From: Candidatus Bathyarchaeota archaeon
Lineage (GTDB): Archaea > Thermoproteota > CALKCG01 > B24 > DRYS01
DNA: 64,000 nt
Direction: 5' to 3'
NCBI GenBank assembly: GCA_018396535.1
Contig: JAGTQC010000004.1
Coordinates: forward strand, 96,569 to 160,568
Within the stretch, counting starts at the first letter, position 1, and each line of letters starts with the position of its first letter. Shown piece after piece: positions 1-64,000 of this stretch. Made by a program: the position numbers and the translations under genes. The notes under the pieces are model-generated. The model did no database searches, was not told the DNA's origin, and saw nothing but the letters and a program-made list of their open reading frames with translations.

Positions 1-587
1 AATTTATACCGGTAGATGAGAATGCATCTGTGAAACCAGTATCCGTATACGGAGCTAGCAAAGCTGCATGCGAAAACCTAATACAAGCATACAGCAATCT
101 ATACGGGTTTAAAACAGTATCCCTAAGATATGCGAACGTAGTAGGACCTAGGCTAAGACATGGCGTAATATACGATTTCATAACTAAACTACTAGCAAAT
201 CCTAGAAGATTAGAGATACTAGGAGATGGAAGCCAAACGAGAAGCTACATATACATAGATGATGCTGTGGAAGCTACGATAACAGTATGGAGGAGTATAG
301 GTAGAGGATTCGATGTATACAATGTAGGAAGCGGGGATTGGATAAATGTGAGGGAGATAGCGGATATAATAGTAGAGGTTATGAAGCTGGAAAACGTAGA
401 GTACATATACAAACCAATACTACACGGTATAGGATGGCTTGGAGATGTTAAACATATAGCTTTAAAGATAGATAAGGTTAGGAAACTGGGATGGAAGCCA
501 AAGCTGGATAGTAGAGGAGCGGTTAGAGAAGCAGCTAGAAGAATACTAGAAGAAGTGGGTGGAAGACATCTCGAAACGAGTAGATGA
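1..587 (+). CDS. NAD-dependent epimerase/dehydratase (GalE-like extended SDR), 5'-partial
   Basis: YGASK catalytic YxxxK, LRYANVVG, GDGSQTRSYIYIDD and YNVGSG motifs; the frame is open to the window edge. Confidence 0.9.
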   Translation, partial: FIPVDENASVKPVSVYGASKAACENLIQAYSNLYGFKTVSLRYANVVGPRLRHGVIYDFITKLLANPRRLEILGDGSQTRSYIYIDDAVEATITVWRSIGRGFDVYNVGSGDWINVREIADIIVEVMKLENVEYIYKPILHGIGWLGDVKHIALKIDKVRKLGWKPKLDSRGAVREAARRILEEVGGRHLETSR

Positions 588-750
588 TACAGAAGTAGTA
601 TCGTAAAACCCTAGAATCACATAGAAGAATATACTGTTAGAGGACTGAAGCATCTATCCAATACTATAGAGTATAACATAGGTTTATGTAGGATAGTAGA
701 TCAGATACATATATCAACCCATACATAATTCAACTGAAACATTGATATGG

Positions 751-802
751 ATACACAGCCGCCTGTATACGTTTCATACATCTTGTATACGTAATCTTAA
801 AA
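751..802 (+). promoter_or_regulatory. Putative promoter of the surface protein gene with upstream repeats
   Basis: TATA-like CTTAAAA 796..802; TGTATACGT direct repeat at 764..772 and 784..792; ATACA-N3-TGTAT inverted repeat 776..788. Confidence 0.4.
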
Positions 803-842
803 TAACTAGCCTAGATAGGGTTAGATTCGGGTAGGAGAAACG

Positions 843-1373
843 GTGAATAAAACTATGAATAAAAGTACATGCTCTAAACTATCGGTAGCCCTACTAACCC
901 TAATAGTACTATCCATACTACCAAACATAGCTGTAAAACTCGTAGCCGCCGAATCTATGGAAACAGATAGACCTCTGTATGCTATAAAATGGAAGGATAA
1001 CGCAATAGGATACGTAAACGTAACAGTAACACTAACGGGGTTAGATCCTGAAACAAGATACGAGTTAGCAGTATTCAAGCATCATGGACCTGCAGGCTTA
1101 AACTATGTTAAAGAAGTCTACGGTGTATATGAAGCTACGATAAAATTCACTATACCACCAACCATGGATTCACGTCCAGAGGATATAGCTGGTACATGGA
1201 ACGCTACATTATACAAGGTAGTAGGAGAAACCAGGTCGATCGTAACGTGGTGTAACTTCGGTGTATGGGCTATAAACTCTAGGATACTAAACTACGGTAG
1301 GATACTGCAGATATGGGGTGGAGGATTTAAACCAGGTACAAAGGTAAACTTCACAATATACGACAAGGATTGA
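843..1373 (+). CDS. N-terminal part of a large secreted S-layer-like surface glycoprotein (frameshifted; continues in the +1 frame)
   Basis: Signal peptide (KLSVALLTLIVLSILPNIAVKLVAA), NxT sequons and a GGGFKPGTKV beta-sandwich motif; ends GAT TGA where the +1 frame is already open; alternative ATG at 855. Confidence 0.75.
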   Translation: MNKTMNKSTCSKLSVALLTLIVLSILPNIAVKLVAAESMETDRPLYAIKWKDNAIGYVNVTVTLTGLDPETRYELAVFKHHGPAGLNYVKEVYGVYEATIKFTIPPTMDSRPEDIAGTWNATLYKVVGETRSIVTWCNFGVWAINSRILNYGRILQIWGGGFKPGTKVNFTIYDKD

Positions 1374-4029
1374 AACAATAGTAATAACGGATGAGCTATT
1401 CGGTGAGGATCCAGCTAAATCCCCTGTAAGTGGTGTAGTTTGTGTAAAGTATGGAACATTCTCCAATACATCCTATATAATAACTACTGATATAGCTAAA
1501 GGAACATATGTAGTAGAACTCGTAGAAGACTATCTCTTCCTACCTAAAGTAATATCTACAGGTGATCCTGAAAAAGAACTTGAATTCACTATAACAGATG
1601 AGCTGATAGTCGATATACTAAAACCTGAAGAGGGTAGCAAATGGAGGAGGACAGATACAGTACCTGTCGAGGTCGAAGTCCTATACCAGGATCTCGTACC
1701 CGTAACCTCAGGTGAAGTTACCGTCACCTTCACACCACCGGTATGTACGCCTAGCGCCGAGCCGCCATACGATGAGCCTAAGACTATCTCGTTAAGCTAT
1801 AGTCCTATAAGTAAGACTTGGGTTGGAAGCTTCAAAATACAGAAGGATAACTCCACCGGAATATGGACTGTAGAAGCTACTGCTGAAGATGTCTACGGTA
1901 ATAGTGGCGGCGACACCAATACGATTACTGTTAAAGCTGCTATACTCGTCGTCGAGACGGAGGTTGCTCCACCTGCATCCGTTCCGAGAGCTTCATGGGT
2001 ATCATGGCTAATAAAGGTTAAGTATAAGGGTGACGGCTCACCTGCTAAGCTCTACATACCTCTATGCACTGTCTATGTTGTCAACGCTACGACCAATGCT
2101 ACTGTAGGATCAGCCTACCTGGTAGAGGTTGAAGTTGGAAGATATAACGTGACATGGTTCGTACCTGCTGATGCACCTCTCGGAGATTATAGATTCCTAA
2201 TACCTGCAGATGCTTTGAAAGATGTCGTCACGACATGTACTGTATGTAACACTGGTCCTGAGAAGGATGTATTATCGCCTGTATTCGCCGTAGGTATAAC
2301 AGCGCTTAGAGTCGAAGTTAAAACTTATTCAGCTAAAGATCCTACGAAGGAGAGGGTAGCGTTCACACCTGGATCTATAGTATACATAGGTGCTAAGGTA
2401 ACATACCTAGAATCAGGTGTAGTAATGACTTCCGGGTCTGTTAGAGCTTACATATACAATGAGACAGGTTACCTGGTTGCTGAAATACCTATGACGTATG
2501 ATTCAGGTACTAGGATGTGGTGGTGTGAATGGGATTCGACAGGCTATCCAGCTGGACGCTACAGGGTTCTTGTAAAGGCTAGGGATATAGGCTACAACGT
2601 TGGTGAAGGTGAAACATACTTCTACATATCAGGCTTAGTGATATCGCCTAGTAAAGGTACAGTACCACCGATAGAGAATACTAAATGCGAGAAGCTTAAA
2701 GATGGAAACTGGCTTATAACCGCTAGCGTATACAAGGATCCTGTTTCAGGTAAGAGTCTAGGCACCGTTATATCGATATCGGCTACACACTTTACACCAA
2801 ACTCTAAGGTTAACATAACGGTAGATTGGCTACCATACCCAGCTCTAGTAGGTAAGAAGATACTATTAGCGATGAACGTACCTACAGATGCTGAAGGAAA
2901 CTTTGCCACTACAGTAGTATTCCCGACGACGATTAAGGGAATCTACTATATAATAGCTAGGGATGCTAAAGGCCTAGAGATGAAAACTACTTTTGAAGTA
3001 ATACCTGGAATGATACTCACACCAGACCCGGTTGTAGGCTCAGCTTTAACAAAGGTTATAGCTACAGGTCTACCAGGGCCTATAAATGACGTCGCCGATG
3101 CTGCTAAGGCATGGGAGATACTAGTTAACGATACAGATGCTATGCGCACCCTTGCTGGTCATATAGGCTTCCTCTATAACATGACTGAAACTTATGATAC
3201 GAGATGGAGGACTAATGAGAATGGTACATTAATCTCGGTAGCTTTAGGTAAGTATAAGTATACAGTTAAGCCTGGATTCGTAATACCGTTCACAGAGCCT
3301 GGAGCCTATGTCTTCAAGCTTATACTCGAAGGTGGAGGCTACCGTAACTCTACAGATCCAGCCCTATTCAAAACGGTTAAAACGACATCAGTCTCGGATA
3401 CCGTTAAGGTTGTTAATGCTTTCAAAGAGTTTACTATCTTGGTAGATAAGGTTGATGCTCTAGCTGAGCTTGTCAGTACTATGAACGTTCTATTAAGGTC
3501 TGTGGATAAAAACGTAGCTACGCTAGTCACCGATACTGGTACTATCAAAGCTGATGTCTCAACTTTAAGAAGCCTGGTTAAGGAGATGGGCGGTACGTTA
3601 ACCGATATAAGCGGTGGTATAGCTACCATAAAGACGGATGTAGGTACCATTAAGGCATCCATAGATGCTCTATCACCTAAGATAGAGGCTGTGAGAGGTG
3701 ATGTAGCTCGTATATCGACCAATATAGGAGAGATACTCACAAACCTAGAGACTATAGAACCTGTAGTAATGAGTATAAAGGATGGTGTAGCTACCGTTAA
3801 CACTAAGATAGATACATTAACAGGTAGGGTTACGACTATAGATGGTAACGTAGCTACGGTAAGAACAGATGTAGGTGATATAAAGGCTAGGGTTGCTGAT
3901 CTTGCAGGTGTACCTGGAGCTATAAGCACTGTAACAATGGCTGTATGGATAGCTGTAGTTTTATCGCTAGTAGCAGCTATATGCTCTATAGTATCGCTAC
4001 TACAGCTACGTAAGAAGATAGCAGGCTAG
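1372..4029 (+). CDS. C-terminal part of the S-layer-like glycoprotein: Ig-like domains, coiled-coil/beta-layer stalk and C-terminal TM anchor
   Basis: By hand translation frame 1 is stop-free from 1348 to 4029 (the ORF track starts it only at GTG 2149); ATIKTDVGTIK-type stalk repeats; TM helix followed by RKK; many NxS/T sequons; joined product about 1060 aa. Confidence 0.8.
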   Translation, partial: ETIVITDELFGEDPAKSPVSGVVCVKYGTFSNTSYIITTDIAKGTYVVELVEDYLFLPKVISTGDPEKELEFTITDELIVDILKPEEGSKWRRTDTVPVEVEVLYQDLVPVTSGEVTVTFTPPVCTPSAEPPYDEPKTISLSYSPISKTWVGSFKIQKDNSTGIWTVEATAEDVYGNSGGDTNTITVKAAILVVETEVAPPASVPRASWVSWLIKVKYKGDGSPAKLYIPLCTVYVVNATTNATVGSAYLVEVEVGRYNVTWFVPADAPLGDYRFLIPADALKDVVTTCTVCNTGPEKDVLSPVFAVGITALRVEVKTYSAKDPTKERVAFTPGSIVYIGAKVTYLESGVVMTSGSVRAYIYNETGYLVAEIPMTYDSGTRMWWCEWDSTGYPAGRYRVLVKARDIGYNVGEGETYFYISGLVISPSKGTVPPIENTKCEKLKDGNWLITASVYKDPVSGKSLGTVISISATHFTPNSKVNITVDWLPYPALVGKKILLAMNVPTDAEGNFATTVVFPTTIKGIYYIIARDAKGLEMKTTFEVIPGMILTPDPVVGSALTKVIATGLPGPINDVADAAKAWEILVNDTDAMRTLAGHIGFLYNMTETYDTRWRTNENGTLISVALGKYKYTVKPGFVIPFTEPGAYVFKLILEGGGYRNSTDPALFKTVKTTSVSDTVKVVNAFKEFTILVDKVDALAELVSTMNVLLRSVDKNVATLVTDTGTIKADVSTLRSLVKEMGGTLTDISGGIATIKTDVGTIKASIDALSPKIEAVRGDVARISTNIGEILTNLETIEPVVMSIKDGVATVNTKIDTLTGRVTTIDGNVATVRTDVGDIKARVADLAGVPGAISTVTMAVWIAVVLSLVAAICSIVSLLQLRKKIAG

Positions 4030-4102
4030 AAGTATCGGGTAGGGCTACCGAACCCCCACCCCCTTTATTTCCATCCCTTCTTAGAAGGTATCTAGTTATA
4101 GG

Positions 4103-4687
4103 CTAGGCTACCGTTTTCCTAAAACTCGCTATAACTATACCCCTAGTATACTCCGCTCTCTCAGTCTTATATCCTAGCGCAGACATAACCCCCTCGAATA
4201 TCGATAATAATAGTTTCGTAGATTCCGATGAGAGGTTTGATGCTATAAATCTGAATAGTATAGCCTCCCCACCCCCCTCTACAGAGATATCTGTAGGTGC
4301 TAGTAGTGTAGATGAGACTAGGATTCTAAGAGCTTCTATCGGATTATCGAATTTAACCGAGATATATCTACCATACCAGTATCCAGATTCGTATGCATTA
4401 CGATAGATTTCATCTAAACCCTCTCTATCCACCCTAGATAGTATCGTATTCATCAGATTCACAGGTATGAGCATTATACCCGCACTTCTATGCATAGAAG
4501 CTACCATATACGATCTAACAGCATCCTTTATAGATCCACCATCACCATATATCCTAACGACATCCGATAGTATATCTGATATGAACGATGATAGTGTTCT
4601 ACCCTCCCTATTAGATATCTCCATAAGCTTATCGACTATATCTGCCTGTACGAATATAAGCTTCCTACCCTGAGAGCGTGAAGGCAT
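4103..4687 (-). CDS. Hypothetical protein: N-terminal ribbon-helix-helix-like domain plus C-terminal V4R/HNOB-like domain
   Basis: KLIFVQADIVDKLMEISNREGRTLSSFISDIL fits an RHH pattern; YESGYWYG and FEGVMSALGY resemble V4R; paralogous to its neighbour. Confidence 0.55.
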   Translation of the reverse strand: MPSRSQGRKLIFVQADIVDKLMEISNREGRTLSSFISDILSDVVRIYGDGGSIKDAVRSYMVASMHRSAGIMLIPVNLMNTILSRVDREGLDEIYRNAYESGYWYGRYISVKFDNPIEALRILVSSTLLAPTDISVEGGGEAILFRFIASNLSSESTKLLLSIFEGVMSALGYKTERAEYTRGIVIASFRKTVA

Positions 4688-4694
4688 AGCTCAA

Positions 4695-5261
4695 CTATCC
4701 TTTAACCTCGATCCTTATCCTTATAAATCCTTTATCAACCTCAGAATCCAATACATCGAAGCCTAGGCCTACAAGAACACCTTTAAGAAGGGATTCGAAT
4801 AGAAAACTATAGTTTAGAGTGAACCTAGAGCTAAAGCATAATAGTATAGCCTCCCCACCCCTCCTCTCGAATCTAAATTCCGATATATTCCACATAAGCC
4901 TCGATAGTATATGTATAGATTCATCTATACTAGATGATACCGATAGATACTTAGATAGCCATAAACCTGTTTCAAACCAGCTCTTCCTAAGCTTATCAGA
5001 GTATCCTGATTCAAAGCATAGATCTACAAGCTCGTAGAGTAGATTCTCAGGTATGGTTGTAAACCCGGATCTCCTACCATAATCCATAGCCCTATACTCA
5101 TCTAGTAGACGCTTAATGTTAAGACCCCCCTCCTCAACTTCTAATATAGATTCGAGTATATCGTTAAGCATAGCGTAGACGGTTACACCCCTACTCTCAG
5201 CTAGAACCTTAAGTCTATCAGCTAGATCAACCCTAGCTGCAAGCATCTTTCTATCAGGCAA
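4695..5261 (-). CDS. Hypothetical protein: RHH-like plus V4R-like domain (tandem paralog)
   Basis: DLADRLKVLAESRGVTVYAMLNDIL, WFETGLWL and LKGVLVGLGF; shares GGEAIL with 4103..4687. Confidence 0.55.
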   Translation of the reverse strand: MPDRKMLAARVDLADRLKVLAESRGVTVYAMLNDILESILEVEEGGLNIKRLLDEYRAMDYGRRSGFTTIPENLLYELVDLCFESGYSDKLRKSWFETGLWLSKYLSVSSSIDESIHILSRLMWNISEFRFERRGGEAILLCFSSRFTLNYSFLFESLLKGVLVGLGFDVLDSEVDKGFIRIRIEVKG

Positions 5262-5420
5262 AGATCATTAAACCCCCAGGCTAGATAGACTCGATAACCT
5301 AATAGTATTACGAGATTTAAAATTTGGCGTTATTACTCGCAGCATCTGTAGACTATGGAATTATACGTATACCAGCCGTAAACCTTATATCCATAGATTC
5401 ATCTACCTCAATCGATAGTC

Positions 5421-5828
5421 TTGACGATATACGCTCTAAGAGTAGCTAAACCTGAATGGGTTGATAACCTGTATAGGGAGGGTGTATACTATGGGTCTGT
5501 TAGGAGATTATTTAAACCAGGTGATACCATAATATTCTTCTCCAAGATCGAAGATCTAGGCGACGCCCTAATAGGATACAGTGTGGTAGAATCCTTCTAT
5601 AGAAGAGGGGATCTACCAGAGGATATAGCTTCGAGATTTCAGGAGCATCCATGGAGTTGGCTTATAAGATTCGATCGATCAAAGCTGGTAAGGTTTATCG
5701 ATCCTATACCATGGGTTAAACTAGTAGAGCTAGGTATTATACCTAGAAAGGCTAGGGGTAGATACCTCCACGGATTTAGACTTAGGGATAGAGAGGCTGA
5801 TATCTTGAGAAGTATATGTAAGATATGA
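5421..5828 (+). CDS. Hypothetical protein, EVE/PUA-like domain
   Basis: FKPGDTIIFF...IGYSVV...RFIDPI pattern typical of the EVE/ASCH fold; upstream AAACCTTATAT promoter. Confidence 0.5.
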   Translation: MTIYALRVAKPEWVDNLYREGVYYGSVRRLFKPGDTIIFFSKIEDLGDALIGYSVVESFYRRGDLPEDIASRFQEHPWSWLIRFDRSKLVRFIDPIPWVKLVELGIIPRKARGRYLHGFRLRDREADILRSICKI

Positions 5829-5888
5829 TATATGAACTTATATCCTCTACAGATGCGATCATCTATATAGCTTGTAAGGTGGTATAGG

Positions 5889-6077
5889 ATGGTTAAAGTT
5901 AGAGTAGATCAAGATCTATGTATAGGCTGCGGTCTATGCGAATCGCTATGTCCAGAAGTATTTAGATTAACGGCTGAGGGTAAATCTGAAGTAGTGAACC
6001 CGAACGGATGTGATGGATGCGATTGTAGAAGTGTAGCTGATCAATGCCCTGTATCAGCGATAATAGTCGAAGAGTAG
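5889..6077 (+). CDS. fdx: Ferredoxin
   Basis: CIGCGLCESLCP and CPVSAI motifs; 62 aa. Confidence 0.9.
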   Translation: MVKVRVDQDLCIGCGLCESLCPEVFRLTAEGKSEVVNPNGCDGCDCRSVADQCPVSAIIVEE

Positions 6078-6151
6078 CCTCGATATAATAGATAAATTAA
6101 CTAGCCTCCATCTACTATTTATCTACCCCTCCCACAACTATAGGGTTAGAT

Positions 6152-7051
6152 GTGAGTGAATGGAGCAGCTTCAAGCCTGAGAGGAGGAGCTTCCATCTAT
6201 CCATACTTATACCTGGAAGCCTCGTAGATGAGGAGAGTCATCTACGAGATAAAACCCTTACTGTAGGATTGATAGGTAGAGCTGCAGCTGTATTCAGAGT
6301 TGATGAGGTATGCATATACAGGGATCTATATGGTGTTATGGATCAATCTAGCTCAGTAAATCTTATAGCATCTATCCTAAGATATATGGAGACGCCACCA
6401 CATCTTAAACGCAAGCTTATAGGGTTGAAACCAGAGCTTAGATATGCGGGTATACTACCACCTTTAAGGCTACCGAGTCATACACCTCCTAAAAGGATAG
6501 ATGAAGTTGTATCAGGCGAAGTTAGGGAAGCTATCGTAGAGCGTAGCGGAGCTGAATGCTACGTAGATGCGGGGCTAGATAAGCCTATAAAGCTTATAGG
6601 ATCATCTCCTCCACGTGGATCTAGAGTTACCGTTAGGATAGTAGTGGATAAAGGAGAAGTCTACTGTAAGCTTGTAGATCCATCTAAACTTAGATTCTAC
6701 TGGAGCTTCCACGTATCGACACCTGATAAGCCGTTAAAGGATATACTAGAAGATTATCGTAGTAGCGGTTTAGTTATAGCTACATCCAGGTATGGGGATC
6801 CGATCGAGCAGCTTCTAGATGAGTTATCATCTAAGCTTACATCGATTAGAAACCTCGCTATAGTATTCGGATCTCCTAGAGAAGGGTTGAGAGAGATAGC
6901 TGGTAGGCAAGGATTTAAACTCCGAGATTATGTAGACTATATCGTTAATACTATACCTGAACAGGGATCCTATACTGTTAGGACGGAGGAGGCTGTATAC
7001 GCAACCCTAGCTATAATGAATATCATATCATCTAGGATGTATAGAGTCTAG
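6152..7051 (+). CDS. SPOUT-family RNA methyltransferase (MTH1/SPOUT1-like)
   Basis: GRAAAVFRVDE, LRYMETPP, GILPPL, FGSP and NTIPEQGSYTVRTEEA; typical position upstream of rpl3. Confidence 0.88.
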   Translation: MSEWSSFKPERRSFHLSILIPGSLVDEESHLRDKTLTVGLIGRAAAVFRVDEVCIYRDLYGVMDQSSSVNLIASILRYMETPPHLKRKLIGLKPELRYAGILPPLRLPSHTPPKRIDEVVSGEVREAIVERSGAECYVDAGLDKPIKLIGSSPPRGSRVTVRIVVDKGEVYCKLVDPSKLRFYWSFHVSTPDKPLKDILEDYRSSGLVIATSRYGDPIEQLLDELSSKLTSIRNLAIVFGSPREGLREIAGRQGFKLRDYVDYIVNTIPEQGSYTVRTEEAVYATLAIMNIISSRMYRV

Positions 7052-7065
7052 CTAGAGTCATCGAC

Positions 7066-7078
7066 TAACCTTTATATC
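7066..7078 (+). promoter_or_regulatory. BRE/TATA promoter of the rpl3 cluster
   Basis: TAACCTTTATATC upstream of GGAGG-ATG. Confidence 0.55.
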
Positions 7079-7118
7079 TAGGGTTAGCCGTCTAACTAGG
7101 CGAAGGGTAGGAAGGAGG

Positions 7119-8117
7119 ATGGGTCGAAGAAAGAAGAGAGCTCCTAGGCGTGGTAGCTTAGCGTTCATACCTAAGGGTAGGGCTGAATCTATTAAGCCTA
7201 GTATAAAGTATTGGCCTGATCCACTTCTAGCTAAGCCCTCCCTACTAGGCTTCCCAGGCTATAAAGCTGGTATGACACATGTATATATGGTAGAGGATGA
7301 GCCAACCGTATATAGGGGTAGGGAGGTTGCCCACCCAGCTACGATAGTAGTTACACCACCAGCTAGGGTTATGGCTGTGAGATTATACGCTGATACGGTA
7401 GATGGATTTAAATCCCTAACAGAGGTTTGGCATCCGAATATACTTAGGGATGTATGGCGTAACTTCAATATACCTAAAGAATACGATTTCCAAGCTAAGC
7501 TTAAGGATTTCGAGGAGGCTAGAAGCTTCGCAGGCGATGTTAGAGTTATACTAGGTGCTTCACCTAAGCTTGCTGGCTTATCTAAGAAGAAGCTGGATCT
7601 CGTAGAGGTTAGGGTGGGTGGTGGAGATATAGCTGAGAGGATAGATTACGCTCTATCGATACTCGGTGGAGAGGTTAGGGTTAGCGATGTATTCAAGCCT
7701 GGGCAGTATGTAGATGTATCCGCTGTTACTAAGGGTAAGGGGTTCCAAGGCGAGGTTAAACGTTGGCATGTACATAGGCTACACCATAAGACTAGGGAGG
7801 GTGTTAGGGGTGTAGGTACACTCGGCCCGTGGACTCCAGCTAGGGTTATGTATACAGTACCTAGACCAGGTCAGCTTGGATTCCATCTTAGATGCGAGTA
7901 TAATAAGCGTATACTCATGATAAGCAGCGATGGAAGCTTAGTAACACCCCCAGGAGGTATCACAGGTTTCGGTATAGTATCCACAGAATACGTGCTACTT
8001 AAGGGTAGTATACCTGGTCCTAGGAAGCGTCTAGTATTTTTAAGATATCCAGCTAGACCTCCAAGCATAGTGCCGGCTGAGCCTCCGAAGATAACGTACA
8101 TCTATAGGGGTCGATAG
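7119..8117 (+). CDS. rpl3: 50S ribosomal protein L3
   Basis: PRRGSLAF, GYKAGMTH, TKGKGFQG and LKGSIPGP. Confidence 0.98.
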   Translation: MGRRKKRAPRRGSLAFIPKGRAESIKPSIKYWPDPLLAKPSLLGFPGYKAGMTHVYMVEDEPTVYRGREVAHPATIVVTPPARVMAVRLYADTVDGFKSLTEVWHPNILRDVWRNFNIPKEYDFQAKLKDFEEARSFAGDVRVILGASPKLAGLSKKKLDLVEVRVGGGDIAERIDYALSILGGEVRVSDVFKPGQYVDVSAVTKGKGFQGEVKRWHVHRLHHKTREGVRGVGTLGPWTPARVMYTVPRPGQLGFHLRCEYNKRILMISSDGSLVTPPGGITGFGIVSTEYVLLKGSIPGPRKRLVFLRYPARPPSIVPAEPPKITYIYRGR

Positions 8118-8119
8118 CG

Positions 8120-8914
8120 TTGACTATCGAATCTATACCTGTATTCAACTTAGATGGTGTTCAAGTAGATTCTATAGAGAAGCCTAAGGTATTCTCCTAT
8201 CCAATCCATAAATTCTTGATAAGGAGGGTTGTAGATATACTACAGACGCATAGAAAGCAGAAGCAGGGTAGGGATCCGATGGCTGGTAAACGTACATCCG
8301 CAGAATCTCTAGGTACAGGCTACGGTTTAGCTAGAGTTCCTAGGATTAAGGGTAGCTATAGAGCTGCATTCGTAACCATGGCTGTTAAAGGTAGATCTGC
8401 GCATGCACCCACCTCTATGAAGGTAATATATAAGAGGGTTAATAAGAAGGAGAGGCATCTAGCTCTCCTATCCGCGATATCCTCTACAGGTATACCTGAA
8501 CTAGTAGCTAAACGTGGTCATAGGATCGAAGGTGTTAAGTATATACCATTAGTAGTCGTGGATGATATAGAGACTGTAAACTCTACTAAGGCTGCGAAGG
8601 ATGTGTTGAAGAAACTCGGCTTATGGAGCGATGTAGAGAGAGTCTACGAAGGTTCTAGAGCTAGAAGTGGTAAACCTAGACGTAGGGGTAGGGTTAAACG
8701 TGTAGGTAGGGGTCCGCTTATAGTCGTATACGAGGATAGAGGTGTGGGTCTAGCTATGCGTAATATACCAGGCGTGGATGTAGTAGAGCTTAGAAGCTTA
8801 AACCCTGAGCATCTAGCTCCAGGAGGATATCCTGGTAGATTAACTCTATGGAGCCTTTCAGCCTTCAAGAAGCTCGATGAGATAGTAGGGGAGGTGTATA
8901 CAGCCTATGCCTAG
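8120..8914 (+). CDS. rpl4: 50S ribosomal protein L4
   Basis: AGKRTSAES, ARVPR, RNIPGVD and HLAPGGYPGRLTLW. Confidence 0.97.
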   Translation: MTIESIPVFNLDGVQVDSIEKPKVFSYPIHKFLIRRVVDILQTHRKQKQGRDPMAGKRTSAESLGTGYGLARVPRIKGSYRAAFVTMAVKGRSAHAPTSMKVIYKRVNKKERHLALLSAISSTGIPELVAKRGHRIEGVKYIPLVVVDDIETVNSTKAAKDVLKKLGLWSDVERVYEGSRARSGKPRRRGRVKRVGRGPLIVVYEDRGVGLAMRNIPGVDVVELRSLNPEHLAPGGYPGRLTLWSLSAFKKLDEIVGEVYTAYA

Positions 8915-9188
8915 TATAGATGAGCAGCTTAAAGCTAGACGTATAATCCTATACCCTATAACATCTGAGAAAGCTATGACTCTAGTAGAGAGGGAGAATA
9001 CTATAACATTCGCTGTAGGTATGAACGCATCTAAAATGGATATTAGGAAAGCTGTCGAAATACTATACAGCGTGAAGGTGGAGGATGTACGTACCATTAT
9101 AACGCATAAAGGATATAAGAAAGCGTATGTTAGACTCGCTGAGGGATACTCTGCTTCAGATCTAGCTATAAGACTCGGTATGATATAG
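8907..9188 (+). CDS. rpl23: 50S ribosomal protein L23
   Basis: PITSEKA, ENTITF and KKAYVRL; position in the S10 cluster. Confidence 0.97.
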   Translation: MPSIDEQLKARRIILYPITSEKAMTLVERENTITFAVGMNASKMDIRKAVEILYSVKVEDVRTIITHKGYKKAYVRLAEGYSASDLAIRLGMI

Positions 9189-9200
9189 GAGGCTAGCGGT

Positions 9201-9905
9201 ATGGGTAGACGTATACGAGCTCAGAAGATAGGTAGGGGGTCTCCGCCGTGGAAGGCTCCCACTCATAAGAGGATAGCCCCCGTTAGATATCCTCAGCTAG
9301 ATAAGCCTATGAAAGGCTTGGTAGAGGAGCTTCTACACGAACCTGGGCGTGGTGCTCCGATAGCTAAAATAAAGCTTGAGGATGGTCGGGTATTCTACAA
9401 CGTAGCTGTCGAATCGCTTAAGGTAGGCGATATAATATACGTAGGAGGCGGAGGGTTAACTATAGGTTCGATAGCCCCTCTGAGAGATATCCCAGACGGA
9501 TCTATCGTATGTAACATAGAGTGTAGACCAGGATCTGGGGGTAATCTAGCTAGATCATCTGGAGCCTATGCTACAATCCTAAGCCATGCAGGCGGATACG
9601 TAACCCTACAGCTACCGTCGGGTAAGATGGCTGTTATACCAGAGGAGTGTAGAGCGACGATAGGTGTAGTAGCTGGTGGTGGACGTATAGAGAAGCCGTT
9701 CCTTAAAGCTGGTGTTAAGATGAAGTTGATGAGGGCTAAGGGTAGGAAGTGGCCTATAGTTAGGGGTGTAGCTATGGCTGCAGTCCACCATCCGCATGGT
9801 GGGGGGAGGCATCAAAGCGAGGGCCATCCGACTACCGTATCTAGGAATCTACCACCAGGAGCTAAGGTCGGTCATATAGCTGCTAAAAGGACTGGTAAGA
9901 AGTAG
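9201..9905 (+). CDS. rpl2: 50S ribosomal protein L2
   Basis: HEPGRGAP, LPSG, WPIVRGVAM, HPHGGG and GAKVGHIAAKRTG. Confidence 0.98.
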   Translation: MGRRIRAQKIGRGSPPWKAPTHKRIAPVRYPQLDKPMKGLVEELLHEPGRGAPIAKIKLEDGRVFYNVAVESLKVGDIIYVGGGGLTIGSIAPLRDIPDGSIVCNIECRPGSGGNLARSSGAYATILSHAGGYVTLQLPSGKMAVIPEECRATIGVVAGGGRIEKPFLKAGVKMKLMRAKGRKWPIVRGVAMAAVHHPHGGGRHQSEGHPTTVSRNLPPGAKVGHIAAKRTGKK

Positions 9906-9910
9906 GTGAG

Positions 9911-9924
9911 GAAACCCTTATATC
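9911..9924 (+). promoter_or_regulatory. BRE/TATA-like internal promoter upstream of rps19
   Basis: GAAACCCTTATATC, matching the motif seen before rpl3 and the thermosome gene. Confidence 0.45.
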
Positions 9925-9958
9925 TAGCTCCCACTCTAGATGGCTTTAGCGTTAAGCT

Positions 9959-10354
9959 ATGTCTCGTGAATTCGTCTACAGAGGGTATACGTGGAGTCAG
10001 ATTAGAGAAATGTCTAGCGACGAATTTATCAAGCTTCTACCATCTAGACAGAGGCGTAGTCTTACGCGAGGTCTAAAACCCGAGCAGGTGAAGCTTCTGG
10101 AGAGGATAAACCTAGCTATTAAGGGTAAGTATACTAAGCCTATAAAAACTCATTGTAGGGATATGGTGATCCTACCTAAGATGGTCGGTCTAACAATACA
10201 CGTATACGATGGACATAAATTCGTCCCGGTAACTATAACCGAGAAGATGATAGGGCACTATCTAGGTGAATTCGTACCTACCAACAAACCTGTTAAGCAT
10301 GGAGCACCGGGTGTAGGTGCTAGTAGAGGATCTATGTACGTACCACTTAAGTAG
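9959..10354 (+). CDS. rps19: 30S ribosomal protein S19
   Basis: [27 protein letters not shown] and HGAPGVGA. Confidence 0.98.
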
Positions 10355-10415
10355 ATCAGCATAATTATCCGAATGAAACCTTTTTACTCCTAGACTATAA
10401 GCATCAATCTATCTA

Positions 10416-10973
10416 ATGACTCATAGAGGATTATTCGTAGGTAGATTCCAACCACTCCATATAGGCCATCTTAGAGCTATACGGTGGATACTCGATAGAG
10501 TCGATGAGCTGATAATAGCTATAGGTAGTGCACAGTATAGTCATACACTTCAGAATCCATTCACAGCTGGTGAACGACTTGAAATGATAAGAGCATCGCT
10601 GATAGATGATGGTATAGATCTATCGAGGATAATAACGGTAACCATACCAGATATACACGTACATAGTCTATGGGTTAGACTAGTAGTCTCGCTATCCCCT
10701 AGATTCCATGTAGTATACTCTAACGAGCCTCTAACTCGTAGATTATTCGAAGAGGAGGGTTTCACAGTAGAGGATATACCATTCTTCGATAGGGAGATCT
10801 ATAGTGCTACAGAGGTTAGGAGACGTATACTCGAAGATGGTGATTGGAGGAGTCTAGTACCTGAAGCCGTAGCTAAGCTTATAGATGAATTCAAAGGTGT
10901 AGAGCGTATGAAGAATCTAGCTAGAACAGATAGGGTTGAGGAGCCTAAACCAGGGAATATGCTCGGCATATAG
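10416..10973 (+). CDS. nadM: Nicotinamide-nucleotide adenylyltransferase
   Basis: GRFQPLHIGH, GSAQYSHT-NPFTAGER and SATEVRRR. Confidence 0.95.
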   Translation: MTHRGLFVGRFQPLHIGHLRAIRWILDRVDELIIAIGSAQYSHTLQNPFTAGERLEMIRASLIDDGIDLSRIITVTIPDIHVHSLWVRLVVSLSPRFHVVYSNEPLTRRLFEEEGFTVEDIPFFDREIYSATEVRRRILEDGDWRSLVPEAVAKLIDEFKGVERMKNLARTDRVEEPKPGNMLGI

Positions 10974-10987
10974 GGTAACACTCTAGA

Positions 10988-11578
10988 CTATACTGGAGGC
11001 TTAGGCATAACTATGGTAGACTCATCCGGATCTCCTAGAATCGTACATTCACCTCTCACATACATTAAACCTGTATAGGCTGCGGTGATAGCATCGAGTT
11101 CGTGAACCGTCGGATCTGGGCTATGAATTCTAAGACCTAGCTTTTCTAGACCATACCTAAGACGATACCTATCCTTCTTAGCTCTAGGTAGGCCTAAGAT
11201 ATCCTGTGCGCCACCAGGATAGACTTCTATAACCTCGAATCCAAAACCCTCGATTATAGGCTTAAGCCGCATACCCCTCTCGGTTAGCATACGCATAGCT
11301 CCAAGCGTTACTGGTAGAAATCTTATACCAGCTCTCCTAAGCATTATATCACATAACCTTAAATGCGGGCCGCTATCCTCTATGCTACCTCTACCTCTAG
11401 GTAAGCCTAGAGGTGCATCGATAGCTACAACTCTAGGCTTACATTCGGCTATAACCTTCAATATCTCATCATCAGTGTAGACTATGGATGTATAAACGTC
11501 TAGAGATGGATAGTATAGCTTAGATAAACCTGTAGGTCTTCTAGGAGATCCAGCTAGATCAAGCCCGATTACTATCAT
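10988..11578 (-). CDS. DUF429 family protein (RNase H-like predicted nuclease)
   Basis: GLDLAG, AIDAPL, IEVYPG and HELDAITAA. Confidence 0.85.
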   Translation of the reverse strand: MIVIGLDLAGSPRRPTGLSKLYYPSLDVYTSIVYTDDEILKVIAECKPRVVAIDAPLGLPRGRGSIEDSGPHLRLCDIMLRRAGIRFLPVTLGAMRMLTERGMRLKPIIEGFGFEVIEVYPGGAQDILGLPRAKKDRYRLRYGLEKLGLRIHSPDPTVHELDAITAAYTGLMYVRGECTILGDPDESTIVMPKPPV

Positions 11579-11593
11579 CCCATCAATATGAAT

Positions 11594-12199
11594 CTAGAAT
11601 AAGGGTATAAACTCCTCTCTAACATCATTCTCCGATATGAGTAGTAGGTCAACACCATCGCCGCTAGTAGCATCACGCATAGAAGCAGTCTTAACACTCC
11701 TGATAGCTAACTCTCTAGCATCTACTAAACTGATATCCCTAGTATAGCCAGATTCTATAACACCTATAGCTACCTCAGCCCCTGTTCCTAGAGCTGTATA
11801 GTTATCTGGTAAGACTACTCCAAGAGGATCTAGTACATAGAGGCTATACCCCTCCTCCCGATCATATCCGCCTACGATTATCTCTGTTAGAAGCGGGTAC
11901 ATCCTATGATAGATAAGTATATTCGATGTAAGCTTAGCAGCAGATCTAACAGTAGCTGATCTACCGAGTTCAAGCTCTAGTATCTTAACCTCAGCTCTTA
12001 TAAGATCGGCTATGGATTGCATATCTGATACCAATCCAGCACACGCAAACCCTATACGTTCAGCTATACGGAAGACCTTCTTAGCTCTACGACTCAATAT
12101 GTATCCTCCATAGCTAAGCCGCTTCTCTGAAGCTAGTACAACACCATCCCTAGCTACTATACCTACTGCCGTAGCTCCAGTGAGATACTGGAAAGCCAT
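11594..12199 (-). CDS. psmB: Proteasome subunit beta (probably the non-catalytic type)
   Basis: GATAVGI, VVLASEKR, GLVSDMQ, ALGTGA and RDATSGDG. Confidence 0.93.
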   Translation of the reverse strand: MAFQYLTGATAVGIVARDGVVLASEKRLSYGGYILSRRAKKVFRIAERIGFACAGLVSDMQSIADLIRAEVKILELELGRSATVRSAAKLTSNILIYHRMYPLLTEIIVGGYDREEGYSLYVLDPLGVVLPDNYTALGTGAEVAIGVIESGYTRDISLVDARELAIRSVKTASMRDATSGDGVDLLLISENDVREEFIPLF

Positions 12200-12251
12200 A
12201 TTAGATCAATATTTGATTCCCCTACAGATATATATTAGGGTTTCCTAATAG

Positions 12252-12857
12252 TTGAGAAACGCTTATCTACTACTCCAATACATGTTTTCAGAGGATAAGT
12301 TGGTATACACCCCGGTATGCTATTTCGATCTTAAATCAGGTATACTTTGTCCTAGATGTGAGGCTAAACTTCGCAGCGGGGAGATATCCGAGCTAGATAT
12401 AGAGGTAGCTAAACTACTAGTGAATGTAGAATCTAAGTTTCCGCAATTACAGAAGGCTTCATTCATAAGAGCGGTAGATACCGGAGAGCATACGATCATA
12501 GTATTCGGGCAGGGCGATCTAGCTAGGTTGAATCCTATACTAGGCGAGTTACGTAGAGTAGTATCAGATAAGCTTGGTAAACCTGCTATCATACTCGAGA
12601 ATCAGAGCGATCCTAGAATGCTTATAGAGGATCTCCTAAGCCCGTTAAGGATAGTCGCTATGAATACTCTCTGGATACCTGATGGTACACGTGAACTCCA
12701 CATCATAGTTAGTGGCAGTAAGCGTAACCTACCAATCTCCGAGAAGATCCTGCACTCTATCGTGGAAAAGCTCTACGGTACATCGCTACGTATAACCTTC
12801 GAGCCTCCTATCGAGCAGCGTAGGGGGGTTAAGCGTAGAATCCAGAAGACTCGATAG
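12252..12857 (+). CDS. NusA-like KH-domain protein (true start probably TTG near 12300)
   Basis: [21 protein letters not shown]-terminus; NTLWIPDG. Confidence 0.7.
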
Positions 12858-12895
12858 CTATGCTATAATAATCTACCCCTCTATATGTTCTCCAT

Positions 12896-12909
12896 GAAAC
12901 GTTTATATC
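12896..12909 (+). promoter_or_regulatory. BRE/TATA promoter of the thermosome gene
   Basis: GAAACGTTTATATC. Confidence 0.55.
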
Positions 12910-12931
12910 TAGGCTAACTATCTCCTCAACT

Positions 12932-14617
12932 TTGATAATAGCTATGACCGCCGAAGTTATACCTGCTGTAACCGAGAGTGGGCAGCCTATACTAATACTT
13001 AAGGAGGGTACCTCTAGGGTTAGGGGTAGGGATGCGCAGGTAAATAATATAACAGCAGCTAGGATCGTAGCCGAGATGGTTAAAACATCGCTTGGACCAG
13101 CTGGTATGGATAAGATGCTCGTCGATACTCTAGGAGATGTTACGATAACAAACGATGGTGCTACGATACTAAAGGAGATGGATGTTCAGCATCCGGCTGC
13201 TAAGATGATGGTGGAGATAGCTAAAGCTACCGATAGCGAAGTAGGTGATGGTACGACTAGCGTAGTCGTACTAGCTGGTGAGCTTTTAGGTAAAGCTCTC
13301 GAATTAATAGAGCTTAACGTGCATCCATCTATAATAGTCGACGGCTATAAGAGGGCTCTCGATGAAGCTTTAAGCGTTCTAAGATCGATAGCTGTGAAAG
13401 TTGATCCTCTAGATAGAGATACGTTGATAAAGGTTGCTATGACTGCTATGGGTACTAAAGCAGTTAAGGAGGGTAGGGAGTATCTAGCTAAACTAGTCGT
13501 GGATGCTATACTACAAGTTGCTAGGAAGATCGGGGATAGATATGTAGTCGATCTAGATGATATCAAGGTTGAGAAGAAGGCTGGCGGTACCATATTCGAT
13601 ACCCAGCTTATCAAGGGTGTTGTATTGGATAAGGAGGTTGTACATGCAGGTATGCCTAAGCTTGTTAGGAATGCTAGGATAGCGTTACTAAACTGCCCCT
13701 TAGAGATAGAGAAGACGGAGTTCGATGCTAAGATCAATATAGAGACTCCTGAGCAGATGAAGGCTTTCCTAGATGAGGAGGCTAGGATGCTTAAGGATAT
13801 GGTTGATAAGATTGCTGCTACAGGTGCTAACGTAGTATTCTGTCAGAAGGGTATAGATGATATGGCTCAATACTTCCTAGCTAAGAAGGGTATACTAGCA
13901 GTAAGAAGGGTTAAGGAATCAGATATGCAGAAGCTTTCGAGAGCTACAGGAGCAAGAATAGTAACAAACATAGAAGATCTAAGAACAGAGGATCTAGGAA
14001 CAGCAGAACTAGTAGAAGAGAGGAAGATAGGAGAGGATAGATGGGTATTCGTAGAGGGCTGTGTTAACCCGAGAGCTGTATCGATATTGATAAGGGGTGG
14101 AGCAGATAAGGTTGTTGAGGAAGCTGAACGCTCTATCCACGATGCTCTATGCGTTGTTAAGGATATCGTAGAGTATCCATACCTAGTATTCGGTGGTGGA
14201 GCACCCGAGATGGAGGTTTCATTAAAGGTTAGGAAGTGGGCTGAGAAGCTCTCTGGTAGGGAGCAGCTCGCAGTCTTGAAGTTTGCTGAAGCTTTAGAGG
14301 TTATTCCATCAGCTCTAGCAGAGAACTCTGGTTTAGATGCTATAGATATTATAGTCGAGCTTAGAGCTAGGCATGAGAAGGGACAGATATGGGATGGGGT
14401 CGATGTGATTAAGGGTGGTATAGGCGATATGAAGGCGTTAGAGGTATGTGAGCCTCTCGCTGTTAAAGAGCAGGTACTTAAATCAGCTGTAGAAGCAGCT
14501 ACCTCGATACTGAGGATCGACGATGTCATAGCCGCTGGTAAGCTTAAGGAAGAGGGTAAGAAGGAGAAGAAGGAAGAGGAAGGAGAAGAGGAAAAGCCTA
14601 AGCCAGAGTTAGATTAG
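12932..14617 (+). CDS. ths: Thermosome (group II chaperonin) subunit
   Basis: [19 protein letters not shown] and LRIDDVI; ATG at 12944 may be the true start. Confidence 0.98.
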
Positions 14618-14799
14618 CTCCGCTATCATCCACTCTCTAAATCATAACCTAATTCTCAAACTCTAAATACCCCATCTACAGTTTTTATTCTCTCCCCACT
14701 TATCCACAATCTATTCTAGGTATACATACGAATAACCTGTTTATATCCTAGGAGCTTACACCTTAGATTACGTAAGTCTCTCAGAGGGAGGAGTACTCT

Positions 14800-15354
14800 A
14801 TGCTTGAATTCAGATGGCATGGTAGAGCTGGGCAGGGTATAATAACTGCTATAAGGATTCTAGCATCTTCAGCTATAATCGAAGGGAAGTATGTACAAGC
14901 ATTCCCACAGTTCGGTCCTGAACGTATAGGTGCCCCCATCGTAGGGTATTGTAGGATATCTGATACACCGATAACTATCCATGGACCGATAGAGTCACCC
15001 GATGTTGTCGCAGTACTAGATCCTACGATAATAGGTTTAGTAGATGTAGTAGAGGGGTTGAAGCCAGATGGTATAGTCGTCGTTAATAGTAGAGAGGATC
15101 CTAGACAGCTTGCTGTGAAGCTTGGGGTAGCTAGAGTGTATACGGTAGATGCTACAGGTATATGCTTGGATGTTATGGGTTCAGGTAGAGCTGTGAATAT
15201 GGCTGTCATGGCTGCTGTAACTAAGATTACCGGTGTAGTTTCACGTGAATCGCTAGTTAGAGTTCTATCTGAAAGGTTTACGGGTAGGGTTTTGGATATG
15301 AACTTGAAGGTATTGGATAGAAGCTTCACAGAGGTGAAGGGTGTTGAAGCTTAA
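14800..15354 (+). CDS. porG: Pyruvate/2-oxoacid:ferredoxin oxidoreductase gamma subunit
   Basis: RWHGRAGQG and FPQFGPERIGAP. Confidence 0.92.
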   Translation: MLEFRWHGRAGQGIITAIRILASSAIIEGKYVQAFPQFGPERIGAPIVGYCRISDTPITIHGPIESPDVVAVLDPTIIGLVDVVEGLKPDGIVVVNSREDPRQLAVKLGVARVYTVDATGICLDVMGSGRAVNMAVMAAVTKITGVVSRESLVRVLSERFTGRVLDMNLKVLDRSFTEVKGVEA

Positions 15355-15625
15355 GGGGTGGCGTGAAATACCTATAGGAGGTATACTACTAGAACCCGGA
15401 TCTGCGGCTGAGTATAGAACTGGGGATTGGAGGTTATTCAGACCAATCATAGACTGTTCGAAGTGTATAAAGTGTCTGCTATGCTGGATCTATTGTCCTG
15501 AACCAGCTATAGTGAGGAGGGATGATGATAGTGTAGAGGTAGATTACTATCATTGTAAAGGATGTGGTATATGTGCATCTGAATGCCCCGTCAAGGCTAT
15601 ATCTATGGTTGAAGAGGTGAGGTAG
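15341..15625 (+). CDS. porD: Pyruvate/2-oxoacid:ferredoxin oxidoreductase delta subunit
   Basis: TGDWR, CIKCLLCWIYCP and CKGCGICASECP. Confidence 0.93.
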   Translation: MLKLKGWREIPIGGILLEPGSAAEYRTGDWRLFRPIIDCSKCIKCLLCWIYCPEPAIVRRDDDSVEVDYYHCKGCGICASECPVKAISMVEEVR

Positions 15626-16813
15626 ATGGCTGCATGGATTGCTGGACGAGTACTAGCTATGAATGGTAATGAAGTTGTAGCATACGCTGTTAAACAATGT
15701 GGTGTAGATATCGTCGCAGCATACCCTATAACGCCTCAGACCATTATAGTAGAAGCGTTCAGCAGGTATGTAGCTGATGGGCTTGTAGATACAAGCTTCA
15801 TATGCGTCGAATCTGAGCATTCAGCTATGTCTGCTTGTATAGGTGCAAGCCTTATGGGTGCTAGAGTCTTCACAGCTACATCGAGCCAGGGGTTAGCCTT
15901 AATGCATGAAGCTCTATACGCAGCTTCAGGTCTTAGATGTCCTATAGTTATGGTTGTAGTTAACAGAGCTTTATCAGCTCCGATAAATATACACTGCGAC
16001 CACTCTGATATGATGGGTTCCAGGGATTGCGGATGGATCCAGATATTCACGGAAAACGTTCAAGAAGCATACGATTTTACTATACAAGCTTTCAGGATAG
16101 CTGAGCATCCAGATGTACTATTACCAGTCGCCGTGAATCTAGATGGTTTCACTATATCCCACTGCGTAGAGAATTTCGTATCGCTAACAGATGAGGAGGC
16201 TTTAAGCTTTGTAGGACCTAAACGTAACCCGGTCTACTGGCTTAACCCTGATAAACCTATAACCGTAGGTGCTCTAACCCTACCAGACTACTACTATGAG
16301 GTTAAGAGACAGCAAGTTGAAGCTATGGATAATGCCTACAGGGTCTTCCTAGATACGGTTAAAGCATTTAGAGATCTGACAGGTAGAGCATATAGCCCGG
16401 TCGAAGTATGGGGTAGCGACTACGCTGATGTAGCTGTAATGGTTTTAGGTAGTACAGTAGGGTTGATGAGAAGTATAGCATATAGATATGGTGGTAGGGT
16501 TAAAGTAGTATTTCCGAGATTATTCAGACCGTTTCCATCTAAGGATATCAGGGCTATCCTAGAGGATGTTAAGGTCGTAGCTGTTATGGATAGATCCATA
16601 GCCTTTGGAGCCCCGCTCAACCCGCTAGCTTCTACTATAGCTTCAACTATCATCTTAGAGGGTTTGGATACTAAGCTCGTAAACTTCGTCTACGGGTTAG
16701 GTGGTAGAGATTTGAAGGTTTCAGAAGCAGAGTATATAATCGAGTATGCGTTGAAAGCATGCGAAACAGGTGTTATAGATAAGCCTATACAATTCATAGG
16801 GGTGAGAGAATAG
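15626..16813 (+). CDS. porA: Pyruvate/2-oxoacid:ferredoxin oxidoreductase alpha subunit
   Basis: AYPITPQT, ESEHSA, TATSSQGL and YGLGGRD. Confidence 0.95.
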   Translation: MAAWIAGRVLAMNGNEVVAYAVKQCGVDIVAAYPITPQTIIVEAFSRYVADGLVDTSFICVESEHSAMSACIGASLMGARVFTATSSQGLALMHEALYAASGLRCPIVMVVVNRALSAPINIHCDHSDMMGSRDCGWIQIFTENVQEAYDFTIQAFRIAEHPDVLLPVAVNLDGFTISHCVENFVSLTDEEALSFVGPKRNPVYWLNPDKPITVGALTLPDYYYEVKRQQVEAMDNAYRVFLDTVKAFRDLTGRAYSPVEVWGSDYADVAVMVLGSTVGLMRSIAYRYGGRVKVVFPRLFRPFPSKDIRAILEDVKVVAVMDRSIAFGAPLNPLASTIASTIILEGLDTKLVNFVYGLGGRDLKVSEAEYIIEYALKACETGVIDKPIQFIGVRE

Positions 16814-16815
16814 AT

Positions 16816-17745
16816 ATGTCCATACCCATAAAAGCTATAACTAGGGAAGAGTATCTAAGTCCAGGTCACCGTCTATGTGCAGGCTGCGGATCGGCTTTAG
16901 CTATAAGACTAGCTTTAAAAGCTATTAGAGGACCTACGGTCGTAGCTCAAGCTACAGGATGTGTCGAGGTATCTACGACGATATACCCGCAGACAGCTTG
17001 GAGAATCCCCTGGGCTCACATACTATTCGAGAATGCTGCAGCCGTAGCTTCAGGCATCGTCGAAGCTGTGAAAGCGTTGAGGAAGAAGGATATCTTAGAT
17101 AAGGATATAGATGTCATAGCTATAGCAGGTGATGGCGGTACGTTCGATATAGGTATACAAGCCCTATCGGGTGCTCTAGAGAGGGGCCACGACTTCGTAT
17201 ACCTATGCTACGATAACGAAGCATACATGAATACTGGTATACAGAGATCTGGGGCTACTCCAAGGGGGGCTTCTACTACTACATCGCCTGCCGGTAGGGT
17301 TATACCTGGTAAGAGGGAGGTTAAGAAGGATCTTATAGGTATAGCTGTAGCTCATGGAATACCGTATGCAGCTACAGCTTCTATAGCCTATCCAGGTGAC
17401 TATATAGCTAAGGTTAGGAAGGCTATAGAAGTAGATGGGCCTGCTGTAATACACGTCCTAGCTCCATGCCCATTAGGATGGGGTAGCGAACCCTCGAATA
17501 CGATTAAACTAGCTAGATTAGCCGTTCAGACGAGGGTATTCCCGATATATGAGGTCATAGATGGACGTTACAAGCTTAATGTTAAAGTAGCTAAGCCTAC
17601 ACCGGTTGAGGAATACCTTAAGCTTCAGAGGAGGTTCGAACACTTGTTTAGACCGGAGTTCAAGGATGAATTAGAGGAGATTAAGCGGATAATCGATGAA
17701 CGCTGGAATAGGCTGCTAGAGTTATGCGGTGAAAAACCTGCTTAA
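16816..17745 (+). CDS. porB: Pyruvate/2-oxoacid:ferredoxin oxidoreductase beta subunit
   Basis: CAGCG, TPP motif GDGG...DNEAYMNTG and PCPLGW. Confidence 0.95.
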   Translation: MSIPIKAITREEYLSPGHRLCAGCGSALAIRLALKAIRGPTVVAQATGCVEVSTTIYPQTAWRIPWAHILFENAAAVASGIVEAVKALRKKDILDKDIDVIAIAGDGGTFDIGIQALSGALERGHDFVYLCYDNEAYMNTGIQRSGATPRGASTTTSPAGRVIPGKREVKKDLIGIAVAHGIPYAATASIAYPGDYIAKVRKAIEVDGPAVIHVLAPCPLGWGSEPSNTIKLARLAVQTRVFPIYEVIDGRYKLNVKVAKPTPVEEYLKLQRRFEHLFRPEFKDELEEIKRIIDERWNRLLELCGEKPA

Positions 17746-17754
17746 CCTCAAAAA

Positions 17755-18912
17755 TTGATGAAGATATACGATGTAGCTGTAATTGGAGGCGGACCTGCAG
17801 GCTTATCTGCAGCTACCTCTGCATCCAGATTTAATGCAGATACAATTCTTTTCGAAGAGCATGGAAGTATAGGTCTACCATGGCATTGTGCAGGTGTAGT
17901 TAGTTCTAGAATGATTAGATACCTAAATCTAGGAGGATCTGAGAAGACAATCCTATCGAGTTTCGATACGGTAGATGTATACCTATCCCTACGCTACGTA
18001 TTCTCGATAAGGAGTAGTATACCCCAATTAGTCTTAGATAGAGCTGCATTCGATAGATTCCTAGCGGATAGAGCATCCTCCTACGGTGTGAAGCTGATAC
18101 TGAGGAGTAGAGTCAGAAGTCTAAACTACGCGGATGGTAATCTAATCGATATCTCTACAGACGGCTCTAGCTATAAGTGTAGGATAGCTATACTAGCTGA
18201 GGGTTTACCCGGTGTATTAGCTAGGAGTCTCGGTTTTAATCTACGTAAACTTACTATGCTCCCATCGATCCAGTACCTAGTTCATGTAGCACCTAATCTA
18301 GATATGGGTATCGTCGAAGTGCATCTACTACAAGGTTTATCACCTCCATTCTTCGCATGGGTTATACCGATCGATAAAGGTGTATGTAGAGTAGGCTTAG
18401 CCTCATACAGATCTACGCAGCTTAAACCGTTTATAGAAGCGTTTCTCTCTAGAAGGTTCAACAGCTGGAGGATGATATCTAAGAGTAGATGGCTTATACC
18501 TATCGGAGGACCGTTAGATAGGACTGTGAAAGGTCATGTAATCCTAGTAGGTGATGTAGCGGGTCAAGCTAAACCAACTACAGGTGGTGGTATAATTTCA
18601 AGTATAGCATGCGGTATGATAGCAGGTTCGATAGCTGGCTCAGCATCGGTTGAGGATGAATATTCGATACTAGATCAGTATGAAAGCTTATGGAGGAGCT
18701 TCTTCGATTTCAAGTTTAAGATACAGAAGATCGCTAGGAAGGCTGTAGATAGGATGCGGTGGACGATACTATCCTCGATGGTGGAATCCATATCCGATAT
18801 GAATCGTGAATTTAGAGTTGTAGACCTCGATACTCAGATAGACCTTATATCGAAGCTTATATCATCGCCTCGTATAGTTTTTACTATCTTGAAATCTCTA
18901 CTCAAGCTATAA
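17755..18912 (+). CDS. Geranylgeranyl reductase family FAD-dependent oxidoreductase
   Basis: GGGPAG, PWHCAG, LDRAAFD, AWVIP and VGDVAGQAKPTTGGG. Confidence 0.85.
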   Translation: MMKIYDVAVIGGGPAGLSAATSASRFNADTILFEEHGSIGLPWHCAGVVSSRMIRYLNLGGSEKTILSSFDTVDVYLSLRYVFSIRSSIPQLVLDRAAFDRFLADRASSYGVKLILRSRVRSLNYADGNLIDISTDGSSYKCRIAILAEGLPGVLARSLGFNLRKLTMLPSIQYLVHVAPNLDMGIVEVHLLQGLSPPFFAWVIPIDKGVCRVGLASYRSTQLKPFIEAFLSRRFNSWRMISKSRWLIPIGGPLDRTVKGHVILVGDVAGQAKPTTGGGIISSIACGMIAGSIAGSASVEDEYSILDQYESLWRSFFDFKFKIQKIARKAVDRMRWTILSSMVESISDMNREFRVVDLDTQIDLISKLISSPRIVFTILKSLLKL

Positions 18913-19162
18913 GCTACCCCCTCTGATCAGATCTATACGCTACGCTAGCTTTACAGTATTCAAACTCCGATATTTAATAACTTCTAGATCATATAGCCAC
19001 CTCCTAGAACTGGTATTTTTCATAATAGATCTTCTCAATGGGATAGATTCTTTGAACCTATCACTCGTCTATCGATGTTAAGTGGATACATGTATCTTGG
19101 ATCAAAACTTTATTAATCGATGAACCCATATACTCTATACCGAGGCGTTAGGGGTCTACTAT

Positions 19163-21361
19163 ATGGTTGTTAGAGAACTTAGGCTTCAAGTCGCTGAGAT
19201 GCGTAATCAGCGTGATATAGGGCGTTGTAAAGCTAGGATCGATTCACTACTCTTAGAGAAGATAGGAGTAGCGATAGGCGATGTTATAGAGATTATAGGT
19301 AATAGAGCTACCGCAGCTATAGCTTGGCCAGCTTACCCTGAGGATGCAGGTAAACCTATAGTAAGGATGGATGGTATAACTCGTAAAAATGCCGAGGTAT
19401 CCATAGGTGAATATGTAACTATTAGGAAGGCTAAAGTTAAGATCGCTCGTACGATATCGCTCGCACCCTTAAGCGTTAAGCTGCATGTTGCAGATGAGAA
19501 TCTATACGAATTTCTAAGGAATAGACTCGTAGATCTACCTGTAGTTCAGGGAGATATAATCCAGCTATCCTTATTCGGTAACCCAGTAAACTTTATGGTA
19601 GTAAGATCTACGCCTAAAGGCGTTGTTAAGATAAGCTACGATACGCAGATTAAGCTTCTAAAGGAGCCTGCTCCAGAGCGTGCTAGGATAGCTTACGTAA
19701 CCTACGATGATATAGGAGGGTTGAAGGAGCAGATTCAAAGGATACGTGAACTCGTAGAGCTTCCATTAAAGCATCCAGAGCTATTTAAACGGCTGGGTAT
19801 AGAGCCTCCTAAAGGTGTATTACTCTATGGCCCACCCGGCTGCGGTAAGACATTGCTAGCTAAGGCTGTAGCTAATGAGAGTGATGCATACTTCATAAGC
19901 GTTAACGGTCCTGAGGTTATGAGTAAGTTTTACGGTGAATCCGAAGCTAGGCTTAGAGAGATATTCAAGAAGGCTGAGGAGAGTGCTCCAGCTATAATAT
20001 TCATCGATGAGATAGATTCCATAGCTCCTAAGAGGGAGGAGGTTACCGGGGAGGTTGAGAGGAGGGTTGTAGCACAGCTACTAGCATTAATGGATGGGTT
20101 AATGAGTAGAGGTAACGTTATCGTTATAGGTGCTACCAACAGGCCTAACGCTCTAGATCCAGCTCTACGTAGACCTGGAAGATTCGATAGAGAGATAGAG
20201 ATAGGGATCCCTGATAAGCAGGGTAGGTTAGAGATACTACAGATACATACTAGGGGTATGCCTCTAGCTGATGATGTAGATCTAGAGAAGCTTGCTGAGA
20301 TAACGCACGGCTATACTGGAGCTGATCTAGCTGCTCTAGCTAGAGAAGCTGCTATGAAAGCTCTACGTAGATATCTACCTGGGATAGATCTGGATGCGGA
20401 GACTATCCCCGTAGAGGTTCTAGAGAAGATGGAGGTTAGGATGGATGATTTTATACAAGCATACCAGGAGATTACGCCATCAGCTTTAAGGGAGGTGGAG
20501 ATAGAGATACCGGAGGTTAGATGGGATGATATAGGCGGTTTACAGGAGGTTAAGCAGCTTTTAAGAGAGAGTATAGAGTGGCCTCTTAAGTATCCTGATA
20601 AATTTAAGATGTTAGGGTTGAAGCCTCCTAGAGGTATACTATTGTATGGTCCACCCGGCTGCGGTAAGACATTGCTAGCTAAGGCTATCGCTAGTGAGAG
20701 TGGAGCTAACTTCATAGGGGTTAAGGGTCCGGAGATATTTAGTAAATGGGTTGGTGAATCTGAGAAAGCTATAAGAGAGATATTCAGGAAAGCACGTATG
20801 GCTGCTCCATGCGTGATATTCTTCGATGAGATAGATTCCATAAGCTTAACTAGAAGTGTAGATTATGCTGATTCAGGTGTAACCGAGAGAGTTGTGAGCC
20901 AGCTCTTAACAGAGATCGATGGCTTAACTAATATAATGAATGTCGTAGTCGTAGGTGCTACAAACCGCCCAGATTTAGTGGATCCAGCTCTACTAAGACC
21001 TGGAAGGTTTGATCGACTGGTATATGTACCTCCGCCAAGTGAGAGTGATCGTCTAGAAATACTGAGAGTTCATACTAGGGGTATGCCTCTAGCTGATGAT
21101 GTAGATCTAGAGAAGCTTGCTAAACTAACCGTAGGATTCTCAGGAGCTGATCTAGAGATGCTATGTAGGGAGGCTGGCTTTAACGCTTTGAGGATGCATA
21201 TCGATGGAGGATCAGGTACGATGCGAGTTACTATGGATGATTTTATGAAAGCGTTGGATATAGTTAAGCCATCCATACTACCTGAGATAGAGGAATGGTA
21301 TCAGAGCTTTACTTCAAGATTTAAGCGTAGGATTATACGTAGCTCAACACCTATAACATGA
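19163..21361 (+). CDS. cdc48: CDC48/VCP family AAA ATPase
   Basis: N-domain plus two AAA modules ([20 protein letters not shown], ALxRPGRFDR). Confidence 0.98.
20246..21121 (+). repeat. Exact 51-nt intragenic direct repeat in cdc48 (20246..20296 = 21071..21121); a second exact 36-nt pair lies at 19832..19867 = 20651..20686
   Basis: catactaggggtatgcctctagctgatgatgtagatctagagaagcttgct and ccacccggctgcggtaagacattgctagctaaggct each occur twice. Confidence 0.9.
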
Positions 21362-21383
21362 TATACATCGAGGTATCTTATCC

Positions 21384-21605
21384 ATGGTTAAATCTAGTCT
21401 GATCTATATGCTGGTTGAAGCGTTGAAGCGTAGAGGAGGATCTGCTGAAGATGAGGAGCTTTACACAGATCTATCCAAGGTATCGGAGCTTACCCACAAT
21501 GATTTTATGAAACTCCTATTGAAGCTTGAAGTATCCGGTATAGCTAGGGTATACAGGCTATCTAAGGATAAGTTTAAGATCGAGCTAGTGGCTTCCGAGG
21601 ATTAG
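21384..21605 (+). CDS. Small hypothetical protein, winged-helix-like
   Basis: 73 aa with GAGG SD; helix-turn-helix plus wing pattern (LLKLEVSGIARV); directly downstream of cdc48. Confidence 0.6.
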   Translation: MVKSSLIYMLVEALKRRGGSAEDEELYTDLSKVSELTHNDFMKLLLKLEVSGIARVYRLSKDKFKIELVASED

Positions 21606-22630
21606 CGAAACCATCCCTCAAGCGTCCTACTCCTACCTATAGTTTTCAATCCTTCTGCTATAACGTTAACAGCTTTAACAACCCTCTCCTCGCTGAAATC
21701 TCTCTCACCACATAGGAAGTCCACTACCCCTTTAGCATCAGGCTGCCGCCATTCAAGCTTGTACTCGCTGGATACCTGCGGCTCTAGGAATATCCTCCTA
21801 ATATCATCGATCGGTATCTCTTGTACACCTAGAATCTTGAGAACTATCTTAGCATCGCTATACCTTTTAATATATTCTAGAGCCTTCTTAGGACCTACAC
21901 CTTTAACACCTTCGGGATAATAGTCTGTCCCAACTAGTATAGCTATATCTATAAGCTGTTCTCTCGTTATCCTTAAGCTAGACAACACCTCATCTAATAC
22001 TATAAGCTCAGGCTCGATCTCCACGTATACATCCTTACCTGGAAGCTTCCTTCTACCTACTACGCTTAGATTCCTAACTACTCTTAAAGCTCCGAATAGT
22101 AGTGCATCATGATCCTGGCTTACAGCAGCCCATGCATCACCTCTTATAGTCATCCAAGCTGCTTGAGCTTCACCTTCAGATGGAGCTTCAATGTATGGTA
22201 TACCTAGGAGCCTGAGAAGTCTCTTAGCATCATCAACCATATAGTCTTTAAGCGTAGCTGAAGCTTGAGCATACTTCCTCGCAGCTTCATAATCCCCTCT
22301 ACTCAAAGCCTCCTCATACCTAATTATAGCCTCCTCTCTAACAGCTCTCCTCCTCTTTATCTCAGCCTCCTTTAAAGCTGGCGGTACTCCATCGAATATA
22401 TACACAGGTTTTATGCCTGCCTCTATAAATCTAGAAGTCCTATAGAGTAGGCCTGATAGATGGCTTGTCACCCTACCTTCGCTATCCTTTAGAGGTTCGC
22501 CTTTAGGCCCTCGGATTGTTGCTAGAAACTGGTATAACGCGTTATAAGCATCTATGGCTAGAACCCTGCCTTTAAGCATATCCCATCCTATAACTCTTCT
22601 AGGTATTATATCGCCTAGATTTACACCCAT
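21602..22630 (-). CDS. fen: Flap endonuclease 1
   Basis: AIDAYNALYQF, APSEGEAQA, GTDY..GVKGVGPKKA and C-terminal PIP box TLEGWF. Confidence 0.98.
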   Translation of the reverse strand: MGVNLGDIIPRRVIGWDMLKGRVLAIDAYNALYQFLATIRGPKGEPLKDSEGRVTSHLSGLLYRTSRFIEAGIKPVYIFDGVPPALKEAEIKRRRAVREEAIIRYEEALSRGDYEAARKYAQASATLKDYMVDDAKRLLRLLGIPYIEAPSEGEAQAAWMTIRGDAWAAVSQDHDALLFGALRVVRNLSVVGRRKLPGKDVYVEIEPELIVLDEVLSSLRITREQLIDIAILVGTDYYPEGVKGVGPKKALEYIKRYSDAKIVLKILGVQEIPIDDIRRIFLEPQVSSEYKLEWRQPDAKGVVDFLCGERDFSEERVVKAVNVIAEGLKTIGRSRTLEGWFR

Positions 22631-22804
22631 CCCCTACTACGATTCTCACTCGATCTTAGATTAAATATCTTTCGGATCTCCAAACCCTATCTATAACTTT
22701 AGTGTCAGCGTTTCTCGAATACTATGCTGTAATGAGTTAGTAACCTATTTATAGATACCCTGCCAATCATATCTTTGATCGTTATAATGAGGGCTCGGTA
22801 GGTT

Positions 22805-23782
22805 TTGTACGCTATCGAAGCTCGGAATCTTAGGAAGACTTATCGAACTAGAAGACGTAGAGGTATACTTAGATCTGAACCTGAATTAATCGAAGCATTG
22901 AAGGATGTAAGTTTTTCTGTAAGGTATGGCGAGGTTGTCGGTCTCCTAGGACCAAACGGTGCGGGTAAGACTACTACGATAAAGATAATCTCTACACTCC
23001 TCCTACCAGATGGGGGTGAGGTTTACGTAGAGGGGTTCGATGTTGTTAGAGAAGCATCTGAGGTTCGTAGGAGGATAGGTATACTTCTATCCGTCGAGAA
23101 GGGGTTCTACGGTAAGCTAACTGGGTGGGAGAACTTGGAGTATTTCGGAATTCTATATGGTTTAGATCGTAGATTTCTAGAAGCTAGGCTAGGTTACCTG
23201 TTTAAGCTTCTCGAACTCGATAAGCTCGGTGGGATCGATAGGTTATTCGAGGAGTTTAGTCTAGGTATGAAGGCTCGTCTAGGCCTTGCTAGAGCTTTAC
23301 TTAAAGATCCACCTATCCTCCTACTAGACGAGCCTACACTAGGCTTAGATCCTCCTAGCGCTGTGAAGATACGTAGTCTAGTAAGGGATCTAGCTAGAGA
23401 AGGCAAAGCTATACTATACACTACTCATAACATGTTTGAAGCTGAAATCGTATGTGATCGTATACTATTCATAGATCGTGGTTCGATCGTAGCTGAAGGT
23501 TCACCATCAGATCTTAAGGATCGTATACCTAAACTTAGAAGCTTAAAGATCACGGTGAAGGGTAACGATCCATCGCAGATATTAGCCGGTCATAGTCTAG
23601 GATATAGTATCAATCGTATCGATGTAGATATATTCGAACTGGATGTAAAGGTTCGAGATCCTATCGAGGTGTTGAACTCCATACTACCACTCTTAACCGT
23701 TAAAGGTTATCATATAATCTCATTCAGGATAGAGGAACCGACTCTAGAAGATGTTTTCCTATACCTCTCTAAGGGGGGTTAA
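22805..23782 (+). CDS. ABC-2/DrrA-type exporter ATP-binding protein
   Basis: GPNGAGKT, FSLGM, LLDEPT and EPTLEDVF. Confidence 0.92.
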   Translation: MYAIEARNLRKTYRTRRRRGILRSEPELIEALKDVSFSVRYGEVVGLLGPNGAGKTTTIKIISTLLLPDGGEVYVEGFDVVREASEVRRRIGILLSVEKGFYGKLTGWENLEYFGILYGLDRRFLEARLGYLFKLLELDKLGGIDRLFEEFSLGMKARLGLARALLKDPPILLLDEPTLGLDPPSAVKIRSLVRDLAREGKAILYTTHNMFEAEIVCDRILFIDRGSIVAEGSPSDLKDRIPKLRSLKITVKGNDPSQILAGHSLGYSINRIDVDIFELDVKVRDPIEVLNSILPLLTVKGYHIISFRIEEPTLEDVFLYLSKGG

Positions 23783-23789
23783 AGGCTTC

Positions 23790-24605
23790 GTGAGCTTCGT
23801 AGATATCCTTAGGGTGGAGGCTAAATTTATGTATGGAGATATCGTGAGGAGGAGATCCCTCTTCTTAGCGATACTAGCATACCCATATATATTAACGATA
23901 TTCGTGCTTCTAATAGGCTCCTCCATAGGTTCGCCGGTATTCTTCGAAGAGAAGGTTTGTTTAACACCTACAGTATATCTTGTTACGAACGGCTTTATCC
24001 TGATGTCTATGTTAAGCGTAATCGATGATATTCTATGGAGGCCTATCCTTGACGAGTATACCGGGACGATAGCATACGTGTTATCCTCCCCAACCTCTAG
24101 GTTGAAGCATTATCTAGCGATACCTATACCTAGACTCATACTAGTACTCCTAAGCGGGTTTACGAGTATAGTACCAGTATTCATATACTATTACGGTTAT
24201 GATGGATTTATAGAAGCATCTATAGTGTTACTCATGACGCTGTTAGCCTCTACCTCAGCGATACCTTTAGTCATGATCCTCGTAGGGGTGGTATACGGTT
24301 TAGGTGGAGGTATCTGGAGGATTGTGAATATAGTTAGGCCTATCCTACTTATGCTTACAGGCGTATACTATCCTAGAAGGTTTATGCCGCTTATAGGGCA
24401 GATGATCTGTTATGCTATACCTCAATCTCATATAGTAGAGGCAATTCATCTACTACTCTCAGCTCAGTATCTAGGCTCGGCAGCTATAGATATAGTATCG
24501 CTTATAGGTGTAGCTACTATACTAGTCATTGTATACTCTCCTCTAAGCTATAGGAGTATGCGATTCTGGGAATATAGTAGGGTGAAGGAGGGTGTTAAAA
24601 CCTGA
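23790..24605 (+). CDS. ABC-2 type permease (GTG start at 23790 likely; the ORF track extends to 23751)
   Basis: Multiple TM segments; EYTGTIAYVLSSP and LTGVYYP. Confidence 0.8.
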   Translation: MSFVDILRVEAKFMYGDIVRRRSLFLAILAYPYILTIFVLLIGSSIGSPVFFEEKVCLTPTVYLVTNGFILMSMLSVIDDILWRPILDEYTGTIAYVLSSPTSRLKHYLAIPIPRLILVLLSGFTSIVPVFIYYYGYDGFIEASIVLLMTLLASTSAIPLVMILVGVVYGLGGGIWRIVNIVRPILLMLTGVYYPRRFMPLIGQMICYAIPQSHIVEAIHLLLSAQYLGSAAIDIVSLIGVATILVIVYSPLSYRSMRFWEYSRVKEGVKT

Positions 24606-25393
24606 GGGAGCTGATTAAAACTATACTTAAGCTATATATCGCTAGGGATATTGTTAGAGGACGTGGATTAATAGTAACCCTACTCAGCATAGCTTTATGG
24701 ATATCACTATTCACGATACCTGTAGTACTGTTTAAACCACCAGATACGCCTACCGTATGCTTATCCGCTAACATATTCTTAAGCATACTAATCTTCCTCT
24801 CATATTCACTAGCAACGTGGAATTGGGCTTCAGAACTTCAGAGTATGACTACTTCAGGTGTACTCGAATATATCCTATCATCTGGTAGAAGCATACTCAT
24901 AATCTACATCGGCCTAATACCTGTCTCAACTATACTTCTACTAGCGTCGACCCTGATCGTATACGTAGTTCTCTCGATACTTTCCCTACCCCCCATCCTG
25001 ACTATCCATTCGCCGCCATACCTAGTGGTAGGTATCCTATTGTTTCTACAAGTTCTATTAGCTCATGCAGTAGTACTGGGTAGTCTAATACTTTCAGTAG
25101 GTGTAAGCGGCCCAGTTATGGAGGTGCTAGGCTGGATTCTACCTATAGCTACAGGTGGATTTACACCTATATCAAATATGCCTCAACCTCTACGAATCAT
25201 AGCTTTATCCACGCCATACAGCTACCCTGTAGAGCTATTGAGATACTCCATACTAGGTATAGAGACTATACTACCACTCGATTTGATCCTACCTATAAGT
25301 CTAGCTTACAGCCTCCTCTTCCTCCTATCGAGCATTCTTTACTTCAAGTATACGATCAGGAAGATTATGATGAGGGGTATAGGATCGATCTAA
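24602..25393 (+). CDS. ABC-2 type permease, probable CTG start
   Basis: Frame open from just after TAA 24596..24598; CTG overlaps the upstream TGA; GGAGGGTG SD; SGVLEYILSSG and GGFTPISNMP. Confidence 0.75.
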   Translation: MRELIKTILKLYIARDIVRGRGLIVTLLSIALWISLFTIPVVLFKPPDTPTVCLSANIFLSILIFLSYSLATWNWASELQSMTTSGVLEYILSSGRSILIIYIGLIPVSTILLLASTLIVYVVLSILSLPPILTIHSPPYLVVGILLFLQVLLAHAVVLGSLILSVGVSGPVMEVLGWILPIATGGFTPISNMPQPLRIIALSTPYSYPVELLRYSILGIETILPLDLILPISLAYSLLFLLSSILYFKYTIRKIMMRGIGSI

Positions 25394-25464
25394 GCTGAAC
25401 GTATAGGAGGGTAAAAGTAATATCCCTACTTCTAGGTTGAGTTAGAATACGTAGATAGGGTGGG

Positions 25465-25959
25465 ATGTATATGTCTGTTAAGATGGAGGTTGTCGATATA
25501 GAGATACCGGAGGGCTGTAACGTTATAATAGGTATAACGCATTTCATAAAATCCGTCGAGGATATATATGAAGCGGTAAAATCTTCGACACCGGATGTAG
25601 AATTCGCTGTAGGATTCTGCGAAGCTTCCGGTCCATGTTTAGTTAGAGTTGAGGGTAATAGTGATGATCTTAAACGTAAAGTCGCTGAGCAGGCTTTTAA
25701 GCTTGGTGTAGGTCATAGCTTCATAGTGTATCTCAGGAAGGCTTATCCGATAAACGTTTTGAACGAGCTTAAGAAGGTTCCAGAGGTATGTACGATTCTA
25801 TGCGCTACCGCTAACCCTGTACAAGTTATAGTAGCTGAGACTAATCAGGGTCGAGCTATACTAGGTATAGTTGATGGATTTAGATCTAAGGGTATAGAGA
25901 CGGATCAGGATAGAGAGGCTAGGAAGGCTTTCCTCCGAAGGATAGGATATAAGCTTTAA
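25465..25959 (+). CDS. Adenosine-specific kinase family protein (DUF355)
   Basis: NVIIGITHFIK, FCEASGPCLVR, GHSF and CATANP. Confidence 0.88.
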   Translation: MYMSVKMEVVDIEIPEGCNVIIGITHFIKSVEDIYEAVKSSTPDVEFAVGFCEASGPCLVRVEGNSDDLKRKVAEQAFKLGVGHSFIVYLRKAYPINVLNELKKVPEVCTILCATANPVQVIVAETNQGRAILGIVDGFRSKGIETDQDREARKAFLRRIGYKL

Positions 25960-26001
25960 ATCCCTCATCTCTACCAGAAGATTATGTAAAGGTGGAATAG
26001 C

Positions 26002-26394
26002 TTGTCAGCTATACCTAATCTTAAAGTACAATGTCCATGTGGGCGTATCATAAATCATCCATCAGAGTATAAGCTACTACTCTTAAAGCTGGAGATGAAG
26101 GAGATCGATATACTCTGCCCGAACGATGTATGTTACCTAAGAGAGCTAGGCTACGTAAAATTCGATATTAAGGATTCAAAGCTTATATTCAAAGAGGCTG
26201 CATTCTATCCGCCGTTTGTTACATGGAATGCAAGCCAGTTTGGAAGCGAGAAGGCTGCAGAACTTCTTAAAACCCATCTAAGGATCCTAGTATCTGAGGT
26301 TATGGATTGGCCTAGGATTAAAGAAACATACTTCCGCTACTATACATCATCTGGTGCAAGGAAAGAGGAGGGTTCTGAAGAATCTGGTACATAA
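26002..26394 (+). CDS. Hypothetical protein with putative Zn site
   Basis: CPC...LCPNDVC; GGTGG SD before TTG. Confidence 0.65.
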   Translation: MSAIPNLKVQCPCGRIINHPSEYKLLLLKLEMKEIDILCPNDVCYLRELGYVKFDIKDSKLIFKEAAFYPPFVTWNASQFGSEKAAELLKTHLRILVSEVMDWPRIKETYFRYYTSSGARKEEGSEESGT

Positions 26395-26441
26395 TAGGCA
26401 GGATGTTCAAATAGCTTCTTCCAGTATATTTCGTTCCCCCT

Positions 26442-28669
26442 CTATTCTTTCACTATAAAATCTTCAGCCTTCGGAGGTTCTGGTGTTAGACCCTTCCTAG
26501 TTCTTATCTCTGTTACTATAGCCTTCTGCATAGATGCTGGTACCGGAGCCCATCTCGAGAAGCTTAGAGACCAGAATGCTTTACCACTAGTCGTAGACCT
26601 CATAACCTCAGCTAGATCGAATGTTTCTGCAGCAGGTATTTCGCCTATAATCCTAGCTAGATATGCATCCTGGGTTAGACTGACTACTTGTCCACGTTTA
26701 CCAGTTATTATCCTTATAACGTTACCAACCATATCTAGAGGTGTTTTAACCTCTATACGCATTATAGGCTCTAGTAGTGCCGGGTTTGCTGAAAGCATAG
26801 CAGCGTAGATAGCCTGCCTTACAGCTGGTATTATCTGTGCAGGTCCTCTATGTGCTGGATCCGAGTGTAATTCTGCATGGTTCAATATCACCTTTACACC
26901 TCTCACATACTCTCTACAGAGTGGGCCATCATCCATAGCTGATAGGAATCCAGATACTATATAGTCTATAGCTTCATTCAGGTACTGTACACCCTTCGTT
27001 CTATCGACTAGTATACATCCATGTTGATCTATAGCTAAGACATTTCTAGCATCTTCAGCACTCCACCCTGCATCCCTTAGGATCTTAGTCTTCATCCTCC
27101 TATCGAGTTCATCATGCAGCTCTCCACTCATAATCTTATCTATAACCTCTGGTTCAAGAGGCTCCGTACTTATGAAGACTCTATTATGCTTATTCGGTGA
27201 TTTACCCATGAACGGGCCTGCAGATCCTCTAATAGTCTCTCTGTAGATTATCGTAGGCTTAGACACTATTATTTCTATACCTGCCTTCTGTATGAGTGTT
27301 AACGCTATCTCTATATGGACCTGGCCTAAACCTGATATCAGGTATTCGCCGCTCTCTTGATCTATATGCGTTACAAGATTCGGATCCTCTATGGATAGCC
27401 TTCTAAGGATATCTACTAGCTTAGGTAGATCCCTACTATACTTTGGCTCTATAGCTACCGTTATCACAGGCTCCGTCACATATCTAACCATCTCGAATGG
27501 CACTACATCCTGTATACTCGATATAGTCTCACCAGCCCTAGCATCATCTAGACCTAGTAGTGCTGGTATATTGCCTGCAGATAGGCTTCCAACTATCTCC
27601 CTTCTAGGTCCCATGTATATGCATACCTGTTGTACGCGCCCCTTCCTCCTAGCTCCTACCAGGTATACTTCGCTCCCCTCGCTTATCGTTCCAGAAAATA
27701 GTCTACCAGTAGCTACTACACCTGCATGTGGATCTACAGTTATATTCGATATACACATAACGACTGGGCCATCATCATCGCATGAAAGCATAGCCTTACC
27801 TACAGGGCTATCTAGATCTCCCCTCCATATCTTAGGTATCCTTATCTTCTGTGCATCTATCGGGTTAGGTATATGCCTAATAACCATCTCCAGTATAGCT
27901 TCGTGTAGCGGTAGATCCCTAGCTAGCTCCTCACTCCTCCCCCTTCTATAAGCTTCCACTATATCCGAGAACTTAACCCCCTTCTTCATAGCTATATCTA
28001 ACGTTAACCCCCATCTATCTCTAGCAGAACCGAAGGCAACCTGGTTTAGAGCAGGATTAACCTTCCAGCTTGATCTAAATTCTGGCTCAGCGTATATCTC
28101 GATAAGATTATTGAAATCCTTTATTATATTCATCAGAGTTTCCTGGATAGCATTCGGTTCTAGCTTAAGCTCGTTTATCAATCTATCGATCTTATTTATG
28201 TAGAGTAGTGGTCTAACCCTCTCCTCGAGTGCTTGTCTAGTAACGGTTTCCGTCTGAGTCATAACACCTTCGACTGCATCTACGACTACTATAGCTCCAT
28301 CTATAGCTCTCAAGCTCCTCGTAACTTTACCTGTAAAGTCGATGTGTCCAGGTGTATCTATCAGGTTTATGATATATGGCTTACCTTCAAGCTCGTAGTA
28401 TAGGCTTATATTAGCTGCTTTAATCGTCATCTGCCTCTTCTGCTCCTCTTCCATATAGTCTAAAGCTAATGCTTTACCAGCTACGGTAGGCGATAGGAGT
28501 CCGGCTGCAGCAAGAAGGCTATCCGTCATCGTAGTTTTGCCATGATCGACGTGAGCTATTATACCTATATCTTCCGGGGGTGAAGAACCTCCTTTCACCC
28601 CTTTCGGATCTGACTCTTATCCTTAACTATACCTAATACCTCTGCTACACTCTTATACCTTCCGGGCAT
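26442..28669 (-). CDS. fusA: Translation elongation factor EF-2, two exons: complement(join(26442..28570,28603..28669)), 731 aa after splicing
   Basis: Exon 1 MPGRYKSVAEVLGIVKDKSQIR with GGAGGAG SD; spliced junction CGA AAT ATA gives RNIGIIAHVDHGKT; DTPGH, NKID and diphthamide loop HRGPAQ. Confidence 0.95.
28571..28602 (-). other. 32-nt bulge-helix-bulge (archaeal endonuclease-type) intron in the EF-2 mRNA
   Basis: UCCG-AA^A-GGGGUGAA-loop-UUCACCCC-CGGA-AG^A; 4-bp central helix, 3-nt bulges and 8-bp intron stem; canonical cuts restore the frame and the conserved motif. Confidence 0.9.
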
Positions 28670-28725
28670 ATTGAGTATCTCCTCCATTCATAGATTCTCT
28701 AAGCATTAGAGCATACTCATACTTC

Positions 28726-28739
28726 TATAAACATTTCTC
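28726..28739 (-). promoter_or_regulatory. BRE/TATA promoter of the EF-2 gene (divergent from pfdB)
   Basis: Minus strand GAGAAATGTTTATA upstream of the SD (28679..28685) and ATG 28669. Confidence 0.5.
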
Positions 28740-28753
28740 TGCAGTATTCAGCA

Positions 28754-28766
28754 GAAAAGTTATAAA
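28754..28766 (+). promoter_or_regulatory. BRE/TATA promoter of prefoldin beta
   Basis: GAAAAGTTATAAA about 30 nt before ATG with no SD (leaderless-like). Confidence 0.5.
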
Positions 28767-28793
28767 GGTTTCCCCGCCTCTGCTTTCATTGCT

Positions 28794-29147
28794 ATGAGTA
28801 GTGAGAAGATACCTCCAGCCGTACAGGAGCAGCTCGTAAGGGTTCAACAGCTTCAACAAACGTTTCAAGCTGTAGTTGCTCAGAAGCAGCAGCTGGAAGC
28901 TGAGCTTATAAGTATAGAGCAGGCTTTAGAGGAGTTGGAGAAGCTTCCAGATGATGCTACAGTGTATAAGGCTGTAGGACCTCTATTGATAAAGGTTAGT
29001 CGTAGCGCTATGGTAGCGGAGCTTAAGGAGAAGAAGGATCTACTAGATATGAGAATATCAGTTCTATCTAAGCAGGAGGAGAGGACTAGGGAGAAGCTTA
29101 TAGAAGCTCAACGTAAACTACAAGCGCAGATTCAAGGTTTAACATAG
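28794..29147 (+). CDS. pfdB: Prefoldin subunit beta
   Basis: IPPAVQEQL, coiled coil and VYKAVGPLLIK hairpin. Confidence 0.95.
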   Translation: MSSEKIPPAVQEQLVRVQQLQQTFQAVVAQKQQLEAELISIEQALEELEKLPDDATVYKAVGPLLIKVSRSAMVAELKEKKDLLDMRISVLSKQEERTREKLIEAQRKLQAQIQGLT

Positions 29148-29239
29148 ATCTAGCAGATTCGCTAACTAAAACTTATATCGTACGTAGATCCTTCGGGATA
29201 GATATACAGTAGGATTAGATAGCATTTGGAGGATCTACT

Positions 29240-30085
29240 TTGCACCATATAGTTAGTATCAGGGATTTATGGTTTAGATATAGAGGATCTGATGAATGGA
29301 CTCTTAGAGATATAGATCTAGATATAGAGAGGGGCGAGTTCGTAGTAATAACTGGTAGGAGTGGATGTGGTAAGACTACTCTATGCCGTTGTCTTAACGG
29401 TTTAATTCCACAGTTCTATGAAGGGGAGCTTAAAGGATCCGTTACGGTAGCCGGATTGGATGTTACTAGAATCCCAGTTGCACGTATAGCATCTATAGTT
29501 GGCATGGTGTTTCAGAACCCGTCAAGCCAGCTCTTCATGTTAACAGTCGAGAGGGATGTAGCATTCGGACCAGAGAATCTAGGATTACCTAAGGATGAGA
29601 TTCTTCGAAGGGTTAATTGGGCTCTAGATATGCTGGGTATATCTGATTTAAGATTTAGATCTCCTCACGAGCTTTCAGGTGGTCAGCAGCAGAGGGTTGC
29701 TATAGCTGCTATACTAGCTATGCAGCCTCAGATTATAGTTTTAGATGAGCCTACAGCCTACTTAGATCCATACACGTCTCTATCTATATTCAATCTACTC
29801 AAAGAACTTAATACTAAGCTCTGTTTGACTGTTATACTCGTAGAACATAAACTTGAACTAGTAGCTAGTTTAGCGGATAGAGTTATAGTTATGGATAAGG
29901 GATGTATAGTTTTAGATGGCAGTCCTAGAGAGATCTTCGTGAAGGATCTATCAGTCTACGGTCTCAAACCTCCATCGATACCTAGATTATTCCTTAAGCT
30001 ATCGGGGTATGGCTTCAAGTTTAGTAGGATACCTTTAGCAGTCGAGGAGGCTGTAGAAGTTTTTAGAGAGGGTTCTAGGAGTTGA
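29240..30085 (+). CDS. ecfA: ECF transporter ATPase (EcfA1)
   Basis: GRSGCGKT, VFQNP, FGPEN and LSGGQQQR. Confidence 0.9.
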   Translation: MHHIVSIRDLWFRYRGSDEWTLRDIDLDIERGEFVVITGRSGCGKTTLCRCLNGLIPQFYEGELKGSVTVAGLDVTRIPVARIASIVGMVFQNPSSQLFMLTVERDVAFGPENLGLPKDEILRRVNWALDMLGISDLRFRSPHELSGGQQQRVAIAAILAMQPQIIVLDEPTAYLDPYTSLSIFNLLKELNTKLCLTVILVEHKLELVASLADRVIVMDKGCIVLDGSPREIFVKDLSVYGLKPPSIPRLFLKLSGYGFKFSRIPLAVEEAVEVFREGSRS

Positions 30086-30909
30086 TAGAGGCTAGGAATG
30101 TATACTTTACGTATCCAGGTGGAGTTGAAGCTCTGCGAAACATAAACCTAACTATAGATAGAGGAGAGTTTGTAGCTATAATGGGTGAAAACGGAGCTGG
30201 TAAGACTACCCTTATAAAGATGTTTAACGGATTACTTAAACCTAGTAAAGGCTACGTTAAGGTTGATGGTGTAGATACTAGAGAAGCATCTGTAGCCGAG
30301 CTCTCCCGTAAGGTTGGTATAGTATTCCAGAATCCTGAGCATCAGCTATTCGCCGAGACAGTTGAAGAGGAGATAAAGTTTGCTCTTAGAAACTTCGGCT
30401 TCCCAGAGGATGAGATAGCTAGTAGAATAGACTCTATACTCAGGTTTACTGGGCTTGAGAAGTATCGGGGGTCATCCCCGTTTATGCTTAGTGGTGGTGA
30501 GAAGAAGAGGTTGGCTTTAGCATCTATACTAGTATTCGATCCAGATTACCTAGTTCTTGATGAGCCTACGATAGGCCAGGATCCAGAGCAGAAGGATAGA
30601 CTACTAGAATTCCTATACGAGGTTAATCGTAGGGGTAAAGCCATCGTCATGGTTACGCATGATGTGGAGTTTGTCGCGGAGTGTAAGCCTAGAGTTATAC
30701 TTATGCGTAGAGGCGAGATCATAGCTGATGGCCCTGCTGAAAGGATACTTGTAGATGAGGATCTTATGAAATCTACATCTCTACTACCGCCTCAGATAGC
30801 TTTATTCCTATCTAAGCTTAATCTCAACGAATCTAACTATACAGCTCTTAACGTAGATGATGCTCTCAGAGTAATACTAAGCATCTATAGGGGTGGATCC
30901 GTATGTTAA
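30082..30909 (+). CDS. ecfA: ECF transporter ATPase (EcfA2)
   Basis: GENGAGKT, FQNPEHQLF, LSGGEKKR and DEPTIGQD. Confidence 0.9.
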   Translation: MIEARNVYFTYPGGVEALRNINLTIDRGEFVAIMGENGAGKTTLIKMFNGLLKPSKGYVKVDGVDTREASVAELSRKVGIVFQNPEHQLFAETVEEEIKFALRNFGFPEDEIASRIDSILRFTGLEKYRGSSPFMLSGGEKKRLALASILVFDPDYLVLDEPTIGQDPEQKDRLLEFLYEVNRRGKAIVMVTHDVEFVAECKPRVILMRRGEIIADGPAERILVDEDLMKSTSLLPPQIALFLSKLNLNESNYTALNVDDALRVILSIYRGGSVC

Positions 30910-31670
30910 GTTTTCTAGAGTTATTCAGGTTTAGGAGAAGGGATTCGCCTATACACAGGATGGATCCAAGGGTTAAAGCACTATACTTACTAGTGATGAG
31001 TACACTCTCGATAGTATACTATAGCCTAGCCGCTATGCTTACCTTATTCGCTTCGACGATACCGTTGATAGCTGTAGCTGGGGTTCATAGAGAATGGATA
31101 CGTTCTCTTAGAGGAGCAGCATTCCTAGCGTCTATGATAATATTCGTTAATATGATTGCAGGATACTTATCCGAGGGCTTCATTTTAACTATGGATACCA
31201 TATCATACGCTCTCTCCATGGGGCTGAGATTCCTAACATTCACATCTGTCTTCTCGATATTCTTCCTCACAACTACACCCGAAGATCTAAGCTTAGCGTT
31301 GGAGAAGCTTGGAGTACCATACGACTACTGCTTCGCTTTCACATCAGCTATAAGGTTCGTACCGGATTTAGCTCTAGAGATACAAACGGTTATAGATGCT
31401 CAGAGATCTAGAGGTTTAGAACTTGAGAAGGGTAATTTGATACGTAGAATAAGGAACTATATACCTATACTGATCCCTGTTTTCATAAGGAGCTTTACTC
31501 GTAGTATAGAACTAGCAGAAGCTATGGAAGCTAGGGGTTATGGAGCATCTGAGAAAAGAACAAGTATATATGAACTCTGTATGAAACGTTCAGATTATAT
31601 GATAGCCTTACTTCTCTTATGCATACTAGCCTTATCTATACTCATACGGTTACTCATAGGCTGGTATTAA
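30903..31670 (+). CDS. ecfT: ECF transporter transmembrane component T
   Basis: SPIHRMDPRVK, AQRSRG and AMEARGY. Confidence 0.93.
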   Translation: MLSFLELFRFRRRDSPIHRMDPRVKALYLLVMSTLSIVYYSLAAMLTLFASTIPLIAVAGVHREWIRSLRGAAFLASMIIFVNMIAGYLSEGFILTMDTISYALSMGLRFLTFTSVFSIFFLTTTPEDLSLALEKLGVPYDYCFAFTSAIRFVPDLALEIQTVIDAQRSRGLELEKGNLIRRIRNYIPILIPVFIRSFTRSIELAEAMEARGYGASEKRTSIYELCMKRSDYMIALLLLCILALSILIRLLIGWY

Positions 31671-32396
31671 CTACGCTACCTCTCTCCCTATAGCTACCTC
31701 CTTCCTAGTCTCTATACGTTCAACCTTCCCATCTCTTATCCAGAATATCCTATCAGATACATCTATCATCTTAAGATCGTGTGTAGCAGTAACAACAGTT
31801 ACACCCTTCTCCTCGTTAAGCTTCCTAATCAGGTTTATAATATGTAGCCCTGTATGGAGATCTAGGTTTCCTGTAGGCTCGTCTGCTAGTATTATAACTG
31901 GATCGTTTGCTAACGCTCTAGCTATAGCAACCCTCTGCTGCTGACCACCTGAAAGCTCGGGTGGTCTATGATTCAGACGATCACCCAAACCGACAGTTTC
32001 AAGAAGCTCCTTAGCCTTTCTAATCCTCTCATCCCTAGGTACACCAGCAAATATCATCGGGAGCATAACGTTCTCCATAGCCGTTAATACAGGGATCAGA
32101 TTGAACGTCTGGAATATATAGCCTATCTTACGGCATCTAAGCCATGCAAGCTCATAGGCATCTAGCTTAGATATATCAACCTCATCTATATAGACCTGTC
32201 CACGTGTAGGTCTATCGAGTCCCCCGATCATATTGAAGAAGGTAGTCTTGCCAGATCCGCTTGGACCCATAACCGATACATACTCTCCTCTTCTAATCTT
32301 AACGGATACACCGTCTAGGGCTTTGATAGTTATAGGCCCCATCTGATAGTATTTAGCTAGATCCTCTGTCTCGACTGTATACTCGTATACACTCAT
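31671..32396 (-). CDS. ABC transporter ATP-binding protein (LolD/MacB type)
   Basis: GPSGSGKT, FQTFNL, LSGGQQQRVAIARAL and ADEPTGNLD. Confidence 0.92.
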   Translation of the reverse strand: MSVYEYTVETEDLAKYYQMGPITIKALDGVSVKIRRGEYVSVMGPSGSGKTTFFNMIGGLDRPTRGQVYIDEVDISKLDAYELAWLRCRKIGYIFQTFNLIPVLTAMENVMLPMIFAGVPRDERIRKAKELLETVGLGDRLNHRPPELSGGQQQRVAIARALANDPVIILADEPTGNLDLHTGLHIINLIRKLNEEKGVTVVTATHDLKMIDVSDRIFWIRDGKVERIETRKEVAIGREVA

Positions 32397-32528
32397 ATAC
32401 CCTCACTAGCAGAACATAAGCCCGTATAGATATTTAAGATTTTCCAATACATCAAGATATTATTCTAAGCTTAGAGTTAGCGTTACAAACCCATCCCAAA
32501 TTCTACATGGTAAACCCCTAATCCTCGA

Positions 32529-33362
32529 CTACCTATTTATCTCCATATATATCTGGTCGCCCTTCTTAAGGCCTAGCTTCTCTGATGCATTACCCATATT
32601 CACAGATATCTCCATGAACCCTCCACTTCCAGGTATCAATACTAGTTCACCCAAAGGCACCTCTCCATAAGATCTAGATAGAGGTATAGAAACCTCATTA
32701 CCCATATAGTATAGTCTAACTTTTTCACCGAACGTTACCCTATCCTTGATTAGATCCCATTTGATATTCGTTACGAGATTCCCGTAGGAGTCTACATATA
32801 TTATCCTACCTATCACCTTTCCACCGCTGATCTGTGGCTTATCGAATTTAACAACATCTATACGATCTATGCTTCTACCCAGCATCTCTAGTGGATAACC
32901 TAATGCGATCCATGCTGCAGCTGGAGCGAATATATCCCTACCATGGAATGTATAGCTAACTTCGCTTAGCATTACATACCTACTCTCTATGACGCGTATA
33001 TCCTCTATACCATCATCCTCGGCTGCTATGGTTAGAACACCATTATCAGGGCCTACGAATATATACCTCCTAGTCTTGATAGCTATAGGCTTCCTCTCCG
33101 TCCCTACACCCGGATCTACTACGCATACATGTATCGTTCCAGGAGGGAAGAAGCTGTAAGCCCTGTAGAGTATGTATGCAGCCTCCTCTATATCGAACTT
33201 AGATATATCATGCGTTATATCGATGATAGTAGCTTCAGGGCATATCGAAAGTATAACCCCCTTCATACAGGCTACGTACGGATCCTTATTTCCAAAATCT
33301 GTTGTTAGGGTTACGATAGGCTTCTTCAAGCCCCTTTTATATGGTTTATAGATGTTGTTCAT
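32529..33362 (-). CDS. SAM hydroxide adenosyltransferase / SAM-dependent halogenase family (DUF62)
   Basis: TLTTDFG, VVDPGVG, GPDNG, TFHGRDIF and DSYGN; true start probably the TTG before KKPIVTL. Confidence 0.92.
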   Translation of the reverse strand: MNNIYKPYKRGLKKPIVTLTTDFGNKDPYVACMKGVILSICPEATIIDITHDISKFDIEEAAYILYRAYSFFPPGTIHVCVVDPGVGTERKPIAIKTRRYIFVGPDNGVLTIAAEDDGIEDIRVIESRYVMLSEVSYTFHGRDIFAPAAAWIALGYPLEMLGRSIDRIDVVKFDKPQISGGKVIGRIIYVDSYGNLVTNIKWDLIKDRVTFGEKVRLYYMGNEVSIPLSRSYGEVPLGELVLIPGSGGFMEISVNMGNASEKLGLKKGDQIYMEINR

Positions 33363-33644
33363 TAAGATTTGTCTAATCTCTCGTATACAATACTACGTAG
33401 TAGCTTAGCGTTTCTATCATCAGGATTTTCATCGCTCTATCCTCAAATACACTCTGATACTTCTTAAAATCTCGATGAAAATCGTTAAACGTTCATCGTT
33501 CTTAACTCATTCCATCCTCATAACTTCTTACTTCAAGTTATAGCTTAAACATTACTTGGTTTTCTAAAGCTCATAGTAAACTAAGTAGGATATTGAGATG
33601 CAATACTTATTTTCAAGGGTTTATCTGAGATATAGAATTATGCT

Positions 33645-35534
33645 ATGGTCGGCGGTATATGTGGATCTATCCTACAGATAGATCTATCTGAGGATAGATT
33701 CTCGGTAGAGAGGTTAAATGAGAACTGGGTATATAGGTTTATCGGAGGTGCAGGTTACGCAGCTAGACTCCTATTGGATTATATGGATAGATATGGGGTT
33801 CCAGATCCGTTATCGCCAGATAACCCTATAATAGTGATGACAGGCCCGCTTACAGGTGTATCGGCTTTCGGATCTAAGACTATAGTAGTATCTAGATCCC
33901 CTTTAACCTATGGGTTGGGTAAATCTACCTTTGCAGGATCATTTGGTTTATCTTTGAAGAAAGCTGGCTTCGACGGTATATTGGTAGTAGGTGCTTCAGA
34001 TAAACCTGTACATGTAATCGTAGATGATGGATATATAGATATTAAGGATGCTTCGGATCTCTGGGGTATGGATTCGCTAGAAGCGTCATCGACTTTAGCT
34101 AAATCTCTAGGTAATGGGTATAGATCAATCGTCATAGGTCCTGCTGGTGAACGTCTATCTAGGATAGCGTGTATAGTTAGTTCTGAGAGGAGGGTTGCAG
34201 GTAGGACTGGTTTGGGTGCCGTTATGGGTTCGAAGAAGCTTAAAGCTATATCTGTACGTGGATCAAAACCTATAGATGTATATGATCCTGAGCTTCTTAG
34301 AAAACTAAACTCTGATTGGCTTTCTAAAGCTCCTAGGACGAGTAGGGGTGAAGCTATGATGGAGTATGGAACTGCTGGAGGTGTATCGATGTTTATACAA
34401 ACTGGAAACCTGCCTATAAAGCATTGGGCTATGGGTTCTTGGAATGATGCTTGGAAGATAAGCGGTGTAACTATCATGGAGAAGTATAGAAGTGGGAGTG
34501 GGAGGAAAATCTGTGGTTCAGGTATACTCTGTAGTATATCGTGTGAGAGAGTTGTCGAATTTGATGATCCTAGATTCGGTAGGTATATGGGTAAGGGTCC
34601 TGAGTATGAATCCGTAGCCGCTCTAGGCTCTATGGTACTTAACTCTGATCCCGTAGCGCTCATAAAGCTTAATGAACTATGCGATAGACTAGGTATTGAT
34701 ACTATATCGACTGGAGAAGTCGTAGCCTGGGCTATGGAGGCGTATGAAAAGGGTTTCATCAATAGAGATGATACCGGTGGATTAGAACTTAGATGGGGTG
34801 ATGTATCAACCCTATTCCGACTTATAGAGATGGTGGGTTTGAAGAAGGGGTTCGGCGCTATACTTTCTGATGGTGTTAAGAAAGCTTCGGAAGCTATCGG
34901 TAGGGGTACGGATAGCTTTGCTCTACATGTTAAAGGGCTTGAAGTCCCATACCATAATCCTAGACTCTATAAGAGTATGGGTCTTGCCTACGCTACATCT
35001 AATAGAGGTGCATGCCACCTTCAGGGCATGGCTATGCTGGTCGAGAGAGGGGTTCTACTACCTGAGTATGGTATATCTAAACCGCCTTCATCTAACGAGG
35101 AGTATGTCGATACCGTGATCGTACAGCAGGATATATGCTGTTTCCTAGATTCAGCTATCCTATGCAAGTTCGGTGTATTTGGTATAGTTGATTTCGATCA
35201 TATCGCTAAGGTATGGGCCGCTGTTACAGGTATAGGATGCGATAGGATGGATATACTTTTCGCAGGTGAGAGGATATGGTATCTAGAGAGGATCCTGAAC
35301 TATCTATTCGGTATAGGTAATAGTTGTGATAGTCTTCCTAGAAGATTTGTGGAGGAGCCTGTCAGAGACGGACCTGCTAAGGGATTAGTATGCGATAATA
35401 TAGATGAGATGTTAAGGTTATTCTATGAACGTAGGAGTCTCAGATCTATTGAAAGCTTGAAGGGTAAACTTTCTATGCTTGGGTTAGAGGATGTAGCATC
35501 CATAGCCGATAGGATAGGGTTAAAACTCTATTGA
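33645..35534 (+). CDS. Aldehyde:ferredoxin oxidoreductase family (tungstopterin) protein
   Basis: SPLT, LKKAGFDG, GRTGLGAVMGSKKLKA, GPEYE, LGIDTIS and NRGACH. Confidence 0.92.
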   Translation: MVGGICGSILQIDLSEDRFSVERLNENWVYRFIGGAGYAARLLLDYMDRYGVPDPLSPDNPIIVMTGPLTGVSAFGSKTIVVSRSPLTYGLGKSTFAGSFGLSLKKAGFDGILVVGASDKPVHVIVDDGYIDIKDASDLWGMDSLEASSTLAKSLGNGYRSIVIGPAGERLSRIACIVSSERRVAGRTGLGAVMGSKKLKAISVRGSKPIDVYDPELLRKLNSDWLSKAPRTSRGEAMMEYGTAGGVSMFIQTGNLPIKHWAMGSWNDAWKISGVTIMEKYRSGSGRKICGSGILCSISCERVVEFDDPRFGRYMGKGPEYESVAALGSMVLNSDPVALIKLNELCDRLGIDTISTGEVVAWAMEAYEKGFINRDDTGGLELRWGDVSTLFRLIEMVGLKKGFGAILSDGVKKASEAIGRGTDSFALHVKGLEVPYHNPRLYKSMGLAYATSNRGACHLQGMAMLVERGVLLPEYGISKPPSSNEEYVDTVIVQQDICCFLDSAILCKFGVFGIVDFDHIAKVWAAVTGIGCDRMDILFAGERIWYLERILNYLFGIGNSCDSLPRRFVEEPVRDGPAKGLVCDNIDEMLRLFYERRSLRSIESLKGKLSMLGLEDVASIADRIGLKLY

Positions 35535-35543
35535 AGAATCTTA

Positions 35544-36629
35544 TCACAACTTCCTAGTATTCCACCCATACTTTAAAGCCGCCTTATAGAGTATCAATAT
35601 ATTCTCTATAGGTGTATCTGGCTGTATGCTATGAGTTGGTCCTATGATTAAGCCTGTCGGCCCTAGATATTCTATCCTTAATAGAACCTCTCTAGCTACA
35701 TCCTCTACGCTTCCGAAGGGTAGTGTACTTTGAACACCTATAGTTCCATCGAAGCAGAGTTTATCGCCATAGATCTGTTTAAGCTTAATAGGATCCATAC
35801 ACTCGGGTTGGATTGGGTTGAGTATATCGATACCTATCTCTACTAGGTCTGGTATTATGGGCTCTATCCATCCATCGCTATGGAAGTTGAAGAATACACT
35901 ATACCTATGGCATAGATCTACTAGCTCCTTATAGTAGGGTTTTAGTAGATGTCTCCATAACTTTGGTGAAATCATCATCCCTCTTTGCATACCTACATCA
36001 TCTCCATCATATACTACATCTACACCAGCTTCGCAGAGGAGTTTAGCTTGCTCTAATCTTATCCTTTGAAGACTATCTAAAACCTTGATAACGTAATCTA
36101 TTCTAGTATATAGCATCTTCATAATCTCGTTAAACCCTATAAGCTGCCAAGCTATCTCCCATAGATGCTCTACAGAGCCATAGAGACAGTAATCTTCGTA
36201 GATTCGGCGAATCTTTAGAATCTCATCGAATCTATCGACGTCGACTTCAGGCCATGTATAATCTTCGAGATCGATAAACTGTAGTGGATGCCTATGATAG
36301 GTGTAAGTGTACGTTCTACCTGGACGCCATATACTCTCCACACCCCATATATCCCTTCTAATTTCGAAACCCATATATTCGCCTATAGTGTATGCAGGGC
36401 CGTATGGCCCCTCCTTAACCTCTACACCTCTAGGAAGGTATCCATCTTTAACGCCTATATGTGTACTAACGATATCGACGCCGAGATACCTACATAGATC
36501 TAGATGATTCCTAAACCCTAGTAGAGATTTCAATCTCTCGTATGGCTCAGGTCTAATTCTCAGGATTAGAGGTATCCTGTCAGGCTCCTCCAATAGGATA
36601 CTACATATACAGCGATCTCTAGGCTTCAA
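35544..36629 (-). CDS. Uroporphyrinogen decarboxylase / MtaA-CmuA methyltransferase superfamily protein
   Basis: EEPDRIP, DIWGV, GDDVG, FHSDG, NPIQPEC and GPTHSIQPDTP. Confidence 0.85.
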   Translation of the reverse strand: MKPRDRCICSILLEEPDRIPLILRIRPEPYERLKSLLGFRNHLDLCRYLGVDIVSTHIGVKDGYLPRGVEVKEGPYGPAYTIGEYMGFEIRRDIWGVESIWRPGRTYTYTYHRHPLQFIDLEDYTWPEVDVDRFDEILKIRRIYEDYCLYGSVEHLWEIAWQLIGFNEIMKMLYTRIDYVIKVLDSLQRIRLEQAKLLCEAGVDVVYDGDDVGMQRGMMISPKLWRHLLKPYYKELVDLCHRYSVFFNFHSDGWIEPIIPDLVEIGIDILNPIQPECMDPIKLKQIYGDKLCFDGTIGVQSTLPFGSVEDVAREVLLRIEYLGPTGLIIGPTHSIQPDTPIENILILYKAALKYGWNTRKL

Positions 36630-36850
36630 GCTCTAATACTCCTAATCTAGAATATTGATAATTTAAACATATATGATGCCATACAGTATGGTAGTTGTTG
36701 TAAACTAAGTGTTAAAATTCATAGAGGCTGTTTAAAGTTTGAACTAGATCTAGAATCTAATTCTTAAAAATTTTTAATGGCTTTAAAAGCTTAAATATTA
36801 GTTACTTCGATAATCGGTGTGGGTGTTAGGTTATTTCCGAACCTTTCGTA

Positions 36851-37393
36851 TTGTATGTGAGTAAAAGGTTCCTCGATAAAGCCTCTAAAACATTCGGTCT
36901 AGGGTTAATCGTTAGGAAACCTTTGATCGAAATATTTAGGAAGATGGGGGTTCCCTTCAAAGAGCTTGATAGGGATGAGGCTAAGATGGCTCTCGATAGG
37001 ATTGCTGAATCTAAAGGTATAACGATCACGGCTAGCCAGCTTATAAAAAGCTTAGCTGCAGCGTTATTCCTTCCTACAGGTATCTTCATCGCGACTTTAA
37101 AGAAGGTCTTCTATAGGTCTGGAGCTGAAACCGAGGATAGCGTGGTACTTGAGTTCCTTGCAGAGATACCGAGAGCGTTTAGGCCAACCCTCTTCTACGA
37201 TATATGGCTAGTCATACCGAAGATGGAAGCTGGGGAAGTGAATGTAAAACGATTAATAAAGACGATAGTGGATAAGACTGGGACTGTACCATTAACAGAG
37301 GAAGAATGGGAGGGTGTCCAACCTATAGTAGAAAAGCTGAGGGGAAGATTAGAGGTGAAAGGTGTAGCAGAAAATCTTTGGAAAGCTTTTTAA
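36851..37393 (+). CDS. Hypothetical protein (possible ATT start at 36833)
   Basis: 180-aa ORF with no recognisable motif; frame open to TAG 36827..36829. Confidence 0.7.
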   Translation: MYVSKRFLDKASKTFGLGLIVRKPLIEIFRKMGVPFKELDRDEAKMALDRIAESKGITITASQLIKSLAAALFLPTGIFIATLKKVFYRSGAETEDSVVLEFLAEIPRAFRPTLFYDIWLVIPKMEAGEVNVKRLIKTIVDKTGTVPLTEEEWEGVQPIVEKLRGRLEVKGVAENLWKAF

Positions 37394-37526
37394 ATAAAAG
37401 GTTTAAGTAGCATGTGTATTTTATTAGCTTGATAAACTAGTTCATATTTTCATAGATGTTAGTGAAGCCTAGTCTTACATAGTGTAGAGCGTGTATACTT
37501 TGATCCTTATCTAGTAGAGGGTTGAG

Positions 37527-37601
37527 TGGACCGGGCGGGATTTGAACCCGCGACCTCCCGGGTGCAAACCGGGTGCTCATACCAGGCTGAGCTACCGGCC
37601 C
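37527..37601 (-). tRNA. tRNA-Ala(TGC), intronless, CCA not encoded
   Basis: GGGCCGG/CCGGTCC acceptor stem with G3:U70; anticodon arm CCCGG-TTTGCAC-CCGGG; T-loop TTCAAAT; 75 nt. Confidence 0.97.
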
Positions 37602-37786
37602 ATTAACATATGATTTGTAAACCAATCTGTAGCCGTATTTATGCCCCGTTTCTAGCTAACTCTTCTTTAGGAGTGGGGATACTTATATGTTTTAAGCCTA
37701 GCTTCTGTTTAACCGTAAAATTTATATAGTGTATAGGTGAAGTGTAATGCTTCTCTAGTTTGCCTTTGTAGAGGTGTCTATTCTAT

Positions 37787-38956
37787 ATGGGGTTAAAGCT
37801 AGCTTCGAGTATGTCTAGGCTTGGTACTGAGACAGCTTTTGAAGTATTAGCGTTGGCTAGGGAGATGGAGTATAAGGGGTTTAAGATTATACATTTCGAG
37901 ATAGGTGAACCAGATTTCGATACTCCAAGTCATATTAAGGATGCAGCTGTCGAAGCGTTGAAATCCGGGTTTACGCATTACACTCCTTCACAGGGTATAA
38001 GAGAGCTTAGGGAAGCTATCGCTGAGAAGGTTCGTGATGATTATGGTGTCGATGTAGATCCTAATAGAAATATCGTTGTTATGCCTGGCGCTAAGCCATG
38101 TATATTCGCTGCTATGCTAGCTATACTCGATCCAGGTGATGAGGTTATAATACCTAGTCCAGCCTATCCTATCTATGAATCTATAATTAACTTTTTAGAT
38201 GCTAAGCCTGTGTTAATCCCGGTGAGGGAGGAGGATGAGTTTAGGCTTACGGTTGATGCTGTAGCTGAGAATATAACTAGTAGGACTAGGATGATAGTGG
38301 TTAATACTCCATGTAATCCTACAGGATCTATGCTATCTCCAGGTGATGTTAAAGGTATTGCTGAGATAGCTAGGGAGAGGGGTATCTATGTATTAGCGGA
38401 TGAGGTATACTCTAAGATAGTATTCGAGCATCCCCACTACTCGTTCCTAGAGGAGTTTGATGATAATGTTATAGTAGTGGATGGCTTCTCTAAGACTTAC
38501 GCTATGACTGGCTGGAGGTTGGGGTATGCTATCGCTAATAGTATGCTTATAGAGTATATGACGAAGCTTCAGATAAATATCGTAAGCTGTCCTGTAGCAT
38601 TCGTACAGAAGGCTGCTATAGCTGCTTTAAGAGGTCCACAGGATTGTGTAAAGTCTATGGTTGAAGAGTATAGGAGTCGTAGAGATCTTATATACGATCT
38701 CTTAAGGAGGATTGACGGTATCCGAGTTATCAAGCCTAAGGGGGCGTTCTACATATTCCCGAATATTAGTAGTTATGGTATGAAATCTCTGAATCTAATG
38801 AAGTATCTACTAGCTGAAGCTAAGGTGGCCGTACTCCATGGGACGGCTTTCGGACAGTATGGTGAAGGCTATCTTAGATTATCTTATGCTCTATCGAAGG
38901 AGGAGATAATCGAGGGTTTGAGGAGGATGAGGGATGCTCTCGAGAAGCTTAGATAG
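37787..38956 (+). CDS. PLP-dependent class I/II aminotransferase (aspartate aminotransferase-like)
   Basis: IGEPDF, NTPCNPTG, DEVY and GFSKTYAMTGWRLGY. Confidence 0.95.
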   Translation: MGLKLASSMSRLGTETAFEVLALAREMEYKGFKIIHFEIGEPDFDTPSHIKDAAVEALKSGFTHYTPSQGIRELREAIAEKVRDDYGVDVDPNRNIVVMPGAKPCIFAAMLAILDPGDEVIIPSPAYPIYESIINFLDAKPVLIPVREEDEFRLTVDAVAENITSRTRMIVVNTPCNPTGSMLSPGDVKGIAEIARERGIYVLADEVYSKIVFEHPHYSFLEEFDDNVIVVDGFSKTYAMTGWRLGYAIANSMLIEYMTKLQINIVSCPVAFVQKAAIAALRGPQDCVKSMVEEYRSRRDLIYDLLRRIDGIRVIKPKGAFYIFPNISSYGMKSLNLMKYLLAEAKVAVLHGTAFGQYGEGYLRLSYALSKEEIIEGLRRMRDALEKLR

Positions 38957-39182
38957 ACTGTTTTTACTACTTTACTGCAATACGGTATTCTGTTAGCTTA
39001 GGTTTAGATTCTAGGTTTAGAAATGTATATGTTTGGCTCTACTATGTTGTACATAGTTTAGCTCCATAGCCTTCGGTATGGATGTTTATACTCGTTGATA
39101 GGTATATTCACTGCTTCTAAACTACAATTTTCTAGAGTAGTTATGCTAAAGGTTTATATATGGTTGCTCCTTCACTACAGAA

Positions 39183-40955
39183 TTGATAGCTATGCAGGAA
39201 AGTAGTGCTGATACTCTACTACTATACGAGTATCTAGAGAGAGCGTCTTGGCTAGTAAGGGAGAATGCTAACTTTAACTACTCGTATAGCGGGTTACTAA
39301 GCTATGTAGCTAATACCTATCTTAGAGAATATGCTTTGAGAACTATGCCTCCAGAAGCTGCTAAAGCTCATCTAGAAGGTGATATACATATACATAACCT
39401 TGATAGCGGTAATCTTATACCATACTGTCATGGTGGGGATCTACTTCTCCTACTACGTATAGGTATAAGATCCCCTACTATAACTTCTCGTCCTGCTAAG
39501 CATTTCTCAGCTGTGGTAGATCATGTAGCTAACTATTTCCTTATGAGTCAAAACGAGTTTAGTGGTGCTCAAGCATTCTCTGATTTCGATACGATAGTAG
39601 CTCCGTTTATAGCGTACGATCATCTATCTTATAAGGAGGTTAAGCAGAATCTTCAGAAGCTAGTGTATAACTTGAATTTTACTACGAGGCAAAGCTTCCA
39701 ATCCCCGTTTACGAATCTAACCTTCAACCTCTGCTGTCCAGCTTACCTTGAGGAGCAGCATGTGATTATAGGTGGTGAAGAGAGGGAGGATACCTATGCT
39801 GACTTCCAGGATGAGGTAGAGATGGTTAACTTAGCTATGGCTGAGATATACATGGAGAGGGATGCAGCTGGTAGACCGTTCACATTCCCTATACCTACGG
39901 TTAACCTTACTAGACGGTTAAACTGGGATTCTGAAGCTCTCGATGCTATATTCGAAGTTGATTCTAAGCTTGGTACATACTATTTCATGAACTATCTAGG
40001 CTCAGGTATACCTGAGAATACTATGAGATCTATGTGTTGTAGACTTCTCATAGATCTGAGCCAGTTATCCTCGCCTAAAGGATTATTCACATCTGAGGGT
40101 GGTACGGGTAGTATAGGCGTGGTAAGCTTGAATATGGCTAGATTAGGATATCTAGCTAGGGATGAGGGGGATTTCTTCGATCGTCTAGATAGGCTTCTCG
40201 AGATAGCTAGGGAGTATCTTATGTTTAAATCTGAGATGATAGAGCGTTCGCTAGCTAAGGGGTTGATGCCGTTTGCTCAAGCCTACGGCTTCAACCCTGA
40301 TAGATACTTCAGGACTATAGGGGTTATAGGTTTAAACGAGATGTGTGTAAACTTTCTGGGGAAGCCTCTATCAGAATCTGTGGATTTCGTCGAGGAGGTA
40401 TTGCTCCATATAGGTGATAGGCTTAGGGAGTTTCAGATGGAGACTGGTAAGCTATGGAATCTAGAAGAGACTCCAGGTGAAGGTGCTAGCTATAGGCTTG
40501 CTAAGATCGATAGAGAGAGGTATCCTGGTATCTATACTAAGGGGCCTAGCTCTGCTCCATACTATACGACTGTATTGATACCTACGGATGAGGATATAAC
40601 GTTAACTGAGAGGTTGGAGATAGAGAGTAGGCTACTACCGCTGTTCTCTGGTGGAACTGTGTTTAGGATACATCTCGGTGAACCTATAGATGCTACCGTA
40701 GCTAAGAAGCTTATTAGAAGGATAGCTGAGAATTATCGTATACCATACATAGATCTAGCAGCTACATTCTCGGTCTGTCCTAGGGAGGCTTATATGATTC
40801 ACGGTGTATACGAGAAGTGTCCTAGATGTGGGGGTGGTATGGAGGTATATGCTAGGGTTGTAGGCTACTATAGGCCGGTATACAAGTGGAATCCAGGTAA
40901 ACAAGCAGAGTTTAGGGATAGGATCCTGGTAGGCTCTAGCTACCTATCCTTCTAG
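39183..40955 (+). CDS. nrdD: Anaerobic (class III) ribonucleoside-triphosphate reductase
   Basis: HIHNL, FTFPIPT, finger loop SMCCRL, TPGEG and glycyl-radical loop RVVGYYRPV. Confidence 0.93.
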   Translation: MIAMQESSADTLLLYEYLERASWLVRENANFNYSYSGLLSYVANTYLREYALRTMPPEAAKAHLEGDIHIHNLDSGNLIPYCHGGDLLLLLRIGIRSPTITSRPAKHFSAVVDHVANYFLMSQNEFSGAQAFSDFDTIVAPFIAYDHLSYKEVKQNLQKLVYNLNFTTRQSFQSPFTNLTFNLCCPAYLEEQHVIIGGEEREDTYADFQDEVEMVNLAMAEIYMERDAAGRPFTFPIPTVNLTRRLNWDSEALDAIFEVDSKLGTYYFMNYLGSGIPENTMRSMCCRLLIDLSQLSSPKGLFTSEGGTGSIGVVSLNMARLGYLARDEGDFFDRLDRLLEIAREYLMFKSEMIERSLAKGLMPFAQAYGFNPDRYFRTIGVIGLNEMCVNFLGKPLSESVDFVEEVLLHIGDRLREFQMETGKLWNLEETPGEGASYRLAKIDRERYPGIYTKGPSSAPYYTTVLIPTDEDITLTERLEIESRLLPLFSGGTVFRIHLGEPIDATVAKKLIRRIAENYRIPYIDLAATFSVCPREAYMIHGVYEKCPRCGGGMEVYARVVGYYRPVYKWNPGKQAEFRDRILVGSSYLSF

Positions 40956-41618
40956 TGTACCCATATAGGCTGCTACCTTACTCAATCCTTCATCAGGTAT
41001 GTTTAGGTCGAGCAGCTTATTGAATATTTGGAGAAGTCTTCTAGATGCTCCTGGATCAGGGTATACACCCGGGGTTTCTGCTAGTAGGCAGACCCCATCC
41101 ATACCGTATAGTGGAGCCATAGCCATCAGTATACCTGCAACTCCGTAGATTCTCCCCACCATAGGTTTAACACCTATCTTCTCAAGTCTATGCATCCATT
41201 CTAGGTTAACCGATACACCATAGACCTCCATACGAGGCTTCTGCTGTCCTACACCATATCCACCCATACATACTACGAGTCTACACCCCATACGTCTAGC
41301 TATACCTAGTATACGATTGCATAGCTCGTATTGGCCGTAGGGTGTGTAGGCTTGTGTATTCCCGTATAGTATGAGTAGATTCCTTCCAGCATTAGCTAGG
41401 TATAGCTGTGCTATCGATGGTTTTATAAGACCTTCAGCATCTATGAGGGATATATCCTGGAAGTATGGTGATCTTATATCGCATATAAGCCTTGCTTTAA
41501 GAGTTTTAATCATGTGTAGAGCTAGTATATTAGAGACGAAGCCTATCCCAGGAAGGCCTTCTACGAGTATCGGTTCACATTCTTCGAGTTCCCCATATAT
41601 CCTTACCATACTATGCAT
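40944..41618 (-). CDS. PAC2 family proteasome assembly chaperone-like protein
   Basis: LVEGLPGIGFV, GNTQ, MGGY and CLLAETPG..PDP. Confidence 0.88.
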   Translation of the reverse strand: MHSMVRIYGELEECEPILVEGLPGIGFVSNILALHMIKTLKARLICDIRSPYFQDISLIDAEGLIKPSIAQLYLANAGRNLLILYGNTQAYTPYGQYELCNRILGIARRMGCRLVVCMGGYGVGQQKPRMEVYGVSVNLEWMHRLEKIGVKPMVGRIYGVAGILMAMAPLYGMDGVCLLAETPGVYPDPGASRRLLQIFNKLLDLNIPDEGLSKVAAYMGTLEG

Positions 41619-43359
41619 ATCCTCCCCCTCCTATAGAATCTCTAACTTTAACAGCTACCCCCCTCTTAACCTCACCCATCTCCACTCCTGAGAGTATGGC
41701 TTCTCCTACAGCTAATACTCTACCACTATTACTTAACACTACGATAACCTCACCTGGTATTATAAGTGGATCCGCCTCTAATATGTACCATCCTAGGACA
41801 TCCCCACCCATAGCAACCTTCTCCTCTACTATATCGGAGGCGATAAGCCTAACCTTATACCTTCTACCAGGTAGTATACTAGCTAATCTCGTAGCTGCTG
41901 GTATCTGTAGTAGTAGTAGACCATCTCTAGGTCTTACCGTAGCTAGGAGCCTCCCATTCAGCCATATCCTACGTATACGTCCTGTTCTACGACTCTTCTC
42001 TATAACACAGCCGTCTGGGAATAGCTTAACACCTACTCCATATCCAAACTGGTAATCTGCTAATACTCTCACAACTTCTAGATCATCGTAATCCCTCTCA
42101 TCGAATCTAAATAGCTCGATCGATGCTTCATGCTGACCGAAGGGCCATATAATCCTTAACGCTCTAGGTGTTATAGATGTTTTAAGCCTATATCCAACTC
42201 TCCTAACAGCTCTACGATAATCGGGTCTGAGTAATGTTTCACAACCGGTGTAAAGTAGTGCAGATCTCTTCGTTATAGGATCTAGCTTCTCATAATAGCT
42301 GCTATACATCCTAAGGATTCTATACGTAGCTTCTAGGAGTGTAGGATGGCTTCTAGCTCTTATAGATACCAGCTCCCATAGCCTACCCTCATGTATAGCC
42401 TGCTTTACTAACTCCACCTCCCTTAGGATAACGTATAGGTTATGTCTAGCTAGGATCCTCACCCTCAACCCTCTATCCATAGACTTTAACTCATCGATAG
42501 ATATACTTCTACAAACCGGGCAGTTACAGGGTAGGTATTCGAGTTTATCAAGTTTTTTAGTACCATACTCGGTCATATATCTATCATCCTCAGCGTATAG
42601 AGCATAGCTAGCTGAATCGAATATATCATAGCCTATAGCTACGAGTAGGGGTATCGCTATAGGATGGCCTATCCCGAACGCGTGTCGAGGCTTTCCTACA
42701 GGTAGATTCTGAGCTACGGTAACACCTTGCAACGCTATCTCTGTAAACCTATACTCCCTCCATAACCTTGGTGGAACACCTACAGCATATATATCGAAGG
42801 GGTAGTTGGACATATACCTGCAGGATAACTCTACTAGATCTGTATAACCTCCACCCTGGATAGCCCCCTCCCATGATATACCATCTTCTCTACGAATACT
42901 ATACCACTCCCTTGCTCTCCTAGCAGTAGCTATAACACTCTCGTAAACCTCTCTCCTACTCTCATATCTAGATGGTACATCCAGCATCACACCTACATCT
43001 GAACGTATATCCTCCTGAAACCTTACTATCTCATACTGACTAATCTCTATCTCACCCTTGAACATCTGGTATGCTCCAGAATCTGTGAATACTACTCCAT
43101 CGAAATTAAGAAATCTATGAATACCCTCAGAGATTAGGAGCTGTCTCAACTCCGGCTTCCTGTATAGTATATACGCATTCGTCATCAATGCTTCAAGCTT
43201 AAATTCCTCCCTAAACTCTCTAGGCGTAATCATAGGTTTACTAGGATTATATACTGGGAGGAATAGCGGTGTAGTAAGCCTCCTACCTCCGACTGTTATA
43301 CGACATACCCTTCCACCAGCATCCCTCTCCCTAATCTCCATCTGGATCCTAGGCAACAC
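41611..43359 (-). CDS. tgtA: Archaeosine tRNA-guanine(15) transglycosylase with C-terminal PUA domain
   Basis: TPLFLPV, TDSGAYQ, HAFGIGHP, DIFDSASY, CNCPVC...HNL and PUA domain. Confidence 0.93.
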   Translation of the reverse strand: MLPRIQMEIRERDAGGRVCRITVGGRRLTTPLFLPVYNPSKPMITPREFREEFKLEALMTNAYILYRKPELRQLLISEGIHRFLNFDGVVFTDSGAYQMFKGEIEISQYEIVRFQEDIRSDVGVMLDVPSRYESRREVYESVIATARRAREWYSIRREDGISWEGAIQGGGYTDLVELSCRYMSNYPFDIYAVGVPPRLWREYRFTEIALQGVTVAQNLPVGKPRHAFGIGHPIAIPLLVAIGYDIFDSASYALYAEDDRYMTEYGTKKLDKLEYLPCNCPVCRSISIDELKSMDRGLRVRILARHNLYVILREVELVKQAIHEGRLWELVSIRARSHPTLLEATYRILRMYSSYYEKLDPITKRSALLYTGCETLLRPDYRRAVRRVGYRLKTSITPRALRIIWPFGQHEASIELFRFDERDYDDLEVVRVLADYQFGYGVGVKLFPDGCVIEKSRRTGRIRRIWLNGRLLATVRPRDGLLLLQIPAATRLASILPGRRYKVRLIASDIVEEKVAMGGDVLGWYILEADPLIIPGEVIVVLSNSGRVLAVGEAILSGVEMGEVKRGVAVKVRDSIGGGGYA

Positions 43360-43438
43360 TATCCCTCCTCCATAACCAGGGTTGAAGCATATACTCTACC
43401 TATGGTAGAGTATTATAGTTTATCATAGTTGCCATGAT

Positions 43439-43948
43439 CTATGCCTGCATCCATCTTCTAATAACCTTAGCTGTATCTATAACAAGCTTGTATATGGAGC
43501 ATATATCCTTGTTAAACTTCAACCCCATACCGGTATACTTACGAGCTAGTACGACTATATTATTCTCAGCTAAACCTACTGTCGGATCTATAAGTAGAAT
43601 TTCCGGCTTAGCTTCTTGAAGCTTCTCTGATAGAGAATAGTTGATAAGGCTTCTTAGATCATCATCTAAGCATTCTATCTCAAACCTTCTTTTAACACCT
43701 GGTGATAGAGATATCTTACAGTATGCTCTCGAAGCCTTATACTTGATATCATCCGTATACTCTATTATAGTTGAGAATTCGTGTAGCCTTTCGAATCCTA
43801 GGAGAAAGCCCATATAAACTGGTCTATAGTATATGGTGGCAGCATCTACATCACCAGTATAAAACGCTATCCTACCGCCACCCACCCTCTCATAGCTTTT
43901 ATACAACCCTTCTAAAGCTCTAACTACATCAGATTTCAGTTTAGACAT
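43439..43948 (-). CDS. Hypothetical protein
   Basis: 169-aa ATG ORF filling the gap between tgtA and xpf; no motif recognised. Confidence 0.6.
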   Translation of the reverse strand: MSKLKSDVVRALEGLYKSYERVGGGRIAFYTGDVDAATIYYRPVYMGFLLGFERLHEFSTIIEYTDDIKYKASRAYCKISLSPGVKRRFEIECLDDDLRSLINYSLSEKLQEAKPEILLIDPTVGLAENNIVVLARKYTGMGLKFNKDICSIYKLVIDTAKVIRRWMQA

Positions 43949-43997
43949 GCTTCTTACACTAAGATTAAGTTTATAGTGCGTAGTAGATAAACCTGAC

Positions 43998-44711
43998 TTG
44001 AACAGTATGATAACTGGGAGACCTAGGATAATAGTAGATGCTAGAGAAGAGCCTACAGGTATTGTAAAGCTTTTGAAGAAGGAGGATGTAGAGCCTATAA
44101 TCGAGAAGCTTGAAGTAGCTGATTACGTATTATCAGATGAGGTTGCAGTTGAACGTAAGGATGTAGAGGATTTCGTTAATTCGATATTCGATGGTAGACT
44201 ATTCGATCAGGTTAGAAATCTCAAATCATCCTTCGATACATCTATAATCATAGTGGAGGGTGATCCTAGATCGATCTGTAAGAGAGTTAGGAATGCGAGG
44301 ATATATTTCGGAGCATTATCCTCACTCATATTGGATTATGGTGTAAGCATCGCTCAGACAGCGAGTATAGATGAAACAGCTACTCTTCTAGCATGTCTAG
44401 CTAAGAGGATATCTAGAACTAAGCCTTCTAAACCTGTAACTGTAAGGCTTCCTAAACCCCCATCCTCCCTACCTCCACAGATAGCTACGCTTGCTACGCT
44501 TCCAGGAGTTGGTATAACCCTTGCGAAGAGGCTTCTAGATCATTTCGGTAGTCTAGGATCGATATTCAACGCATCTGCTGTAGAACTTAGTAGAGTAGAT
44601 GGTATCGGATGGAGTAAAGCTTTAGCTATAAAAAGCTATATAACCGAGGATGTGCGTTCTAGGAGGGAGAGCGGTAGGATAGGTAGACTAGACTCTATGG
44701 ATAATGTGTAA
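43998..44711 (+). CDS. xpf: XPF/ERCC4 structure-specific endonuclease, short form (nuclease plus HhH2)
   Basis: VDARE, ADYV, VERK..DF and LPGVG/VDGIG HhH motifs. Confidence 0.9.
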   Translation: MNSMITGRPRIIVDAREEPTGIVKLLKKEDVEPIIEKLEVADYVLSDEVAVERKDVEDFVNSIFDGRLFDQVRNLKSSFDTSIIIVEGDPRSICKRVRNARIYFGALSSLILDYGVSIAQTASIDETATLLACLAKRISRTKPSKPVTVRLPKPPSSLPPQIATLATLPGVGITLAKRLLDHFGSLGSIFNASAVELSRVDGIGWSKALAIKSYITEDVRSRRESGRIGRLDSMDNV

Positions 44712-44823
44712 ACCGATTTATCTAGGGTGATTCAACTATAATCTTAGGTAGTATGTATAGCTAAGCTCTATGCTTCACATACATTGATATCTCTGTTTAC
44801 GTAGTTCTGTATATTAGGATTAG

Positions 44824-45390
44824 ATGATGATCGAGCTTCACCTAGGATTTAGACAGAAGCTTAAAGCAGTCTTTGAAAGCTCTCTCCATCAAGAGGTTAA
44901 GCTTATAGCGTTAGCAGATTTCCAAGGTATAGATATCGAGGGATTTAGGATACCAGGCTTCAAGAAGGATTCAGAGGTTAAGCTCCCATTATGGATCGCT
45001 ATAGAGCTTGTTAAAACTGGTATAGCTAAGTTTAAGGAAGGGGAGGAGCTGGATTTGAAAACGTTATCTAAGATACACTGGATCGAAGTTATACAACCTT
45101 CTAGAACTATATCACCTCTACCTGAAAACTTCTATCTCAAGCTGAAGCTGTATATGGATGAGCTTAAATCTAGGATAACTCGCGAAGCTGATAGGATAGA
45201 CGAGTATAAGAAGGTTTTAACGATGGCTGGGGATATAGTCTCTAGTAGGTTACGTAAGATAGTTGAGTTAACGCTTGCTAGACAGACTACGCAGATCCTA
45301 TCCAATCTAACGATAGAGGAGAGGATACTATACGATGGGGTTAGAGAGGTTTTAGAATCTTGGAGGAGCCTATACTGGGTGGGGAGCTAG
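44824..45390 (+). CDS. GINS subunit (Gins23/Psf2-like)
   Basis: EVKLPLWIAIEL, LPENFY, RLRKI and LTIEER; abuts mcm. Confidence 0.85.
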   Translation: MMIELHLGFRQKLKAVFESSLHQEVKLIALADFQGIDIEGFRIPGFKKDSEVKLPLWIAIELVKTGIAKFKEGEELDLKTLSKIHWIEVIQPSRTISPLPENFYLKLKLYMDELKSRITREADRIDEYKKVLTMAGDIVSSRLRKIVELTLARQTTQILSNLTIEERILYDGVREVLESWRSLYWVGS

Positions 45391-47436
45391 ATGGAGAGGA
45401 CGTTTAACATAGCTGATAGATTCCAGGATTTCCTTAGAACATTCAGATCTGATGATGGCTCCTTCAAATATCGTGAACAACTCGTACAGATAGCTTCTCT
45501 AGGTCTTAAAAGTCTTAGAGTTAGCTTCATAGATCTAAGGATATACGATGAGGAATTAGCAGTATATGTGCAGAGGTATCCTAGTAAAGCTTTATCAGAT
45601 CTAGAGAAGGCTGCTTTCGATCAGCTTAAGATAGAAGCGAGAGATTATGCTGAGAGGGTTGGTAGGATTAACGTAAGATTCAAAGATTTAATGGAGACGA
45701 TACCCCTTAGGAAGATCTGCGTAGATCATCTAGGACAGCTAGTACAGTTTGAAGGTATCATCGTCCGTGCGACTGCTGTATACCCACTCCTAACTAGAGC
45801 TACCTTCGTATGTAGGGTTTGCGGCCATACCTCTGAACCTATACCTCAGGAGGAGAGTATGGCTATAGTATCACCTTCTATATGCCCGAATTGTAAGAAG
45901 AATAGCTGGAAGCTACTCGAAGATAGGTCTGAGTTCATAAACTATCAAGAGCTTAGAGTTCAGGAGAGACCTGAGGATCTACCTCCAGGTCAGATACCTA
46001 GGTGGATAGATATAGTAGCTACAGATGATCTAGTCGATGCAGCTAGACCTGGGGATAGCGTCGTAGTTACAGGAATAGTTAAAGCTAAGCCTCAAGCATT
46101 ACCTGGTAAGGGTAAGCTTCGTATATTCAATCTGGTAATCGAAGCTAACAATATAGAGGTTAAGGGTAAGGAGCCTGAGCAGGTGGAGATAACTATAGAG
46201 GAGGAGGAGAGGATTAGGAGGATGGCTTCAGATCCGAATATATACGAGAGGCTTAAAGCATCCATAGCTCCAGCTATATACGGGTATGAAGATGTTAAGG
46301 AAGCTATAGTATACCTGCTATTCGGTGGCGTCCCGATAATAGTAGGTGGGAATCAGATTAGAGGCGATGTGAATATACTCATCATAGGGGATCCAGGTAC
46401 TGGGAAGAGTCAGCTTCTACAGTATGTTCATAGAGTTGCTCCTAGAGGTTTATACACACATGGGAGGGGTACTACCGCTGCTGGGTTAACGGCTGCTGTA
46501 GTACGGGATAGGGGTGGAGCTATGGCTCTGGAAGCAGGGGCTCTAGTATTATCCGATAGAGGTGTATGCGCTATAGATGAGATAGATAAGATGAGACCTG
46601 AGGATAGGGTTGCTATGCATGAAGCTATGGAACAGCAGACGGTTTCTATAGCTAAGGGCGGCATCGTCGCTACGCTTAACGCTCGTACATCTATAATAGC
46701 TGCTGCAAACCCAGCTTTCGGTAGATATGATCCGCTTAGAACTGTCGCGGATAATATAAACCTACCAGTATCCATACTATCTAGATTCGATCTAATCTTC
46801 GTATTGAGAGATAAGCCTGATAAATCTCTAGATACACGTATCGCTGAGCATGTACTGATGCTTCATACTACGCGAGAGCTCCCTGTAGCTCCACCGATAG
46901 AACCAGAGTTTCTCAGGAAGTATATAGCTTACGCTAAGAGGATTAACCCTAAGCTTTCGAAGGAGGCTATGGAGAGGATTAAAGACTTCTATCTGAGGAT
47001 GAGAGCTCTATCCGAAAGCTCAGGTTCGCCTATAGCTATAACTGTTAGACAGCTTGAATCTATCATAAGGCTAGCCGAGGCTAGGGCTAGAGCTGCTCTA
47101 AGAGATACCGTAACCGTAGAGGATGCTGAAGCAGCTATAAGGCTTATGGAGGTGACGTTAGAGCAGGTAGGCTTCGATATAGCTTCAGGTAAGATAGATA
47201 TAGATATAATAATGACTGGGAAACCGAAAAGTATGAGAGATAAGCTTCAGCTGATTTTATCCGTAGTATCTAAGCTAGAGAAGGAGGGTGGTGCAGCTAG
47301 TAGGGATGATCTAGTTAAAATACTAGAGGAGGAATACGGTATGGATAAAACCGAATCTGTCAAACTTATAAATCAGATGCTTAAAGAAGGGACTCTATAT
47401 GAGCATAGACCCGGCTTCCTAAAGAAGACTATGTAG
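45391..47436 (+). CDS. mcm: Replicative helicase MCM
   Basis: C4 zinc finger, GDPGTGKS, IDEIDKM, AAANP, LSRFD and wHTH; no intein. Confidence 0.98.
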   Translation: MERTFNIADRFQDFLRTFRSDDGSFKYREQLVQIASLGLKSLRVSFIDLRIYDEELAVYVQRYPSKALSDLEKAAFDQLKIEARDYAERVGRINVRFKDLMETIPLRKICVDHLGQLVQFEGIIVRATAVYPLLTRATFVCRVCGHTSEPIPQEESMAIVSPSICPNCKKNSWKLLEDRSEFINYQELRVQERPEDLPPGQIPRWIDIVATDDLVDAARPGDSVVVTGIVKAKPQALPGKGKLRIFNLVIEANNIEVKGKEPEQVEITIEEEERIRRMASDPNIYERLKASIAPAIYGYEDVKEAIVYLLFGGVPIIVGGNQIRGDVNILIIGDPGTGKSQLLQYVHRVAPRGLYTHGRGTTAAGLTAAVVRDRGGAMALEAGALVLSDRGVCAIDEIDKMRPEDRVAMHEAMEQQTVSIAKGGIVATLNARTSIIAAANPAFGRYDPLRTVADNINLPVSILSRFDLIFVLRDKPDKSLDTRIAEHVLMLHTTRELPVAPPIEPEFLRKYIAYAKRINPKLSKEAMERIKDFYLRMRALSESSGSPIAITVRQLESIIRLAEARARAALRDTVTVEDAEAAIRLMEVTLEQVGFDIASGKIDIDIIMTGKPKSMRDKLQLILSVVSKLEKEGGAASRDDLVKILEEEYGMDKTESVKLINQMLKEGTLYEHRPGFLKKTM

Positions 47437-47466
47437 CTCCACCATGTAGCATGGTGGTTTAAATCT

Positions 47467-49629
47467 ATGCGTATAAGAGATCTACCGATACCTAAGGATG
47501 TATCGAGTATAATCGAGTGGAAGGGTATCGATACCCTATACCCACCTCAAAGGGATGCTCTAACTAGGAGTGATGTATTGAAGGGTAGAAACCTACTTCT
47601 CGCCACCCCTACAGCTAGCGGTAAAACCCTAGTAGCCGAGATATGCGGGTTAAAGCATGTATACGAAGGTAAGGGTAAAATCCTATATTTAACGCCTCTT
47701 AGAGCTCTAGCTTTCGAAAAGTATCGTGAGTTTAAGATAGATGAAGAGCTTGCATCCAAGCTGGGTTGGAGGTTAAAGGTTGCTTTAACCGTAGGCGATT
47801 ATGATAGTGAGGATAGATGGCTCTCGAATTATGATTGGATAGTTACAACTAACGAGAAATGCGATTCTCTAATCAGGCATAAAGCTCCATGGCTTAAGGA
47901 TGTATCTCTACTAGTAGTAGATGAGATACACTACATAAACGATCCAGATAGAGGCCCAACTCTCGAAGTTCTCCTAACTAAGATTCGCTACTATAAGCCT
48001 AATACTCAGATACTAGCTTTAAGCGCTACGGTGAGGAATGTAGAAGAGATAGCTAGATGGCTTGATGCAGATTATGTTGTATCTAACTGGAGGCCTGTTA
48101 AACTTACCGAGGGCGTGGTTTACGGTGGACAGGTTATATACTCAGACGGCTGTAGGAGTATGTTAAGTAATAGGTTTAATGATCCTATCCTAGATGTAGC
48201 TGTAGATACAATAAGGAATGGAGGCCAAATCCTAGTCTTCACGAATACTAGGAAGAATGCTGTATCTACGGCTAGAAAGCTATCTGGGATCGTATACGAA
48301 TTACTAACTAGTGAGGAGAGGGTTAAGCTTAGGTCTATATCTAAGATGATCCTGGAGACGGGTGAAACTAGACTCCCCAACTCTGACATACTATCAGAGC
48401 TTATACGTAGAGGCACAGCTTTCCACCATGCTGGGCTACATAATGATCATAGAAGTATAGTAGAAGACTATTTCCGCAGTGGCTTGATTAAAGCCTTAGC
48501 AGCTACACCCACCCTAGCTGCGGGTGTAAACCTTCCAGCTAGAGTTGTCGTAATCTCAAGCTACTATAGGTTTGAACCAGATACAGGTTATAACGAGATA
48601 TCTGTTATGGAGTATAAACAGATGGCTGGGAGAGCTGGTAGACCTAGATACGATAAGGAAGGGCTTGCTCTACTTATAGCTAAGGATGAAGATGAGGTCG
48701 AATATCTTATGGATAGATATATCCTCGCTGAAGCTGAGATATTGAGATCTAAGCTTAGATCGGAGAATGTATTGAGGAGCCATATCCTTGGGGTTATAGC
48801 TTCAGAAGAATCTATGAGTATGAGTATGCTTCTAAGATTCTTTAGTAGATCCCTATTTGCAAAACAGAATTCCTTCGATACGTTCAAGCAGACTATCGAT
48901 AGAATTCTCGATTTCCTATCGAAGCATAGGATGGTCGAGTTTGATGGAAGCAATGTATACGCTACTAAGCTGGGTAAAAGGGTATCTGAACTATACATAG
49001 ATCCACTCTCAGCTGTTATACTCGAAAAGAGTCTCCGTATAGTAGGTGAACCTACAATCTTCACTCTACTCTATACCATAGCTTCGATGCCTGATCTCGA
49101 ACCTAAACTATATCCTTCTAGAGCTGAGGTATCGAAACTCGAGCAGATACTAGATAGCAAGTATATGGAGCTACCCTTGGATAGCGAATGGTATACGAGC
49201 GTAGGCTATATAGAGGCCCTAGCTTATCTAAAGACCGCTTTAACTCTTGAAGCTTGGATAGAGGAGGAGGGTGAGGAGAGGATATATGAGTTATTTAACG
49301 TAGAGCCTGGCGATCTCTTTAGATTAACATCGACTGCTTCTTGGCTTCTATACGCTTCCTCAGAGTTAAGCCCGCTTATAGGTTATAGCAATCTAAGTAG
49401 CGTGTTAAAACTGCTTAAGGATAGAATGGAGGCCGGTGTTAAACCTGAGCTATTACCTTTAGTGAAGTTAGAGGGTGTAGGTAGGGTTAGAGCTAGGAAT
49501 CTCTATAAAGCTGGGTTTAAGGATCTAGAATCTTTACGTAACGCGAAGGTGGAGGATTTGGTGAAGATCCCGTCGATAGGTATAGCTATAGCGAATAGGA
49601 TAATAGAGCAGGTTAAGGGTATAGTGTAA
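47467..49629 (+). CDS. hel308: Hel308/Hjm SF2 DNA helicase
   Basis: PTASGKT, DEIH, LSAT, TPTLAAGVNLPA, QMAGRAGRP and GVGRVRAR. Confidence 0.95.
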   Translation: MRIRDLPIPKDVSSIIEWKGIDTLYPPQRDALTRSDVLKGRNLLLATPTASGKTLVAEICGLKHVYEGKGKILYLTPLRALAFEKYREFKIDEELASKLGWRLKVALTVGDYDSEDRWLSNYDWIVTTNEKCDSLIRHKAPWLKDVSLLVVDEIHYINDPDRGPTLEVLLTKIRYYKPNTQILALSATVRNVEEIARWLDADYVVSNWRPVKLTEGVVYGGQVIYSDGCRSMLSNRFNDPILDVAVDTIRNGGQILVFTNTRKNAVSTARKLSGIVYELLTSEERVKLRSISKMILETGETRLPNSDILSELIRRGTAFHHAGLHNDHRSIVEDYFRSGLIKALAATPTLAAGVNLPARVVVISSYYRFEPDTGYNEISVMEYKQMAGRAGRPRYDKEGLALLIAKDEDEVEYLMDRYILAEAEILRSKLRSENVLRSHILGVIASEESMSMSMLLRFFSRSLFAKQNSFDTFKQTIDRILDFLSKHRMVEFDGSNVYATKLGKRVSELYIDPLSAVILEKSLRIVGEPTIFTLLYTIASMPDLEPKLYPSRAEVSKLEQILDSKYMELPLDSEWYTSVGYIEALAYLKTALTLEAWIEEEGEERIYELFNVEPGDLFRLTSTASWLLYASSELSPLIGYSNLSSVLKLLKDRMEAGVKPELLPLVKLEGVGRVRARNLYKAGFKDLESLRNAKVEDLVKIPSIGIAIANRIIEQVKGIV

Positions 49630-49633
49630 GCCT

Positions 49634-49879
49634 CTACTCTTCCCCTCCTCCCTCCACCTCCTCCTCGTATACCTCTTCTACGGTCTCCGTTTTCATAAAC
49701 CTTTTAGCATACGATGTTAGATAGCCTGCTATACTATTTCTAAGGAACTTAGATTCTATACCTAGAACCTTAGCTACCAGTTCCTTATTCTTATCGAACT
49801 CTACTGATACTTGATCACCATATTTCTCGAATATCAGCTTCGCCATCCTCTTTACGAGAGCAGGTCTTATATTGCCTAT
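49634..49879 (-). CDS. rps17e: 30S ribosomal protein S17e, probable ATA start
   Basis: (M)GNIRPALVKR...FDKNKELV...SKFLRNSIAGYLT; SD GGGGTGA 6 nt before ATA. Confidence 0.9.
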   Translation of the reverse strand: MGNIRPALVKRMAKLIFEKYGDQVSVEFDKNKELVAKVLGIESKFLRNSIAGYLTSYAKRFMKTETVEEVYEEEVEGGGEE

Positions 49880-50041
49880 GATACTTCACCCCTTTCTATC
49901 ATCTGATCTATCTAGCTTAAAACTACGAAATTCCATTTAGCTTAATTTAAATCTTTAGCTCCAATCATAGCGGCCTATACCTCGGTGGTGTATGATAACT
50001 TTAAGCTTAGTATCTATAGTATTAACTGTTTGAGTCTGGGT

Positions 50042-50728
50042 ATGACTCTATCAGCTAAGATATTCAAGTTAGTTGAGAGTATACCTATGGATGTCATAGC
50101 TAGGAAACTTAGAGAGTATAGGGAGGAGAAGATGTATGAGAAGATGGATACGAAACTTGATCTAGTAGTAGAGGTTAAGGATGTAGCCGCTTCTAGTGAT
50201 AGAATTAGAGCAGTCTTCTGTTTCGATAAACCGTTTTTCATAAAGCAGAGGGGTAGACTTACACCTGTAGTAAAAACCTATGAGAGTACCATTGTCTTCA
50301 GGCGTCTCTCAGAATCGATTATACTGATCGTATTAGAGAAGAAGCATAGAGCTAATATGATAGCTAACAAGCTGAGTGAGGTATTATTCATAAAGCGTGG
50401 CTTTATAACCGAGGCTAATATACCAGCTGATAATATGAGAAAGTTCCATGAGGAGAACCCTGAGGCTACGAAAGTTATATTCTTCGATGAAGTAGGTTTA
50501 CCCGGTATAGATAAGCTTTCACTTTATGGAGATAGCCTAAAGGATACAGATCTATATGCAGAGTATTCGAAACGTGGGAATATCTGGTATATCGTAACTA
50601 CATCTAGGAGTTACGGGATAACCGTAGGTATAGCACGGAATGGTATAGTAGTCGCATTCGGAAATGTAGGCGAGGGGGATTTCATAAGATTCATAGAGGA
50701 TGAGGTCCTACCCCTTATCCACGGATAG
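50042..50728 (+). CDS. Hypothetical protein (the ORF track extends it to 49985)
   Basis: Long ORF; ATG at 50042 (MTLSAKIF) lies downstream of a TTTAAG TATA-like element. Confidence 0.65.
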   Translation: MTLSAKIFKLVESIPMDVIARKLREYREEKMYEKMDTKLDLVVEVKDVAASSDRIRAVFCFDKPFFIKQRGRLTPVVKTYESTIVFRRLSESIILIVLEKKHRANMIANKLSEVLFIKRGFITEANIPADNMRKFHEENPEATKVIFFDEVGLPGIDKLSLYGDSLKDTDLYAEYSKRGNIWYIVTTSRSYGITVGIARNGIVVAFGNVGEGDFIRFIEDEVLPLIHG

Positions 50729-50796
50729 CTCTGAGAGAATATTAATTAGATACTGGCTTAGTAGGCTAACTATACTTAAAGCGGAGGAGGCTAGAG

Positions 50797-51198
50797 TTGG
50801 CTAGGAGGCTTGCTGTACTAGATGCCGAGCGTTGTGTAGGTTGTCAGATGTGTATGTTTGCTTGCAGCCGTAGATTCTCGCTTGGAGGATATGGTAGATC
50901 TGCTATTCATGTTAGAAGCGTGGGCGGTGTCGAGAAAGGCTTCACGGTGATAGTTTGTAGAGCATGTATAGATCCGCTATGCGCTAAAGTATGTCCTACG
51001 AATGCTTTGAGGAGGAGGGTTGGTGGGGGTGTACTTCTAGATCCATCTAAGTGTATAGGCTGTGGTAGGTGTGTTGATGCATGTACTATAGGAGCTGTAT
51101 TCTGGGATGAAGAGAAGAATAAACCGGTTATATGCGTCCACTGCGGATACTGTGTTAGATACTGCCCCTATAACGTCATAGGGTTGGAGGAGGTGTGA
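50797..51198 (+). CDS. Multi-4Fe-4S electron transfer subunit
   Basis: CVGCQMC, CRAC...CP, CIGCGRC and CVHCGYC..CP; overlaps the downstream AOR start. Confidence 0.9.
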   Translation: MARRLAVLDAERCVGCQMCMFACSRRFSLGGYGRSAIHVRSVGGVEKGFTVIVCRACIDPLCAKVCPTNALRRRVGGGVLLDPSKCIGCGRCVDACTIGAVFWDEEKNKPVICVHCGYCVRYCPYNVIGLEEV

Positions 51199-52949
51199 GT
51201 CTCTTGTGGAATGTATTGTATATAGATCTATCTAGGAGAGACTTCTGGGTTGAGGATAGGGGTGATCTATTCGATAGATGGCTCGGGGGTATCGGGGTAG
51301 CTATACAACTATTTAAAGAGGAGGTTAAGCCTGATGCAGATCCTTTAGGTCCTGATAACGTTATCGTATTTGCTATAGGCCCGTTGACATGTCTATACCC
51401 TATGGCTTCTAAGACTGTGGCCGTATTCAAATCACCTCTAACTGGTAATCTAGGTGAGAGTCATGCTGGTGGTAGGAGTGCTGTAGCTATACGTATGGCT
51501 GGGTACGGTGCGATAGTCGTTAAGGGTGCGAGCGATATCCCAGTATACTTGACTATAGGTGATGGGACGGTTAGGTTTAGAGACGCATCTGTATTATGGG
51601 GTGTACGTAGTACTATAACGGTCGGACGTATACTTAGGGAGAGGGAGGGTAAGAGAGGGTTAAGGACTATAATGCGTATAGGTAGAGCTGGAGAGAATCT
51701 TGTTAGATATGCTTGTGTAATAACCGAGACTTATAGACACTTCGGTAGGTTGGGGCTGGGGGCTGTCTTCGGTTCTAAGAAGCTTAAAGCTATAGTAGTA
51801 TATGGCAGGGAGTCTATACCTGTTAAAAATCCTGTCTTCTATCGTAGGGTATACGATGATATATACGATCTCGCTGTTAAAAGCGAACTTATGAAGAAAT
51901 ACCATGATATCGGTACATCTATGAACGTTAATATGCTTAACACTATTAAAGGCTTACCTACTATGAATCTTAGGAGCTCATACTTCGATAAAGCTGAGTT
52001 TATAAGCGGGGAGTATCTAGCTGAGACTAGGCTCGGTCGTAGAATTGCATGTAGTCACTGCCCCATAGCCTGTATACACTTAGCAGCTTTAAGAGAACCA
52101 TATAAGGGCGAGCCATACTTCTATAAGACTACATACGTCTCATACGATTATGAGCCTATCTATGCTCTAGGATCTATGCTCGGTATAAGCGATACTGATG
52201 GTTTGTTAAGACTCTTAGATACAGTTGAGATATACGGTCTCGATGCTATGAGTACTGGTGTAGTATTAGCATGGGCTACTGAAGCATACGAGAAGGGTTT
52301 AGTAACGATTAAGGATACGCTCATAGAACTTAGATGGGGCTATGTGGAGGGCTACTTGCAAGCTATAAGATACATAGTAGATCAGGTTAACCAGTTCTAT
52401 AGAGATCTAAGCTTAGGTGTGGATCATGCATCTAGAATCTATGGTGGGGTAGATTACGCTCTAGCCTTCGGTGGGAATGAGATGCCAGGCTACTCTACAG
52501 GCTATGGAGCATACCTAACATATCTTACTGGTGGGAGACATAGCCATTTAGATTCAGCTGGTTATAGCCTAGATGAGAAGCTTCTAGGTAAGCAGTATCC
52601 GCCTCCAGAGCAGCTTATAGATATGCTATTAGCTGAGGAGACTTGGAGACAGATACTATCCAGTCTAGTCATATGTTTCTTCGCTAGAGGTATATATACA
52701 GTTGATAAGGTTATCGAAGCTTTGAAAGCTCTAGGTGTAGATTATTCTAGAGAATCTCTGACGGATCTAGGCTTCGATATATACAAGGAGAAGTATAGAG
52801 TTAAGATGGGTCTAGGCTTCGATCTAGACTCCCTTAGGATACCTAGAAGGATCTTCGAAACCGAATCCTGCAGTAGGATGCTAGATGAAAGTTACATTAA
52901 TGCTGCGCTAGAATACTTTAAAGCAAAGATTAGAGGTATGTTATCCTAG
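51195..52949 (+). CDS. Aldehyde:ferredoxin oxidoreductase family protein
   Basis: KSPLTG, GRLGLGAVFGSKKLKA, CSHCPIAC and GLDAMS. Confidence 0.92.
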   Translation: MSLLWNVLYIDLSRRDFWVEDRGDLFDRWLGGIGVAIQLFKEEVKPDADPLGPDNVIVFAIGPLTCLYPMASKTVAVFKSPLTGNLGESHAGGRSAVAIRMAGYGAIVVKGASDIPVYLTIGDGTVRFRDASVLWGVRSTITVGRILREREGKRGLRTIMRIGRAGENLVRYACVITETYRHFGRLGLGAVFGSKKLKAIVVYGRESIPVKNPVFYRRVYDDIYDLAVKSELMKKYHDIGTSMNVNMLNTIKGLPTMNLRSSYFDKAEFISGEYLAETRLGRRIACSHCPIACIHLAALREPYKGEPYFYKTTYVSYDYEPIYALGSMLGISDTDGLLRLLDTVEIYGLDAMSTGVVLAWATEAYEKGLVTIKDTLIELRWGYVEGYLQAIRYIVDQVNQFYRDLSLGVDHASRIYGGVDYALAFGGNEMPGYSTGYGAYLTYLTGGRHSHLDSAGYSLDEKLLGKQYPPPEQLIDMLLAEETWRQILSSLVICFFARGIYTVDKVIEALKALGVDYSRESLTDLGFDIYKEKYRVKMGLGFDLDSLRIPRRIFETESCSRMLDESYINAALEYFKAKIRGMLS

Positions 52950-53007
52950 AGCATCCACACATTTTATTTTATGATTCGGTAAACATATACGTATAGGTAG
53001 GATCGAT

Positions 53008-54273
53008 TTGAACGGTTTAAGATCGCTACTAGAGGAAATAGAGGTAGAGAAGATTAGCGAACCCGTATCCACGGAGCTTGGTATAGTTAGCTATCTTAGA
53101 CGTTGTAAAGGTCCAGTATTATTCGAGAATATTAAAGGTTATCCTGGGTACAGGGGTATAGGTAATTTATGCTATTCTAGGGAAATAATAGCTAAAGCTT
53201 TAAGAGTAGATGTAGATAAGCTAATCGAGGAGTTAGCTTCTGCTCTCGATAAACCCCTTAGATACGATTATACAGATAGCGCCCCATTCCTAGATAATTG
53301 TGAAGGTAATCCTGATCTCAAGGAGATCTTACCGTTAGCAGTATTCCATGAGAAGCATAAACGATACTATACTACTGGTACGATAGTGTTAGCTAGAGAA
53401 CCGCCTAATGGTAGGATTAACGCTAGCTTCCATAGATTGATGTGGATTGGTGGAAATAGATTCGCTATAAGGATCGTACCCAGAGATCTATATAGGTTCT
53501 ATACCTGGAATAGGGATCATGGTATGGATACCAAGGTTGTGATAGTATGTGGTGTACATCCAGCTATATGTCTAGCTGCAGCTACATCCTACCCAGATTT
53601 GAATGAATTAGAGTATGCCCGTGTATTCTATGATTTCAAATGTATAAAGATCGATGGTATAGATGTACCTGCTGATGCAGAATTCGTTATGGTTGGATAT
53701 ATACTTCACGATGAGGAGTGGGAGGAAGGCCCGTTCATAGATATAACCGGTACATGGGATAAGGTTAGGATGCAGCCTATATTAGAAGTGGATCGCGTAT
53801 ACTGGCGTAATGATCCTATATGGCATTTTATACTACCTGGAGGGGTTGAACATAGACTCCTCATGGGGCTTCCCCAAGAACCTCGGATATATAGAATAGT
53901 TAAGAATACTGTACCTACTATCAGAAGCGTATATCTCACCCCTGGAGGTTGCTCATGGCTTCACGCCGTTATATCTATAGATAAGAGGAGTGAGGGTGAA
54001 GGCGTTAACGCTGGTTTAGCGGCTTTAGCAGCTCATCCGAGTTTAAAACTGGTTATAGTAGTCGATTTAGATATAAATATCTATAATCCTGAAGAGGTTG
54101 AATGGGCTTTAGCTACTAGGCTTCAACCAGATAAGGGTGTACATATCATAAGGGGTGCTCATGGGTCGTCACTAGATCCATCTACAGGTAAGACTGGATT
54201 AACTTCTAAATGGATTATAGATGCTACCCTACCTGTAGACGCTAATAGAGAGGATTATAGGAGAGAATGGTAG
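53008..54273 (+). CDS. UbiD family decarboxylase (probable trans-anhydromevalonate 5-phosphate decarboxylase)
   Basis: NASFHR, EEGPF, EHRLLMG, VEWALATR and GSSLDPS; adjacent to the AcnX pair. Confidence 0.88.
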   Translation: MNGLRSLLEEIEVEKISEPVSTELGIVSYLRRCKGPVLFENIKGYPGYRGIGNLCYSREIIAKALRVDVDKLIEELASALDKPLRYDYTDSAPFLDNCEGNPDLKEILPLAVFHEKHKRYYTTGTIVLAREPPNGRINASFHRLMWIGGNRFAIRIVPRDLYRFYTWNRDHGMDTKVVIVCGVHPAICLAAATSYPDLNELEYARVFYDFKCIKIDGIDVPADAEFVMVGYILHDEEWEEGPFIDITGTWDKVRMQPILEVDRVYWRNDPIWHFILPGGVEHRLLMGLPQEPRIYRIVKNTVPTIRSVYLTPGGCSWLHAVISIDKRSEGEGVNAGLAALAAHPSLKLVIVVDLDINIYNPEEVEWALATRLQPDKGVHIIRGAHGSSLDPSTGKTGLTSKWIIDATLPVDANREDYRREW

Positions 54274-54300
54274 ACTAGATTACCAGGTTTATCGTTTAGG

Positions 54301-55503
54301 GTGATATCCGATTTGTATCTATCTAGCTATGAGGAACGTATACTTAAGGGTGAATACGGTTATGCTAAGCAGAAAGCTATGGAAATACTAGTAGCTCTAG
54401 GCGATCTCTATGGAGCTGAGAAGTTAATCCCTATATCTTCCGCTCAGATAGCTGGTGTAAGCTATACGTCCATAGGAGATGAAGGTTTAGAATGGCTTGA
54501 AAGCCTTATGGATGGCCAGGTTGAGGTACTATCGACTCTAAATCCAGCCGGTATGGATCTAGATAGGTGGAGAGATATGGGCATACCGATAGATTACGCT
54601 TCTAAACAAATTAGGATTATAGAAGCATATAGTAGGCTTGGGGCTCTACCAGTATGCACATGTACACCATATCTATCAGGTAACCTACCCACATATGGAT
54701 GCCATATAGCATGGGCTGAATCCTCTGCTGTAGTCTTCGCCAATTCTGTATTAAAAGCTAAGACTAATAGGGAGGGAGGGCCTTCTGCTCTAGCTGCAGC
54801 TATCGTAGGTAGGACTCCGCTATACGGGTTACATCTAGATGAGAATCGAATATCTAACGTATCGATCAGAATCGAAATCGATCTCACTGATACTTGGGAG
54901 TATAGCGTACTAGGGTTTTGGATTGGTAGAACGTTGAAGATGGATGATGTACCATTTATCGAAGGATTGAAAACATACGATACAGATAGATTTAAAGCTA
55001 TTGGTGCTTCTATGGCTTCGATAAGTAGTATGAGTATATTTAACGCAGATGTACTAGGCGATAGTAGACCTGAGTCATGTGAGAAACTATCGTTCGATAG
55101 ATCTATACTTATGGATACTATCGAGACGCTACCAGATACATCCATGGATAAGGGTTGTGTAGATATAGTATGTCTAGGCTGTCCTCATCTATCGCTATGG
55201 GAGTTGAAGGTTATAGCTAACCTACTTAGAGGTAGGAGGGTTAGGAAGGATGTGAATCTATGGTTATTCACATCGAGAGCCGTATATAGTGTAGCAGAAA
55301 AGTGTGGTATAGTAAGCGAGATAGAATCTGTAGGTGGAAAAGTCTATAGAGATGCATGTCCAGCCCTAGCTCCGCTATCATCTATAGGCTATAAGGTTAT
55401 GGTTACAGATTCTCTTAAGATGTGGTTCTATGGCAGGCATCTAGCTGGTTTAGAGACTATATTCTCACCGACCATCGATTGTATATACGTTGCTTCTAGG
55501 TGA
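54301..55503 (+). CDS. Aconitase X catalytic subunit (probable phosphomevalonate dehydratase large subunit)
   Basis: AQIAGVSY, CTCTPY, WAESSA, NREGGP, GCPH and DAC. Confidence 0.9.
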   Translation: MISDLYLSSYEERILKGEYGYAKQKAMEILVALGDLYGAEKLIPISSAQIAGVSYTSIGDEGLEWLESLMDGQVEVLSTLNPAGMDLDRWRDMGIPIDYASKQIRIIEAYSRLGALPVCTCTPYLSGNLPTYGCHIAWAESSAVVFANSVLKAKTNREGGPSALAAAIVGRTPLYGLHLDENRISNVSIRIEIDLTDTWEYSVLGFWIGRTLKMDDVPFIEGLKTYDTDRFKAIGASMASISSMSIFNADVLGDSRPESCEKLSFDRSILMDTIETLPDTSMDKGCVDIVCLGCPHLSLWELKVIANLLRGRRVRKDVNLWLFTSRAVYSVAEKCGIVSEIESVGGKVYRDACPALAPLSSIGYKVMVTDSLKMWFYGRHLAGLETIFSPTIDCIYVASR

Positions 55504-55510
55504 GTAGGCT

Positions 55511-55903
55511 ATGCGTATAAAATGTAGACGTCTAGTAGGAGGATACGCAGAGGGATACTCCTTAGTATCACCTGAACCTATAAGCTTCTTCGGAGGTGTA
55601 GATCCATCGACTGGTTTAGTAATCGATAGACTTAATCCTATAAGAGGAGAGAGTATATCTGGGAGGATACTGGTATTCCCTGGAGGTAAAGGCTCAACCG
55701 TCGGCTCCTATATACTTTACAGACTTGCGAAGCATGGATTAGCTCCTAAAGCTATGATATGTCTAGAAGCAGATCCAGTAGTAGCTGTAGGTGCAGTATT
55801 AGCTGGAATACCCCTACTAGATAAACCTGAATACTACATATTCAAGACGGGCATGTATCTTAGAGTGTATGGCGATGAAGGGCTCGTAGAAATAGTATCA
55901 TAG
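55511..55903 (+). CDS. Aconitase X swiveling subunit, DUF126 (probable phosphomevalonate dehydratase small subunit)
   Basis: ISFFGGVDP..G and GKGSTVGS. Confidence 0.9.
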   Translation: MRIKCRRLVGGYAEGYSLVSPEPISFFGGVDPSTGLVIDRLNPIRGESISGRILVFPGGKGSTVGSYILYRLAKHGLAPKAMICLEADPVVAVGAVLAGIPLLDKPEYYIFKTGMYLRVYGDEGLVEIVS

Positions 55904-55908
55904 GAAAT

Positions 55909-57075
55909 TTAACCTGTATGTATTTCTACTATATCACCATCCCTAAGCCTATAGTTCAACCCAACTCTCATAGAATTCGCTTCGATAGATCCACTCCACA
56001 CCCTGGCATACCTAAACTTCTCCTTCAACTCCGTGTGTATAATCGAAGCTACATCACCTACTGTAGAACCTTCCCTCAATACTATAGGCTTAGGATCAGG
56101 AGGGTTACCCGGCTTCTTAGTATACACTCTTATAATCTTCATAACTCCTAGTATCGATGGTGCGATTAGATCCAGCCCTTCACCTGTAACGCATGATACA
56201 CCTATCACATGTAGATTGCTAGTTAAACTCTTCTTCAATTTCTCTAACCTCATCCTAGCTCCAGGTAGATCTATCTTCGAACCGACTACTATAGAGGGCT
56301 TATACTGGTATGAGCCGAATAATGAATCTTCGATATCATCTAGCGTAACTTCACCGTGAATCCTAACTATAGCTGAAGATATCCTATAGCTCATCAATAA
56401 TTTCTTAATATCATCGATAGTCGAATCGACAATTCTCCCCCCTACAACCCTAATACCACCAGTATCGGTCCTCTCTATCTCTACATAGCCTCTAGGCTCT
56501 TCCACTAGTATCCTAGCCTCCCTAAGCTCTGATACAATCTCTGTGAAATCTCTCACAGGATCATCTGATAGGTCTACCATAATGATAAGGCAATCAGCAG
56601 TCCTAGCTAGGTTTAGAGTAGTAAACCCTCTACTACAGCCCTCTCCGAATTTACGAGTAAGCGGAGGAGCTTCTATAAGTTGTATTCTTACACCGTTATA
56701 GGTTAGCATACCTGGTATAGGTTTTAGAGTGGTGAAAGGTCTATCTGAAATCTCAGGTTTAGCATTGGTTAAAGCTGATAGTAGACTGCTCCTACCTGAT
56801 TTCGTATACCCTATTATAACTGCTTGTATATCACCAGACTTCTCGATTACTAGACTTTCATGTCTACTACGAGCTTTAACTCTACGTATGTATTCGAGTT
56901 CATCTTCGAGTTGCGCTATCCTACGTTTAACATGGGCTATAAGCTTTTCAGTACCCTTATGCTTAGGGCAGAGGGCTAGAAACTCACGCATAAGCCTTAT
57001 TTTCTCCCTAGGATCCTTCGCAGCTACTACTTCAGCCCACTTGATCTTCGCACGTATAGGTAGATTCGTAACCAT
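55909..57075 (-). CDS. DRG/OBG-family GTPase-like protein with TGS domain (degenerate G motifs)
   Basis: PKHKGTEKL, PFTT, IRVYTK and C-terminal TGS LRDGDIVEIH. Confidence 0.88.
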   Translation of the reverse strand: MVTNLPIRAKIKWAEVVAAKDPREKIRLMREFLALCPKHKGTEKLIAHVKRRIAQLEDELEYIRRVKARSRHESLVIEKSGDIQAVIIGYTKSGRSSLLSALTNAKPEISDRPFTTLKPIPGMLTYNGVRIQLIEAPPLTRKFGEGCSRGFTTLNLARTADCLIIMVDLSDDPVRDFTEIVSELREARILVEEPRGYVEIERTDTGGIRVVGGRIVDSTIDDIKKLLMSYRISSAIVRIHGEVTLDDIEDSLFGSYQYKPSIVVGSKIDLPGARMRLEKLKKSLTSNLHVIGVSCVTGEGLDLIAPSILGVMKIIRVYTKKPGNPPDPKPIVLREGSTVGDVASIIHTELKEKFRYARVWSGSIEANSMRVGLNYRLRDGDIVEIHTG

Positions 57076-57173
57076 AACTTCTAAATCCTGACGTTATATT
57101 ACACTATGTAGGAGACCCAAAAATATTTTGAATGCAACTTCTAAATCATATTAGATGGTTCGGTGATGTATAC

Positions 57174-58103
57174 ATGATAGCTGTCCTAGCTGGAGGTGTT
57201 GGTGCAGCTAAATTCCTGCAGGGTCTCGTAAGAGTAGTCAATTCCAGTGAGATTAAGGTTATAGTGAATACAGCTGATGATATAGATATCTACGGTGTAC
57301 ATGTATCCCCCGACATAGATATAGTAACTTATAGTCTAGCTGGGATATTCGATGAAGATAGAGGATGGGGTATTAGAGGAGATACGTTCAACTTTGTCGA
57401 GAATCTAGCGAAGTTTGGGATCGAGAACTGGTTTAAACTAGGTGATATGGATCTAGCTACATGCTTCTATCGAACAATACTCATGAAGAGGGGTCTTAGT
57501 ATAACGGAAGCTACGCGTAGAATTCGTAAAGCTCTGAACGTCGAAGTCGATATATTACCTATGACCGATAATCCTGTACAGACCTATATAGAGACTGATA
57601 TAGGGCTCCTCCACATACAGGAATATATGGTTAAGTATAGGTGTGAACCCAGTATACTAGGCTTAGAATTTAAGGGTATAGAGGAGGCTGAAGCTACAAA
57701 CGAAGTTTTAGAAGCTCTAGAGGATTGTAGCGGTGTCATATTATGCCCCAGTAATCCTATAATTAGTATCGGACCTATATTATCCGTTAAAGGTATTAGG
57801 GATAAACTTAGAGAAGCAAGCTATCCTAAGGTAGCTATTACGCCAATAATAGCAGGAGCACCTGTTAAAGGTCCTGCAGATAAGTTTATGAGGTTTCTCG
57901 GTGTCGAGGTATCCCCCTACGGTGTCGCTTGGCTCTATAGAGATTTTCTCGATGGATTAGTAGTAGATGTAAGGGATTCATTCCAAACAGTTAGGATTGA
58001 GGGTCTCGGGATAAAAGCTTTAACTACAGATACATTGATGAAATCTATAGAGGATAAGATTCGAGTAGCGAGAACAGCGTTAAATCTAATGGAGATATCG
58101 TGA
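57174..58103 (+). CDS. cofD: 2-phospho-L-lactate transferase
   Basis: LAGGVGAAK, NTADD, SPDID, LGDMD, PSNPIISIGP and VKGPADK; GGTGA SD before ATG 57174. Confidence 0.95.
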   Translation: MIAVLAGGVGAAKFLQGLVRVVNSSEIKVIVNTADDIDIYGVHVSPDIDIVTYSLAGIFDEDRGWGIRGDTFNFVENLAKFGIENWFKLGDMDLATCFYRTILMKRGLSITEATRRIRKALNVEVDILPMTDNPVQTYIETDIGLLHIQEYMVKYRCEPSILGLEFKGIEEAEATNEVLEALEDCSGVILCPSNPIISIGPILSVKGIRDKLREASYPKVAITPIIAGAPVKGPADKFMRFLGVEVSPYGVAWLYRDFLDGLVVDVRDSFQTVRIEGLGIKALTTDTLMKSIEDKIRVARTALNLMEIS

Positions 58104-58759
58104 TGAATCTAGTAGTAATACCTGTTAAGAATCTCAGAGATTCTAAGAGTAGGTTATCAGTTTTTATCTCTGACGAAGATAGAGCTAAATTAACACTAGC
58201 TATGCTCTTAGATGAGCTCAAAGTTTTAGAGAAGACATCGATAGAAAAGGTAGCTTTAGTTTCATCAGATAGGAGAATAAAGGTTCTAGCTCATAGATAC
58301 GGATTAGAATTCATAGATGATAAAGGTCTACCGTTAAATGATTCGTTAAAGTTAGCTTCGCTATGGGCTTTAGAAAGGGGCATCGATACTATGATAGTAA
58401 TACCGGTCGATATACCATCCATAAATCCAGATGATATAGAAGCTGTACTTGACATAATAGGTTTAGAGCATGGTAGTATAGCAGTTATAGCTCCCTGTAG
58501 AAGATTTGATGGGACAAATCTACTAGCTCTAAAGCCGTTTAAAAAATTCGATTTCAGATTTGGTAGGAATAGCTATAGGCAACATATAGGTGAGGCAGCA
58601 TTACTCGGTTTCGAAGTATACGTATACATGTCTGAGAATATATCGCTAGATATAGATACGATAGAGGATCTTCTCCACCTATATAGGGTAATAGATCGCA
58701 ACAGTATGACGTTTAGCATCCTCGAGAATATCCTGAAAAACTCCACTTTCCACTCTTAA
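58100..58759 (+). CDS. cofC: 2-phospho-L-lactate guanylyltransferase
   Basis: IPVK..SKSRL, DIP, GTN, FGRNS and LDIDT.EDL; overlaps the cofD stop. Confidence 0.9.
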   Translation: MMNLVVIPVKNLRDSKSRLSVFISDEDRAKLTLAMLLDELKVLEKTSIEKVALVSSDRRIKVLAHRYGLEFIDDKGLPLNDSLKLASLWALERGIDTMIVIPVDIPSINPDDIEAVLDIIGLEHGSIAVIAPCRRFDGTNLLALKPFKKFDFRFGRNSYRQHIGEAALLGFEVYVYMSENISLDIDTIEDLLHLYRVIDRNSMTFSILENILKNSTFHS

Positions 58760-59333
58760 ACGTAAATCTACCCTTAGGATCCATCCTAAGTATCATAGAT
58801 AAACTCCTTTTAGAAGGTATCTCAAATCCCTTCTCAGATAGAAGTAGATATAGTACCCCTATAGGCTGCGGCCCCTTCTCAGATAATATTTTAGACGAAG
58901 CATTCCTTATATCTTCAGCAAAATCCAAGTATCTGGGTCTTACCCCTATATGTATCCCGGTAGACTCTCTAACAATCTCATCGTATAGTCTATCCTTTAA
59001 CTCAACTACTATGTATCGCCCCGATAGCATAGCTATCCTATGAGCTATAATATGATAGCATAGCTTAACCCTACCCTCTACCACGTTGAAGTAGAAATCT
59101 TCACAACTACAATATCCTGAAGCTGGTAGTATGATACGTCTCCCCCCTCTCCCATCGACTACCCATACGACTTGTCTACTCGGCTTAAATACGTATAGTT
59201 TAACCCTCCCCTCCATAACGCTTCTCACAGCTTTATCTACCCTAGATTTACCAAATCTAGATGCTAACCTCTCTAGTAGATTAGAGTCTATTAATCCTCT
59301 ACTCTCTCTAAGAATCTCTACGAGCTCCTCCAC
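58713..59333 (-). CDS. SWIM zinc-finger protein with C-terminal winged-helix-like domain
   Basis: CSCEDF...CYH; C-terminal LSMILRMDPKGRF...GKW. Confidence 0.7.
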   Translation of the reverse strand: MEELVEILRESRGLIDSNLLERLASRFGKSRVDKAVRSVMEGRVKLYVFKPSRQVVWVVDGRGGRRIILPASGYCSCEDFYFNVVEGRVKLCYHIIAHRIAMLSGRYIVVELKDRLYDEIVRESTGIHIGVRPRYLDFAEDIRNASSKILSEKGPQPIGVLYLLLSEKGFEIPSKRSLSMILRMDPKGRFTFKSGKWSFSGYSRGC

Positions 59334-59364
59334 ACCTAATACCAGTCCTTACTATATCTCTTAC

Positions 59365-60441
59365 TTAAACACTCAGCCTCCTCTCAATCTTAAGCTTAGA
59401 TAGTTTCTCCAATGCTTCCAACGTCTGTAGGCTCGACTCCTTTATATCTATCCACCCTGCCTCCGCAGCTTCTTCTAAAAATTTAGCCATACCCCTCCCC
59501 CTAGCTATAACTATATTCCACTTCTCAAGACCTAGACTACCCACTGATATATCAGCTAATCTAGCTGAAAAATCCTTACAAGATAGACAGCAACCATACG
59601 GTTTCACAGATACTCTCCTAATAGGAATCTCAAACACTCTACCATCTACAAGCTTAACTATGAATCTACCATGCTTTATATTCAGCTTATACAAGAATTG
59701 CTCAGGTAAGTTAAGCTTAGAAGCTAGAGTTGATCTGAGACTATCGTATGGGAATGCCTCGAAGCAGAATAAACCGATTACTAAATTTAATTTCGATTCC
59801 ACCCCTTTAACCTTATATTGCGATATCCTCCTAGCTGCTGTAGCTATATGCGGCATACCCACACAAGCTATACTCTTCGCCCCCATCCTACTAGCTTCTC
59901 TAAATTTATAGAGGATTGGTGCAAGACTGTACCTTGAGCCAGCACATTCCATAACCTCTTCTATACTCGTAGCGATAGTTGGAATAGGTTTAAACGGATT
60001 ATCACCAGATGGTTTAGTAGCTAAAACAGCATCTACTAATCCGGACTCCAATGCGTAGCATAGTATAGACGTTACAGTACCTCCATCCTGAGCTAGATCC
60101 AATATCCTTTGATTACGACTCCTAGATTCGTATATCCTCTCATAGTATCCATATACTCTTTCTGGAGGCTTATCTAGAGAAAATATCTTCTCCTCAAATC
60201 TATCTTGATCGGTGAGAGTCTGCGGGCATACATTATAGCATAGGCCGCACCTAACGCACTCGCCTATAAGTCTAGGTCTAAGCTCCGATAGATTAAAATC
60301 TATAACTTGTATAGGGCATATCGTATAACATGCAGCACAAGAAGTACATAGATCGGTTGAAACAATACTCCTATCTAGATCATCAAATCCTATCCTCATC
60401 CTAGCGTCTGTTCTAATAGTCATCGATTCATAAAGATTCAA
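59365..60441 (-). CDS. F420 hydrogenase/dehydrogenase beta subunit (FrhB/FdhB) family protein with N-terminal 2x[4Fe-4S] domain
   Basis: CTSCAACYTICP, CVRCGLCYNVCP, AQDGG, AGSRY, GLFC and C..C.DF...ADISVG. Confidence 0.88.
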   Translation of the reverse strand: MNLYESMTIRTDARMRIGFDDLDRSIVSTDLCTSCAACYTICPIQVIDFNLSELRPRLIGECVRCGLCYNVCPQTLTDQDRFEEKIFSLDKPPERVYGYYERIYESRSRNQRILDLAQDGGTVTSILCYALESGLVDAVLATKPSGDNPFKPIPTIATSIEEVMECAGSRYSLAPILYKFREASRMGAKSIACVGMPHIATAARRISQYKVKGVESKLNLVIGLFCFEAFPYDSLRSTLASKLNLPEQFLYKLNIKHGRFIVKLVDGRVFEIPIRRVSVKPYGCCLSCKDFSARLADISVGSLGLEKWNIVIARGRGMAKFLEEAAEAGWIDIKESSLQTLEALEKLSKLKIERRLSV

Positions 60442-60512
60442 CGTTTATTTAAAAGAATTTCCTAATCATACTATGAGTTATCCGTATCAAGTATTTGATA
60501 TACAAGTTACGT

Positions 60513-61757
60513 TTAAGATAGCTGCTTCATGAAATCTATTATATCGTGCAAATCCCCATCTAATATCTTAGTAAGATAGCCTGATCTAACCATATATATA
60601 GTTATATGCTTAATTCCCTCACGATATATAAATAAACTAGAATAATTTATCAACTCTGTATAAGGGTCTAGAGGCTTCAAACTAGATGGATACCCTGTGT
60701 AATACCCCTTAGCCGGATCTATTATAGCTATCCTACCACCTTGAGCTGGTATAGCTATAGACATATGACTTCCACCATCGAATAGAGTTATATTTAGAAT
60801 CCATGTTACATACTCTCTCCCATACACATACCTCTCGTAAGCTTTTATAAGTGCGTAGAGAAGTATTGTTTGATCCTCGCTATCGCCATAACCGCGTTTA
60901 AGAGTCTCTATAGGTGAGAGAACAACCCTACTATACGTCTCTAATCTATAACCACCTTCTTCCAGCATAATAGCCGTCGGTGGATATGGTATAGGAGGGT
61001 CATACGCATATTCTACATGACTTTTAACATACAAGTAGATCTCCCTGATAGATGACCAATAATCAGATGGGTAAGTTATAAGAGCTCGTACGATCCATTC
61101 AAGTTCACCTATTTCCTCACTACTAAGAACTCTAGGTATAGATTCCTGGAGCGATAAATATGATAACATATATCTACGCCAATTATCATAGTTCCTAGAT
61201 AGATTAGCATATCGAGCTTTAAGCATATCATACGACTCTAGAAGCTTATCATACGATGATCTAAGCTGATAATACTGTAGTCGGATACTCGTGTAGCTTA
61301 CGTTAAGTTCATCAAACGATTTCTGGAGGGCATAATATTCTCTAACTATATTCTCATAACGTTTCTCTAAGATGCTATATGTATCGTTAAGCTTGTTATA
61401 CATGTGTCTAAGTACCATATATTCACTCATAAGATCGTTATATCCAGATTGTAATTCGATATAGCTTCTCTCTAATTCTCCATATAGATCCTCTAAAACG
61501 TTATACTCCAATAGTATATCCATATAGCTAGTATTCAACTGCATGTAACTATCGTTAAGTTGCATATACCTGTACGATAGCTCGTTAAACCTACCTTCAA
61601 GCCTACGATAATCATTCAAGAGGGACGTATAATCCATCCTCAACCTATTATACTCATTAGATAATAAATTGTACCTATTATTAAAGTATATTGCAAATGC
61701 AGCTCCTAGAACAGCTATAGCTAAAGATACAGCTATTAGAAGTTTATAGTCGAGCAT
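60513..61757 (-). CDS. Membrane-anchored coiled-coil protein with C-terminal transglutaminase-like domain
   Basis: N-terminal TM; more than 20 L-x3-Y heptads; VEYAYD, SPIETL...GDSED, H and DP motifs. Confidence 0.75.
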   Translation of the reverse strand: MLDYKLLIAVSLAIAVLGAAFAIYFNNRYNLLSNEYNRLRMDYTSLLNDYRRLEGRFNELSYRYMQLNDSYMQLNTSYMDILLEYNVLEDLYGELERSYIELQSGYNDLMSEYMVLRHMYNKLNDTYSILEKRYENIVREYYALQKSFDELNVSYTSIRLQYYQLRSSYDKLLESYDMLKARYANLSRNYDNWRRYMLSYLSLQESIPRVLSSEEIGELEWIVRALITYPSDYWSSIREIYLYVKSHVEYAYDPPIPYPPTAIMLEEGGYRLETYSRVVLSPIETLKRGYGDSEDQTILLYALIKAYERYVYGREYVTWILNITLFDGGSHMSIAIPAQGGRIAIIDPAKGYYTGYPSSLKPLDPYTELINYSSLFIYREGIKHITIYMVRSGYLTKILDGDLHDIIDFMKQLS

Positions 61758-61894
61758 AGTATACCCTCCGATATAGTGTTAGATCAGGTGTCTACCTTAA
61801 ATTGTTATCTACGACTACGACACTAGGTATGCTAAAAGGCTAGATTACCCTAGTGAACTTTTAAAACTTATCAAACATGATGTTAGATTTAGCT

Positions 61895-62773
61895 ATGAAG
61901 ATAGGGATACTCACTAGGAATCCTCAAGCTTGGTGTAACCTTCAACTTAAACAAGCTATGGTTAAACTCGGCGTAACCCCTGTATGCTTCAGCTTTAAAG
62001 ATGTAATGGGGACGATAGGGCTGGGTGCTGGCGTAACGCTTAACGGGAAGCCTATAGAAGGTGAGTTATCAGCTGTTATAGTAAGACCAATAGGTTCAGG
62101 TTCTTTGGAGCAGATAATACTTAGAGTAGATCTACTTAAAGCTATGGAATACTTAGGTGTTAAGGTTGTTAATAGAGGTGAAGCTATCGAGAAAGCTGTC
62201 GATAAATACTACTCGCTACTGTTATTAGATAGGAGTGGTATACCAGTCCCTGCTACCATAGCGACAGAAAGTTATGGTGAAGCTTTAAAGGGTTATAAGA
62301 TGCTTGGTAAGGATACGGTTTTAAAACCTATATTCGGATCTAGGGGTGTAGGTGTAGCTAGGGTTGAAGTAGATGATGTAGCTGTAAGAATATTTAGGCT
62401 TCTATCAAGTCAACGTTCGGTTATATATCTCCAAAGCTATATACCGCACGGATTCTCAGATATAAGAGCGTTCGTTATAGGTGATAGGGTTGTAGCAGCA
62501 GCTAGGAGAGTATCCAGCTATTGGAAGACTAATGTAGCTCAAGGTGCATGGACTAAACCAGTCAAGCTAACTCCAGAATTAGAGGAAACCGCTATAAAAT
62601 CTGCATCTGTACTTGGATGCGAAGTTGCAGGAGTAGATATAATGATTAGTAGGGACGGTTTTTTTGTAAACGAAGTCAATAGCCAACCAGATTGGAGAGG
62701 TCTACAATCTACTACAAGCATAAATATAGCTGAGGAGATTATTCGCTACGTACTATCTGAACTTAGAGGTTAG
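61895..62773 (+). CDS. RimK-family ATP-grasp alpha-L-glutamate ligase (MptN/CofF-like)
   Basis: KPIFGSRGVG, DIRAFV, WKTNVAQG, GVD and EVNSQP; the ORF track starts at 61877. Confidence 0.85.
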   Translation: MKIGILTRNPQAWCNLQLKQAMVKLGVTPVCFSFKDVMGTIGLGAGVTLNGKPIEGELSAVIVRPIGSGSLEQIILRVDLLKAMEYLGVKVVNRGEAIEKAVDKYYSLLLLDRSGIPVPATIATESYGEALKGYKMLGKDTVLKPIFGSRGVGVARVEVDDVAVRIFRLLSSQRSVIYLQSYIPHGFSDIRAFVIGDRVVAAARRVSSYWKTNVAQGAWTKPVKLTPELEETAIKSASVLGCEVAGVDIMISRDGFFVNEVNSQPDWRGLQSTTSINIAEEIIRYVLSELRG

Positions 62774-63539
62774 GATAATATCTTCTTATGAAGTCTACGC
62801 TTTTATAAGCATTCTCAACTAGATCGTACTCGCCGTGGTGTGTTTCGAAAACAGCTACCTTCAAGTTTGCTTTCGATATCGATCTTACTATACTAGGCCA
62901 ATCGATCGAACCTAGCCCTAATTGATAGTGGTCTCTCCCATCTACTATATCGTGCAAATGTACTGCATACATCCTACTCTCCATACTCTTAATGAAATCT
63001 TGTAGCCTCCCCCCACTCCTATATGTATGTGCTATATCTAGTGTTAGCATAACCATGGGGTATCGATCTAAAACTTCTAATAGAGTCATGTAATCTGAGA
63101 AGATGTATCCTCGATCATCATTCTCGATTGTTACGGTAGCTGAAGGTTTTAAAGCTAGTATCTCTCTCAAACTCCTTATAGCGTTATCTATAGCGAATTC
63201 TCGCTGTATGGTATATGTTAGGTTTCCACCTAGATGTATCTCGTAGTATAATGCGTCCACAGCCTCGCCTGTTTTTACCATACGTATAGCGTATGATACG
63301 CTAAGTCTTCTAACATCTTCTAAGGGTGCTGATAAATCAAAATTCTTCGTAGGCGTATGGAAGGATACTTCTAATCCGTATGAAGCCCTTATCCTACGTA
63401 GCCACTCTAAATCTAGATACTCTGCTTCAGGTGAACAGTGTATTGATATAGCTTGAAAACCGTAATCGTAGGCTCTAGCTAGGAGGAGATCGGCTTTACT
63501 CCTACCTACCTCTGAGGGTATGGGTATTGAAAGTAGCAT
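62763..63539 (-). CDS. Xylose isomerase-like TIM barrel protein (sugar phosphate isomerase / AP endonuclease 2 family)
   Basis: H.P, IEN, LDIAH, VHLHD, DH..LG.G.IDW and FE. Confidence 0.8.
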   Translation of the reverse strand: MLLSIPIPSEVGRSKADLLLARAYDYGFQAISIHCSPEAEYLDLEWLRRIRASYGLEVSFHTPTKNFDLSAPLEDVRRLSVSYAIRMVKTGEAVDALYYEIHLGGNLTYTIQREFAIDNAIRSLREILALKPSATVTIENDDRGYIFSDYMTLLEVLDRYPMVMLTLDIAHTYRSGGRLQDFIKSMESRMYAVHLHDIVDGRDHYQLGLGSIDWPSIVRSISKANLKVAVFETHHGEYDLVENAYKSVDFIRRYYPNL

Positions 63540-63651
63540 AGATTAATCCTGCTTCTTCAGAATAATGGTTGAGGATATTAGTCTTTCTTCATAGTCTAGC
63601 TACGTAATTAGGTTTAAGATGATAGTCGTAGCGTATTAATCTAGATTAATT

Positions 63652-64000
63652 ATGGCACAGCTATCATCTATAATACTTGCCGGTGGATCTTCTAGAAGAC
63701 TCGGTCAATGTAAGGCTCTAGTAGATATTCTAGGTAAGCCTATGATAAGCTATGTATATGAAGCTGCATCATCCATATCCGATGAAGTGATAGTGGTGAT
63801 ATCTAGAGATATGGATTCAACTATAATAGAGAGGATTGTATCCGATGCTAGAGTAGTTAGAGAGGATTATGAAGCTTTAGGTCCTCTTAGAGCAGCGTTA
63901 GAAGGGTGGAAGAATGCAAGGGGTGAAAGCTCTATACTACTCTCATGCGATATACCTCTCGTATCCTCGGAAATCCTATCTATACTATACGAGACTATGG
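63652..64000 (+). CDS. mobA: Molybdenum cofactor guanylyltransferase, 3'-partial
   Basis: MAQLSSIILAGGSSRRLGQCKAL...GKPMI...GPL...LLSCDIP; not in the ORF track because it runs off the window. Confidence 0.85.
   Translation, partial: MAQLSSIILAGGSSRRLGQCKALVDILGKPMISYVYEAASSISDEVIVVISRDMDSTIIERIVSDARVVREDYEALGPLRAALEGWKNARGESSILLSCDIPLVSSEILSILYETM

What the first reader, a model, noticed from the sequence alone, without database searches (positions are those of the whole stretch)
28571..28602. Predicted BHB intron interrupting the essential EF-2 mRNA
Seen: on the minus strand the gene reads ATG(28669)...CAG A UCCG AAA GGGGUGAA AGGAGGUUC UUCACCCC CGGA AGA UAUAGGU. UCCG/CGGA form a 4-bp central helix, AAA and AGA are 3-nt bulges, and GGGGUGAA/UUCACCCC is an 8-bp stem. 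Cutting after the second nucleotide of each bulge removes 32 nt and gives CAG ATC CGA AAT ATA GGT (QIRNIG), restoring the conserved RNIGIIAHxDHGKT start of the G domain and a 731-aa EF-2. Unspliced, exon 1 stops after 24 codons (TGA in the intron) and 32 nt shifts the frame. Established: BHB motifs are cut by the archaeal tRNA-splicing endonuclease EndA and ligated by RtcB; the well-known archaeal mRNA example is cbf5 in Crenarchaeota. Inference: EF-2 production depends on EndA/RtcB, possibly coupling elongation capacity to tRNA/rRNA processing, and other genes of this lineage may hide such introns. The exon-exon helix is weak (about 1 bp), i.e. a relaxed motif of the kind cleaved by alpha2beta2 or epsilon2 endonucleases. 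I do not know of an EF-2 example but cannot verify novelty.
Basis: partly seen in the sequence, partly recalled or inferred. Interest (0 to 1): 0.95.

Follow-up and report, generated by a model that had tools for sequence, protein, structure and literature searches.

The report
tRNA-type mini-intron splits EF-2 gene
The only gene for the essential translation factor EF-2 in this uncultured hot-spring archaeon is interrupted after 22 codons by a 32-base hairpin shaped like the introns that archaea cut out of tRNAs, so its mRNA very probably has to be cut and rejoined before a working protein can be made, which the papers I could search report inside a coding sequence only for cbf5.

Summary
On the minus strand, 28602-28571 is a 32-nt insert with a 4-bp helix (UCCG/CGGA), two 3-nt bulges (AAA, AGA) and an 8-bp inner stem. 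Cutting after the second base of each bulge joins a 22-codon exon 1 to a 708-codon exon 2 and creates the Asn codon of ..QIR-N-IGIIAHVDHGKT.

Evidence for a real splicing-endonuclease intron:
- EF-2 is single-copy in this genome.
- 34 distinct sequences from Bathyarchaeia-labelled and Nitrososphaeria MAGs carry a 26-37-nt insert at the same codon. The bulges are kept, the stems differ completely, and the base pairs change in compensating ways.
- All three length classes modulo 3 occur, and every insert has an in-frame stop.
- 29 of 34 have no alternative start codon.
- The genome encodes a catalytic and a structural EndA subunit (the (alpha-beta)2 type, which accepts relaxed motifs) and RtcB.

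No RNA evidence could be obtained. The runs found did not cover the junction.

The same genome also has BHB inserts in aIF5A, an AmmeMemoRadiSam radical-SAM gene, cbf5 and SAM synthetase. I found no published EF-2 case. This scan has already noted the same EF-2 intron on other DNA. Regulatory coupling remains speculation.

The parts
28726..28731 (-). TTTATA, a TATA-box-like hexamer 57-62 nt upstream of the ATG at 28669
   Evidence: Read directly from the sequence. Not tested further.
28681..28685 (-). GGAGG, a Shine-Dalgarno-like motif 11 nt upstream of the ATG at 28669
   Evidence: Read directly from the sequence. It overlaps the alternative in-frame ATG at 28687.
28603..28669 (-). EF-2 exon 1: MPGRYKSVAEVLGIVKDKSQIR plus the first base (A) of the Asn codon. 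An in-frame ATG at 28687 would add 6 residues.
   Evidence: The peptide is colinear with the N-termini (MPRYK/MPRFK...IRN) of intron-less EF-2 proteins of 728-730 aa.
28605..28608 (-). 5' strand of the central 4-bp helix H (UCCG). It is exonic: the last two bases of the Ile codon and the first two of the Arg codon CGA.
   Evidence: It pairs with 28576-28573. 98.5% of cells are paired over 34 sequences, with C-G to U-A covariation (19/13).
28602..28604 (-). Bulge 1 (AAA). The 5' splice site lies between 28603 and 28602.
   Evidence: The bulge is AAA in 32 of 34 homologous inserts.
28571..28602 (-). 32-nt BHB (HBh'-type) intron: an 8-bp stem (28601-28594 with 28584-28577), a 9-nt loop, the 3' strand of H (28576-28573), and an in-frame TGA at 28597-28595.
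28570..28572 (-). Bulge 2 (AGA). The 3' splice site lies between 28571 and 28570.
   Evidence: Bulge 2 is ANA in 27 of 34 sequences.
26442..28570 (-). EF-2 exon 2: the last two bases of the Asn codon, 708 codons (IGIIAHVDHGKTT...FIVKE) and the stop codon.
   Evidence: It matches the NCBIfam aEF-2 equivalog TIGR00490 at 878 bits over profile positions 22-720 of 720, so exactly the first 21 positions are missing from this exon.

Best explanation
Window 28602-28571 (minus strand) is a 32-nt archaeal bulge-helix-bulge intron of the relaxed HBh' form inside the coding sequence of the single aEF-2 gene.

Proposed steps (all inferred from the sequence and from what is known of these enzymes):
1. In the pre-mRNA, the exonic UCCG pairs with the intronic CGGA.
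2. This 4-bp helix is flanked by two 3-nt bulges and, on the inside, by an 8-bp hairpin.
3. The organism's (alpha-beta)2 splicing endonuclease (EndA) cuts after the second base of each bulge.
4. RtcB joins the exons and probably circularises the intron.
5. Joining creates the codon AAT (Asn) and a 731-aa EF-2 with the normal ..IRNIGIIAHVDHGKT.. start of the G domain.
6. Unspliced mRNA can only give a 24-residue peptide, because translation stops at TGA in the intron.

Shown here: the anatomy, its conservation with compensatory changes, the lack of any alternative way to make EF-2 in most carriers, and the presence of the enzymes.

Inferred: cleavage and ligation in vivo.

The intron is old or recurrent. 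It sits at the same codon in many Bathyarchaeia-labelled lineages and in part of the Nitrososphaeria.
For: 1. Anatomy and exact repair of the frame. Exon 2 covers aEF-2 profile positions 22-720 of 720, so exon 1 supplies the missing start. A 70-aa peptide across the junction aligns over 100% of its length with 728-730-aa intron-less EF-2 proteins at up to 83% identity.

2. There is one EF-2 gene in a 93%-complete genome.

3. 34 distinct sequences have a 26-37-nt insert at the same codon.
- On the MAFFT alignment, helix H is paired in 98.5% of cells.
- Pair 14-53 is C-G in 19 and U-A in 13 sequences, and never unpaired where both columns carry a base (2 rows are gapped).
- 7 of 8 inner-stem pairs show changes on both sides.
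- The covariation score is 0.446 against 0.220 in shuffles (0 of 500 reach it) and at most 0.18 when the 3' partners are slid by 1-3 columns.
- RNAalifold finds H, the 3-nt gap and the stem on its own.
- Even the single outer pair covaries (A-U 28, G-C 4).

4. Two Nitrososphaerales sequences use AGG instead of CGA for the Arg codon. Their introns carry the matching CCUG, and the site is slid by one base.

5. The Arg codon is CGA in 31 of 34 carriers but in 6 of 70 intron-less genes. This is as expected if the helix constrains the codon.

6. Insert lengths fall in all three classes modulo 3 (11, 18 and 5 sequences). All 34 inserts have an in-frame stop. 29 of 34 have no ATG/GTG/TTG in the exon-2 frame upstream of IGIIAH.

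7. Of the 16 genomes of the class, 13 match an intron-plus-P-loop pattern. In the other 3, no EF-2 5' end was found or it lies at a contig end. In a sample of 400 genomes of the phylum, 18 match and the reversed control pattern matches none.

8. Enzymes.
- The EndA alpha-like ORF (187 aa) hits the A. pernix chain 3P1Z_B at E = 7e-48. The Tyr, His and Lys residues and the KPRG loop are visible in the alignment.
- A second, beta-like ORF (189 aa) maps to the N-terminal, structural repeat of two-repeat enzymes.
- There is one RtcB.

9. The same genome has inserts of the same shape in cbf5 (the published paradigm), MAT, aIF5A and a radical-SAM gene. For the last two, the profile coordinates of the two exons are contiguous.
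Against: - There is no RNA-level evidence. The one RNA run that holds this gene has contigs ending at 28235, and three hot-spring metatranscriptomes gave no reads over 28392-28590.
- The outer exon-exon helix required by the strict hBHBh' definition is reduced to one base pair.
- The loosely defined motif is frequent by chance in this AT-rich genome.
- In this particular window the exon-2 frame is open across the insert and has a GTG at 28598, so an N-terminally altered EF-2 is formally possible here.
- Carriers are relatives, so counts of sequences overstate the number of independent events.
Confidence: 0.9

Rival explanations
1. There is no splicing. EF-2 is translated from the GTG at 28598 inside the hairpin, giving MKGGSSPPEDIGIIAH... 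(718 aa). The upstream 24-codon ORF is then a separate leader peptide or is meaningless.
For: the ORF listing gives an open 718-aa frame from GTG 28598. Gene callers would annotate it this way.
Against: - The GTG is absent from both congeners, and 29 of 34 carriers have no start codon in that frame. In many, the frame is closed by a stop 6-10 codons upstream of IGIIAH.
- Exon 1 is conserved as protein and matches the N-termini of intron-less EF-2.
- The aEF-2 profile lacks exactly its first 21 positions in exon 2.
- The GTG lies inside an 8-bp stem.
Confidence: 0.04
2. The ribosome recodes across the hairpin, either by a -1 frameshift at CGA AAG or by a hop over the insert, as in phage T4 gene 60.
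For: In this window the -1 frame is open from the Arg codon into exon 2, and a stable hairpin follows.
Against: - Insert lengths fall in all three classes modulo 3, so no single shift works.
- In many carriers the exon-2 frame has a stop inside the insert.
- There are no matched take-off and landing codons. Landing on CGG at 28576-28574 would read AAG ATA TAG.
- The conserved Asn codon is assembled from bases on both sides of the insert, which a hop cannot do.
- What is conserved is the 4-bp helix with two 3-nt bulges, not a slippery site.
Confidence: 0.02
3. It is an assembly artefact or a decaying pseudogene.
For: The genome is a 14-contig draft. No raw DNA reads were examined.
Against: - The insert is at the same codon in 34 distinct sequences from independent assemblies, each with its own stem sequence.
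- EF-2 is single-copy.
- Exon 2 is an intact 708-codon frame scoring 878 bits on the aEF-2 equivalog, above the cut-off of 738.
Confidence: 0.01

Closest known systems
cbf5 pre-mRNA BHB intron of Crenarchaeota (Desulfurococcales and Sulfolobales; Watanabe 2002; Yoshinari 2006; Yokobori 2009, PMC2738675)
   Same: A short BHB-type intron lies inside a protein-coding sequence, in organisms with a hetero-oligomeric EndA, and must be removed to restore a conserved motif. It is patchily distributed, with gains and losses. This genome carries a cbf5 insert too (34 nt, splitting GHGGTL-D-PAVTG).
   Different: The host gene differs: the translational GTPase aEF-2, 22 codons in, just before the P-loop. 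The lineages differ: Bathyarchaeia-labelled and Nitrososphaeria MAGs. The outer helix is reduced to one pair. Splicing of cbf5 was shown experimentally, whereas here it is inferred.
Non-canonical tRNA introns with relaxed HBh'/BHL motifs, cut by (alpha-beta)2 or epsilon2 EndA (PMC5829648, PMC3488258, PMC4090602)
   Same: The same structural signal: a 4-bp helix, 3-nt bulges, and cuts after the second bulge base. The same enzymes are inferred. The size range of 26-37 nt is similar.
   Different: The substrate is an mRNA. The exonic half of helix H is coding sequence, so it constrains synonymous codon choice (Ile ATY, Arg CGA, Asn AAY).
BHB intron in the 5' UTR of Haloferax volcanii HVO_1309 mRNA (PMC7714728)
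   Same: An mRNA processed by the splicing endonuclease. Cleavage was shown in vitro, and expression fell when endA was repressed.
   Different: That intron lies in the untranslated leader and does not interrupt a reading frame. The H. volcanii EndA is a different form.
Unconventional cytoplasmic splicing of HAC1/XBP1 mRNA by IRE1 and RtcB/Trl1
   Same: A protein endonuclease cuts a small stem-loop-defined intron out of an mRNA. An RtcB-type ligase (in metazoa) joins the exons, and the reading frame changes on splicing.
   Different: The nuclease (IRE1) and the recognition motif differ, and that system is a regulated stress response. No regulation is shown here.

Membership tests
Archaeal BHB intron (substrate of splicing endonuclease EndA) | Two 3-nt bulges on opposite strands, separated by a 4-bp helix | tested here: met
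   UCCG/CGGA with AAA and AGA. Kept in 34 homologues, with H paired in 98.5% of cells. RNAalifold predicts it independently.
Archaeal BHB intron (substrate of splicing endonuclease EndA) | Inner helix h' closing the intron | tested here: met
   An 8-bp Watson-Crick stem here. Relatives have stems closing the intron whose sequences are unrelated, and 7 of 8 pairs show changes on both sides.
Archaeal BHB intron (substrate of splicing endonuclease EndA) | Outer helix h between the exons (strict hBHBh' form) | tested here: not met
   Only one conserved pair (A-U 28, G-C 4, G-U 1). The next pair is unpaired in 22 of 34 sequences. It is therefore the relaxed HBh' form, not the strict motif.
Archaeal BHB intron (substrate of splicing endonuclease EndA) | Cutting after the second base of each bulge restores a functional sequence | tested here: met
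   It restores ..QIR-N-IGIIAHVDHGKT.. and a 731-aa frame. The product is colinear with intron-less EF-2. Exon 2 covers aEF-2 profile positions 22-720.
Archaeal BHB intron (substrate of splicing endonuclease EndA) | The host has an EndA type able to cut relaxed motifs, and an RtcB ligase | tested here: met
   Two EndA ORFs on contigs C2 and C1. One is alpha-like and closest to A. pernix 3P1Z_B (E = 7e-48). The other is beta-like. RtcB scores 596 bits. The substrate range of enzyme types is taken from PMC5829648.
Archaeal BHB intron (substrate of splicing endonuclease EndA) | Spliced RNA and excised (circular) intron observed | not testable with these tools
   The runs found do not cover the junction. 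No cDNA-like junction from an intron-holding lineage was found in metagenome contigs or the protein collection.
cbf5 pre-mRNA intron family | The intron lies in the cbf5 (pseudouridine synthase) gene | tested here: not met
   The host gene is aEF-2 (TIGR00490). It works like the cbf5 intron but is not a member of that family.

The most novel reading that the evidence does not exclude
The EF-2 intron may be one element of a lineage-wide mRNA-splicing layer that gates the translation apparatus. In this genome EF-2, aIF5A (at the hypusine Lys codon) and cbf5 carry BHB inserts, as do MAT and a radical-SAM gene; according to earlier notes aIF5B does too. The output of these factors would then depend on EndA/RtcB activity. 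The near-universal in-frame stop at the third intron codon and the deep conservation of the site would reflect selection for this checkpoint, or for the excised circular RNA, rather than mere tolerance of a selfish insert.
Probability: 0.15. Interest if true: 0.9.

Novelty: new member of a known kind. Interest (0 to 1): 0.72.

Why it matters
- **Scope of archaeal mRNA splicing.** In the papers I could search, protein-coding BHB introns in Archaea rest on one gene, cbf5. A 2020 study still counts cbf5 as the only coding-sequence case (PMC7714728). An intron in the essential, highly expressed EF-2 gene, conserved with compensatory changes across two classes and accompanied by similar introns in other genes of the same genome, suggests that endonuclease-mediated mRNA splicing is a regular part of gene expression in these lineages.
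- **Annotation.** Automatic annotation gives these EF-2 genes a wrong or truncated N-terminus. Marker-gene sets and phylogenies that use EF-2 inherit that error.
- **A natural experiment.** RNA structure here constrains synonymous codon choice: CGA for Arg, and the pairing of the Ile/Val first base with the Asn third base.
- **Testability.** At least one carrier has an essentially complete 1.58-Mb single-contig genome, so a bench test may be possible if that organism is in culture.

Tried and rejected
1. **RNA evidence.** The look-up of sequencing runs gave one RNA run holding 26% of the words, plus three hot-spring metatranscriptomes. Read laying gave no depth over 28392-28590 and no joints, and the matching contig ends at 28235. 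This is no test either way.

2. **Spliced junction as DNA.** A degenerate pattern for the joined exons found 42 stretches in metagenome contigs. The best is only 76% identical to any intron-holding gene, and many lie on long genomic contigs. They are intron-less genes of other lineages, not cDNA.

3. **Spliced junction as protein.** A 70-aa junction peptide was searched against the 5.8-billion-protein collection. There was no hit above 83% identity. No continuous-N-terminus protein was closer than 90% to an intron holder. So no assembled spliced transcript was found.

4. **Rfam.** No family matches 28300-28900.

5. **Genome-wide motif scan.** With G-U pairs allowed and stems of 6 bp, the motif is as common in shuffled sequence as in the real genome, so it is useless alone. 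Adding an ORF-merging filter left many false positives. C10:77006 joins two unrelated genes, and C7:244937 and C7:160057 are unclear.

6. **Short-exon profile match.** Exon 1 alone (22 aa) is too short to hit any NCBIfam profile.

7. **Literature.** Five searches and four papers read found no EF-2 intron. The library lacks most subscription journals, so this is not proof of absence.
Full report
**What is there**

On the minus strand the window reads ATG (28669) ..CAG A-UCCG-AAA-GGGGUGAA-AGGAGGUUC-UUCACCCC-CGGA-AGA-UAUAGG...
- The minimum-free-energy fold of 28625-28555 pairs UCCG with CGGA. It leaves AAA and AGA unpaired and closes an 8-bp stem (-18.4 kcal/mol, z = -2.25 against dinucleotide shuffles).
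- Exon 1 (28669-28603) encodes MPGRYKSVAEVLGIVKDKSQIR plus one base.
- Exon 2 (28570-26442) supplies two bases, then 708 codons beginning IGIIAHVDHGKTT.
- Removing 28602-28571, cut after the second base of each bulge, makes the codon A|AT (Asn) and a 731-aa protein.
- Unspliced, exon 1 stops at TGA 28597-28595.
- Exon 2 scores 878 bits on the NCBIfam aEF-2 equivalog (cut-off 738) over profile positions 22-720 of 720. It therefore lacks exactly the stretch that exon 1 would provide.
- A 70-aa peptide across the junction aligns over its full length with 728-730-aa intron-less EF-2 proteins at up to 83% identity.

**Is it more than chance?**

A loosely defined motif (G-U pairs allowed, 6-bp stem) is as frequent in shuffled sequence as in the genome. 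The fold alone therefore proves little. With Watson-Crick pairs only (4-bp helix, stem of at least 8 bp, length up to 40 nt) there are 12 instances in 2.83 million strand positions, against 1-5 in shuffles, about 1e-6 per position. Of those 12, only this one and the SAM-synthetase insert have A-rich bulges and merge long reading frames. The decisive evidence is comparative.

**Comparative evidence**

The genome (1.41 Mb, 14 contigs, 93% complete) has a single EF-2 gene. NCBI records of its congeners are labelled Candidatus Bathyarchaeota or Bathyarchaeia, from hot springs.

I examined EF-2 5' regions from 40 related genomes and 80 public contigs. Among them, 34 distinct sequences carry an insert of 26-37 nt at the same codon. 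All have a 4-bp helix, two 3-nt bulges and an inner hairpin whose sequence differs from lineage to lineage.

Counts on a MAFFT alignment:
- Helix H is paired in 98.5% of cells.
- One H pair is C-G in 19 and U-A in 13 sequences, and never unpaired where both columns carry a base (2 rows are gapped).
- 7 of 8 inner-stem pairs change on both sides.
- The covariation score is 0.446, against 0.220 in column shuffles (0 of 500 reach it). It is at most 0.18 when the 3' partners are slid by 1-3 columns.
- The single outer pair also covaries (A-U 28, G-C 4). It links the first base of the Ile/Val codon to the synonymous third base of the Asn codon.

RNAalifold recovers the helix, the 3-nt gap and the stem without being told.

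Two Nitrososphaerales sequences use AGG instead of CGA for the Arg codon. Their introns carry the matching CCUG, and the splice site is displaced by one base.

Carriers use CGA for that Arg in 31 of 34 cases. Intron-less genes use it in 6 of 70.

**Rivals**

- *Internal initiation.* Insert lengths fall into all three classes modulo 3 (11, 18 and 5 sequences). Every insert has an in-frame stop, at the third codon after the Arg in 31 of 34. In 29 of 34 there is no ATG, GTG or TTG in the exon-2 frame upstream of IGIIAH. The GTG at 28598, which would give MKGGSSPPEDIG.., is missing even from the two congeners.
- *Frameshifting or hopping.* A single frameshift cannot serve all three length classes. 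In many carriers the exon-2 frame is closed inside the insert. A hop cannot build the Asn codon from bases on both sides of the insert.
- *Pseudogene or assembly error.* These are excluded by the intact, single-copy, high-scoring exon 2 and by the independent assemblies.

**Machinery**

The genome has two EndA-family ORFs.
- The first (187 aa, contig C2) matches the catalytic alpha subunit of the Aeropyrum pernix enzyme (3P1Z_B, E = 7e-48). The Tyr, His and Lys residues and the KPRG loop are visible in the alignment. It maps to the C-terminal, catalytic repeat of two-repeat enzymes.
- The second (189 aa, contig C1) maps to the N-terminal, structural repeat and has no His at the corresponding place.

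This is the (alpha-beta)2 arrangement. According to PMC5829648, that type, together with the epsilon2 type, cuts non-canonical motifs. That fits an intron whose outer helix is one base pair. There is one RtcB gene (596 bits).

**Distribution**

- The organism's class holds 16 species genomes. Thirteen match an intron-plus-P-loop pattern. In the other three, no EF-2 5' end was found or it lies at a contig end.
- In an even sample of 400 genomes of the phylum, 18 match and the reversed control pattern matches none.
- On a FastTree of the first 400 residues of EF-2 (103 rows), all carriers lie in the part of the tree that holds the Bathyarchaeia-labelled and Nitrososphaeria sequences. Well-supported branches force at least five changes of state. 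The picture is either an old intron lost repeatedly or repeated gain at one site.
- One carrier (G351, L117) has a 1.58-Mb single-contig genome.
- A different 31-nt BHB insert sits ten codons downstream (AH|VDHG) in another family (L019).

**Other genes in this genome**

A scan for A-N-A-bulged motifs that merge reading frames recovered the inserts below.

| Gene | Insert | What the junction restores |
|---|---|---|
| cbf5 | 34 nt | GHGGTL-D-PAVTG |
| SAM synthetase (MAT) | 35 nt | ER-K-GLGHPD |
| aIF5A | 35 nt | The hypusine Lys codon (SKPG-K-HGSAK). Exon 1 covers IF-5A profile positions 4-35, and exon 2 matches the eIF-5a OB fold. |
| AmmeMemoRadiSam radical-SAM gene | 21 nt | Exon 1 covers TIGR04337 positions 4-58 and exon 2 covers 60-330. 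|

Earlier notes of this scan add aIF5B and a DHH phosphoesterase. One search does show a TAA inside the aIF5B-like match on contig C12.

**What is missing**

No RNA evidence could be obtained.
- The runs offered did not cover the junction.
- Searches for the joined sequence in metagenome contigs and in the protein collection found only intron-less genes of other lineages.

Any regulatory meaning, such as coupling EF-2 output to EndA/RtcB, is untested.

**Novelty**

The papers I could search report coding-sequence BHB introns only for cbf5, plus a 5'-UTR case in Haloferax (PMC2738675, PMC7714728). A detailed study of archaeal EF-2 evolution does not mention an intron in EF-2 (PMC6143161). This scan has noted the same EF-2 intron several times on other DNA. 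None of the eight notes returned by an RNA-worded search reports spliced reads, and one says outright that splicing was not shown.

I class it as a new member of a known kind: a BHB intron in a new, essential host gene.

Noticed in passing
G000 contig C7:48879-49306 (+), locus L163:79-506; outside the window: The aIF5A gene is split by a 35-nt BHB-type insert (H CGGA/UCCG, bulges AAA/AAA) exactly at the hypusine Lys codon (..SKPG-K-HGSAKA..). Exon 1 matches IF-5A profile positions 4-35, and exon 2 matches the eIF-5a OB fold.
   Followed up: partly
G000 contig C11:41218-42333 (+), locus L164:18-1133; outside the window: An AmmeMemoRadiSam radical-SAM gene is split by a 21-nt BHB-type insert (H CGAG/CUCG, bulges AAA/AUA). 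Exon 1 matches TIGR04337 positions 4-58 and exon 2 matches positions 60-330.
   Followed up: partly
G000 contigs C1:62638-63655 (+) and C8:171081-172366 (-); outside the window: cbf5 carries a 34-nt insert that restores GHGGTL-D-PAVTG. SAM synthetase carries a 35-nt insert with a 10-12-bp stem that restores ER-K-GLGHPD. Both were recovered by my scan, and both were already in earlier notes of this scan.
   Followed up: partly
L019 (G031:C3, another family of the phylum), about 10 codons downstream of the site studied: EF-2 is interrupted at AH|VDHG by a different 31-nt BHB insert (H GCCC/GGGU, bulges AUA/AAG, 8-bp stem CCUAAGGA/UCCUUAGG). I read this by eye. EF-2 therefore has more than one intron site.
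   Followed up: partly
L067 (contig CAZRDM010000020.1, labelled Bathyarchaeia): 499 codons are open in frame upstream of the IGIIAH match, ending ..CISATGNFDVYDISVPMTHTF. This could be an intein or a fused upstream frame in place of the mini-intron.
   Followed up: no
G029:C1:65208-66138 and G034 (two contigs): In G029 the EF-2 match is split into two adjacent pieces that overlap in the query (residues 1-104 and 97-300). This suggests another small insert or a frameshift. G034 has two EF-2 matches, possibly paralogues.
   Followed up: no
L121-L162 (metagenome contigs): 42 intron-less EF-2 genes still use ATY-CGA-AAY at the site. CGA is rare there in intron-less genes (6 of 70). They may mark recent intron loss through a spliced cDNA.
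   Followed up: no
window 28794-29147 (+): A divergently oriented 117-aa ORF lies next to the EF-2 promoter region. It is a coiled-coil protein that looks like prefoldin beta by eye. I did not check it against profiles.
   Followed up: no
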